From Adineta vaga (lineage: Eukaryota > Animalia > Rotifera), in NCBI GenBank assembly GCA_021613535.1, contig CP075496.1, positions 682,001 through 746,000 of the forward strand: 64,000 nt of DNA, written 5' to 3'. Shown here piece by piece: positions 1-64,000 of this stretch. Each line of letters starts with the position of its first letter. The first letter of the stretch is position 1. The notes beneath the pieces were generated by a model. That model saw nothing but the letters and a program-made list of their open reading frames with translations. It was not told the origin of the DNA and did not search any database. A program made the translations under genes and the position numbers.

Positions 1-119
1 TAATATAAAATCATCTTCTATCTGATCGGATATTTTCTTAACCAGTCAAATTTTCTCGATTCTTTTTCTTTGTATGAAAATTTCTTCATTCGAAATCTAT
101 TCAAATAAAAATGTTTCAG

Positions 120-2253
120 AAATTATTCAATTTACAAATAAATGAAAATATTCATGAAGAATTTGTTAAAGCATCAGCAAATAGTAATAAATTTATTCTT
201 ATTTAAAGATTTCAAATTAAAAAAAATAATTCTCTTTTTTAGATAATTTAAAAAGAATCAAACAATTAGTCAAATATTCTAATGTTGATGTAAACTTATT
301 TTTCGAAAAGAATTTCCATTTCATCTTTCTCTATTTCTTTTAGATAAATTGTATTTTTGCTGGTCATACACCATTACAAGCAGCGGCACAAAATGGTCAC
401 ATTGAAATCGTTCGTTTTCTTCTTCAATGTCAAGTTAATTTAGAAATTGAAGTAAATGAAATTGATTTGAAATTGAAAATTGAAAAAGAATCTTCTTTAA
501 GGATAAAGATGGTGATCGTGCTATACATCATGCGACTTTTGGTAATCAACCTGATATATTAGATTTACTTATCAAAACAGGTGTAGATTTAAATTCAAGA
601 AATAAACGTCGACAAACAGCATTACATATTGGTTAAGATTGATCTTCTTTGTTTTCAAAAATCTTTTATTTATCAATTTTAGGTGTTTGTAAAGGTTATT
701 TGAATATTTGTAAAATTCTTTTATTAAATGGTGTTCATCATGGAATTCAAGATTGTCAAGGTGATACACCATTACATGATGCAATTACAAATAAACATGA
801 TGAATTAATTCATTTATTACTTGAATATAATGTTGATATTTCAATAAGAAATAAACATGGTTTTAATTCAATTCATCATTCAGCATTATGTGGAAATTTA
901 ACTGCAATGGAATTCATTCTTTCGAAAATTCAAAATCGTCAATGGCTTGTAAATGAAAGAAAAGATGATGGATTTACAGCTTTACATTTAGCAACATTGA
1001 ATGGTCATTTCAATATTGTTGAATTACTTTTAAATAAAGGAAATGCATCAATTAATGAACAAAATCTTAATTTACAAACAGCACTTCATTTAGCTGTTAA
1101 TCGACAAGATTTACAAATTGTTAATGTAAGAGAAGAAAAAAGAAAGAGAGAGAGAGAGAGAGAGAATTCTTTTCATTATTTTTCGATTTAGTTTTTATGT
1201 CATAACAATGCAAATGTGAATTTAATTGATAAAGATGGTGATACATGTTTACATGAAGCATTAAGACATCATTCATTTGAACAATTAAAAGAAATTGGAG
1301 AAAAAGGAAAAGTTTGTTTTTAGTTCTTCTATTGAAAATCTTTCGATAAGTTATTCTTTTTCAAATTAGATCATAAAAAAGTTCTTGAAAATAAATGATT
1401 ATTATAAAAAAACAAGTGTTCAAATTAGTTGTACATTAATTATGTTTGGAGCAGATTTAACAATTAAAAATCAACAAAATCAAACACCATTGGATCTTTG
1501 TTCAGATTTAGATTTATCGCGAATTTTAACACAAAAAAATATGTAAATTTTTATTTGAGTATTCGGGTTTTTTTTTATTTCATTGTTTTTAGAGAATATA
1601 ATCAAAAGAATAAGAAGCAAACAGAAAGTTCTATTGAATGTTTGATTTGTTCAGATAATAAACGTGAGATAATATTTCATCCATGTTTACATATTGTTAC
1701 ATGTCAATCATGTGCCAAACGAATGAAAAAATGTTTATTATGTAAAGAAAATATTCAAACAAAGACAAAAGTAAAAATATTTCTTTTCTATTGAAATGAA
1801 AATTCTTCTTCGTTTATTGTTTTTTTTGTAGATTGAACAATGTCAAATTTGTTCGAAAAGAAAAGCAACAATCGTTTATAAATCATGTAATCATCTTATT
1901 GTTTGTCAAGGTAAACAAATAAAGAATATTTGATTATTAAGAAATTAGTTTTGTTTTTTATAGAATGTTTCGATTTGAATAAATCATGTTCGATATGTGA
2001 AATATCAATGAATGAATTGTGTGTGGAAAACAATGAGATAATTTTATCAAATAATGATTCATTGACATTAACTAGTTTACAACAACAATTAGAAGAAATT
2101 CGTGAACAAGTTCATTGTCCAATTTGTATGGATCGATTAAAAGATATGATCTTTTTATGTGGACATGGTGTTTGTCAAAATTGTGGAAATCGTCTTCAAG
2201 AATGTCCTATATGTCGAAAACAAATTGAAAAATCAATTATTTTATATACATAG
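120..2253 (+). CDS. mib: Mind-bomb-like E3 ubiquitin ligase, 3' part (ankyrin repeats plus C-terminal RING fingers); multi-exon, 5' end outside the window
   Basis: Ankyrin motifs ([43 protein letters not shown]) followed by RING motifs (CLICSD..FHPCLH..CQSC..CLLC; [23 protein letters not shown]). The exons I checked join in frame across short GT-AG introns; stop TAG at 2251-2253. Confidence 0.85.
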
Positions 2254-2483
2254 ACTAAAGAATAGATTTATATTTTAATAAAAGAAACAGTTAATTCTAT
2301 GATCCTTATCACAAAAAAGATCATTTTGCTCGAATAAAATGAAGTTTTTCAAAAACAACACAAGAGATTCTCTATACAATAGTCTCTTATTCTTGTCGTA
2401 GTTTGAAAAGCTTTTTATTCCTATTTAACATTATTGTTATCTGATCATTAAGAACGATTTTTCAATAAGAAAATTAATTTATT

Positions 2484-3786
2484 TTACACGAGATAAAATG
2501 AAGGAATACTAAAGTTATGTTTTAATGAAGGAAAATATTCTTGAAAAGATTTCCAAGATCTCCATGGACCATAAGAAATGAAATCATTAACTTTCGAACA
2601 ATTCATTCGAGTATCTTCCCTTCTAAAATAATCTGTTTCATGTATAAGTGCACTATCATTTATACGAAGACGAATATTATTTCGAAAAAATGTTCTTGTA
2701 TCACATAGAAATTCTTCAATGTAATCAAAATAAATATCTACAATGTCAAGTTCAATTAGATGAAAATATTGAACGATTAATTTGGAAGATTGTTTATATT
2801 TTTGTGGTTGACGATTGCACAAAATGAGTTTTTCTACACATGGAAATAATTGTGATATTCGTAGAAAAAATTCATGTTCAAAAGGTTTTTCATCATATAA
2901 TGATATTAGACGAACAGTTGGATAATATCCACCTGGATATTGATTTGATATATTTGGATGAAATGACATTTGTGATGGATATGTATAAATATGATATTGA
3001 GATTGATTTAGATATGGAAAATGATCTATATAAGATAGAATTTGTCTATTTGGAAAATCTTCTTCTGTTGGTAAAATGATTTCATTATTTATTGTCATAA
3101 TTGAATGAATATCAAATGTAAATTGATTTAATCGTAAAAAATGATTAATAATATCATTTGTTAAATTTAATCTATCAATGAAAATTTTCTCGACTGAAAT
3201 TGATAAATTAAGTCTTTCTAAATTTGACATTTGATAAAGAAATGGAAGAATCAATTTATCATAAAAATCTGTTGGCTAAAAACAAGATAAAGAAAAATAA
3301 TTCCGTTTCGTTTTCTTTCTAATAAAAAAACAAACTTTATTTGGAACATTTCTACATAGAGAAATGTCGGCAGATTCCACAATGAGAGTTTGAAGTTGAT
3401 TGAAACGACCATCGACAAGAAATCAATAGATATCAAAACTATGAATCTTTATCTTTAATACCAACAAAGTCGATGAACAAAATTTCATCGGTGGATCACA
3501 TCGTAACTCAACTATATTTGAATATGATGATTCAGTAAATATTAAATGAGTTAGTTTTTTAAATACAACAAATATATGATTGATTAAATATTCTATTGTT
3601 TTATATTGTTGCGTATTTGGAAGAGGAAGAATACTTATAACAAGTTTAGAAATTTGTTTTTCAAAGAGATCATTTGAAAGAGATTTCATATAAATTAGGA
3701 TAATCAGCACTATGTAGAATTTGTCTGAAAATTAACATAAAAATTTCATCAGGTAAATCATTGAATTTAATACATGATAGATTCAT
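2484..3786 (-). pseudogene. Bdelloid-type F-box/LRR-like gene, probably internally deleted and frameshifted
   Basis: ATG at 3786 gives MNLSCIKFNDLPDEIFMLIF (F-box start), then a stop or frameshift. Downstream ORFs 3423-3710 and 2484-3254 carry family motifs (MSNLERLNL, PFEHEFFLRISQLFP). Confidence 0.6.
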
Positions 3787-3934
3787 TTTTTTATCTTCAA
3801 ATGAATATTTACTCTACCTATCAACCTTCGATCTATATATATATATGTTCTCTTGTTCGCTGTTATGTCATATGAAATATGTTCGTATTTGTTCATGTCT
3901 GACGCATTTTTTTATCGAAAAAATTCTCATTATT

Positions 3935-4510
3935 GACCCGTCCATCCGCTAGGAGAGGGAGATACAGGGATTTAAAAAAAAAGAATGTTTTGCTCATAAT
4001 TATTGACAACATATATAAATCGACTTAGTTTTTAACGCTGATTCTAAATCTGATATTAGCTGTAGATCAAATCGTAATTTTCCAACGAAACATTGCCAGA
4101 AAAAGGGGTTCAAAGTGTACAAAAAAGTGCATGCAGAAACCAATTTGCCTATGTACCTGAAATGAACAACGGATTTGAGGTTTCCCAAACGTCTGGTTCT
4201 GTAGGCAGTCAAGAGGATTATCGAATTGTAAAAAGTCGAACTTGATAGCTATTAACATTGGTGATCCGTTACTGATGTCTATATCTATCATGTATCTCAT
4301 ATAGATTCAAGAGATTAGTATGACGACTGTAATCTCGTTAGATAGAAACGTAGATTTATTCGAAAACAGGTCATTAGAAATTGTCCCGTCAAAAAGATTT
4401 CGCATCATAATTTTAATGGTCAGATATTTCCGAATAACTCATCTCTCTCTTATACACTTTTTCCAGTACATATAACTCTCGGATAAAATCCGAAGTTTCC
4501 GCATTTATTT
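3935..4510 (+). mobile_element. 5'-truncated Helentron/DINE-1-like non-autonomous element (family A)
   Basis: Reverse-complement similarity to 9872-10450. The 3' end has the subterminal motif cactttttccagtaca, then the stem-loop ctcggat-aaa-atccgaag, then a T-rich end. Confidence 0.7.
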
Positions 4511-5374
4511 TTAATGAAATTATCCAAAATTTTAAACTGAAGTAAAACTATTATTGCTTATAAACTGGTTCTTATACATTAAAATACAATTGTTAACATA
4601 AAGCAATCCTATTTTTCATTTTGCTTTCTATATTTTCCTCTTTAGGATAGAAGTTGTTTTATTAAACAAAATGCAATCGAACAAAAATATCATAATTGAT
4701 ATCTTCAAAATATTCTCTCGTTTAGTTCACAATTTGATTCGATTATGAAAAGAAAGAATTGATCAATAGATAAAGCAATTATCAGAATTGATATTTCTTT
4801 AAGGATTATGAGAATTAAATTCCATCGATGATTTTTTGAAAAGAACTATATCTTGTCAATATAGTCGAAGATCCAAACGAAGAGAAGAAATTGAACTAAC
4901 TAGACTTTTATCATATAGAAATAAAATGTTTTCTATTAGACAAAATTCTTATCTTATGCCATTAACTTTATCAATATCTATTAAGAAATACTTTTTGGTT
5001 TGAAAAATTTCGAAATAACTTTAGTTTGTTTCTTATAATGAATAAGCTACAGAGAAATAATGGAAAAAATGAGAAAAAGTCATTGACGTGGTGGATATTG
5101 TTTTAATTCTTCTGTCAGGTTAAGAATTATTTGTCGCTCTCTAACATATGATGACACATTATTTATGAGAATGTTGAAAAATTGAATAAATGATTGACAA
5201 ATATCCGCCAAAATTTGTATGAACTGCATGATGTTTTTTATTATCAATGGGTGACAGATGGTGAATTGAAAATTTTCTTTTGACATTCCCATAGTAACAC
5301 CAAGATGATTGTTCATAACTTGAGCAGCAACCATCGTCATAGCTTCGTATTGTGGTAAACTAAGATGATCAATT

Positions 5375-6021
5375 TTTTTTTATTTATGCTGGAGGAGACT
5401 GTTCTGCTCGGAAGCAGTTACAGATGATTCATTTGCAATATAAGCCACTCAAGCTACAACAATATTTAGTGGTATAGTTGCGTAAATAAGCAAGATTTTC
5501 ACGTTTTACAAATTTGAGTATTACTTTTCTCTATATAAAAGAACCAGAGTGAGGAAGAGAGAAGAGAGAGGAAAGAAAGAAAGATAAAGATAAGACAACG
5601 AAAAAGACAATAAAAATAAAAATAAAAATATGTGTGCACATAAGTATGCTAAGCATAGACCATGCAATAAGCGATAACCTTAAGACCATACTCTTTGCTA
5701 AAACTTATGGATTGTTAACATTACTTTGATGACCTAATGTATGATGAGCTGAGAAGGGAGGATTGAATCTCTGAGAGTCCTTATACATCTGCACTGGTTG
5801 TTGAGTGTTCCTAATTGTACGCGCAATTCTAATGAACGGCATAATTCTGCAATATGCATACTTACAATCCACCACCACGGATACCCCACAAGCAACCAGA
5901 ATGACAACTAAACTCCAGTGCGACCAATTATTTGTGTTGAAAATTTCCTGCTCTTTAATGACTTTTTTCGTTTCTGCATGATTGGAATCCGCATGGATTT
6001 TGCAGTTTGTTTGCCAAAGTG
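5375..6021. mobile_element. ~650-bp insertion flanked by a 12-bp direct repeat, containing an LTR-like segment
   Basis: agatgatcaatt at 5363-5374 and 6022-6033, with a T-run at the left end. Inside: purine tract ggaggagac, then TGTT(5400)...AACA(5720) containing tatataaaa and repeated aataaa. Confidence 0.65.
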
Positions 6022-6975
6022 AGATGATCAATTATTAGGGAACCATCTGATTCATTTTCAGATTTATTTTGTTCACCTTAAATAAATATTCAATAAGTCA
6101 ATTTTGAAAAAAAAGAGCTAAATTAAAGAGAGATATGTACCTATAATACTACGAATTTTCGAACATATCCAAAGAATATCATTAACAATTTTCACTAAAA
6201 AGAAAATACAGGAAAATTTCGAAAAAAATATGTGAATGGTTTACTCACTTAGGTTAATAGCTAATGTATTGAATACAGCACTTAATTCCGTCATTATATT
6301 GTATGTGTTTAATTCGTAAAATTTATTTGGTTCATAAATAAATTGACGTTTTGAGAAGCGAGCTAGACACAGAGCAACAAGTACACCAAAACTATAACCT
6401 GTAAGAATTTGTCTTCCTTTTACAGTTTCATCAATGGTTAACGAATATAAACGTTTTTCACAAGCTTTTAAAACGTTTACAATTGAAGATATTTGATTTA
6501 TATGTTGACCAAAAAATAATTCATTGGCTTCAATTGGAATTAAACCACTAAATCGGCACATCGAAGAAAAATCTTGAGACTTTTGTCTTAAAACTTTTTG
6601 AAGATATTCCAGTCTTGGATACAGATATGTATTCAATTGATGAGCAGTTGACATGTGCATTACTATAATAAAATAAACATAAGATCTCATTTAAAAGAAG
6701 AAATTTCTTTACCTATGATAAATGATAATGCTGAATTTTGATTCAGATTCACATGATCAATTGGATGAACACCCAGGTATTTTACTTCCAATTGTACCAC
6801 CAAGTACTTTTGTATTGCTCGATTTGAGATCACTTCATTTACATTGAAATCGGTATGTATACCAGATAGTGTTTGATAAATACTTAATGGAAATTCATCA
6901 TTCAAGTTTCCTATAAAAATATCATTACAAGTATAGACGATTTCCGATGCGATATTTTTGTCAAGGCCACAGTAT

Positions 6976-7246
6976 CCCAGGTCAATCATTCCGAAGGTCG
7001 GAAACGGCGCCTCAAACGACCAGAAACGGTTAGAGAACGGCAATTTACTGCCTTAATTTTGATCGTATTTCATCGTAATCCGTTACTCCGGATTACGACT
7101 GCCGTTTTCGGCCGTGTCTTTCTACGAAGCGATCATCGTTTTACGCTGTATTTCTATACATTTCTGGGTTAACGGATTACGGCGAAGTATTAGCCCCGAT
7201 TTTCGCCGTTTAAGACAGTTTACGACGCCGTTTTGTTGGACGTGGG
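6976..7246. mobile_element. MITE, CCCAGGTC...GAC(C/G)TGGG family (CMC/EnSpm-like termini)
   Basis: TIR cccaggtc / gacgtggg; 2-bp TSD AT at 6974-75 and 7247-48; GC-richer interior; sits in a fumarase exon. Confidence 0.8.
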
Positions 7247-7323
7247 ATCGTTCGTTAACGATCACAAATACCTTTTTCAATAGACCATATACATGAATAA
7301 TTGCTGATGGCATACGATCTATA

Positions 7324-7638
7324 CCCAGGACGGACGTTCCGGCCACCGGATCCGAAAGAAACCTGCCGGGAATCACGCCTTTCCGAGGATATTCCGGACG
7401 GTTCCAACTAGTTCGAAAAGGTTTAAACCGGAAAACAAAGGAGAGTGGAAGCAGTATTCCGATCGGCACTTCTCGGACTGTTCTGGTGAATTCCAGTCGT
7501 TTTCCGACTGGAACTTACTGGAAGTTAGTCAGAGGCGAGTGGAAAAGTCCGAAAATATCCGGGTCGGAATCCTGCTTCCATGAAATGACCGGAATGTTCT
7601 GGTTCCGACCGGATCCGGCCCGGATTTTTCGACCTGGG
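7324..7638. mobile_element. MITE, CCCAGG...CCTGGG family
   Basis: TIR cccagg / cctggg; TSD TA at 7322-23 and 7639-40; repeated ccgga/tccgg motifs; lies in an intron just upstream of the 3' splice site. Confidence 0.85.
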
Positions 7639-9871
7639 TAAATGATCTGTCAGAAATTTATATAAAACAAAGTTCTTTTTACCATTAACTAAACTAATAT
7701 TAAATTGGTTTTTTAATTCAGCTGTTTCTGGTGCATAAAGTGAAGTTTTAGAATTCATCCTATATGTTCTTGAAATTGTTAGATAAAGAAATATCTGAAA
7801 TAAATTGAGAAAATATTGAAATTTAATTATTACTCGAAACTATTAGTTGAAAATCATGTGAAGTGGATTTTGAAATCTTTATATGTATTAAAGAAATGAA
7901 CGATATAGAAGAAGAAAACACGTGAGTTAAGAAACAATCGAAATTTCTTGACACATACCGAGAGAAGTTTCCATAATATGTATAAGAAAGAATGTCGAGA
8001 GAAAGAAAGAAAATATGTTAGAGAAATGACGTCATCGTAAGAAAATATCGAATAAATCAAAAGTAAAGAAGAAATGAATATCGAAGTAAATATATGTTGG
8101 ACATAGGTTCGTAGCGTGAGTGAAGAAAAAAGTTTTGTTTAGTCAACTTTTAGAAAAGCAACTATAACAATAGTAAAATTATGACTTCTGTTTCGATTTT
8201 CAATTTTCACTTCTTCTTTTTTACTTCAAATGTATCAAATAGTCATCAAAACATTAGTCACTCTGTCTCAATTTCGTGTCAATTGCTAACAGATAACGAT
8301 TGAAGACTTTAAAAAAAAATTCAATACTGAATTCATTTTTGGTCAAGATTTTATTTTATTATTCTTTCAAACGAATGCATTCAAGTTCATGTTATAACTA
8401 TTCTATATTTTTTTCTTTAAACTACGAATAATTATCTCTAATTCCTGATGTTGTTTTCTAGAGAAAGTTAATTTTGTTCATATAGTTGTTTTTTTTCAAT
8501 AACATAGCAAAGATTATTATTGTTATGATTTAAAGATATCATCGTTAAACTAAAATAATTCATCATAATGAATAAGAAAATAGTTCAATCATTCAAGTTG
8601 TTTTCTCATTTACATTCTAATACGTTGATTTTTGATCGACTTTCTTGTTGATATTTGAAAAGCTTTCCATCGAAATTGTTCACGAATATTAGCTAGACAT
8701 ACGTCAAATTTTCCACGAATTGATTACAGCGATTATTTTCAACATTTAATTTCTAACATGAAGTTAGAGGCAGCTAAACAAAGCTATTGAGACGATTTAT
8801 CTATCGATCAATCAATACATAAGAATAAGAACGGTAAGATATGTTAGTAATTAAATGAAACGGATTTATCTTTCCTTAGAATAAATGAATAAAATCTTGA
8901 TAGTTTTCTTCTATACAAAGATTACTTTTAATATTCATGAAGAACTTATTGAAGCATTAGCAAAAAGTAAAACAGATTTTTACTTTAAATTGATTTTTTC
9001 TTATAGACGTTTTGAAACGATTCAAAGAATTATTCAAATATTAATATAAATGGTATTTATGCTGGACAAAAATTTTTGCGAGCAATTACACAGAAATGGA
9101 AATATTAAAACTGTACATTTACTTATTCAATATCAAGTTAATTTAGAAATTCAAATAAAGAAATATTTTTGGCAAAGAATGATTGTTTTAAGAATATAAA
9201 TGGTGATAAAACTATACATCATGCTGTGTTTAGTAATGAATCTTAAATATTAGCTTTCCTTCTAAAACCAGGTGTGTTTTTAAATTCAAAAAATGAACGT
9301 CAACAAACGGCATTACATATTAGTTAAGATTAATCCTCTTTTGAACAGTCTTTTATTTATCAATTTTAGGTGTTTGTAAAGGTTATTTAAATATTTGTAA
9401 AATTCTTTTATTAAATGGTGTTCATCATGGAATTCAAGATTGTCAAGGTGATACACCATTACATGATGCGATTTCAAATAAACATGATGAATTAATTCAT
9501 TTATTACTTGAATATAATGTTGATACTTCAATAAGAAATAAACATGGTTTTAATTCAATTCATCATTCTGCTTTACATAGTTGTTTAATGTAAGTTAAAA
9601 GATTTATTTTTCAAAAATAATTCATTTGTTCTCTTCGCTTCAGTGCACTTGAACTTATTTTTTGTAAAATTCAAATCTTTAATGGATAATTAATGAAAAG
9701 AAAGATGATGGATTTACAGCTTTACATTTAGCGACATTAAATGGTCATTTTAATATTGTAGAATTCCTTATTAATAAAGGAAATGCATCGATTAATGAAC
9801 AAAATCTTAATTTACAAACTGCTCTTCATTTAGCTGTTAATCGACAAGATTTACAAATTGTTAATGTAAGA

Positions 9872-10651
9872 ATTAAATGCGGAAACTTCGAATTCTATCC
9901 GAGAGTTATGTGTACTGCAAAAAGTGTGTGAGAACGATGAAACATTCTATAATGTCTACGGAACAAAATTACTACGAGAAATTTTTCGATGAACAAGATT
10001 TCTGATGACTTATTTTTGAATGAATTTTTGTGTTTGAATCTAGCGGGATTACAATCGTAAGTAATCTCATGAATCTATAAGGGATCTATGATAGATACAC
10101 ATATCAGTATTTTCATAATAGATCATCAATATCAATAGGTATGGAGACCAAGTTGTTCACTTTTAGTAGCCCTTCTGACTAGCTACAAAACCAAGCACTT
10201 GGAAAACTCTCTAACTGCAGGTCATCGGAGACGTATCTAGGCAATTTGGTGTTAAAATACAGTTTTTGCGAATTTTCTGACCTTTTTCAAGCATTGTTTC
10301 ATTAGAAAGCTACGATTTGACTCAAAACCAATATTAGATTCAGAATCAGCGTTAAAAACTGAGTCGATTCATATAGGTTTTAAATAATTTCGAGAAAAAT
10401 TTGTTTTTTGTTGAAAAAACCCGGTATCCCCCCCCTCAGGGATGGTCTGGTCAAAAATGACAATTTTTTCGATAACTCAGACATTTCTCGAGAGATTATT
10501 CTCATCTTCGAACTCGACTGAGATATTGATGAGACAATTATGTGCACAAATTTTCAGCTCAACCGAATGTAGTTGTGAAAAGTTATCGTGTAAACGGACG
10601 GTCGGACACACGGACCGATTATAGTAGTGTACTTACTTTTTGAGTACACTG
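9872..10651 (-). mobile_element. Full-length Helentron/DINE-1-like non-autonomous element (family A)
   Basis: On the minus strand: 5' hairpin agtgtactcaaaaagtaagtacact, then a GTCC-type microsatellite; 3' subTIR cactttttgcagtacac, a stem-loop and a T-rich end. No TSD; inserted in an A/T run of the mib intron. Confidence 0.75.
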
Positions 10652-11184
10652 AAAAAGAAGAAGGAAAGAAATTTTATGATTTTTTTATTCCCTTTTCTGA
10701 AAGAAAGGGCTATATGCTTCTTAAATAGGGTCGTTAAAATGCTTAAAGTTCGTTTGTTTGTCCAAGCCAATCAGGTGAAAGCAGCGTATAAATCGATGAA
10801 AACTTATCCCTGGTCATCGGACAACGATTTGTCATATGTAATCGAGATCGAGGAATACGAATCTTGGGTTTCTTTCCCAAAATTATTTTTCTATGAACCA
10901 TAATTAATTAATTGTTATTTCTTATTTGTCTAATCCAGTCCGATTGCAGCAATATAAAAATTCATGAAAACTTACTAATAATCATCTGTAAATGATTTAC
11001 CCAAAAGTCATCGAAGTCGAGGATTTCAAATCTGATGTTAGCTTTTCATAATTCTAATCAATTATAATAATTATTGCGAAACTGAAAATAACCTGTTATT
11101 AAGCATAAAAGAAAAAATTCTGACTATGAATTCTTTAATAAAGCTACTGGGTTCATTGAAGAAATGTTTTTTCAGTTGAAGTTG

Positions 11185-11438
11185 AGGGTGTGCGTCTGCA
11201 AGGGTGAAAAAGCGGATCCTGGATACCCAAATCCTATAAAACTTTCGGACCGCATGGCTCCCCAGAAATCCTGGCATCTCAAAAAGGCTGACTCTCGTGA
11301 ATCCTGAAAGATACTTATGGGTTATCATTGGTCATCATGAACTGTGTGATCGCAGGAACTATGAGGATCCAGGATCGGCCTTTTCCCCTTTTTTGGATGT
11401 ATGTATGTGCGTACTCTGTCAAGGAACACTCACACCCA
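11185..11438. mobile_element. Possible MITE with imperfect inverted termini
   Basis: GC-richer block; agggtgtgcg at the left vs ctcacaccc at the right; inner inverted pair cggatcctggat / atccaggatcg. Confidence 0.35.
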
Positions 11439-12615
11439 CACCTTATTCCTTCCACTTCCAGAGAAAGGAGCTTCATATGGAAAAAAAAGTTTCTGTGCGC
11501 TTTTGTGCCAGTGTCAAAGGTCAAAAACCATTTTCTTCAAGACTGTCTTAAACATCGGAAACCGAGAGTAGATTAAGGGTAGGATGATAGATAGGTGGGG
11601 TCAATATGAAGGATCAAGGGTTAAAAGTTAAAGGCTGCGCAAGATCAAAATATTGCTCTACCCTTCAGTACGAGCTAAGTACGCGATTTCGATAGATATA
11701 ATATGAGATTACAATCAGTCGGTCGTTATTTATTCATAAAATCATTAAAAGTTTAGTAATATTGAAATAGAAACTATTGATCATTCTAGAGATGATAATT
11801 CAATAAATGAACAGATAGGTAGAATCGAACCCGTAGCAGGTTTGAGAAAAATAAAGTACAGTAAAATTTGTCTAGTTTGAACACTATTGGAATCAATGAA
11901 AAACGTAGGGGAATAAGCAAATCATACAAGAACATCTTAGAGATACGATGGCATAGACATGCAACAGTCTCAGTTAACTCGGTGAGAGTCAGACTCGAAC
12001 TTAGTTTATACTTTCATGTGTTTTCTTTTGCTTTTGAGACTATTTGATACACCACCAATTGTTCATACGAAAACTTTATCTCGCACATCACGATAAGATG
12101 AACCGGCTTTGTTTTCTTTAATTCAATTCATTTTCTTGTTAAGATCTTTAAGGATAGATGTATTTGAAATAAAAATTGCCTTACGTCGAACTAATAGAAT
12201 GAAATTAGTTTATGAGGGTATGGAGCGTGAGCGTGAAAAGTAGAGACTATCGGTATCTACCCTCAAAGATTTCCTTTTCTGATTGAACTTTTGTTGAATA
12301 TCACATGCAAAAATACCCTTTCTTAAAACGAACTCTTTTGTAAAACTCAAAAAATTACTAATGAAAAATACGTATCTTGAGTGTATACTGACACTGATAA
12401 TCATACACGTCAGACGAAACTCCACTCAATACATACATTAACGCCATCTTTCTGCATAAACGAACTATTCGCTTTTGTTGAAATCGTCAGATTTCATTTT
12501 TTTTTCGAATAACAAAAATACAATACTAGCAGTAAAGCGAATTTCTTTTCATAACAAACAAAATATATTCAATAGCTTGTATTCTCAACAAACTTTTGTG
12601 GAATTTAAAGCGAAT

Positions 12616-13653
12616 ATGTATACATTTTCAACATTACCGATTGAACTCGTCTATCGAATTTTGGATCATCTGTCTGGTTTTACACTATTTTGCTCAATGC
12701 AAAATGTTTGCCAACGTTTTAATCAAATTCTGAACATTTATCATCGATATCAAGTAAGTTTGCAAAGTGCTTTACCTATTCTATCATCTGTTCAAGCACA
12801 CATGAGCCTCGCCATATATAACTTAACCAGTTTATTCAAAGAAAAACAAATTTCACAACTCCGAAGCAATTTCCATGAGTCAACCAAACACAATATTGAC
12901 TCATGCTATTAAAACAACCCTTCCTCTCGCCTGTTCTTTTCTATCTATGCTCATAGAAAATATATCTTATTAAACGTGCACACATGTGCCGCACAAGAAT
13001 AAAACTGCAGCATTAAAACACCTTTCCCGTTTCAAACAAATGTCTCTATTGCAACTCTTAAACAATGCAACAACTATCTTTAAAACCCACCGAATAAAAT
13101 AAAGTGAATTGTTTTATATTCTGACCCGACTCAAATGATCTTTCGCAAACCATAAATCTAAAAAAATCCAAAACCATTCGAAATAAACAAGTATCACTAC
13201 CTACAGTACAGTACTTACTCTACTCATCCGACGATTCCAAAATTCACTCAGTAACAATCAGACAAGCACCGATTTCTCTTTTCAATCCATGAACCCAGAT
13301 CGAAGATTTTCACACACTACCATCACACCTCTTGTATAATGCTATATCTAGTTGAAAAAACTTACTCTAAAGTTCCCATTGATTTACCCACATTCTCGAA
13401 ATGAATATTCTATACATAGACACTCACCACACTAAATCTCCGATACAATCAAATCGGCGATCAAGGAGCACAGCATATTGGTGATGCCTTGCGAATAAAC
13501 ACAGTAATGTTCATTCGCTCTTGTCCTAATTGACAGATCCATACTCTCTCTCCTCTGTAGACACTCACCGCACTAGATCTCGGGTACAATCAAATCGGGA
13601 ACCAAGAAAGAAAGTATCTCCGAAATAGTTTTGGAAATAGGTTGACGTTATAG
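12616..13653 (+). CDS. Small F-box plus two RI-type LRR protein (104 aa; exons 12616-12753, 13420-13503, 13561-13653)
   Basis: MYTFSTLPIELVYRILDHL (F-box); 84-bp phase-0 exon TLTTLNLRYNQIGDQGAQHIGDALRINT; last exon TLTALDLGYNQIGNQERKYLRNSFGNRLTL*. All junctions GT-AG. Confidence 0.75.
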
Positions 13654-15499
13654 TTTGGACTTGAGGAACATTGTTTTTTAGTGCTCTTTTCTGGAGAATG
13701 TTTTCAGAGGAAACCGATGTGGTGAGAAATGAATACACAGTGTGCTTGGAAGTCGTATTTATCGTACAATAACGTGTTTTGTTTTAAGCTCTTGATTTCC
13801 GACCGTGAGAGATGTGTTTATCATGTAAGTTGTTGATTTGTGTATGTCCGAGATAGCGAAATCCTGTGTTTGAAATGCACTATAATTTATCAGTTGAAGT
13901 TTGATGGGTATCATATGATATTTTGTGAAACTGTCTAGTGTTAATATAATGTCTTCTGAGTATTTTTCAATAGTGGAAAGGTTATGAAGAAGAAGGACGA
14001 TTGTCGATGCGTCTTATGAGTCTTTTAATGGGTCCGCTGCACTTATTACCATCGCTGGTCTATTAGGAACGACTGGGAAATTATTTCCTAAACATTCCGT
14101 TGTGCATGAAAACGTAGCAAAATATTTTTCCGAACTTTATTTTGAATATTTCTCATAATAGAGAGTTTAGTTCAAAGTCTGAGTGCCTCACAAATCGTTA
14201 CTATATTTGTAACGTTAGAGAGTTGGGGTTGACGTCAAGATAAAGTGGATGATGAGTTTGACAACTTTATTTAGTTGCTTCTTTGATTTGACGTTTGATG
14301 TCTAATGATAGAAAGATGTTTTGTATTCGTACATCTTTCAAGATAAAAAAGAAAGTTTTAGAGAAAAGAGTGTATCTCAGTCTCAACTAACTTATGTTTA
14401 GAGACACAATCTAGGATATAAATCGCATCTGGATGCAACTTCCGATATATTCGAACTTCAATGAAAGACGGCAAAATGCATTTGTAAACACAAACAGTGT
14501 TTCATGTTCACATAGTGACCCGTACTTATAGTCCCTTCCTGTTCATTATCATTCTGAGAATTACAAGAGTATGATTAATTCGCGAGTGGTAAAGTCGTTC
14601 TGTCTTGAGTTTACACATATTTCTTTTTGAATATATTGATCATCGGTGTCGATGAAACCGGCTATACTAGATCTATCGAAGCTTTTCATGCTGTGCATTC
14701 AAATAATTATCCATGATAATGAACATTTAGTTGTTGAATGTACATCCAAAATAGTTTCTTTATCTAATATGACAATTTTGTTTATTTGAGAAATCAATGT
14801 GAACTGCCTTTCTGAATTCATCGATTGTGATGAACATTCTTCTAAAATATACCATCGACGCATGTATCATGACATTTGTTTCATTGAACCAATGGCATAT
14901 TGATCACTGACTTTTAGACTATGAATATATTGATGAAGTATATAATTGTCACATTTACACTAAATGGAAATTTTCTTTCATATAATACTGATATTTTAAC
15001 AAAGATAAGATTATATCTGACATGAATTAACAAATAATATCTAACATTAGTCGAAAAGAGATAACAAAATTAATGATAAACTTTGCTTGGTTTGATTTAA
15101 TCAATTTTGATTGCAATGCTTTAAATATATTTGTAAAAAATATCGAATTCGTATAATAGTTACCTATAACCTTTGAACAATTTCACAGCATCCAAGCAAT
15201 GAGAACTCAAACGAGTGTTGCATCATAACCAAGGTAAAAATAAAGACATTATCAAACGTCATTCGAAAGACGAGCTGGTAAATTTTAAAATAATCGATTA
15301 TAAACGGATATTATCTATTGTCATAATTAGGTAAATAACTATTGAATCCATACAAAAAATTCAATAAACTCTTTTTCTTTATTTTTTAATACTTGATGTT
15401 TCCAGATAAAAACTTTCTCTTCTATCAGAAAACATATACATTTTGACCAAAAATATAGACTATATGATTGTTCGCTCTTTTTTCAATGTTTTAAATTCT

Positions 15500-16400
15500 A
15501 ATGAAAACAAATAATAATGTCGATGTCTTGCGTAGAAGAAGTTTTCTTTTCTACTTTCATGACAAAAGAAATAAAAACTTCTATATTTAGACTTACGAAA
15601 TGAGAACAAAATTAAAAATGAACACTCCGTAAATCTCATCTATATTTCTACTCATTTTGTTTCTTATTTATAGACAAGCAGTAATTTATTAGAGCAACTC
15701 TATTTTCATTTAATTATCATAAGTGTTCTAATCTTTTTTGATCATTGTCTTTGAAGGTAATATTTGTTTAAAGCATCATGTGATATATCCTTCTCATTAT
15801 CGTCTTTCGATAGATCCCTATTATTTTATTCTTCTATAGAATAATGTTGTCTATTCATTTATGTAAATCTAGGTTTATAATAGAAGACCTTCTGGAATAC
15901 GCGACTGTTTTTTTCGAAACCTATTTGATTCTCATTTGATCGTATCTTACGTTAGTATTACGAGAAACTATGTTTTATTTCAGATTCTCTGAACATTAAA
16001 AATCTATTGTGGAACACTTTCATATTATTTTCCTTCGACACAACTTGAGATCAATTGCCTCTATACTTTCCGAAATATACACAATACATTATGACTTTCT
16101 CATATAGCTCAATGGAATATTTACTCGTTGATAATTCAATATATTGTAATCAATTGATTTGTTTGTTATCGTGTGTTCCATAATTTCGTTAATGATCAGC
16201 AAATTTATTACGTCAATATGGTCCTACACAACCAAATTTATATGACATGATGTTGATTAATTTGACATATGCATCTTTTAAATTCAAATCCGAAGCAATT
16301 GATATTTTTGAACAATTTTTTATCAATCATTTTCCTTCTATGGAAATTTTATTCATCACATTAGATATTAGATGCATGAAAGCCAACTGTGAAAATAAAA
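15500..16400 (+). pseudogene. Degenerate remnant of a bdelloid F-box/LRR-like gene
   Basis: Fragment INLTYASFKFKSEAIDIFEQFFINHFPSMEILFITLDIRCMKANCE resembles this family; other frames are riddled with stops. Boundaries approximate. Confidence 0.35.
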
Positions 16401-16418
16401 AGAGTTTTTCAGAAAATT

Positions 16419-16674
16419 ATTTTCTCTTTATATCTAGGTTGATTTGTACACATATTCCAGTGTTGCAAGTGCACCTGTTTATGTTAAGCTCTCAAATAGA
16501 CCGAAAAAGTGAATTAAGCTACAGTCGAATCACGCTTTTTGCTTGCTGCCGATTGACTCAATTCAGCCCTAACCTGATTCACTTTCTCAGTCTGTTTTTG
16601 ACCTTGTAATATAAACAGACGCACTTGCAGTACTTGAATACGTGTACAAATCAACCTAGATATAAAAAGAAAAT
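16419..16674. mobile_element. Fold-back (near-palindromic) MITE
   Basis: tatatctaggttgatttgtacac (16429-) is the exact reverse complement of gtgtacaaatcaacctagatata (-16664); the arms continue with mismatches for ~100 bp. Confidence 0.8.
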
Positions 16675-18119
16675 CGTTCTACTTATTTTGTTTCTAATAT
16701 CCCACTAACCATTTCTCTGCAATATAGATCGGTCTAAATATAAAAGAAGAAAATATTTAGTTTTCTAAATAAAATATAACTCACATTTCGTTAGACTTTC
16801 GATCTGAATCTAAATGACAATAGGAAATATTTAATCTAAAATTCAAAATATCACTCAACTTTAATTAGATATGGCTATGAACCGAAATGATAACAATAAA
16901 TATTTAACATATTGTTTTGAAAATAAATCATTTTTACCCACATATCTATAGAAACCTAAGTGATAATAGAGAATGTTTTATTTCGTATTTGAAATATTAC
17001 TTACTCTTAATCAGATATCGATATGTACCTATACAACAATAAGAAATATTTCATATGATATTGAGTTTCGAAAGCTGTCCGAATAGAAAGAGGGATTGAA
17101 CAAGTCGTATTGAATATATATCTTGATAGCTTCTGAAAAACTTGAAATCTGTGGATGAAATTCGATGTAGATTCCGATAACATTCTAAGAATCTGAGTAC
17201 TGCTTAAACCAAAAACAAAAGTTGTGTGTAGCAATTAAAAGAATTTTTTTTCGCAAACTTCAATCACAAAATGTTTTTGGTAAAAAGTCACCATTTGGGT
17301 CACTTATCATCTTTCATAAGTTTCATACGGGACCCATGCTTTGGAGTTAAGTTTTCGAGTATTATAAAATCCTCAGCCCGTCCCTGTCTGCTAGTCTCAT
17401 TATATAAAGATATCTTCTATGCTCAAGAGTATACAAATACCCCTACATACTATCAGTTGATGACTGCGTGATATCTCTACATAATCGAATAGAGGAACCG
17501 CTGAAAAAGATCATTTTATTTGTACAGAATATTTTTATAAGATTGAGCTCGGTGAAATGATAAACTTTTGAATAGTTCTTTAGTTCATTTCATCAGAGTT
17601 CATGGACTTGAGCTTATCAACTCCTACCCTCTATTGTTGACATAACATATAAGTTAGTTTGAGCAATATTAGAGTCGTTCTCTGTTAACTTGTAACTGGC
17701 CTGAACATGATTTTGTTACATGTAAGTAATAAGTGCAAAACCTCCCTCAGATTTGGATGACTGAAAAATTGCTTGGAATAATCATATACTGATAGTGGAC
17801 TCCCACCATCGTCGATGCAAAACATTAAGTTGTTCAGTTCATACCTAAGATCGTTATTGACAACTTGAAATGGCCAAAGCATTTCCGTTTTTTGTTATGA
17901 CAAAACTCAAAAGAGAAAAGAAAGTTGTTAAATTGTTGTTGACTTGCATGAACAAACGAACGTATATACATTTTTTTCAGTGTGTGACTCTCTTCTTCAG
18001 TTGAGGAAACTTACGATACTCCAAGATTCACTGGGGCAGCTATATCAGGTTGCGGATTTTAGAGAAGAAACTTTACATTTAGTAACGTTGAAGGAAAAAA
18101 TCTATATGATTCAATATTA

Positions 18120-18475
18120 TCAGACCGAACCCTTTCAAACTGAGTATTTTTGGGCAGAACCCTTTGGGTTCAAAATAAATAAAACAGGACTTTTTAAAGT
18201 TCTGCAGATGTACTAACGAACCAACTGGATTCAGTTTCGTCTCACGAAGGAGTTTTCAAGGTTCAGTAGAAAAATAACTAAACCTTCTATAGTTTAAAGG
18301 ATGACTGACAGAACTCTTCATAGTTTAGAATTGTCGGACAAAACCCTTTGTAGTTCAGAATTGTTGCCCAGAACCTTTCTTGGTTTCTCATATGTCATAC
18401 AGAACTTTTTCTGGTTCTGGAGATGTTGCAGAACCCAAAAAGGTTTTGGAACACTCCTTTTTTTCTTTCAGAGAA
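18120..18475. repeat. Degenerate ~30-bp tandem repeats (cagaaccYttt...gttc), resembling CACTA/EnSpm subterminal arrays
   Basis: Units start with cagaac/caaaac at ~30-bp spacing from ~18309 to ~18450 and end in ccttttttt-ctttcagag. Confidence 0.5.
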
Positions 18476-18639
18476 TAGATAGAAACAATTAATATCATTC
18501 TATTTATCAAATTTACATATTCTTAATGTTCGACTAGTACCGATCGGTCCACAGAAAGAACATCTAAATAGAGGATTTTGTTCAGTTTTCGATGCTGTAT
18601 CTTTTAGTATATTAAACGAATAATTTCATAAAGCTCTTA

Positions 18640-18803
18640 CCCAGGTCGGCAGATCCGATAGGATCCGCAACCGACAGAATCCGAAGTAATTCCGTCACCG
18701 GGAATTTCGACAGGATATTGTCGAATCATCGGATTCCGATAGAATCCGGCATTGGATCGGATCGGATCGGATCGGATCCGAGTATCGGATTGGTCGACCT
18801 GGG
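18640..18803. mobile_element. MITE, CCCAGGTC...GACCTGGG family
   Basis: Perfect 9-bp TIR cccaggtcg/cgacctggg; flanks tta/tta; internal (ggatc)n repeat. Confidence 0.85.
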
Positions 18804-20249
18804 TTAGAGTCTAAATAAATCTCGACTTCTGGGCATATTTTTTGACAAATCTCAAAATAGTTTCGGGAGTGGTTGTCAGTAAAATTGATGTATTCTTTAT
18901 TCGTTCAACCAGGTGCGCTAAAATTTGGATCCCGAGGTTTTCAATGATGCTGAACAAAATCAAAACCTGAAATAAAGAAAAGAAATTTTAATGAGTGTTT
19001 CTTCTCTTTAAGAGAGTTTTTAAAGAATATAGACGCGTTAATCATCATTATAGTTCTTTCAGAGGGGCCAGCGAATCCTACGGATGAGCGTTACTTGTTT
19101 AGTTTTTATGTAATAGAAATGGTAATGTTAATCGAGTTGATAAAGATGGTGATACATGTTTACATGAAGCATTAAGACATCATTCATTTCAACATAAAAG
19201 AAATTGGAGAAAAAGCAAAAGTTTGTTTTAGTTTTTCTATTGAAACATTTCGATAAATTTATTTTTCTGAAATTAGATCATGAAGAAATTTATCAATTCA
19301 AATGATTATAATAATCAAAGAAGTGTTTTAATAAGTTGTACATTAGTTATGTTTGGAGCAGATTTAACAATAAGAAATCAACAAAATCAAATTCCATTTG
19401 ATCTTTGTTCAGACAATAAACATGAGATAATATTTCATCCATGTTTACATATTGTTACATGTCAATCATGTGCTAATCGAATGAAAAAATGTTTATTATG
19501 TAAACAAAAGATTCAAATAAAAACTAAAGTAAGAAAAGGATTTTTTCTCTATATTAATTAGAAATTCTTTCTTTGAGATTGAACAATGTCAAATTTGTTC
19601 GAAAAGAAAAGCATCAATTACACATAAACCATGAGGACATTTTATTGTTTTTCAAGGTAAAAATATACGAATATTATTTAATCTTTTAATAATTGTTTCG
19701 TACAGAATGTGTTGATTTCAATAAACCTTGTTCATTATGTCAAATATCAATTGAGTCAATTGTATCATTTAATGAACTTTGTATTGAAACAATTTCATCA
19801 ACTAATGATAATAACACAAATGATTCATTGACATTAACTAGTTTACAACAACAATTAGAAGAAATTCGTGAACAAGTTCATTGTCCAATTTGTATGGATC
19901 GATTAAAAGATATGATCTTTTTATGTGGACATGGTGTTTGTCAAAATTGTGGAAATCGTCTTCAAGAATATCCTATATGTCGAAAACAAATTGAAAAATC
20001 AATTATTTTATATACATAGACTAAAGAATAGATTTATATTTTAATAAAAGAAACAGTTAATTCTATGATCCTTATCACAAAAAAGATCATTTTGCTCGAA
20101 TAAAATGAAGTTTTTCAAAAACAACACAAGAGATTCTCTATACAATAGTCTCTTATTCTTGTCGTAGTTTGAAAAGCTTTTTATTCCTATTTAACATTAT
20201 TGTTATCTGATCATTAAGAACGATTTTTCAATAAGAAAATTAATTTATT

Positions 20250-21552
20250 TTACACGAGATAAAATGAAGGAATACTAAAGTTATGTTTTAATGAAGGAAA
20301 ATATTCTTGAAAAGATTTCCAAGATCTCCATGGACCATAAGAAATGAAATCATTAACTTTCGAACAATTCATTCGAGTATCTTCCCTTCTAAAATAATCT
20401 GTTTCATGTATAAGTGCACTATCATTTATACGAAGACGAATATTATTTCGAAAAAATGTTCTTGTATCACATAGAAATTCTTCAATGTAATCAAAATAAA
20501 TATCTACAATGTCAAGTTCAATTAGATGAAAATATTGAACGATTAATTTGGAAGATTGTTTATATTTTTGTGGTTGACGATTGCACAAAATGAGTTTTTC
20601 TACACATGGAAATAATTGTGATATTCGTAGAAAAAATTCATGTTCAAAAGGTTTTTCTTCATATAATGATATTAGACGAAGAGTTGGATAATATCCACCT
20701 GGATATTGATTTGATATATTTGGATGAAATGACATTTGTGATGGATATGTATAAATATGATATTGAGATTGATTTAGATATGGAAAATGATCTATATAAG
20801 ATAGAATTTGTCTATTTGGAAAATCTTCTTTTGTTGGTAAAATGATTTCATTATTTATTGTCATAATTGAATGAATATCAAATGTAAATTGATTTAATCG
20901 TAAAAAATGATTAATAATATCATTTGTTAAATTTAATCTATCAATGAAAATTTTCTCGACTGAAATTGATAAATTAAGTCTTTCTAAATTTGACATTCGA
21001 TAAAGAAATGGAAGAATCAATTTATCATAAAAATCTGTTGGCTAAAAACAAGATAAAGAAAAATAATTCCGTTTCGTTTTCTTTCTAATAAAAAAACAAA
21101 CTTTATTTGGAACATTTCTACATAGAGAAATGTCGGCAGATTCCACAATGAGAGTTTGAAGTTGATTGAAACGACCATCGACAAGAAATCAATAGATATC
21201 AAAACTATGAATCTTTATCTTTAATACAAACAAAGTCGATGAACAAAATTTCATCGGTGGATCACATCGTAACTCAACTATATTTGAATATGATGATTCA
21301 GTAAATATTAAATGAGTTAGTTTTCTAAATATAACAAATATATGATTGATTAAATATTCCATTGTTTTATATTGTTGCGTATTTGGAAGAGGAAGAATAC
21401 TTATAACAAGTTTAGAAATTTGTTTTTCAAAGAGATCATTTGAAAGAGATTTCATATAAATTAGGATAATCAGCACTATGTAGAATTTGTCTGAAAATTA
21501 ACATAAAAATTTCATCAGGTAAATCATTGAATTTAATACATGATAGATTCAT
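20250..21552 (-). pseudogene. Near-identical duplicate of the F-box/LRR-like gene at 2484-3786
   Basis: Constant offset of 17766 bp; the 256-aa ORFs differ at 4 residues. Confidence 0.65.
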
Positions 21553-21764
21553 TTTTTTATCTTCAAATGAATATTTACTCTACCTATCAACCTTCGATCT
21601 ATATATATATATATATATGTTCTTTTGTTCGCTTCAGTCAATATCAGCAGTAGAGAAAATTCGATAGTCGAGTTTGTCAATGACTGATCTGATGTTATTC
21701 TCTTTCTCTTTCTTTTTCGTTGCTTTCGCTGTTATGTCATATGAAATATGTTCGTATTTATTCA

Positions 21765-21980
21765 TTCCTGAGGAGGAGTGATACAGGGATTTTTTTCAAA
21801 AAAATCTTTTGCTCATAATTATTGACAACATATATAAACAAAATGTACAAAAAGTGCATCGAGAAATCAAATTACCGATATGTCTCAGATAAGCAATGGT
21901 TTTGAGGTTTCTCAAACGTCTGGTTTAGTAGCCAGTCAAGAGGGCTATCGAAATATAAAAAGCTGAACTTGATAGTAATT
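21765..21980 (+). mobile_element. Fragment of a family A Helentron-like element
   Basis: Similar to 3950-4250; truncated where a CCCAGGTC MITE end begins. Confidence 0.55.
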
Positions 21981-21981
21981 A

Positions 21982-22100
21982 CCCAGGTCGGTCGTTCCGA
22001 CCTCCGGAACCATCGGAAAAATCCCCATTTTTTGTTGATGAAAAATCATATTTCGGAAGTTTTTCGGATCCGCAAGTTACCATCCGTTACCGTCGGAACA
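21982..22100. mobile_element. Truncated CCCAGGTC MITE (one end only)
   Basis: tta-cccaggtcggtcgttccgac followed by ccgga-rich sequence; no right TIR seen. Confidence 0.55.
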
Positions 22101-22829
22101 AAGAGATGTAAGCAGTTCAAGAAGAAAATGAACACAAAACGACAAGTCTTCCTATTCCGCGATCTTGAACTGATTTCTAAAACTATATAAATATGAAAAG
22201 AACAGCCAAGAACATCGACGAATATTTAATTTTATTCATAATCTACTGTTTTCTGAGAGAAAAAAGGATAATTTCACTCCTATATTTGACAAGTTGTAGG
22301 AAACCGCTATTCGTGTGCATACATTTCGCAAAATAGAATAAAAACAAAGGTCTCAATTACTATGTTAATAGAAAATATTCGTCCCTTTCTTTTCGAAAGT
22401 CTCAAAAATATTGTTTGTTGCAATATCAGACAGACGCATCGTTAATGTAGATATATATCTATAACATCTATATGAAAAGTAAACTTGATTGAATTAACAG
22501 TAATGATTGGAGATTACTCTCAATGATATATTGAATATTTATGTATGATTCACAACGATGATGAGAAATGGTAAAATATTATTTTTATTATTATTCACAT
22601 TTTATTGCAAATTAAAAAGGAAATTTGTCACAAACTGATTCAATGATTAACAATCGACAGAATATTGCATACCATTTTGATGACAAATATTTTACATATG
22701 ATGTAGAGGTGAAAGAAGAAAACCTTGTGTATATAGAAGAGTCAGAAAGAAAAAGAAACCTTCGCGGTATATCGTCAACGTGGTGTCTCATGGTCATTAG
22801 TTTCTCATAGTCGATATTATTACCAAGTT

Positions 22830-24580
22830 ATGAGCTACTACGACGATTACGATGATGATTGTCTATCTGACGATGATGATGTCTACTATCATAATTATAG
22901 TGTAGATTATGCTAATCAACTTTTAGGTGGACATCATGCTATTACATCATGTTTACCACGTACACGTCGAAAGCATCATCGACATACACCACGTCTGGTT
23001 CGAGTATCGACATTGGATCAGATGCCGATTATAAGTCGGCCTCAGATTGTTCCATCCTTACATAGTCAACCAAAATATGGTAATAATCAAGAAATTCCAC
23101 TGCCACCATCTGCTCTTCCTTCACGTTTACCATCATTGGAAGCAACTAATGAAGAAATGGAACGAAGGGTATCCCGAAGACCTCAACCAATATTAGAAGT
23201 TCGTAGAGAATATCTTTATGTGATCAAGAAAAGCTATTTCTTTTTCTTCATATTATTTCATAGGAAGCTGAAGATAATGATGGCCCACCAATTATTAATA
23301 ATATTAATGATATAAATAATAATATTCCAACAGAAAATACACATCGACCTTTGACTGAAGATGAATTGAGACAAGTTCAACAACAACAAGCAGCTTTTCA
23401 ACAACATTTACTTAATATGCAACGTCGTTTATTGGAACAGGCGAACGAAGCAGAAGAGCGACAGAAACAACCGACTCCAGAGATGTCATGTTCGACATCT
23501 CATTGTGCAAAGAAAAGATCAAAAGTATCATTTCATGATTTAGAATGTGATGATGATCAAGCTGAAATTGCTGAATTAATTGAAAATGACCCGTATTTTG
23601 CTGCAGCTATGGAAGATTTTGCACATACTCATGGATTATTACATAATCATCGTCATAGGTACTTTTAATCTTGGATTATAGATTTCGAAGTAATTCTTTT
23701 TTTTAGAACTCACTCACACAATTCTTCTCATCATTCCCAAAAATCGCAGCATATATGTAAACGACATCGAACTCAATTTCAAAAGAAACCGTCATCTCGT
23801 TTATCTCAATCATCATCATCGTCATCGGTTCCTTCAGTTCGTAATGTAGCATCTAATCCAAAAGGTCCAAATACAGATCTAATTCTCTTGCGAGAATTGC
23901 AAGGTATTCGTCTTGTAATGGAAGAATATGTTCGTGAAAAACGAGATCGACCAAGTCCAGTATATTGGCCTACACCGAATGGTCAAGGTCCAATATCAAC
24001 ATCATCTGGGATCCATTATCCACCAGTTCCACCTGTGACTGATTATCAACCAGCGATGGTTCCGCGTGAGCGGCCTCAAACAATTTCAGAACCAAGTCGA
24101 GTTGTTTATCAGAATGTTGTCAATGCTGTAAAAGAAGTTATTGATCGACGTTCACCTACTCAACGTGAACAACCGCTCAAACCAAGTGATATTGATCCAA
24201 AACTAAAACATGTTTACACACGGCGACCTCAAATTCCTCCTTCAAATCTCTCCCGACCAACACAACAACGACAACAACAACCACCACCACCACAACAAAA
24301 TCGTCGTCGATCATCTGAGTCATCAACACAATCATCTACAAATATTCCTGTATGTTCACAAATCTAATTTTATTTTCATTATTATTCTAATAAATCTCTT
24401 CAATTTTAGCCTGCACCTCCTTATGAATCTCTTACAAATTTTTCTTCCACTCGTTCAACCGCAACAACAATGAATCAAAATCGAGCATTATCATATGGAA
24501 GTCGTGAGAAAAAATCTCATATTTATGATACACTTTTCCCCGGACATTATTTACGTTTATATTCTAATAAATTGAATTAA
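22830..24580 (+). CDS. Uncharacterised, low-complexity Pro/Ser/Gln-rich protein (4 exons)
   Basis: ORFs 22830-, 23351- and 23888- appear joined by short GT-AG introns; last exon PAPPYESL...LYSNKLN* with TAA ending at 24580. No recognisable domain. Confidence 0.7.
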
Positions 24581-24599
24581 AATCCAATGAACAAAATGA

Positions 24600-27500
24600 C
24601 TAGAGAACACGAATAATTGAATGATAAGAAACAATAGGTGAATCTTCTTCTAAATGAACAGCTGTTGCACCAACATCCACCGATTGTTCAAATTCACCAC
24701 GAGCTTCCATTGCTAAACTTAATAAATACCTATTCAAAATAAAACAGAGTAGATGAGAAGAATGTTTTTTGAAATAATTTTACCAAGGTTGATAATTTGA
24801 TGGTTGAATTGAAATGGCATCTCGTGCATATTTTTCAGCTAAAGAATAATTTCCAATTTGAATTAAAAGTTTAGTTAGTTGAATTAAAGTTGAAAAATGA
24901 AAAGGATTAATTGCTAAAGCATCATTATAATTTTGTTTTGCTAATTTAAATTGACCACGTGCATCATTAATTAATCCACGTAAATAAAAGATTTGATGAC
25001 AAAATGGATTTAATAATAAAATTTCTTTCAAACAACGTTCACTTTCATCAATTTTATCTAATTTTATATAATATCGAACTAAAATATCAACAAAACATGA
25101 AAAAAGATTTTCAATGAAAAAATTTTACCAAGATGTTCAAAGATTTGAATTAAATTAAAATAAATTGGTTGAATCGAAAAGAAAGATGTCGATGAACGAT
25201 GATTTATCAACGAATTGTTTTCATCATTAACTAAACCAGACGAAGGTCGAATTCCTAATAATAACAGATTCTTAATTCCATCTTCAGCTTTTATAATTCC
25301 TGATGGATTATTTTCATTTTCGATTTCCATATTTATTGAAGGATTTTGTGATCGACCGATTGTTCGATTTCCAGCACTATAGAAATATTTCCATTTCTCT
25401 CTTCTTTTTCTCTTTTCTCTTTACCTTGAATTTGAAATACCACGAACATGATGAATATTATTCATTACCAATGGTTCAATTTCATTTTTCCAAACAACTA
25501 AAGCTTCTTTACAAGTAACAATGGATTGTTCACATCCATATAATTCTTCTTCGATCGATGCTTTTGTTAATAATAAACTAAACAAAATTCTTCACATTTA
25601 GATTTCATTTCTTTTCTTCTTCTTCTTCTGTCTTACTTGATATCAGGATATTCATTTGTTGCACGATAGATTTGTGCATAAGCTTCAGGAATTTTCTTTT
25701 TTGCAGTTAATAAAAGTGTATGAAGATGAAGTGCATGTTTATCATCAGGTGATAATAATAAACATGTTTCAATTGATTTCAATGCTTCATTTGTCTAATG
25801 AAAAAAAGATTCGTTGTTTTCATTGATTTGAAAAAGAGAAGAAAACAAACTTGATTGAGAAAAGATAGATTTTGTGCTAGATGAAAATGTGCAACGGAAT
25901 CATATGGATCAAGTTCAATACATCTATAAAAAAGCAAAAGATAGATTATAAGAAAGAAATTATGATTGCAAATAAATTTACTCTCGAAGTTCTTTGATGG
26001 CTGATTGAAATAGTTTTTGTCGATCATGATGAATTGATGATTGACGAGCTTTGAATGATTTGGCTAATGCAAGAAGAAGTAATGAACGAGGAAGTGGTGG
26101 TGTTTGTAATTCTTTTGCTTGTTGACAATAATTGATTGCTTCATCAATCTTTTTGAAATTAACAGAATACATGAAAAGAAAAGAAAAGAAAAGAAAGAAA
26201 TTTGAATTTACCAAATCAATAAATGGTGGTCGTTGTTCATGTTGACTTTGTTGTTGTTGTTGCTGCTGCTGAGTGAATGTTTGTTTTAGCATTGGTTGAA
26301 TATCTTCACCACTTGATGGAAATGTTTCAAATAATGATGGTAACTAAGAAACAAAAGACATTTTGAAAAAAAACAAGAAGAATGAAATAGAAACAAACAT
26401 CATAGATATCTTGAAGAATTATTTTTGAAAGTTGTAAATAAACTTGAATATTTTGTGGCTGCATTCGAAGACATTCTTTTAGAATTAAATATGCACGAAA
26501 TGATTGACCAGATGAAATTAATGCTAAACCATAATTATACCATGTTTGAAAATGTTCAAATGAAAATCGTAATGCTTGTTCATAGGACTTCAAGACAAAA
26601 TCAAAATTATTCTTCGAAAAAAAAATTCATTTATAAACTTACATCCGCAATTAAATGAAATGCTTGTTTACGAGAAAGAAATATCGCGAGAAGTGAAAGA
26701 ATATTATAAGCTGCTTGATGACTTCGTTCACGTTGTGCTTCATATTCAGGTTGCCAATCGAGAACTGCTTCGTTCAAGGTTGATGATTGACCCAATAATA
26801 ATAATAATAGAATTTCTTCATCAACATCTCGTGGAACAAATAATGGTCTAAAAGATATCTTCGTGCTTTTTTCTGAATGAAATTTGAGGAGAAAGAGATG
26901 TTTACTGAGAATTGCGACGATGTGGAAGAAAATGATGATGATGATGATGATGGTTATGGTTATGATCGTCTGAGCTGGTATTGATTTGAGGATAGTTTCC
27001 TTTACAAACACATTTAATCAATAATTGTGCATATTGTTTTATTAATGTCTATTGGAATACAACAAACTTCAAATAAATATTATTTCAGGAAAGTTTACAT
27101 ACTTGTCTCATTGTTTCCAGTGATTTGATATGAACATTTTGAATATACGAACGAAAGATTTCGATTGCTGTTACTACATTGCTAAAAAAGAAAATTCTTT
27201 CTATAAATCATCATTTAGTGCATTTCAAATGCTTCTATATGTTTCGGTAGCATGAGATTAAAAGATGACAACTGGAGTTTAGTGGAAGAAACTGATTTGT
27301 AGATATAAAAAAGAAAGAAAGAAAGAAGATTACTTGTTAGCTGCATGTAAGAGTGGTAAGCGTTGATAAGCAATTTCAATTAAAGAATTTTCAATATCCA
27401 AATTTTCATTATTTAAATGTTTTGCCTTTTCAACTTCAGCATAATAAGTTCTACTCAGTTTACATGAATCATCAAACGCTTGAATAATATCAAATAATTC

Positions 27501-28009
27501 TCCATCTTTTTTCTCTAATAAAAGACCTTTAAGCGAATAGATTTCAGCTAATAATAAAGATGAGCGATGTGGTTCCTCTTGATCATCATTTGGTATGGAA
27601 TTTAGTGCTAAATCAACACTTGCTAAACAATCATCAAAACGTCCTTGTGCATAATATAATTTCGCTAATAAACATTGTCCCTCAAATGTTCGAGATAATC
27701 CACCTGATTTTAAAAGATTTTCAACACGAACTAAACTTTCTCGTGCATATTCAATATGATGTGAATCAGTTAATGGATATTGTTGTAAATATAATTCTAA
27801 GTGAGCTTCTCCTTCCAAAAATTTTGAATACTCTATTCAAATTAAAAACGAATTAATAAAGAAACATAATTTAAAACATAGAGATGCAAACCTGAAACTT
27901 TCGATGTTTTTAATTTATCAAGAATTTTTGTCCAATTAAGTTCTAAACGCTGTTTTTCAATTTCATGATCTGTTCGATATTTACCAATTTGAGAGTTGAT
28001 TCCAGCCAT
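24600..28009 (-). CDS. TTC7: Tetratricopeptide repeat protein 7 (TTC7/Ypp1-like PI4KA scaffold), multi-exon
   Basis: N-terminal EIEKQRLELNW; FVPRDVDEEILLLLLLGQS..EAVL; YEQALRFSFEHFQTWYNYGLAL; C-terminal TPRs ending LEEDSPIVSYHSIIRVL*. Confidence 0.85.
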
Positions 28010-28594
28010 CGATTTCGTTTTTATTCAATTGCCTACGATTTGTGTAAGAGTATGATGATGTTTTCACTTTTTGCTTTCTTGCATTGTTTATTATCGATGC
28101 TTAACTATTCACCAATACAAATTCATATTGCAACCATCTCTCTTACATAGATGTCACTTTATGATTATTATATGACATTCACAATTTATTGTACAGGCAA
28201 ATCTGTTTCACTTATCATACATTTAATATGTGAAACTTTAAAACCAACGATCCAAATTTCCTGCCATTCTCCTGTTCTTCTTACGACCATTTAACTGAAT
28301 ACTTCGACTGTCTTAGAGAGTAATCCTTTTTGCATGATTCCATACATATCTTATGAATTAAATATTGGAAATCCTGAATAGTTGGATACTTGATTAGTTG
28401 AATTCATCTTTCGAATTTGACACTACTAAAAAATAAAATTTTACAAACATTCAAAAAGCGATTATACTCATTAATTATCAATAATTGCTGTACGCACACA
28501 ATTTAATATACTTGAAGTTTTCGATATAAATGCTTCAGAAATCGATAGGAAAATGGAGACAGGATTCTGCTGCGGTGTAGTGTTTAGTCATACA

Positions 28595-29080
28595 ATGGTC
28601 TATTATATTTCAATCTGAATTAAGAAAAAAAAATAAACAGACTTTATTTAAAATCGAGATGATGGGAGTACTAGAATATAATACTTATGATCAACCTTTT
28701 TCATTGCAGAGAAAGATTAGGGAAAAGTTAGCCTAGGGAGACTAAGTAGGACCAAAATATTTTTAATATTATTCTACACTAAAATTTATTAATGCAAAGC
28801 AATTTATTGAGAGAGTTAACTGATTGAATGCATCATGTGTATATAGAAAAAAGGTAACGAAGAAAGGATATTGTAGACTATATGATAAAGAATAGAAATA
28901 GGAGTGTAAGAAGTACTGTATTTTTTATTCCAATTGGTATTGCTGATTGCAGTGAAGATGGTTAAGCTTCTTTCACGATTGAAAAGGTTTCGTCTCTGAA
29001 GTCCCCCTAATCTCACCAGTGTTTGAATAAAAGGGATTCAACTTTATTTTTAAGATTCAGTTTGAAATGTAATAGACCAT
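28595..29080. mobile_element. Non-autonomous TIR element (MITE)
   Basis: atggtctattatatttcaatctgaat vs attcagtttgaaatgtaatagaccat (26-bp inverted repeat, 2 mismatches); TSD unclear. Confidence 0.7.
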
Positions 29081-29302
29081 ATAGACACCGTTTAGTATCA
29101 GTTTTTTATAGTCTTTCGATATCATTAATAAAATGATTCTGAAATAAAATATTATTGATGTATTGCCTCATAGAGGCAATCTTCTAAGATTATTTTAGTC
29201 TTTTTTTATTTGTCAAATATTTGATGAAAGTCGTTGATATAAAAATGAACAAAACAAAAAAGAAACAATTACTTTTCAGATTCTATCACCTAAGCTTGTA
29301 TA

Positions 29303-30529
29303 CTATAGTTGATCAACATTATCTAATAAAGAATCAAATGCATCATGTAAATCAGCATAGCAAATCTGTTCTATCTGTGCAGCTGTATATTCACCAAGTA
29401 CATATAGATTCATCTGAGCTAATGACGCGGATGATGATGAAAATTGATCCTTCAATTCTTTCTTGACTTTTTCGGTATCAATATCTTCACGAAATTTCTG
29501 TTGATCTTTACTAATCATCCAATGTCGTATGTGAGCTAAACGTTCGATTTCATTTCCATCGGGTTCTTCATATTTTGTTAAGAAAAATTCATGACTATTC
29601 TTCGTCTTGCATTCAAGTTCTCCAGCAAAGTAGCTCTTCAATAAATTTGTTAATTCTTGTGCATTATGGAAAGTATGAAAATACTGTCTTCTATCATCTT
29701 CTTTATGCTGTTGTTCATATGCTTCATAAACTAAAAGAAACTTTTCATCGTTGAAATACAATGCCTCAAATGGAATTGATGAATCAAAATCACAAATGAT
29801 AACACGAGCATGTTCAATTAAATCTAGCGTATTTGTTTGCGTATCTGGTATAATATTTTTGGACTTAAGTAACTGATCCGCATGTTTTCGTTCTAAAGTA
29901 CCTAGAGTAAACAATGGATTATTGCCATTGTTTGATGGATATGTTGAAGGATGTAATTTAATAACATGTTCAAATGAAAATGTCGCTATGAGTTCGATAA
30001 CTTCGACGTTTGATAAAAGACTAAATGGTGCTTCTTCCGACGAAAAACTGGGGCAAACAACAATCGGATGTGTTTTATTATTTTTCATAGATGACAATTG
30101 TTTCGTACGTATATAATTAGTAAAAGTAATTGGTAATCGATGTGAATTCTTATGATCACAACTTTGACATCCATACATACAATGACCTGTGGAATAAACA
30201 TCAATAATCGAAGGAATATTGTTTTGTATAGTACGAAAGAAACGATATTGTAATTGTCCAAATGAATAATTGATTGAAGCAGTTAGAAGGACTACTATTT
30301 GACATTGTTGTTCTTGTTGATGAATAAGTTCAGTAAGAATTGTATCAATACTAAATTCGTGTACATAAACATGATCTGATAGGGAAAAATGATCTCGTAG
30401 AAGTTGTTGAGCTGGATTCCATTTGTAAATGAAGAGATGAACATCCGCAAAAGAAGCAAACGAAAGAATCAATTCCACATGAGCGTAACCCGTATGATAA
30501 GGAACGAAAAATACTAAATTCTTTAACAT
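29303..30529 (-). CDS. Intronless 408-aa protein with a GT-B / CDP-glycerol glycerophosphotransferase (TagB/TagF)-like C-terminal domain
   Basis: Motif series IVVCPSFS / VIKLHP / DLIEHARVIICDFDSSIPFEAL parallels TagF-family ILYAPTFR / LRxHP / LLxxSDxLITDYSSVxFD. Confidence 0.55.
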   Translation of the reverse strand: MLKNLVFFVPYHTGYAHVELILSFASFADVHLFIYKWNPAQQLLRDHFSLSDHVYVHEFSIDTILTELIHQQEQQCQIVVLLTASINYSFGQLQYRFFRTIQNNIPSIIDVYSTGHCMYGCQSCDHKNSHRLPITFTNYIRTKQLSSMKNNKTHPIVVCPSFSSEEAPFSLLSNVEVIELIATFSFEHVIKLHPSTYPSNNGNNPLFTLGTLERKHADQLLKSKNIIPDTQTNTLDLIEHARVIICDFDSSIPFEALYFNDEKFLLVYEAYEQQHKEDDRRQYFHTFHNAQELTNLLKSYFAGELECKTKNSHEFFLTKYEEPDGNEIERLAHIRHWMISKDQQKFREDIDTEKVKKELKDQFSSSSASLAQMNLYVLGEYTAAQIEQICYADLHDAFDSLLDNVDQL

Positions 30530-31828
30530 AGAATTTTGATCTTTTTATTAAAAAAAATAAAAAAGAAATAAATATTTAAAATATACAAATACATTTTATT
30601 ATCAAACCTTTTTATTTCAATAGAAGAAAAAAATCTACTATCGATTATTATTTTCTCATGTGATGTCTTTCTCTTCACATCGAAGGTCATACTGTTGCCT
30701 TGGCACAGAGCCAATCAAAATAATCGAAAAGAAAACAACTATAGGAGATAATTTCTTCATATTTTTTATTAATACCTTTTCTGAAAAGTTTTTTAAATTA
30801 GATGATACACACTCTATAAAGAATACGAAAGACAATATTTAACGATTCGATTTGTATATAGACAAGGAAAAGGAAACGATGAAAGAAGAAAAAAAGGATT
30901 ATTGCGTTTTTTTTCTACTATATAAAATGCAAATGTTAAACAGAAAAGAAAGAAAGAAAGAGAAAAATAGTCTGAAGGATTTACAAAAATATTTTGCTAC
31001 AAACAATACGCAAAGAATGTCATTTACTATAAATATCTTGAATGAAAAAAATAAATCTAATCTTTTTTGTTGATTCAAGAAACATGTGTTAAAGTGTACA
31101 AAAAAAAAGAACTCATCGAATATAGTGATAAGGACAGAAGTTTTATCAGCCATATATTTACTATACGTAATAAAAATACCAGTTATAAAACTATAATGAA
31201 TAAAATTATGAGACTATTTCATACTTTAATGATTTATTCTACATTGATCTACTTTTTTAAGGTCAATACTTATTATTATGAAAAGAATGAAATAAACGAA
31301 TTAGTGTGATCTTTAGGAAGATTCTTTATGATTCCAGCGAGGTGATCTCGCCATTTATATTCAATCCTTCATACGCATATTTCAGTGATACTAAAAAATA
31401 TTCTCTTGAATGTAATAGTTTGCAAAACTGGTGGTTTAGTTACTATAATATCATTCCGTTTTTTCTATTCACTTAATTATGATCGAACATGTTCGGCAAT
31501 AGATGGTAGTAGTAGTGAACATGTATATTCAATGGTTTTATCTTACATCCAGTCAATATTATGCAAGGACGTGAATGATGACGTCATCAAGAGAATTTTG
31601 TTATATTCAAAGAACTACCATTCGACTCGATTGTACATTACTGATGCTTGTCTCGTAATTAATCTTGATAGATCAAGGTTAAGTTTATGAATGACAATGA
31701 TGAAGACAAAACCTAAACAAATAAAAATTTCAGACGCAAAAGAAAAGTCAATTGAAACAAATTGTCATATCTCTTCTACGTCTGTCTAAAAACGACTGTT
31801 TCTATTTTGCTTCAACTTTTTAACTAAA

Positions 31829-32091
31829 ATCTTAATAAGAAGTTTCTTGATCAATAAATGATCCAGGAAATTTTCTAATCATCAATTTTCTCCATTCATC
31901 ATAAACAAACACAAGTAAAGTAAATGGTAATGGTAAAAACCACCAATGTAACCTAAAAAGTTATGTTTATCATAAAAAATCGTTTTTCAAAGAATAACTT
32001 ACTTTAATGGATATATTATCAAACCACGATTGATATATGGAGTATAGGATAAAATTATTGCTAAGACAGTTTCAAATATAATACTCATATT
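31829..32091 (-). repeat. Near-identical partial duplicate of the last two exons of the P2C ATPase (34945-35209)
   Basis: Direct repeat of ~265 bp that includes the last intron and the stop codon; few substitutions. Confidence 0.9.
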
Positions 32092-33399
32092 CTCACAGTC
32101 ATCACTCTCAAGATTCTCTTTGATATTTCTCTTATGTCGATTGATTTCGTATTATATCATTATCATCTATCAAACGATCTGAGTTTACTACATAAAGTCT
32201 CCGAAAAAGTTAGTTATAGAAAAAGAATATTATTTAACAAGAGATAACGAGTATCTTTTACTGGTTTATGAACTAGGCAAGCTCTTCTCTTGCTTTTGAA
32301 CATTGTGTACAATGTTATGTTGAGAGAATGGCAATGAAAAAATCTTCATATTTCCTTCAAAATGAAGTATTACGTTTCGATCTAACTATTCAATATAGCA
32401 TATGTATGAAACTTTTTTGAATCAATCATTGTTATTTGTGCTAATCCACATAATATTCGATTATTTTAATGACTCCCTTATTTCTTGTGTTTATTGTTTA
32501 ATCTTGAAATAAACTGACGTTACATTACATCGCCTAAAAAAAGGAACGATTTAGTATGGAACGAAATATGGAACCAGTTCATAGATGATATCTATATAAG
32601 AGGGATCAATTGGGAATGAATATGTTCATTTAAGTATATTTTTATGATATTAATTCATAGAAAAGTTTACTTTGATCATCAGTTTGATTAATGAGTGGCA
32701 TTGGCTCAATTATACTACATGGTGAAAGAGATTGCGTCGTTTTTATTGCCATAATCAGGTTGTCAATATGTTCATGATGTTCATAACTACATAGATAAAC
32801 AAGAATGACTATTCTGCCTTCTATGATATTCATCACTTATCCAAATTTATCTACATCGATTAAAGTGTTGGTGACGGGCATATGGCATATATAAATTGCC
32901 TCGGATGCTACCAAGTCAATTAGAAATGCATTTTCTCGTTCATACGGAAAAAATTTCAGTAGTTTAAAAGTATTTTTCAACATTACGTAATGGATTTTCT
33001 TGGCGTTTTCAAAGACAAAACCTATCACCAATGAATTAACTTCAATGCTAATTCATCTTTACTTTACCTGCATAAACAAGAAAGAGTATCGAGTATTTGT
33101 TAAAAAATTTCATACTAAATGAATAAATCGATATACATTCATTTAGATGATCAATATACGACAAGATTATTAAAATGACTAATGCCATTTTTTGTTTCTT
33201 CTTCTTCTTTATATTATCGAAATAAAAGTGACCAGATTGAAAATAATAAAGGGACGGATTTCATTCATCTGGAAATATTATCATCCGTAGTATCAGCTTT
33301 AAATGCGTCATCGGTTAACATTCACTTACAACGTCTAGACAAAATCGATCATATTTCTGAAAAGAAAATCCAATTATTTTGTATTGACTAATTGTGCTA

Positions 33400-33775
33400 T
33401 ACTTGGATATGTACCTCAAAAGTGGAAATAAGTACCCTCAAACTGATAATATATAGAAATAGAAGACCCAAGGGTACTTCCACTCTCAAAATATAGTAAA
33501 ACTTTTGAATGAGCTTTAACAGTTAGTTGCTTCCTAAACGTTTTCTTGACCTTTGACTCCTAACAGAGAACCAAACGGACAGACATATTTTTTTCTGTGA
33601 CTCATCAGGTTCTTTACAGATCATTCTCATCTTCGAACTCAATCGAGATATCGATAAGACAAATCTCTATATGGTGACAATCAGTTTGGATTTTCAAAAA
33701 AGTTATCGTATAAACGGCCGGATATACATACCGACTAATTCTATAGTATACTCACTTCTTGACTGCACAAAAAAT
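33400..33775 (-). mobile_element. Fragment (5' part) of a family A Helentron-like element
   Basis: ttctcatcttcgaactc..gagatat..aaaagttatcgt-taaacgg..agtatactcacttcttgactgcac matches 10498-10650. Confidence 0.55.
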
Positions 33776-34947
33776 TAGTTGCATAATTTATTAACATGGG
33801 TGAATATGAAGAAAAGAATTTGTATCATTTCCATTGTAAACTACATAAGATAAATCTGAAGATGAAACTAGAACAGTGAACAAAAATCAAGGATACTATA
33901 ACGACCTCTATGATCAATTTTTTATAAAAGATGCTGCCGAAATCGTAAATCATGGATGACAAAGATATAACTGAAATATAAGACAGGAGTAGGAGAGTTA
34001 AAACTACTTTTCATATTCGACCAATATTGATATAGATGTGTTATGAAAAGGTATCGTTAATTGTAAATAGTCATATTCTGAGCCTCAAGAACTCTGTCAG
34101 CTGTACAATGTCTACTAATATGTTACAGGAGCAAAACGAAGTGAAGAGTGCGAGGAAAAGCAACAATCTTCCGTTATTCTTTTTTAGAACAATAAACCAA
34201 ACGACGATTTCGATGATATCGAATTCATAAAAATAAAAAACAAGGAATCGATTAATCGCATACAACAACTTGAGCAGACCATTAGCTTTAAGGATCAATT
34301 ATTCAAAACTTTATTGTAATTACTTCTATTTTCATGATTATTAAGAAGAGTTCATCTGTCGTATGAAAAAAATTTTTTTTTATTTAATTCTTATTCTGTG
34401 AAAATGTTTGATAAGTATACTCACATCAACATTCTTTTGTCAAATACGTTTTGAATCAGTGGATTATGTTACGAAAGTTTTAAAAAATCACCATTTATTT
34501 CTACCAAATTGTGGTATGAGTAATTGAGTTATTGTAGTCGTTTCGCACTCTTCAACTTCAAATGATGTGTTTATGTTCCGACACACATCATTCCTCAAAA
34601 CTCCCCTAAAATATGCATTTGCGACTATTTACGCATATAACACAGTTCAGAGCAGTCAGTTTTCATATTTTTAGAAATACTGTTTTTTACTTTTCTTTTC
34701 TTTAGTTTTAATACATTTAGTACAAATTGATAAATAAGAAAGAAGATTTATTTCTATTTTTTATTTTTTATAATATAGTCTCATTTGTCTCTTACTGTAG
34801 TAATATTTTAGTTCTCATCAATACTTGCAATGAAATCAACATACAACGAAATAAATCAGCTGATATTCTAATTCTGATTTTTTTATTAATCTAAAATAAA
34901 AGACATTCTAAACACAAAAAAAACACATTGAAATATAAAATTACATC

Positions 34948-38917
<3,970 letters not shown>

Positions 38918-40262
38918 AATTTAAACTTATATAACGAGTGATCAGATAGATATTAACTATTGATTTTGCATTAGAAATAGAATTAAAATCGATGAAGCAT
39001 AGCTATCAACTGAAAGAAAAGAAAAAAAGAAATATGTTATTCACAGTATGTATATTGCAATCAATATTTCATCTGTATAACCATTCGAATGCTTTTCTCT
39101 TTCGTTTCGTTTTGTCCCAAAGGATCAAAAATGCAATGGGTATTCTTTTCTTTATATATTTATATATATATATAAAAAAAAGTCAATTTTAACAAATAGA
39201 CGTTTTTCTCACTTTTTGATTCTGACCCGTTTTTTTCGTTGTTATCTCGATGAATATTTGATCAAATATTGATTTAAAAAAAGAAAACGAGGATATTCAA
39301 TAAAATTTGACCAGATAAATGTTTTTATCTCAATGACATTTTTTCTCTAATGAATTGATTCTTATTTTTTGGATTGAATGAAGTACAAATGTTAATCACA
39401 CTTCTCAATTGAAATGTTTTTTTTCTTCTTCTTCTTTCCTTTCGAGAACAAAATGGATCACTGAAGAAAAGAAATATCACTTACTATGCTGAAATCATTG
39501 AAAAAAAAAGTTCTGTTTCTTTTTCCCTTCGTATTTAGATCGATATTTTTAATACATCACGGACATATGTTAAATCTTTTGTCTTTCTTAATCGAAACAC
39601 ATGGAATGAATATTAATTTCTCTTCTTTGATCCATTGAAACAATTGTCAGAAGAAATTATTCATTTTTATTCTTTTTTCATATCTGATTAGTTCGAATAT
39701 TTATCAATAATATCTCGACTATCCCAACGATTTCCTTTATTATATATTTTAATTTTAAGAAAATATTTTTATTTAAATTTATTTATTTCTTTTACAGAAA
39801 TCATGAATTATGTTCTCTTGAATCTTTGCAGTAATGACCTTTCTGTCTGTTTAATTTGAAAACTAGTTCATTCTAAGATCAGGTCATTTTGTGAATAATT
39901 TATATCTTACATGAACCAAGAAATGGATGAGAATATAATAGAATCTATGAGATAAAGTTTATTTTTATTTGCTTGCTCGCACTTCTGATTTTATCATGAG
40001 ATAGAAGTTGTCATTTTCATTAGTGACATTCTCAATGTATCAAAAAAAGCTTTTATTTGGATGTTCATTATAATTATTTCTACCTGTTGAGTTTATTATA
40101 ATTGCACAGTAATAATATGAAGTGATGGATATGTAGGATTTTCACGGACAACATTAATTTATTATACTTTAATCTTGCTGTATTCAGTCGAGAAGAATAA
40201 AATTCATAGAAATATTATCTATTTATGCTCATTTTGTTGTGTATTATCGCGAAGATACAAAA

Positions 40263-41294
40263 ATGAAAGACGTTGATTTACAGACAGTCGGGAGCGATAG
40301 ACTTGCATTTTATCGTACTAAATTTATCATTTTACTTGTATTTCAAATCGGAGCAATTGTCTGTTCTCTTATAATCTTTATGTTTTTCAAGAAGCATCAA
40401 TCTGTTTTGAAAGCTCCACAAAACTATGGTTTAGTCCTGTTACTTACAGTGAATTTTATACAGTTAGTATTCGATATGCCACTTCCACTTCATTTCTATT
40501 ACGTTGGTTATGTTTCTCCAGCAACATCAACACATTGCTTATGGTGGACATACTTTGAATACACAGTATATGCAATAACTGAATATTTATTAGCCACTAT
40601 TGCTGTTCAAAGACACGTCTTTATTTTTACTCAACACACTTTACGAAGTCGAAGAATGCGTTATCTATTACATTATGTACCACTTCTTTTTTGCCTAATT
40701 TATCCTACAATATTCTATATATTTGCCATTCTTATATATCCATGCGATAACTCTCAATGGTGGATTTATAGTAATAAACTGTGTGGTTATGCCAATTGTT
40801 ATCTGCTCTTTAACAAGATATTAGGTTCATTTGATTTATTGGTCAACAATTTTGTACCAGTCATCACCGATATTATAGCCAATATCATTCTGATTGTAAG
40901 AGTTCTGATGCAAAAACGCCGTGTTAGACATGCTGTGACATGGCAACAACAGCGGCATATGATAATACAATTATTTTGCCTTTCGGGTCTTTATTTAGTT
41001 GCCTGGACACCATTTCTTGTTGTATACGTCATAAATGTTCTCAGTGATCCAACATTTCTAAATCAAGTTACAACGGATTACCTTGGAGATATGCTCTATC
41101 TTGTTCATCTTTTTCTTCCATGGATGTCTTTCATTTTATTTCCAGAACTGCGCAAATGGCTTTTGAAATCATGTTCTTTTCGGCAAAGACGCAACACTGT
41201 AGGGATTTCACCATCACGTAATGCACCTGGAGCCACGCAACTGCGTGCTGCTGTTGGAGTTTCACAAGCAGTTAACAGGCAATCACAAACATGA
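40263..41294 (+). CDS. Intronless class A (rhodopsin-like) GPCR
   Basis: Seven hydrophobic segments; TM3 C..IAVQRH (DRY variant); TM6 YLVAWTP; TM7 LFLPW; first in-frame ATG at 40263. Confidence 0.85.
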   Translation: MKDVDLQTVGSDRLAFYRTKFIILLVFQIGAIVCSLIIFMFFKKHQSVLKAPQNYGLVLLLTVNFIQLVFDMPLPLHFYYVGYVSPATSTHCLWWTYFEYTVYAITEYLLATIAVQRHVFIFTQHTLRSRRMRYLLHYVPLLFCLIYPTIFYIFAILIYPCDNSQWWIYSNKLCGYANCYLLFNKILGSFDLLVNNFVPVITDIIANIILIVRVLMQKRRVRHAVTWQQQRHMIIQLFCLSGLYLVAWTPFLVVYVINVLSDPTFLNQVTTDYLGDMLYLVHLFLPWMSFILFPELRKWLLKSCSFRQRRNTVGISPSRNAPGATQLRAAVGVSQAVNRQSQT

Positions 41295-42405
41295 GCGATT
41301 AATATTATCTATACTACGAAATACGAGGACATATGTACAACTATCGCTCATAAAGACTCGAATCTATCATAGATATATAAAACTTATCATCGTTCTATCA
41401 TATTTTTTCTTACTCATATGTATTCATCACGGAACTTGCTCACAGGTAAATAGAATAATTATTGAAATACTTGAAAAGCATCAGTTATAATGAAAGTTGT
41501 CCAACAATTACTGGGCAAATCTCTTAACACAATACCAGATCAAGGACGGTATTTTGAAATTTTAGGCTACGACGTGCGTCTATAGAAATGGCAAAACAAA
41601 CAAACAAATAAACTCGCTGTACCTCTCGAACGTTTTTTCTGAATCACTTCAAATAACATTGATGAACAGATATATATCCTCTGTGGAATGACATTAATCA
41701 GACAGCATAATTTACAAGTGTATTTTCTGAACGCATAGTCAGTCTTATTTTATTAATTTCTGATTGCTTTGTTTACTTATTCTTATTGTGTCATGTAGTT
41801 TGTCTATTTGCTATCTATTTTCGTATCATTTAATTGTTATTATAAATAAGTAGACTCGAAATACTTGAAAATATTATCAAAAATCATTTAAATTTTAATA
41901 GATAATAATTTAAGAAAAATTGTATACGCAAAGCATATAGAAATCAAACTACTCTAGAATTGCATTACTATTCTGCATTTATTGGTGACTGTATATACGA
42001 CCACACTATAAAATTTTTTACGAACATATCAAGTTATTTCTTATCTAAATGATTTATTTCAAGAGCAGCGTGAGTTATAAATGCGTTTTTTCCCCTGTAA
42101 AATTCAGTGTGTTTATCGAACAAATATCTGTATCGATCGACAATAAATGGGATAAGAACGCATCTGTTATTCGTTGTCGTTTATTAATAAAAATGAAAAA
42201 AGAAACTGCTATCTTCATTTTATATTTTTATCAAACAAGTCTAATATGTAAGTCAGTCTTTGAAAAGAATACACAGAATAGCGGTTCCGAAAGATGTGTA
42301 TGATTATGGTGGAATAGATTCAATATCCTCGCTTTTACTTTCTCTGCAGAATACATTATTTTGCGATGTAACAGTTGACTTTCTATCCTGTTTTTCTAGA
42401 TCACG

Positions 42406-44148
42406 ATGAAAGCTAGTGCAACGACTGACAGCGGACCAAAAAATAAAAAACAAAAGACCGAAATTGATGGAAACTCTTGTTTTTATCCTCCAGTAGTTGG
42501 TCTTGATTGTCGTCTATTCGAATTATCGAATACACCACTATCAGAAGCTCATCAACAGGAAGCTCTTAGCAAACTTGAAAAATATTTAAAAGAACAACAG
42601 AAAAATTTTCTTGGTTATCAGGTGAATGAAAATGTTGAATATTCAAAGAAACTTTCATTTATGCTTGATATTCATACGAATAATGTGGGTGATCCGTTTG
42701 TAAATGGAAATCTTACAATTAATACTAAAATCATGGAAAGAATGGTCCTAGATTATTTTGCAAAATTATGGCATGCACAGGTACCTAGTAATCCGGACAA
42801 TAGAGAATCCTATTGGGGTTATGTACTTAGTATGGGAAGTACAGAAGGTAATTTATATGCTTTGTACAATGCTCGAGATTATCTTAAAGGAAAAGCTTTA
42901 TACAAAGAACCAAATGGAGACCTAACGTGTGTTAGGCCAATGAAAGCAAGTTTTCATTCTAAAAATGCGTATCATCCAATAGCATTCTATTCACAAGATA
43001 CGCATTATTCAATAACAAAGATAGTTCGTGCACTTGAAATTCGAACATTTTATGAAATAGGTGAAAATGAATATAAAGGTCAATGTCCGATTACAGAAGA
43101 TGGCCAATGGCCAAAGGAAGTTCCATCAGAAAATGGAAATGGAGGACCTGGCTCAATTGATGTAAATAAACTTCTTCAATTAGTTGAGTTTTTCGCTCGA
43201 ACAGGTTCACCGCCATTAATTATACTTAATATTGGTACAACATTTAAAGGTGCGTATGATGATGTTGAACAAGTTGGAAATCGTTTAAAATCAATTTTAC
43301 AAAAGTATAATCTTTATGAACGTACAGTTGAATATGCTCCTGATAAGTGTGATACACGTTCAGGCTACTGGATTCATGTTGATGGTGCATTAGGTGCTTC
43401 ATATTTACCGTTTCTTGAAAAAGCAGGTCATCATATAAGAGAACAAGTACCAAAGTTTGATTTCTCTTTACCATTTGTTCATTCAATTGTTACCAGTGCA
43501 CATAAATATCCAGGTTGTCCAATGCCTAGTGGTATTTATATGACAAAACGTAAATATCAAATTGCACCACCTGATGATCCCGAATATATCGGTTCACCCG
43601 ATACGACATTTGCTGGTTCACGCAATGCTATTTCACCAGCAGTGTTATGGTGTTATTATGCGAATACTAGTGATGAATTAGAAATAGATAAGGCTCTCAA
43701 AGTAGAAGCTATGGCCAAATATACAGAATCGAAATTAAAAGAATTAGAGAAGAAATATCAACGTAAAGGACATCAAATATGGATAGAACGTACACCACTT
43801 TCACTTTCTATCCGATTTCGTGATCCATCTGATCCAAATGCTAAAGATCCTAATATTAAAGATCCAATCGTATTAAAATATAGTTTATCTCAAATGCAAT
43901 TATTTGTTAATGATGAAAATGAACCAAGACATTATGTTCATATCTTCATTATGCAAAATGTGACAAAAACCGTAATTGATGATCTGATTAAAGATTTAAT
44001 AGTTGCCTATGACAAAATGTTTTCGTTAAAACAAGAGAAGATAATTACACCAAATATATCTATTTCACACACAAATGAAAAAGTACATGTTCAACGTCTT
44101 GCACATGTACCACTCCATGGTCGAGGTTTTTCTGGAAACTTCACTTAA
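42406..44148 (+). CDS. PLP-dependent group II amino-acid decarboxylase, bacterial histidine/valine decarboxylase (HDC/VlmD)-like; intronless CDS
   Basis: NNVGDPF, YWGYVLSMGSTEGNLY, SQDTHYSITK, NIGTTFKGAYDD, WIHVDGALG, PLP lysine in SAHKYPGCPMPSG, DTTFAGSRN. Confidence 0.9.
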   Translation: MKASATTDSGPKNKKQKTEIDGNSCFYPPVVGLDCRLFELSNTPLSEAHQQEALSKLEKYLKEQQKNFLGYQVNENVEYSKKLSFMLDIHTNNVGDPFVNGNLTINTKIMERMVLDYFAKLWHAQVPSNPDNRESYWGYVLSMGSTEGNLYALYNARDYLKGKALYKEPNGDLTCVRPMKASFHSKNAYHPIAFYSQDTHYSITKIVRALEIRTFYEIGENEYKGQCPITEDGQWPKEVPSENGNGGPGSIDVNKLLQLVEFFARTGSPPLIILNIGTTFKGAYDDVEQVGNRLKSILQKYNLYERTVEYAPDKCDTRSGYWIHVDGALGASYLPFLEKAGHHIREQVPKFDFSLPFVHSIVTSAHKYPGCPMPSGIYMTKRKYQIAPPDDPEYIGSPDTTFAGSRNAISPAVLWCYYANTSDELEIDKALKVEAMAKYTESKLKELEKKYQRKGHQIWIERTPLSLSIRFRDPSDPNAKDPNIKDPIVLKYSLSQMQLFVNDENEPRHYVHIFIMQNVTKTVIDDLIKDLIVAYDKMFSLKQEKIITPNISISHTNEKVHVQRLAHVPLHGRGFSGNFT

Positions 44149-45583
44149 TTATTATTTGTCGAAACATGAAATATTCAATACATACATATTATGTTATCAG
44201 ACAAATCCTTTAGTTTTTTGTGTCTAAACTTTCATTATCACTAATATTCGTTCATTCATTCAAATTATGCGTATAGTAGTAGTAGTAGTAGATTAAATAG
44301 CTGTCCTTTATTTTTACTTGGTATAATAAGTTTTAATCATGATTAGTAATTTGCGTATTCTATAGCAATGTGATTTAGTTATAGAGAATAAAATCACATA
44401 AAAATTTAAAAAATGAGTAGTAAAAGCTAGTGTAATCTTATTGGTTCAATATTTAGTTATAGAAATCATATGACGTGAAGATTATTGACGATGAACTATC
44501 TATGTTTCTTACATATCATCGAGGTCAATACGCTTGGAATGAAGAATAGTATTTATCTTATATTCAGTCGGCTGAAACATGCCAAATACTCTTGCATTCT
44601 TACAGGAAAACATTTTCTGTGAAGTATAATCGCATATAGATAATATTCCTATGCTATCGAAACACTCTAACTCAATTTTCGTGATTTATTTTCGAAGTGA
44701 TATCAAATAGCTGAATATGCATTTATATTGGAATTCAAATTAGGCAGCTCATGTGAATTAGTATCTGTCGAGAAGAAAATTTTCTTTAATTACAGCAGTT
44801 TTTCTATCATTGAAAAATTGTTGACAATCAACGAAACTATAGATATGAGTTGTTTGAAGTATATAATCAGTTTCATTTGAGAATTGATATCAAAATAACC
44901 AAAACCTTTAGTTGATAATACCGATAGAATAATTTTTTCTCAAAAAAAAATGAAATTGATGATATACGAATTGGAATTATCTAAGCTCAACTTTTAAAAG
45001 AGTTTATCGCAAAGCTTAATTTGACTTCTAAGAAAATTAAACAAATTAAAATCTAAAGTAATATAATCTGTTATATATTCTTTACGATATGAAGAATGAT
45101 ACTTGATTTTGTTCGAATATAAAAAAAAATGAAATCTAAGATAGAATAAACATGAAGAGAATGTCTGAGATGATTATTTGGTTTCATGTCAATAATATTT
45201 ATCTAATTGAACGGTTAGAATGATTCTCATTGTTTTGATTTTCTATTGAAATCGGAGAATGAAATCTTTCAATGACATTGTTTTGAATCAATTCAATTGT
45301 TAGTCATTGTCTTGTCCGATCACAATCGCGATGTCAAAATACATTTCGTTAGTAATCGGCTTAAATTCATTGTTTTTCGTTTAGAAGTTTGTTTAGTCGT
45401 TTTCATCCTAATTAGTGATTATAAAACAAAGAAAAAAAGGTCACATATAGACACAATATACTGTTTATATGATCAAATAGTGTTGTCGAGACAAGCTCAT
45501 CTTCTTTCTTCTCCTTCGAATCAACAATCGAGTAAATGACCATTCATTCTTAGTCATATCAATCCATTGCTAATACAAAAACA

Positions 45584-47502
45584 ATGCGGTAAGACTATAT
45601 AACTTTTTCGTCTGATTTAGATTTGAAAAAAAAGAACGAATCTCTTTAGGTTGAAAAATCTTTCATTTTATCAAATATATTTATTAATATTTGTTCTTTG
45701 CATTCGACGAACAATTGGATCTTTACATTTATCAAGTTTGTTATTCATTTCAAAATTGATATGATCGACATTTTTTTTTCGATTCTTTAATTTCAGATAT
45801 TCATCTTCAAAATTGGACAAATCCATGTGAACCAAATCCATGTAGAGCTGGAATATGTGAATTAGTTTCGAAATTAACCTTTAGTTGTCATTGTATTCCT
45901 GTAAGTTCATATAATTCTTATGTTTTTATATCATATTCATTCTAGTATGTTCATGGTTCATTATGTGAAAGATTAAATTATACACAAAAACCATGTGAAA
46001 GTAATCCATGTTATAATCAAGGTTTATGTTCACCCATAATAACAAAAAATGCCTCTTCGCTTGTTTCTTTTAATAATTATAATAATAATAATCAAGATTT
46101 TATGTGTTTATGTTCACCACGACATGCAGGAAAATTATGTCAAGAAAATATTGGAGAATGTTCATGTTTAAATGGAGGCACTTGTTCTGATTGTAAGATT
46201 TAGTCTTTTCTCTTTTGTTTCTTTTTTCAATTGATTAATTTTATATTTTACTTAGTATCGAACGATGGATATAAATGTTCTTGTCCAATGTTATTTACTG
46301 GACCATTTTGTGAACATGATTTACGAAATACAACATTTTGTACACATTCACCATGTCAACATAATGGAACGTGTATTTTAGTACAAGCACCAGCTGGTAT
46401 TTGTCTTTGTGAACCGGGATATGTTGGAGAATTTTGTGAAAAACGTGTTCCTTTTTGTCAAGAAAATCCATGTCGAAATAATGGTTCGTTTTTTTTTGTT
46501 TTTGAAAGAAAGAAAGAAAATCATTCATGAATTTCCTTTCTTTTAGGAACATGTGTACCTCTTTCCGGTGTCGATGGTCAATGTCTTTGTCAACCAGGTT
46601 ATACAGGTCGTCTTTGTGAACATCGTCAACGAACATTTTGTACAATTTCTCCTTGTCGAAATGGTTCAACTTGTATTGTATTAAATCATACAGGTGATGG
46701 ATTTTGTTTATGTCCACCTGATTATGCAGGTCCTTTTTGTGAATATATAACACCAACAGCATGTAAAAAGAAATGTCATAATAATGGTGGAAAATGTGCA
46801 TTAATTGATAATAAATATGGAAGATGTTTATGTCCCAAAGATATAACCGGACCTTATTGTGATACACCACTTCATCCATGTGCACCGAATCCATGTGGTT
46901 TGTTGAAAATAAAAATTCGATTTCTTATATAAAAGAATATTTTTCTCGTTTTCAAAGAAAATAATGGTATATGTGTTCATGAAACAACAAGTCAAACATA
47001 TAAATGTTTATGTACATTTGGTTATTCAGGTTCAAATTGTTCAGAAAATTTAAATCAATCATTTTGTTCATCTCATCCTTGTATGAATAATGGAACATGT
47101 CTGGAATCTCCAACAAGTGCAGATGGAATTTGTCGATGTGAACAAGGTTTTGGTGGAAGATTTTGTGATGAAATTGTTAAATGTGGTGAACAACAATGTC
47201 AATATCCTGAACAAGTTTGTTTAGCTGATAGTTGTGTTAATGTAACAGGAGAACTTTATTGTCTTTTACATGAATGTCAACATGGTGGAACATGTGATCC
47301 ACTTACACGACAATGTCAATGTCAAATAGGTTTTGGTGGATTAAAATGTGAATTGAAAAGTTTATTTTGTGATGAAACAAAGAATATTTGTCAAAATAAT
47401 GGAACATGTCTTGCAACACAAAGTCGTTGTGCTTGTACAAATTCTTTTACGGGTAAATATTGTGAAATTAATTTTCATTCAAATAAAACTTCTTATGAAT
47501 AA
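45584..47502 (+). CDS. Secreted multi-EGF-repeat protein (Notch/fibropellin-like repeats, no TM segment seen), multi-exon
   Basis: Spliced N-terminus MRLKNLSFYQIYLLIFVLCI (signal-like), then ~12 EGF repeats of the type CxxxPCxNxGTC..C.C.PG(Y/F).G..CE; stop at 47502. Confidence 0.85.
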
Positions 47503-47652
47503 ACTTTTCAAATAATCTTATGGAAATGTTTTTTATATGTTTCACAAAGAAAATTCTCTTCATGTTTTCTTTCATTATATAAATCATATTAATAAATGTT
47601 ATATTCACTTATTTCAATAATCTTTCTTACAAATACAAATATTCTTTATTAT

Positions 47653-49947
47653 TTAGAAATGATCATTACATGAACATTTTCCATTTGTATAGAAATGATG
47701 GATTCGGTTTGCATCACGGACTATAATTTCACATTTACGAATAGCGGCAATGAGTTTTGTTGATTGATCTAGAAGAAAAAAGTTTTTAAAAAAATGAAGG
47801 AAAAGCTCCAATGATAACATACGACAGTCTCCACAAACACGAAGATTTTTTGTTATTTGAATTCGTGTTGTTTTGGGATTTTGTACGAAATTCCATGCTA
47901 TTGCAAGTCTTTCACTGTGACCACAAAGAACTGATGAAACAGTTTCATTTTTATCTAAGGATCTCGTAATCCAACTTGCATCATATTGATGACCATGTTC
48001 AATAAGTTCTTTCGATATTTTTTCAGTTTCAGTATAGATTTCTGATGATCGTGGATGTGATCGATCATGTGCTCGAAATTTCTATGAAATAAAAATCATA
48101 AATTAATTTAAAAGATAAACCGATCACATACATAAATCTGACCGTTGGTTTCCGTCCAAGATAAACCAACTGTTTTCTTTAGACCAATTTGATTTAGACT
48201 ATTTTTAATATTTGACGATTTTTCTATTTCACCAACAGACGTATAAACATTACAAAGTAGAATTGATGCCGATGTTAATCGATTCTTAAGATCAGGAAAA
48301 TGTTGTTGAATACGATGGAAGATTTTCTTAGCTATTTCAATATCTTTGTTATTTCGAGCACCGGATAACAATGCCACTATATAAATAGAAAAGGGAGAAT
48401 CAATGGTAAAAATTGATCAGATATTGAAAAGAAAAACTTACTGAGCATAACTACTGATGGTGGATGATGAGATTCATAAGTATTAATTAGTTTCTCTGCT
48501 TCTTGAAAACGAAATGAACGACTAAGACAATCAACCATAGTTGTATAGATTTTCTCTGTTTTGTTTTTAATCGTCGAAAATATTTCATAAGCTTCGTCGA
48601 CAAGTCCCGCATGTGAACATCCATTTAAAACACTAACATATGTTCCATCAAATAGCAATTTCGATGGTACTTGATGAAAAAGTTTTATTGCTTGATGACC
48701 CATTCCATTTAAACCATATGAATTAACTAATTCACGAAGAAAATATAATTGATTTTAAAACAAAAACTTGATAAACTAACTCATTGATGTATATCCAAAT
48801 ATATCTGGTTGAATTAAGGATTGAAAGATCTTTTCAGCTTTATCTACACATCCTGATTTTCCCTAGATTAGATTAATCACAAGGAAAAGACAAAAGTTTG
48901 ATTGAAAATCATAATAGTCTTACCCACATATCGATCAATGCATTTTGAATAAAATGATCATTACGATATAAAGAAGGAATATCATCATATATTGATTGTG
49001 ATATTGAAAGTATTCCAAGTTTACTACATGCATTAATTGCAATAAGATAAATGATTGAATTGATTTCAGTTCCATTCATTTTCATTTGATTATATAAATC
49101 TAAAGTTTTCTCTGGTTGTTTAGTTTTATTATAAGCACTCATTCAATTTCCACAACTATTTGTATATATCTTTAATTTAGGAAAGATTTGTTCAGCATTG
49201 GATAAATCATCACATTTAATAAATGCATCAAAAGCATTAATCATTATATTTAAACTATTTTCGTGACATTTTGGAAGATTTGAGAAAACTTTTTTAACTA
49301 TTATCAATGCTTCCTGTGTTCGAAGTTGAGCACAAGCATTGAATAATAAAACGAAATTTGCTTCATCGGGATTGGAAATTTCGTTGAAAATATCAATTGC
49401 TTTATTTAACATTTGATTTTTGATAAACCCTATTCTCATATGAAAATAAGTTTTATTGAAACTAGAAAATAAAACTCTTACCTTTCATCATTGCTCCATA
49501 AATACCAGTTGTTTTCATTTTAGTTTTATCAAATATTTCTTGAGCACGAGTTATATCTCCAGATTGCACTAAAATTTAAGAATATATTGAAATTACATCA
49601 ATTAATATCGATTCTAACTTACTATAGAAATGAATAAGAGATGCTAATATCCATTTGTTATTTTTCATACGAGATAAATATCATTGATGATTATCTGAAC
49701 CACCTCGAAAATCTTTGATATTAGTAAAAGATTTTAATACTTGATTGATAGCTGCATCGGAAATATTCTTTTCATCATTTTTTTGTTCATATGTATAGAA
49801 TAAATCAATTGCTTGTTTAAATTGCTTTTTATCATTTAATGTTTTCATTTTATTACTCAAAGTGTGGTTTGATCGAATGATAAAAAACTTCGATTGAATA
49901 TCAACATTGATTAATCTCAAATGTTTGCTTGAAATTATATTAAACAT
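47653..49947 (-). pseudogene. PLS-type pentatricopeptide repeat protein with E/E+ and DYW deaminase domains; two in-frame TGA codons
   Basis: PPR motifs (YGAMMKG, LFNACAQL, NALIDMWGKSG, LNGCSHAGLVDEA); PG-box KKTVGLSWTE; CGHSERLA, KNLRVCGDCH, RDANRIHHF..GKCSCNDHF*. TGA at 49681-49683 and 49143-49145. Confidence 0.88.
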
Positions 49948-51360
49948 CGATAATCAAGAAAGAGTTATCGTAGAAGATGTTGTGAGAATGAGATGAGAAG
50001 AAGGGTAAGGGTTGTCTTGTCAGATCAGATCATAAGTGAACCAATGTCGAATTCCATCATCCTCCATATTTTCTTTCTATTCGCTATATATAGGTAAAAT
50101 TTTCAATAGATGTCCTTCTACAGTGTTTTTTTACATCCTTTATTAAATTCATCATCGTATTCTCTCACCCATTTGAATCGAGTATAGTATTTTAAAGGTG
50201 TTTGGAGATGAATTCATCTACTTCTAATATAGTTTTAGTTACTCACAACACTTTTAAGAAACTAAATCCAAATTGACAAAGTCCTGTTCTATTTATGGTT
50301 TTATACTTATTAAGCAAAAAGAAAAATCGTAGTTATTTGTTTTCACTGCATAATTCATCATCATTCATTAGGATAGAATGATGACTCAAAATGTATTTTT
50401 TCCTCGTTGATATTGCTCTCAAAACTTCAATTAGTATTCATATTTCGACAGCCATGAAATTGCATTCAACATATCTCGTCTTACTTTTAATTTCATATTT
50501 TTTCTTGGAGAATATTCTTCAAAAACGCAAATGGCAACATATTTTGTACCTCTCTATGTGCTTGCTTTGTGATGGTGAGAAGCATTCGATCTCTACTTGC
50601 TCTATGAAAAAAATCATTCATACTTTTTACTTAGAATAGTGTCTACAGCTAAGTTTTAATAGTTACGTTATTTGACATGATAATAATGTGTTCAATACTT
50701 GATTTTGACTTCATCTTTAAGTATGATATGAAGGTAGCAGAAAACTATATGCATACACTTCTTCATTGTATATGTATCTGACAGAATAATTTCATGTACA
50801 TCTGAAATTAATTATAGGATTTCAGCAATTCAGTGATGATAAAATATTAACAAAATCATTTAGCTTAGTTTTAAGGAAATTTCAACAACTTAATATGATG
50901 TCTGATCATCTTTGCAAAGTGCTTCGCGCTTTTTCTTAGATATTTACGATGGAAAAATCTTGTAACTTCAGATAGATTTTCGGTCTATGCACATTAAGAC
51001 AAACTTTTAATATTTTTAAAACATCTGATATTATATGAAGAAGAATATTATCTCTACTAACGACATGAGAGTCTTATACGATCTTATTGTTTATCTAAAT
51101 CCAATCGTTCGCATATTTTTTAATTAAAGTAGTTGATTGTTTTTTGTTTAAAAATAAAGAGAACAAAGAGAAGAACTTGTTTACCTTGAGAAAAGCACTC
51201 ACTTTATCCCCTATCAGAGTTTGTTGCTGCTGAATAAATATTTTCGTTAAAACACGATGTTTTTTTCTCTGCCTCTATTTTTCTTTTGCTCTTTGACATC
51301 AACTAAAGCATTACACAATACTTTTTTTCTGCTTCTTTCATCGTGCCCCTCGTAACTGTG

Positions 51361-52857
51361 ATGTTTTTAACCACTATTCTGGTGCTTTTTATAATATTTC
51401 TTACTACTGCATATTGGTATTTAAATTCTCAGTATAAAACTCGCAACAATAAGCTACGCGGTCTCAAACCAGAATGGTTTTTTGGCAACTTACGTAATAC
51501 GGGTATACTGTCTGGTCGTGTGACATTCCATGAAGCTTTCGTGGAACTCAAAGAGAAGTATGGTGATGTCTTTTCGTTTTGGCTCGGATCCTATCATGGA
51601 ATAGTTCTTTCGCGTCTTGATCATGTTCAGCAAGTGTTAGCAGATCGACAGACCTATGATGTAGCGGAGACTACGACTCGCAATTTTGGTGTTCTGTTTC
51701 CAACTGGATTGATCGCTTTACGAGGTAGCGATTGGAAACGTCACGCACGGTTCATGCTACCGATGTTCAAACGTGCCAAAGTTTTACCTTATTTTGATAC
51801 GATTATTACTTGTACAGATCGTTTCATCGATGAACGATTGGCTCCACAAAATGGACAGATCCGTACCGATCTTGTCGAACAAAGTCAACGATTTCTGCTC
51901 AATATTATCGCCTTCATAGCTTTCGATTATGATCTCGAAGCGTCAGCATCACCCGGTGTTTTTGATCTTCGAGATGCTTTTAATGATTTTGTTCATGTTG
52001 CAAATCAGTTCATTCTTATGAATGGAATTCCAATGTGGATCGGTAAACTAATATTGAAGATGAGTCGAAAATACCAACGAGCATTACGTACTATGAAACA
52101 TTATGTGATGAGTATGATTATTAAGGAACAATCACGACAACAACAAGCAATTTCATCGGACAAACCAAAAAATCTTATCGCTTCACTCGTGGCAGCAGGC
52201 AAAACCGAATCATCTACACAAGAGGCATCGTTAAGTTCGAATGAAATATTCGATGAGGTATTGCTCTCGACCCTAGCAGGCTTTGAAACTACATCCACAG
52301 CACTCTCCTGGTTCATTTTCTACATGACAAAGTATCCCGAGATTCAACAAAAGATCAAAGATGAACTCAAAGAACATCATTTGACGCATGACATCGCACC
52401 GACACAAGACATGCTCGATTCTCTGATCTACGTCGATTGTGTAGTCAAAGAAGTTCTTCGTTATGCACCGATTACTGGTGCTATCGGACGTCAGGCTACA
52501 CGTGATAGCATCATAGATGATATTGAAATTAAGAAGGGAGATATTGTCATGCTTGCTGCTCAAAATCTACATCGAGATCCTCGCTATTGGAACGTTGATC
52601 CATCACAGTTCATTCCAGAACGTTTTCTACACGAGGACAAATATCCACCTTCATGCGTTCTTCTGACTTTTGGTGGAGGACATCGTGCATGCGCTGGTCA
52701 AGATTTAGCCTTGCTCGAATTTAAAGCAATCGTCATACGATTGATGCAACGTGTCACATTTTTAGATCCCGGTAAAGATGCAGATAATTCCGGTGGAATG
52801 GTTCAACGTATTACCTGCTTTCCAAAACATTTAGCTGTACGTGTTGCTCTTGATTAA
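51361..52857 (+). CDS. Cytochrome P450, intronless, with N-terminal membrane anchor
   Basis: WKRHAR, AGFETTST (I-helix), EVLR, PERF, FGGGHRACAG (haem Cys); first ATG at 51361. Confidence 0.95.
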   Translation: MFLTTILVLFIIFLTTAYWYLNSQYKTRNNKLRGLKPEWFFGNLRNTGILSGRVTFHEAFVELKEKYGDVFSFWLGSYHGIVLSRLDHVQQVLADRQTYDVAETTTRNFGVLFPTGLIALRGSDWKRHARFMLPMFKRAKVLPYFDTIITCTDRFIDERLAPQNGQIRTDLVEQSQRFLLNIIAFIAFDYDLEASASPGVFDLRDAFNDFVHVANQFILMNGIPMWIGKLILKMSRKYQRALRTMKHYVMSMIIKEQSRQQQAISSDKPKNLIASLVAAGKTESSTQEASLSSNEIFDEVLLSTLAGFETTSTALSWFIFYMTKYPEIQQKIKDELKEHHLTHDIAPTQDMLDSLIYVDCVVKEVLRYAPITGAIGRQATRDSIIDDIEIKKGDIVMLAAQNLHRDPRYWNVDPSQFIPERFLHEDKYPPSCVLLTFGGGHRACAGQDLALLEFKAIVIRLMQRVTFLDPGKDADNSGGMVQRITCFPKHLAVRVALD

Positions 52858-53235
52858 AATCATGAAAAACGTAAAAAAAGGTGTAGATGAAAGTAAATTT
52901 CATCTAATCTATTCTTTCTTAGATTCACTGGTCGATATTCAATTCCCTTTCAGCCACCGAAATGATCAGAAAGACTAAGAAAAAACATTGATTTTTAAAT
53001 ATATAATATTCTTTTTTGATATCTCAATAAAACGATCTAAAGTCATGCGATTTGTTTATCTATTTTTGATTAAGATAGATCTTTTTCTTTCAGATATGTG
53101 ATGAAAGTTCGGATATAATTATAATAGATGTCAAAACAAAACTATGTCAAAGATAAGATACCCTTTCTAGTTCTTTTTCTACGATCTATATATAAATCAA
53201 CGTGTTGAGACATAAACTTCTAAGATTCTAGAAGT

Positions 53236-53844
53236 ATGAAAATGTTCTTACGAGTATCTACATTGTTTATTTTTTTAATTGTCATAATATTTGCAAAGAA
53301 CGATTTATTCAAACCATCAATTCGTCGTTATTTCATCCAAAAAGATTATTTCACTGGATTCAAATTAGGTGAATTTTCGATTTTTGATTCATCAAAAAAA
53401 GATTTACTCTTTCGTATTGAATCATTGTATACGTTTGGAGGGAAAATTCAAATCATCAACAATTCTTCAAAACAAGTTGTTGCTGAATTAAGAAATAAAC
53501 TTAGTTTTACAGTACATAAAGCGAATTTTACAATTCTTGATCCAGTTTCAAAGCAATGGATTAATGGAAAGTTTGAACGACAATTTCATTTCTTCAATAG
53601 AAAATATCTTCTTCAATGGAATCAACAAAATATTCGTATTGAAAATAAATTTTCTTCATATACAACGACATTTAAACATGACAAACGAAATCAAACTTTA
53701 GCTAAAGCAGAAAGATACACATATTCATTAATTAAACCAACAAGATATGATTTAGAAATCTATTCAGATGATATACCCGATATTATTTATATTCTCGGGG
53801 TTTTCGTTATAGATCTCAGTAGAAAAAATACTGGAAAAGGTTAA
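53236..53844 (+). CDS. Signal-peptide protein with a LURP-one/Tubby-C (scramblase-like) fold
   Basis: Hydrophobic N-terminus; RYFIQKDYF..EFSIFD....LFRIES; C-terminal YDLEIYSDDIPDIIYILGVFVID. Confidence 0.6.
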   Translation: MKMFLRVSTLFIFLIVIIFAKNDLFKPSIRRYFIQKDYFTGFKLGEFSIFDSSKKDLLFRIESLYTFGGKIQIINNSSKQVVAELRNKLSFTVHKANFTILDPVSKQWINGKFERQFHFFNRKYLLQWNQQNIRIENKFSSYTTTFKHDKRNQTLAKAERYTYSLIKPTRYDLEIYSDDIPDIIYILGVFVIDLSRKNTGKG

Positions 53845-53953
53845 TTCCGAACATTATATTCTTATTTTGTCAATCTTGTGAAATTTTCATTATTACAAAA
53901 TAAAAAAAGAATAAAACAATCAATAGATTATTTTAGTTTTCAATTATAAATCT

Positions 53954-54339
53954 TTACTTATTGACAACGCGATCTTTAATATCAGAACCTGATGAAAGTG
54001 ATCGAAGATATTTACGAATTGTCTCAATGAGAGTATCTAATTCATTCGGTAATAATTGATCCATTGGATCAGTTGATTCTTTTGATTTTTTGAATAATAT
54101 CTGTTGGACCTTTAGAAAATGAATTATTTAAAGTATACTGACTGTTGAGGATGCTGTTAGAAAATCTGAACAAGTTGGAGTAGATGCTACTGTGAATTGT
54201 GCACCGAAAGTAGCATCAAAAGATAATTTAGGATTACCTGATGAAATATATCTTTAATCAATAACTATATAATAACAAAGGTAAATATTTGTCCTTGATT
54301 ACGTTTATTTTTTTCCTACTACCTTATGTATCTTTTCAT
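53954..54339 (-). CDS. Possible small 3-exon gene or gene remnant (~93 aa), unknown function
   Basis: MKRYIR|YISSGNPKLSFDATFGAQF...SST|VQQILFKK...DRVVNK* joins in frame via GT-AG introns, but the second intron is only ~33 nt. Confidence 0.3.
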
Positions 54340-54369
54340 TAATCTATTTTGTACACGTGAAGTATCAAA

Positions 54370-55979
54370 ATGACAACAAAAAGAACATCAATGACTAAAC
54401 ATATAATGCTTTCATATCAACGAAATAGTTCAAATATAGTTTTAAAAGTTTATGATTATTTAACTAAAAATCAATCAATACCTATTTGGATGGATGTATA
54501 TGGAGGAACAATTGAATATCTAACAACAAGGTAAATATTAAAAAAACAACGTATTAAAAGATTTATTTATTTATTTATTTTATAAAGTTTGGCTGAAGGT
54601 GTTGAAAATTGTTGTTTAATAATTTGTTTTTTAACACCGGAATATCAAGCATCTGTATATTGTAAAAAAGAATTAACATATGCATCGGAATTACAAAAAC
54701 CAATTATTTCGTGTCTTTTGGGATCAAATGATAAAACAACAAAATGGAAACCATCACAATGGTTAGGTTTAACAATTGCTGATCTTTTATATTTAAATTT
54801 TACAAAAGTAAATGATGATAATTTCGATGAAAAATGTCAAGAATTACTTGACAAAATTCAATTAATTCTTGGAAATAATTGTTTATCATCACCACCACCA
54901 TCATCATCATCTCAGCAACAGTCCGACATAATTGTGAAAGAAGAAAGCGATGATGATGAGTTCGAAACAACATCTTCATCAATTCTTCCATCAATCATTC
55001 ATGAAGGTCCACAAATAAATGATGATATTCCAACCGTAACTCCTCAAATCCATTCCAATGAAGGCGATTCTTTTATTCATCTCATAAATCAATCATCTGA
55101 AATTGAATGTAATCAAGATCTATATGCAAGAAATGGTCAATTTTTCAATTCTTTTACATTATCTCGTTTGATTTTTCATAACACAAACACAGAACATGCT
55201 ATATCAATTCTTAAATTATCTGCTGAATATGAACAAATTTCATCAGAAGATGGAAGTAAAGAATGGAAATCTTGTCAAATAAAACAAAATAATAATGATG
55301 AGATAATTAATCTTGATCCAAATAAACTTTTCCTATGTTCATTAACAATTCAAATTCAAATAACTGGTACACCTGGTATTGATAATCAACATCGTCTTCG
55401 AGCACATCCTCTTTTACCACAACCACTTCGAATTCGAATTCAAATTGAAGATACACAAATGAAACATTCCAATCTTCTTATTGAACAAGTATTATTTCAA
55501 TATTTTTTTATTAGAAAATAACTTGATGAAAATTTTAGATCAATCAACCATTAAATTTACCAACATTAGAGAAATTAATTGATAAACTGCATTTATCTTC
55601 ATCAACTATTCTTGGTTTTGTTTCTACTGATGATTGTTCAATTGAAATTCGATATTTTGTTTTAATTTATTCAATAAATGATGATGAAAAGAATTCTTTT
55701 ATTAAATTTACATTTGGTTGTGATCTTTCGTGTTTTCGTTCACCAACATGGGATAAACAATTCATTAAAACTTTACAAAAACGGGCAAAAAAAGAGCACC
55801 GATTTGAATTAATAGTTCATGAGGATATTTTCGATTCATTTATTCATTGTTTAGCATTATTTAATGAAAATTTCAAACTTCATGCTATTCGAATTACAAT
55901 TAAAACAAAAACATCTCAAACTATACAAATTATTCCATTACCAATTCAACAAATTTTTGCTGAATATGATATTTTTTAA
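54370..55979 (+). CDS. TIR (TIR_2-type) domain protein with an acidic linker and unknown C-terminal domain, 3 exons
   Basis: HIMLSYQ..IPIWMDVYGG..LAEGVENCCLIICFLTPEYQASVYCKKELTYA..KPSQWLGL; introns after ~54530 and ~55488; stop at 55977-55979. Confidence 0.85.
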
Positions 55980-56039
55980 ATAAAAAATAAATCCTTTCAC
56001 TTCCAACATAGGAATATTCTAGGATTCATCAAGAATAGA

Positions 56040-56340
56040 ACCTGAATTTCATCGTGAATGTTCTTTAGTCTTCTTTATCAAGTATATTTACATACTCCTT
56101 GTTGTTGCATATATAAAGAGGAAAAAATAAGATAGAAACACGTTAATATAATCTGACGATGCTTTGAATAAATAATATTTTACAGGATGCAACAAATGTT
56201 TTTGTGGAAGACAAATATGTTTCTTTAAAAGAAGTTCATATCGAAGGAAAAATTCATTCATTTCCGAGTGATATAACAATCAAACAAATCTTTCGTAATG
56301 TTGAAAAGAATTGAATTGAAGAATTCATTTCAAATTTGTA
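56040..56340 (+). pseudogene. Degenerate 5' fragment (promoter plus first ~55 codons) of a VWA5A-like gene
   Basis: Inverted similarity to ~59330-59690, including tatataaagag and atgctt(T/C)gaataaa; contains stops. Confidence 0.8.
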
Positions 56341-56568
56341 AAGTATATGAGTTCTCCATTAATTTCTGTCCCTAACTATCAATTAATTATATTGTCATTT
56401 TTTGAACAGACGTGTCTTGCAACTCGACTACATTTGATAGTCAGTTGAATATCACTTAACTATTTGTTTTTATGTTCTTTATATAACATAGCAAGTTTTA
56501 TATATGAAATACGAAATCTTTATATTATAGATTATCAAAAATGAGTTATTCCAAAGTATTTCTTTATG

Positions 56569-56882
56569 CACGGAAAAATACTCGAGCAATCAAATACAAG
56601 AGAGAACAGTAAGGGAAAAGACCTAGTGGAAAATTCCACAAGGAAAAAAAACACGACTATGTACTTGAAATTTGATGTGTACATGCGTAAGAATGAAAGA
56701 GAAGGAAAAGAAAAATGTTGTTCTTACTACGATAAGTCATGATACGAACAATAGATGATATTCATGGTTTAACACAATTAATGACAAAACAATAAATAGA
56801 AACGAAAACAAAAGAAATTCTCCAGTCAATAGTCATATTTATGAAAGAATAAGGTATTTTATCTTTCTCATTTTATTCCGTG
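56569..56882. mobile_element. Possible CAC-terminated (CACTA-like) MITE
   Basis: cacggaaaaat ... ttttattccgtg; the 2-bp flanks do not match (tg/tt). Confidence 0.35.
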
Positions 56883-57037
56883 TTTTCTTCTATAATATAT
56901 TACTTTAAGTAGTTCCTTCATATTATTTAACTTTAATTCTTACAAATAAAAACATTTTTTGATGATTCTCTTTGTCTTTATTTTAATAAAACTTTTAAAA
57001 TATAAATCTGATTTATTGAAAGCAACAAATAAAATCT

Positions 57038-59527
57038 TTAAAGTTGTTGACGAATTTGATCGTAAAAAGATTGATATTGATTTTGATCTTTGTTAAGTAA
57101 ATCTAAAATTCGTTTTTTTGATTTTTGTATAATTCCATGACACATTGATGAATATGATGAAAAACGTGTTTCTAATAGAATAAGAATTATCATCGAAATA
57201 ATTAATTCTTTTTTGATTGAATATTGAAATTCTTTTAAAGATTTTCCAGTTAATTTTTCAATAATTTTCGGGTCAAATGACCATAGACCATCGAAATTTT
57301 GTTTATCGATTAAATAACGAACGATATCTTCATCATCGCTTGGAAATTTTTCTTTTTCTATACTTCTACGCATTCGTAGTCGTGAAAGAATGGAAGAAGC
57401 AAGAGAAGAAGATGGTGGACTAGTACGATCGAAGGTGAAGTCCGACATTTGCGATTGGCAGAAATTGTCATCATTTATAGAACTTCCTATTTTCGAGCAT
57501 TTAATCACAAAACCATTTTGAGACGAACGTTTGGGTGCACACGACATCATACAACTGTTAAGCATTCCACTTGCACTAGATAAACTTGCAAAACGTGGCG
57601 TTTGTAAGTGTTGATCATCAGCTGAAATTTGAATTGGAACTTCACGTAAAACCATTTGATCATTATTTCCATTTAAACGTTTTTCAATTCCAATAAAAGA
57701 TGTATGAGGACTTAAAATATGATATTTTAATGATAAATCAATAATACGTTTCTTTTGTTCTTCTTTTTGTTCGTCAATAGATTGTTTATTTTCTTCTTGA
57801 AATCTTGGTTGCGTTGATCCTTTACGAATTGGTGCTAATTTTGAATGTTGTAATTCAAGTATTAAAGCTTTTCCAGCTAAACGACTAATTGTTTGATTCG
57901 TAATTATATTTGGTATTTGTGTAATTTTTGCTTCACTTAATTTATTTTCATTATTAAATAATTCAATTTCAATATTATGATCAAATTCATATGATGAGTT
58001 ATCAAGAAATCCATAGATAATCAAACGATCATTTGCATAAACGGGTGGGAGAACTTTTGGTGCTGTTGTTATTTGTGAAGATAAATTCGATTTAATTTGA
58101 ATATTTGTTATTGATGGTTGAAGTGCTTTTTCTAATTGTTGTCCAACAAATGTATCAACTTTTGTTGATGGTGGAATAAAACAAAAACGACCATTTGTTG
58201 AACGTGCTAAACCTTTGACTAATGAACGACTTGGCGAAGCTCCTAAGCCAAATGAAAAGATTCGAGATGATTTTGACATTGAACGACATAAATCAAGAAC
58301 TTGATCAACATTAGAGATTTCACCATCAGTTAAAAGAAAGATTTGTCGAGAACGACCTTCTTGTGGTGGATGTTCTTCAAGCCATTTTAATGGATTTAAC
58401 TAAAATAAGAATAAAAGAATTAAATTAAAGTTTTAAATAAAATACGTTTCACTTACTAATTCTGTTCCACCTAAATCTGCTCGCATGTTTTTAATTAAAT
58501 GTTCTGCTTTTTTTGAGTTTTCTTCATTATAAACAACAGTTGCTGAATCAAATAATGATTGATAATCTGATCCAAATCGAATAATATTAAATTGAGAATT
58601 TAATGGGAGACTTTTAAGAAAAAGTAACATTGATTGTTGAGCATAACCAATTTTATTTTCATCTTGCATTGATCCACTACAATCAACAATAAAGAGAAAT
58701 TCATTTGTTGTTTCAACATTCTTCATTGCACGTCGACAATCTTCTTCATTTGGTGTAAATGAAATCATAAAAACATTTGATTCAATTGCTAAAATTGTAT
58801 TTGATCGTTGTTCATTTAAATGAATATCAACAAGAATATCACGATCTAAATGTGTATTAGTTTGACTAAATTTTATTAAATAATAATCTGTTTGATTTAA
58901 ATCAATTTGAATTGGATGAGATGATGAACTAACACTTGAAACATTTGTTTTATCAATTTGACATTGAAATTCAATTGTATATGGTGTTGTTTGAATATAT
59001 TGAGAATTTGTTCCTGCTGGTGATGATATTCCACCTTGGGATGGATTATAACGAGGTGCAATGGTTGTTGGAACAACAAAATGAATTTTTTTTCCATTTT
59101 CGATCAGATCTAATTCAGTAACATATGATATTGTTATATGACATTCTTTTCCAGGTAAAAGTGCACCAATATTAATGATGAAATTATCTTGTGATTGTTC
59201 ATTTTGTTCGAGTAAATATGCACCATGACCTTGTTGAAGAGCATCGTTGTATTGTTTTTGTGCTTCTTTTTTTTCTTTTAATTCAGCTTCAATTTGTCGA
59301 TCATCAATTTGTGCAACAAATTTATAAATTGCTGCTTGTTCTTCAATTGGAAAACAATAAACAGCTTCAATTGGATTGGTTTCTTCATTACGAAAGATTT
59401 GTTTGATTGTTACATCAGCTGCAAAAGAATGAATCTTTCCTTCAACACGAACTTCTTTCAAAGGAACATATTTTTCTTTAACGGAAACATTATTTCCACC
59501 TTGTAAAATACTTTTTATTCGAAGCAT
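57038..59527 (-). CDS. VWA5A: VIT plus von Willebrand factor A domain protein (VWA5A/LOH11CR2A-like); intron at 58400-58456
   Basis: VIT motif NPIEAVYCFP..EKKEAQKQY; MIDAS FIVDCSGSM; ADLGGTEL, IFLLTDGE, RIFSFGLG; LSLKYHILSPHTSFIG; QNFDGLW. Confidence 0.9.
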
Positions 59528-59769
59528 CGTTTGACTTTGTCAATCTGTTTCTATCTTTGTTTTTTTCTCTCTTTATATATACGATGAGCTTGACTATGTA
59601 AAACTCATCGATGAATCATAATAATGACGTCATTTAATAAAAATATATTCAATGAATAAGATGAAAGAATGTTCTACGTGAAATCCAGGGTGAACAAATA
59701 AGACAAAAGAAGGGTTTTTGGTTTTCAAAATTATGAATAACATACATTATCTCTATAAAATAAGATAAG

Positions 59770-59925
59770 TATTTATTACAAATATTTCAATATGGCAAGA
59801 AAATACACTTTCATTGACTTGTGCAATATATTCTATTGATGATGAGTCATAGCAATGTTTCTATGTCGGAAGTGAAAGGTTCTAGTCTTTGTTTAGAAAA
59901 TGTCATATTCAGCAAATTTTTGAAT
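59770..59925 (-). repeat. Inverted copy of the TIR-gene tail/VWA5A upstream segment (matches ~63800-63950 and, partly, ~55945-56040)
   Basis: Reverse complement reads ttgctgaatatgacattttctaaacaaagactagaacctttcactt, identical to 63807 onward. Confidence 0.85.
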
Positions 59926-61101
59926 AGTTGTTGATGTTTTTATTTTAATAGTAATTTTAATTGTATGAGATTTAAAAGACTGATTAAATAATGCTTAACA
60001 ATACAAGCATTCCAGTGTCTTTTTCAGCACTTCATCTGTGCGACGTGCTCACCGAATACTGATCTTGCCCTCTCCTTGTTATATCAAGTATGATCACTTC
60101 TGCATAAGCTGTGTTCATTAAAAGAAAAGGCACGATTGTGAATGTGCAGATGATACAACACTTCATCATATCGAAAGAATAAGCAGTCATACTCATAAAT
60201 CGTCACAGACGGCACCTGCTTTGCACTTTCTCTCTTGCTACCAAATAAAAAAATCAAATGATTCGGTCTTCTATTTCATTATAATTCGACGTGATGGAGA
60301 CGGATATTATCTTTCTTGCATTGAAACATGTTGTCTTCCGACAATTTTATACATTCTTCTCTATATGTTTTTTTTGTAAAATGAAAACGTTTCATTTCTT
60401 TGAGCACACAAACAAACAACACAGCTTATTTACATATTTTTCCCGTGCATGTGCATAGTAGAGGTTAGTTCGCGTTGTAACTTAAAATATCTGACAAAAA
60501 TATGATTATATATGTAGACAAATGATTGTTTTTCGTAACCGTTAGTTGACTTCATCAACATTGCTCTCATAGATCTCAGGCAAACTGAAAAATTCAACAC
60601 GGAATTAATCAATACGACTCACATTGCCATATGAAAAGACTAATCATCTTTCTCAATTTAGTAATAAATTCTCAGTCTGTTTCTCCCCATACGCAGACAA
60701 AAACATTCTAATTAACATTCACGAATATGTGCCCAGACAAGATACCTGAAAAAAATCTATATATGAATGGTGTTCAGTTAGAAGATGACGAACAAACAAA
60801 CGTAAATCGCTCAAAATACTATCAAAACGAATTCATTATTATATCATTCAGGATATACCATCAACGTCAACTAAAAAACACTTTATTTCGCTTCAAATTA
60901 TAGTTCAATATATCGAATTTTCATCTACGGACGTGAAGAATCCAAAACTTGATTCTTTTGTTACGCCAATTCTGGCAAAGAAAGTAATTGACTTTGTACA
61001 TCTCCTCAACAATGAAAAATCATTGTCCCATGAGGTAAACCACTGAAAAGTAGTTTCATTTTTTTGATACCCTTTATTTTGTAGAAATAAAATACAATCT
61101 T

Positions 61102-61286
61102 CCCAGGTCAATGAAAACGGAATCGTTTACAATGCGTTTCTGGAATGTAAACCGTGACAAAACGGTGACTTTACGGCCGAAAATGAATCGTTTTTGCTCC
61201 GTAATCACGGGCACAGTGTTACGATCAGTATAGTATCCGTTTTTATATCGTAAAGGCCGTATACGGACCGCACCGTTTGACCTGGG
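61102..61286. mobile_element. MITE, CCCAGGTC...GACCTGGG family
   Basis: TIR cccaggtcaa / ttgacctggg; 2-bp TSD TT. Confidence 0.85.
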
Positions 61287-62194
61287 TTGGGTGAAATATC
61301 ACCGATCGTAAACGACTGTGATGTCTAGACCAACCGTATACGGCCATCGTATTACACGAATTACGAACCTATTCCGATACATTGACACAGTTCGTTTTTT
61401 AAATTGCAATCCACAGGTTTGTGACTAAAATCTAAAAGTTAACACTTGATTTGTGTTCGCCTACTTGAATTGCAGCTTCAATGAACCACTATGAATGATT
61501 TATTTCGCTGAAAAGACGTTCCTTCCAATGCGAAAAAGCTAATCCTAAAAGATTGAAAAGCTAACAGCAGATTCGTGTTCCTCGGGTCCAATTAACCTCT
61601 GGTGAACCTTTATTAAAAATGAATTCGAGAAAAGTGCCCTTTTATATGAAAAGAGCGATTTTTAACGAAAAACGGCGTCGTGTACGACAGTAAACTTTTG
61701 TACACGGAACTCGTATTCATGCATCTGTGAGGAGCAACTAAACAATATGTCGACATTGTACAGCACGCTGGTACTTCATCGTGACATTTATTACAATTAG
61801 AAAATATTTTTTGAATATTTATCAGAAATTGCTTATTATAATCAAGAATGTTATGTGAATCTGTCGACGTTCCCACGCCTATTGGAGCCTATTAAACAAC
61901 TTTTACAAGCTTTCATTGAATTTTAAAAATAAAATGTATTTTTTTCTCTTTTTCTTTGATTTTCTTCTTTTAAACACTGAAACACCTTTTAAAATCCATA
62001 TTTTACCGTCAAAATGATATCTCAAATATTATAAATAAATTGAATGTGAAAAATCCTCGACATATGGATTATTAATTAACTCATCTCTACATACAAATAA
62101 ATATTTATTTCATGTGAATAATAAATATGTAAACATCGGAATGAAATCCGAAAGTTATGTAATACTTCAAAAACTTTCATGACGATAGGTATTG

Positions 62195-63388
62195 CTAGTA
62201 ACGCGGCGAAATAGCCGCACACCCTCTACTGAAAGGATATAGTCAGATCGCTTATGTCACTTGGACTAAGGGCAGAATTGTATCCATTCGTAAGTCCAAT
62301 CACTTGTTAATTTGTCCAACAGTCTTCTATTCATGTTCATCTTGCTTACTTTGACCTTCTCAAACTAACGTGTAGTCGTTCGTCGGCCTCCCTTTGGTCA
62401 GCGACTCACGGCTAGCTGTTGATATACAATCAATTTTTCTATTTTAACACCTCAAAATAACTCGTTCTTAGTGGATCGGTTCCTAATCGAGCATATTGCA
62501 ACTTTATGTAACAGTATGATGTGTATTACATATTTTATTTTTCCTATTATTTTCAGGCATGGATAATCTGTTGAGTCCGTTCTTAAAGAGACTTCAAGTA
62601 CGTTCCTTCGAAAACCCATTCAAGGTACCGGAGACTCTCAAATATAGTCGTTGAAGTAACTCTAGAAATAAACGTCTAGCCGTTTCTACCGAAATATCCA
62701 TTGTACTCTCCATTTTTCATTTTCTTTACAAGCGAATGAATGAGTTGACTTTTATTCTAAACCCTCCTCAAGAGTATAAGCCCACTGGGCTTCTAATGTG
62801 TCCAGAAAATTATAAGTCTAAAGGTGGGCTTATATTTGGGCACTATTTTTTTCGCATTGCTGATTAGGTGGCTTCTATTATATCTGGAAAATTATAACAT
62901 TGATAGTGGGCTTTTATTCTGGAGGGGGATTTATGTCCAAAACCAATGACATTATATTGTATATAAGCCCCACGCACAATTAGAATGAATCAGAAAATGT
63001 TAGCTCTAGAGTACTATTTCTAACCGCTCATAATCATTTCTCAAATTCTAACAGCATAGTTGATTGCCTCGTATGCTAAGTACCAGAAAAGACGTGAGAA
63101 AATAGTCCACAAAAAACTAACGTCTGATTCAGTTTCTCCGACCGCGATTATCTTTGATCAAACTTTATTGCAAAATAATAATTATTGAATAATTAGTTAA
63201 TTAACAAATTAAATAATTAATAATTCAGCAAAACTAACATTAGATTCGCTTTTCTCGACTTCGATTACCCTTCGGTGAAGTTTCGTTCAGGACTACTCTC
63301 ATTAAATAAAATATCTAACAATGTTATGATGAACGAACGAACGAACTTTAACTCATTCTGCGTATACCCTCCTTTCAGTAGAGGGAAT
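62195..63388 (-). mobile_element. Full-length Helentron/DINE-1-like element (family B), ~1.2 kb
   Basis: 16-bp perfect subTIRs ccctctactgaaagga (62222-62237 / 63370-63385); 5' hairpin and (GTTC)n microsatellite; 3' stem-loop gcggc-tatttc-gccgc followed by gttactag. Confidence 0.8.
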
Positions 63389-63689
63389 AAAGACTGATAA
63401 CTAATGCAGATATCATCAAGACGAAGTTCACCCAAATTCCTCTGATGACTTTCATCGTAGTGGTTTCACCTTCATACTGATCTTCCACTACACATTAGCG
63501 ACTGTGAGCGAAAGTTTGATGGCGGCAGCTATTGCGTAGATGGACAACTGACATGAAGATCATCTGGGTGAAATTCGTTCCGATAAGTTTTCTATCAGTT
63601 ACTAGTCCCTATAGTCGTTACTATCATGAAACTTCTTTCGAAGTACACACAATTCTCGGATTTCAATAGGAGGTTTTTGTTTCAATTAA

Positions 63690-64000
63690 GTTATTCGTTG
63701 TTTAGCATTATTTAATGAAAATTTCAAACTTCATGCTATTCGAATTACAATTAAAACAAAAACATCTCAAACTATACAAATTATTCCATTACCAATTCAA
63801 CAAATTTTGCTGAATATGACATTTTCTAAACAAAGACTAGAACCTTTCACTTTCGACATGGGACTGTTTCTCTGACTCATCATCTATAGAATATTGCACA
63901 ACTCAATGAAAGTCTATTTTTTTGCCATATAGAAATATTTTTCATAAAAATGTCTGATTTCGTGAAGACAATGTATGTTATTCATGATTTACAGAGACAG
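63690..64000 (+). repeat. Third copy of the TIR-gene 3' end plus VWA5A upstream region
   Basis: 63698-63820 is nearly identical to 55847-55970; it continues as the inverted match of 59770-59925. Confidence 0.85.

Follow-up and report, generated by a model that had tools for sequence, protein, structure and literature searches.

[quoted passage not shown]

Helitron-like elements are known to pick up gene fragments, which then decay, and non-autonomous elements of the Helentron type are known to spread non-coding tandem repeats. Canonical Helitrons (HLE1) start with 5' TC, end in a 3' hairpin followed by CTRR, insert between A and T and have no terminal inverted repeats. Helitron2-type elements (Helitron2/HLE2; PMC4067079, PMC11417382) have a palindrome at each end and asymmetric terminal inverted repeats, of which the 5' arm recurs ahead of the 3' hairpin, and they insert beside T without target duplication. 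Their autonomous members encode a Rep/helicase without AP endonuclease and are outnumbered by non-autonomous copies, in which the 3' palindrome lies 8-35 nt from the end and insertion falls between two T residues, again without duplication. HINE/DINE-1 elements of Drosophila, mite and oyster (PMC4067079, PMC7492417) carry 12-15-bp subterminal inverted repeats (subTIRs), which lie 2-4 nt inside the 5' end and approximately 40-60 nt (38-60 nt in the range applied here) before the 3' end, and combine an inverted repeat inside the 5' subTIR with a 5' microsatellite, variable central tandem repeats, a 3' stem-loop and T-rich targets. The proto-Helentron of Phytophthora (PMC4067079), described in oomycetes only, measures approximately 13-14 kb, encodes a Rep/helicase without endonuclease between a 5' TT and a 3' CTAG, and inserts without target duplication, possibly between A and T. 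Two further systems move genes. Helitron gene capture (maize, bats, fungi) and Pack-type elements multiply host-like coding sequence between transposon ends, usually as decaying fragments or chimeras. In A. vaga itself, mobilisation by Penelope retroelements has been reported for one NRPS gene and one LRR gene (PMC3846280); these were single events, marked by pLTRs and target duplications, in which an intron-bearing member of an expanded family was copied.

Here, we analyse an insertion within a 64,000-nucleotide stretch of the A. vaga genome (the window), where a preliminary description had proposed an 8.4-kb Helentron/DINE-1-like element enclosing a captured host F-box/LRR gene. The block from 10687 to 19097 proved, as that description held, to be a discrete insertion inside an intron of approximately 50 bp in a mind-bomb paralogue (table 1). 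Removing it together with the neighbouring insertion at 9872-10651 rebuilds a GT..AG intron of approximately 51 bp with no duplicated bases, when aligned to the 66-bp intron (1126-1191) of the intact mind-bomb copy. This paralogous intron is an approximate counterpart only, and no precise empty site was found for the window copy. For the family of the neighbouring insertion, 40 places were scored out of 276 candidates, approximately 20 of them full-length (83-88%).

Table 1. Features of the insertion, its cargo gene and its surroundings (positions in the window; strand left empty where none applies).
Feature	Position	Strand	Remarks
Host intron, mind-bomb paralogue 2	9866-19102	+	approximately 51 bp before both insertions
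Independent non-autonomous element sharing the intron	9872-10651	-	different family, similar end design
Copy of a non-autonomous rolling-circle element (probable HLE2) with F-box/LRR cargo	10687-19097	+	8,411 bp
5' terminus	10687-10712	+	hairpin; left arm is the 5' subTIR CCCTTTTCTGAAAG from nt 4
Short (GTTY)n microsatellite close to the 5' end	10748-10763	+	in all copies and in the compact and autonomous elements
MITE-like inverted repeat	11200-11391		30-nt arms; contains a 62-bp indel among copies
Relic inner 5' end	11443-11560	+	homology to the initial ~115 bp of the 12.7-kb autonomous element; hairpin degenerate
Exon 1, F-box	12616-12753	+	46 codons, phase 0; donor CAA/GTAAGT; Pfam F-box 24.2 bits
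Intron 1	12754-13419	+	666 nt; conserved among copies; F-box-to-LRR junction seen in annotated relatives
Single remaining full LRR cassette	13420-13560	+	84-nt exon (28 aa, RNI-type LRR) and 57-nt intron
Terminal exon	13561-13653	+	partial LRR; stop after ..RLTL, kept in 12/12 copies
Fold-back MITE-like segment	16419-16674		near-palindromic; inverted self-match
MITE with CCCAGGTCG.. terminal inverted repeats	18640-18803		TTA duplication at 18637-18639 and 18804-18806; also in sister copies
3' subTIR TTCTTTCAGAGGGG	19054-19067	+	14/16 complementary to the 5' arm (family consensus)
3' stem-loop region and terminus	19068-19097	+	ends ..GAGCGTTACTTG
Compact 1.2-kb non-autonomous relative, TCTAC subtype	62195-63388	-	15-nt subTIR pair, perfectly complementary

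The left end of the block opens with ATTCCCTTTTCTGAAAGAAAGGG and its hairpin has a 6-bp stem, while the right end runs through TTCTTTCAGAGGGG and a weak stem-loop to GTTACTTG, stopping at 19097. The 3' subTIR arm starts 44 nt before that end. At 14 5' ends the base preceding TTCCC is A in nine, T in three and G in two, which leaves the 5' boundary uncertain by one base; the target may thus be A-T, as in the proto-Helentron, rather than T-T. The 3' stem-loop of the window copy lies in the correct place with a 4-bp core stem and a stability no greater than that of shuffled sequence (z +0.78), and the stem is clearer in two relatives, namely the compact element of the same window (5 bp) and a 12.7-kb autonomous element (7 bp).

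The two ends had been said to mirror those of the compact element, and in architecture and motifs they do. On the minus strand, the compact element consists of a 5' hairpin, (GTTC)n, an inverted copy of the hairpin arm near the 3' end, a GC stem-loop and GCGTTACTAG. The autonomous element (contig C1, ~16,977,430-16,990,116) has the same design of hairpin, subTIR, stem-loop and GCGTTACTAG, and a second copy of it, 82-86% identical, has the same end layout. The subTIR arms are complementary at 14/16 positions in the window family, at 15/15 in the compact and at 14/15 in the autonomous element; three subfamilies differ in their subTIR (TTTTC, TCTAC, TCGAC), and the 3' copy co-varies. Tested for an origin in unrelated families, both ends turned out to belong to one kind of rolling-circle element, apparently HLE2.

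The 12.7-kb element encodes Helitron_like_N (125 bits) and PIF1. Neither an endonuclease nor an OTU domain was found by Pfam in six of its seven ORFs of at least 150 aa, nor either of them by tblastn of a true Helentron ORF against the whole element. One ORF carries an STPR domain, reported mainly from HLE1 (PMC11417382), which speaks against the HLE2 placement. Searches of PDB sequences with both Rep regions gave no matches. Compared with the window family, the 12.7-kb element is similar over the first ~25 nt and the last 12 nt but differs in the subTIR core and in its CTAG rather than CTTG end; it is the nearest relative found, and none of the autonomous elements detected has ends identical to those of the window family. 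Contig C1 also holds an intact 1860-aa ORF joining Rep, PIF1, endonuclease and OTU, and this endonuclease-bearing Helentron was rejected as a partner because the ends of the element itself are different. Directly adjoining it, head-to-head, is a 5' end of the window-family type. A canonical Helitron is ruled out by the (A/T)TTCCC start, the CTTG end and the terminal inverted repeats.

Given that the end-matched 12.7-kb element combines Rep and PIF1 with no endonuclease, a Helitron2-type (HLE2) assignment fits better than Helentron, judged by end design and by the domain content of that relative. The earlier Helentron/DINE-1-like label thus holds for the rolling-circle type and for the HINE/DINE-1-like ends, and fails in the strict sense of Helentron; an autonomous Rep-helicase-endonuclease element sharing the subTIR, suggested there as a check, was not found. 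Of the HLE2 features listed at the outset, the asymmetric inverted repeats, the insertion beside T without target duplication, the coding content of the autonomous form and the surplus of non-autonomous copies recur here, and a palindrome stands at each end, the 3' one being weak. The window family differs in being a large (8-11 kb) non-autonomous family with a complete, selected, intron-containing gene and in its CTTG 3' end; its first base varies, and its target may be A-T or T-T. With HINE/DINE-1 elements it shares the placement of the subTIRs, the inverted repeat inside the 5' subTIR, the 5' microsatellite, the variable central tandem repeats and, less clearly, the 3' stem-loop and the T-rich targets. 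In those elements, however, the central array consists of satellite-like, non-coding repeats, whereas the unit here is an LRR exon plus intron, and the partners of those elements encode an endonuclease that the end-matched partner here lacks. The 12.7-kb element, in turn, resembles the proto-Helentron in size, coding content and terminal bases, and the absence of target duplication and the possible A-T target are common to both systems; subTIRs like these have not been described for the proto-Helentron.

Eleven or more other loci align with the full 8.4 kb at 91-96%. In eight full copies the terminal bases are the same at either end, the flanks are unrelated and target duplications are absent, and the 3' flanking base is T in 8/8. 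Their pairwise divergence is 4.2-5.7% and star-like (private changes, 1.4-2.0% per copy). The end motifs are no product of chance: genome-wide, the 21-nt 5' hairpin pattern has 152 matches against 0 for the reversed control, and the 21-nt 3' end pattern 33 against 0. Approximately 22 sets of 5' hairpin, F-box exon and 3' end occur in the correct order and strand and span 5.2-11.4 kb; beyond 12 copies, the association of gene and element in these approximately 22 complete elements comes from coordinates only. Most of the closest copies (19 of 21) are found no more than 3 Mb from the end of a contig. Other loci with the same ends and cargo had been proposed as a check, and both the full copies and the paired sets answer to it. 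The gene-carrying block is a whole transposon family, and the identity of the carrier is the new point. That the element moved an intron-containing gene is borne out, as the unit transposed whole, cargo included. The proposal of gene capture survives in part: the element does carry a gene, yet this locus is one copy of an established family and not the place of a capture.

If the block were no transposon but a segmental duplication dispersed in the genome, or a gene-family locus whose non-coding DNA is conserved, its likeness to the compact element would be incidental; the clustering of copies near chromosome ends, where ectopic recombination is frequent, would agree with such a reading. We find it very improbable and already largely refuted, given that similarity stops at the same nucleotide on both sides of all eight full copies amid unrelated flanks, that the end motifs also occur on gene-less short elements and on the Rep-helicase element, that the inverted repeats of the two ends change together from one subfamily to another and that the window copy interrupts an intron of 51 bp.

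The interior of the element is itself a mosaic. Three MITE-like inverted repeats were located in the block, in line with the several MITEs noted before, and the relic inner 5' end identifies the family as a composite that acquired a newer outer 5' end. These parts (including the one repeat with a TTA duplication) could be taken to mean that a short element resembling the 1.2-kb one stood here and that the cargo arrived later through nested transposon insertions. That account is barely credible: the same parts occur in the same order in sister copies, so that any nesting predates amplification, and nested arrival at this locus is refuted by sister copies with the full 8.4 kb. With the MITE-like parts and the gene common to all copies, the composite predates the amplification of the family. 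None of the refuting conditions named in the preliminary description holds. The second F-box-like remnant that had been reported was not found in the window element (best tblastn E 0.07; the F-box exon search gave one match only), and its remaining ORFs matched no Pfam family.

The cargo gene was assessed by searching its predicted exons one by one against Pfam (cut-offs: F-box 20.5, LRR_6 23.4), and the LRR exon at 13420-13503 scored 29 bits against LRR_6. The order of F-box and LRR agrees with an FBXL-like layout, both exon by exon and in annotated relatives. In particular, the F-box-to-LRR junction is present in proteins of A. ricciae and A. steineri, and the A. vaga entry ADD91459.1 in GenBank connects the LRR exons of one sister copy in the way predicted here. 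When proteins were searched with the F-box exon, most matches were unspliced ORF calls and few were annotated relatives. The F-box exon is intact in 11/12 copies and under purifying selection among them (pN/pS 0.29; 2, 5 and 11 variable sites at the three codon positions).

The LRR part behaves differently from copy to copy. The 141-bp cassette of LRR exon plus intron occurs 1 to 22 times per copy, and once in the window copy. All 96 full LRR exons (96/96) are open, flanked by AG/GT splice sites and 84 nt long, while 22 of the 92 introns measured deviate in length from the 57-nt mode. At LRR codons 6, 8, 9, 11 and 14, pN is 0.34 against a pS of 0.19 (intron divergence, 0.086), and pN/pS is 0.54 at the other LRR codons; amino-acid change concentrates on the predicted ligand-binding face of the LRRs. 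The 83 distinct LRR units contain 0 stop codons against 15.5 expected, an expectation that overstates independence because the units are partly recent duplicates. The three-exon gene described earlier as intact does have F-box and LRR domains, but it is a collapsed derivative with one full LRR. With the array so reduced, the window copy has probably ceased to function as a receptor.

Where the gene came from is a separate matter. Among the loci whose surroundings were read, no donor locus without element ends was identified for the cargo gene, and for this reason we infer, rather than observe, the capture of a host gene. The genome contains at least 150 further F-box exons with 38-80% identity to that of the cargo, and the autonomous elements contain no F-box/LRR gene. 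In A. ricciae, an 880-bp compact element with the same ends lies downstream of an F-box/LRR relative, not around it. This is one of three relatives looked up in other Adineta species, and the other two show no clear ends; one further look-up gave no match. The link between gene and element has no cross-species support. Nothing was found in the literature on Helitrons with F-box cargo in bdelloids, and the Helitron-like elements of this genome are little described in the literature searched.

Some viral F-box proteins direct host factors to the proteasome. By analogy, the F-box/LRR gene could be no passenger from the host but an accessory gene that serves the element, for example an F-box adaptor that directs silencing or restriction factors of the host to proteasomal degradation; rapid change on the LRR face would then stem from an arms race against these host targets. 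No full copy lacks the gene, and older lineages have it behind hairpins of other subtypes; both facts would agree with such a role, as would the purifying selection on the F-box, the excess of non-synonymous change on the binding face and the failure to find a donor locus. We nevertheless judge it improbable, since the autonomous elements lack the gene, while the many other F-box exons, the relatives in other Adineta and the A. ricciae relative outside an element fit an origin of the cargo as one member of a large host family.

We consider it very likely, taken as a whole, that the block belongs to a non-autonomous HLE2 family that carries an F-box/LRR gene and is mobilised in trans, and that its array has collapsed in the window copy. 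In this family, the 5' hairpin arm recurs in inverted form ~30 nt before the 3' end, ahead of the 3' stem-loop and the ..GCGTTACTTG terminus. Insertion is beside a T, without target-site duplication, and the whole unit with its cargo has reached at least 22 sites, mostly near chromosome ends. The Rep-helicase of the 12.7-kb autonomous elements, which have the same end design, may mobilise the copies in trans, and these may have arisen in one burst, being now ~5% diverged. The cassette array would occupy the usual central tandem-repeat place of such elements, growing or shrinking after insertion by unequal recombination or slippage, and the products are putative substrate receptors of SCF ubiquitin ligases. 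The window copy landed in the short mind-bomb intron, and its array collapsed afterwards to one full LRR.

As in Helitron or Pack-type capture, host-like coding sequence is multiplied between transposon ends; unlike those cases, the cargo here is a gene complete with introns and upstream region, open in most copies and under selection. As with Penelope in A. vaga, an intron-bearing member of an expanded family has been copied, but by what appears to be a DNA rolling-circle element and in dozens of copies. A whole gene with introns thus rides on such a design, open in most copies examined, and the tandem-repeat slot is filled with exon-intron cassettes, in a number that is different in almost every copy. 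Since the element has copied the F-box/LRR gene to at least 22 sites, a transposon multiplies a fast-evolving, receptor-like gene family.

In bdelloid rotifers, gene families often outnumber transposon families (PMC3846280), and the family described here offers a concrete DNA-level route for one large expansion of this kind. It also adds well-bounded families of probable HLE2 type, autonomous and non-autonomous, to the A. vaga genome. Beyond this, it is conceivable, though doubtful, that this family both carries and diversifies a hypervariable repertoire of F-box/LRR receptors in an asexual animal. The idea of a transposon that builds a variable receptor repertoire becomes testable. If true, transposition would multiply the gene, while the tandem-repeat slot would let one-exon LRR cassettes expand, contract and shuffle in each copy independently of the others. 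The outcome would be a germline-encoded, transposon-borne recognition system, acting in host surveillance or in the counter-defence of the element.

The dispersed repeat that carries F-box/LRR genes in Adineta vaga is a bounded Helitron2-type rolling-circle element, and the 8.4-kb block at 10687-19097 of the window (contig C4, 682,001-746,000) is one of its copies. Used as a query against the genome, the block finds full-length matches (91-96% identity) at no fewer than 11 further loci. Eight full copies start and stop at the same bases, and their flanks are mutually unrelated. Each has a T directly 3' of the element, and none shows a target-site duplication. Pairwise differences among these copies span 4.2-5.7% (7,164 ungapped columns) and private changes amount to 1.4-2.0% per copy, a star-like divergence typical of an amplification burst. 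Non-coding parts are conserved about as well as the coding exon, as expected of recent copies. Judged by coordinates, some 22 of the 33 hits to the 3' end have an F-box exon and (where listed) a 5' hairpin in the right order and strand; these elements span 5.2-11.4 kb. Nineteen of the 21 closest copies lie less than 3 Mb from a contig end, compared with about 36% expected by length. The preliminary description, which had read the block as a gene-carrying rolling-circle element from a single locus, stands in its observation and main reading, and now extends to a family with the same ends and cargo elsewhere.

Coordinates of the block's features and of related elements (window positions unless a contig is named)
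Feature	Position	Strand	Remarks
Second element	9872-10651	-	780 bp, non-autonomous, separate family
5' hairpin	block start 10687	+	CCCTTT..AAAGGG stem
Short (GTTY)n run	10748-10763	+	3' of hairpin
Exon 1, F-box	12616-12753	+	
LRR exon	13420-13503	+	RNI-type, 28 residues
164-bp MITE	18637-18806 including TTA duplication	.	terminal inverted repeats CCCAGGTCG..; PIF/Harbinger-like; nested in element
Inverted copy of hairpin arm	19054-19067	+	near block 3' end
3' terminus	block end 19097	+	weak stem-loop, then GTTACTTG
Autonomous Rep+PIF1 element	contig C1, ~16,977,430-16,990,116		12.7 kb; sharp ends; ~5 kb unexplained 5' sequence

The ends of the block had been said to mirror those of a compact 1.2-kb element at 62195-63388, and the minus-strand reading of that element does present its parts in the same order. 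Neither end motif is due to chance: across the 100.8 Mb searched (six contigs), a 21-nt pattern of the 5' hairpin has 152 matches and the 21-nt 3' end has 33, compared with none for the reversed control of the former or the control of the latter. The 3' stem-loop is weak in the window family (the block and its sister copies) and clearer in its compact and autonomous relatives. In the 14 ends seen, the base preceding TTCCC is A in nine, T in three and G in two, too variable at 5% divergence to be a base of the element. The window family may therefore insert between A and T, as is described for proto-Helentrons (PMC4067079, section 11), rather than between two Ts, which leaves the 5' boundary uncertain by one base. 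In A. ricciae (CAJNOJ010000052.1), an 880-bp element has 5' and 3' ends nearly as in the window family, so this type of end is either older than A. vaga or shared beyond it. That element sits 1.4 kb downstream of an F-box/LRR gene, not around it.

Members of the Helentron/Helitron2 group (HLE2) have short inverted repeats, terminal at the 5' end and subterminal at the 3' end, together with a 3' palindrome and T-adjacent insertion without duplication; microsatellites and central tandem repeats are frequent, and autonomous and non-autonomous members have common ends (PMC4067079, PMC11417382). The window family has the inverted repeats, the microsatellite and the tandem array. A Pfam search for Helitron_like_N gave 24 matches in the genome, and for two of them a hairpin lies about 7 kb upstream, of the TCGAC subtype that the 12.7-kb autonomous element bears. 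This element has a second copy at 17.59 Mb on contig C1, 82-86% identical, and the similarity of the two begins exactly at the hairpin and ends exactly at the subterminal inverted repeat (subTIR), stem-loop and GCGTTACTAG. It codes for Helitron_like_N (125 bits) and a PIF1 helicase, with STPR repeats in one ORF; neither Pfam nor tblastn with an authentic Helentron protein revealed an endonuclease or OTU domain in it. The core of the subTIR differs between subfamilies (TTTTC in the window family, TCTAC in the compact element, TCGAC in the autonomous element), and in each of the three the 3' inverted copy bears the matching change. The hairpin stem varies in step (CCCTTT/AAAGGG or CCCTC/GAGGG). 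This co-variation ties the two ends functionally.

Given the co-varying ends and an end-matched element lacking endonuclease and OTU domains, we would file the window family, from its sequence, as Helitron2-type HLE2. The earlier Helentron/DINE-1 label holds for the design of the ends and not for a strict, endonuclease-encoding Helentron. For the autonomous partner suggested as a search target (Rep, helicase and endonuclease, with the same subTIR), the nearest counterpart is the Rep+PIF1 relative, which shares the design but lacks the endonuclease and differs in the subTIR core. An autonomous element with exactly the window-family ends was not found, and mobilisation in trans is thus something we infer. 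A true Helentron is present in the genome: an intact, uninterrupted ORF of 1860 aa (contig C1, 18,042,976-18,048,555, minus strand) encodes Helitron_like_N, PIF1 helicase, AP endonuclease and OTU protease, with relatives 80-82% identical on contigs C6 and C5. A window-family 5' end adjoins this ORF head-to-head; no link between the ends of the 1860-aa element and the window family was found.

The host of the window copy is a mind-bomb-like gene with ankyrin repeats and RING fingers; the copy occupies one of its introns in sense orientation. In the intact tandem paralogue this intron measures 66 bp (1126-1191); in copy 2, 9.2 kb separates the corresponding exon junctions. As first proposed, removing 9872-10651 and 10687-19097 in silico rebuilds a GT..AG intron (~51 bp) that can be aligned to the paralogue's, with no duplicated bases. 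The other occupant of the intron is unrelated and inserted in the opposite orientation. It has a GTGTACT..AGTACAC 5' hairpin, an inverted 3' copy, a stem-loop, an end in ..CCGCATTTAAT and T on both flanks; the design is that of the main element, but the family is different. Of 276 candidate places for this family, 40 received a score; about 20 of these are full-length (positions 2-778), and identity is 83-88%. On contig C6 (~13.575-13.586 Mb), 5' and 3' pieces of the family stand 9.9 kb apart on the plus strand and flank minus-strand Rep-helicase ORFs; they represent either a Helentron with a reverse-oriented ORF or chance neighbours. The host paralogue may itself be a decaying duplicate, since the exon after the invaded intron has a 2-bp gap (19190-19196) relative to copy 1 (1276-1290); additional differences lie upstream.

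The MITEs first reported inside the block are borne out: it contains a fold-back and three MITE-like inverted repeats, of which one is flanked by a TTA duplication of its own. These parts are common to all sister copies and were thus present in the ancestor and are not later insertions at this locus. The second F-box-like remnant described in the block was not found by search, and is the sole part of that observation left unconfirmed.

In the cargo gene, the stretch 13416-13606 (a cassette plus part of the terminal exon) has repeated matches in sister copies with a period of about 141 bp; a cassette consists of an 84-nt LRR exon and a 57-nt intron. Twelve copies hold 1, 1, 2, 3, 6, 7, 9, 9, 10, 11, 15 and 22 full cassettes. 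With exons analysed individually, all 96 full LRR exons are open, keep AG and GT, and are fixed at 84 nt, whereas the cassette introns range from 55 to 61 nt. Stops are absent from the 83 distinct LRR units, against about 15 expected under random substitution, an upper bound because the units are partly recent duplicates. Variation is concentrated at the first and second positions of codons 6, 8, 9, 11 and 14, which are the x positions of LxxLxLxxNxI; in LRR proteins these line the concave face. In these codons pN is 0.34 versus a pS of 0.19 (intron divergence, 0.086), and the remaining 23 codons have a pN/pS of 0.54. Eleven of the 12 copies retain an intact F-box exon (pN/pS 0.29; 2, 5 and 11 variable sites by codon position). 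All copies keep the terminal-exon stop; in four a stop already comes some 15 codons before it, and one copy is broken. The gene of one sister copy is in GenBank as ADD91459.1 (A. vaga, 'leucine rich repeat containing protein'), with its LRR exons joined exactly as predicted, and in A. ricciae and A. steineri proteins the F-box continues directly into the first LRR.

In the window copy itself, the gene comprises ~104 codons: the F-box exon, which is intact, a single full LRR and the terminal exon. The three-exon gene first described thus has a collapsed array, and the copy is unlikely to be a working receptor.

At least 40 loci match the stretch made up of the gene's upstream region, exon 1 and intron 1, at 75-96%, and among 235 candidates no fewer than 150 exons match the F-box peptide, with identities between 38% and 100%. 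The cargo may have been taken from a host family, or the wider family may also descend from elements. On the two contigs with a complete hairpin list, all but one of the F-box exons at 90% identity or more are preceded by a same-strand hairpin at a distance of 0.5-2.9 kb, as are some at 80-90%; below 80%, none was found within 5 kb at the stringency of the pattern. The block also holds a trace of its own past. Positions 11443-11560, which include a degenerate hairpin, correspond by homology to the initial ~115 bp of the autonomous element. They lie about 1.2 kb from the start codon; by coordinates, older and more divergent lineages that carry the gene have a similar spacing between hairpin and gene. 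The simplest reading would be that an older gene-carrying element acquired 756 bp and a new 5' end and then amplified. The advance lies in identifying the repeat, with its autonomous relative, its co-varying ends and its probable composite history.
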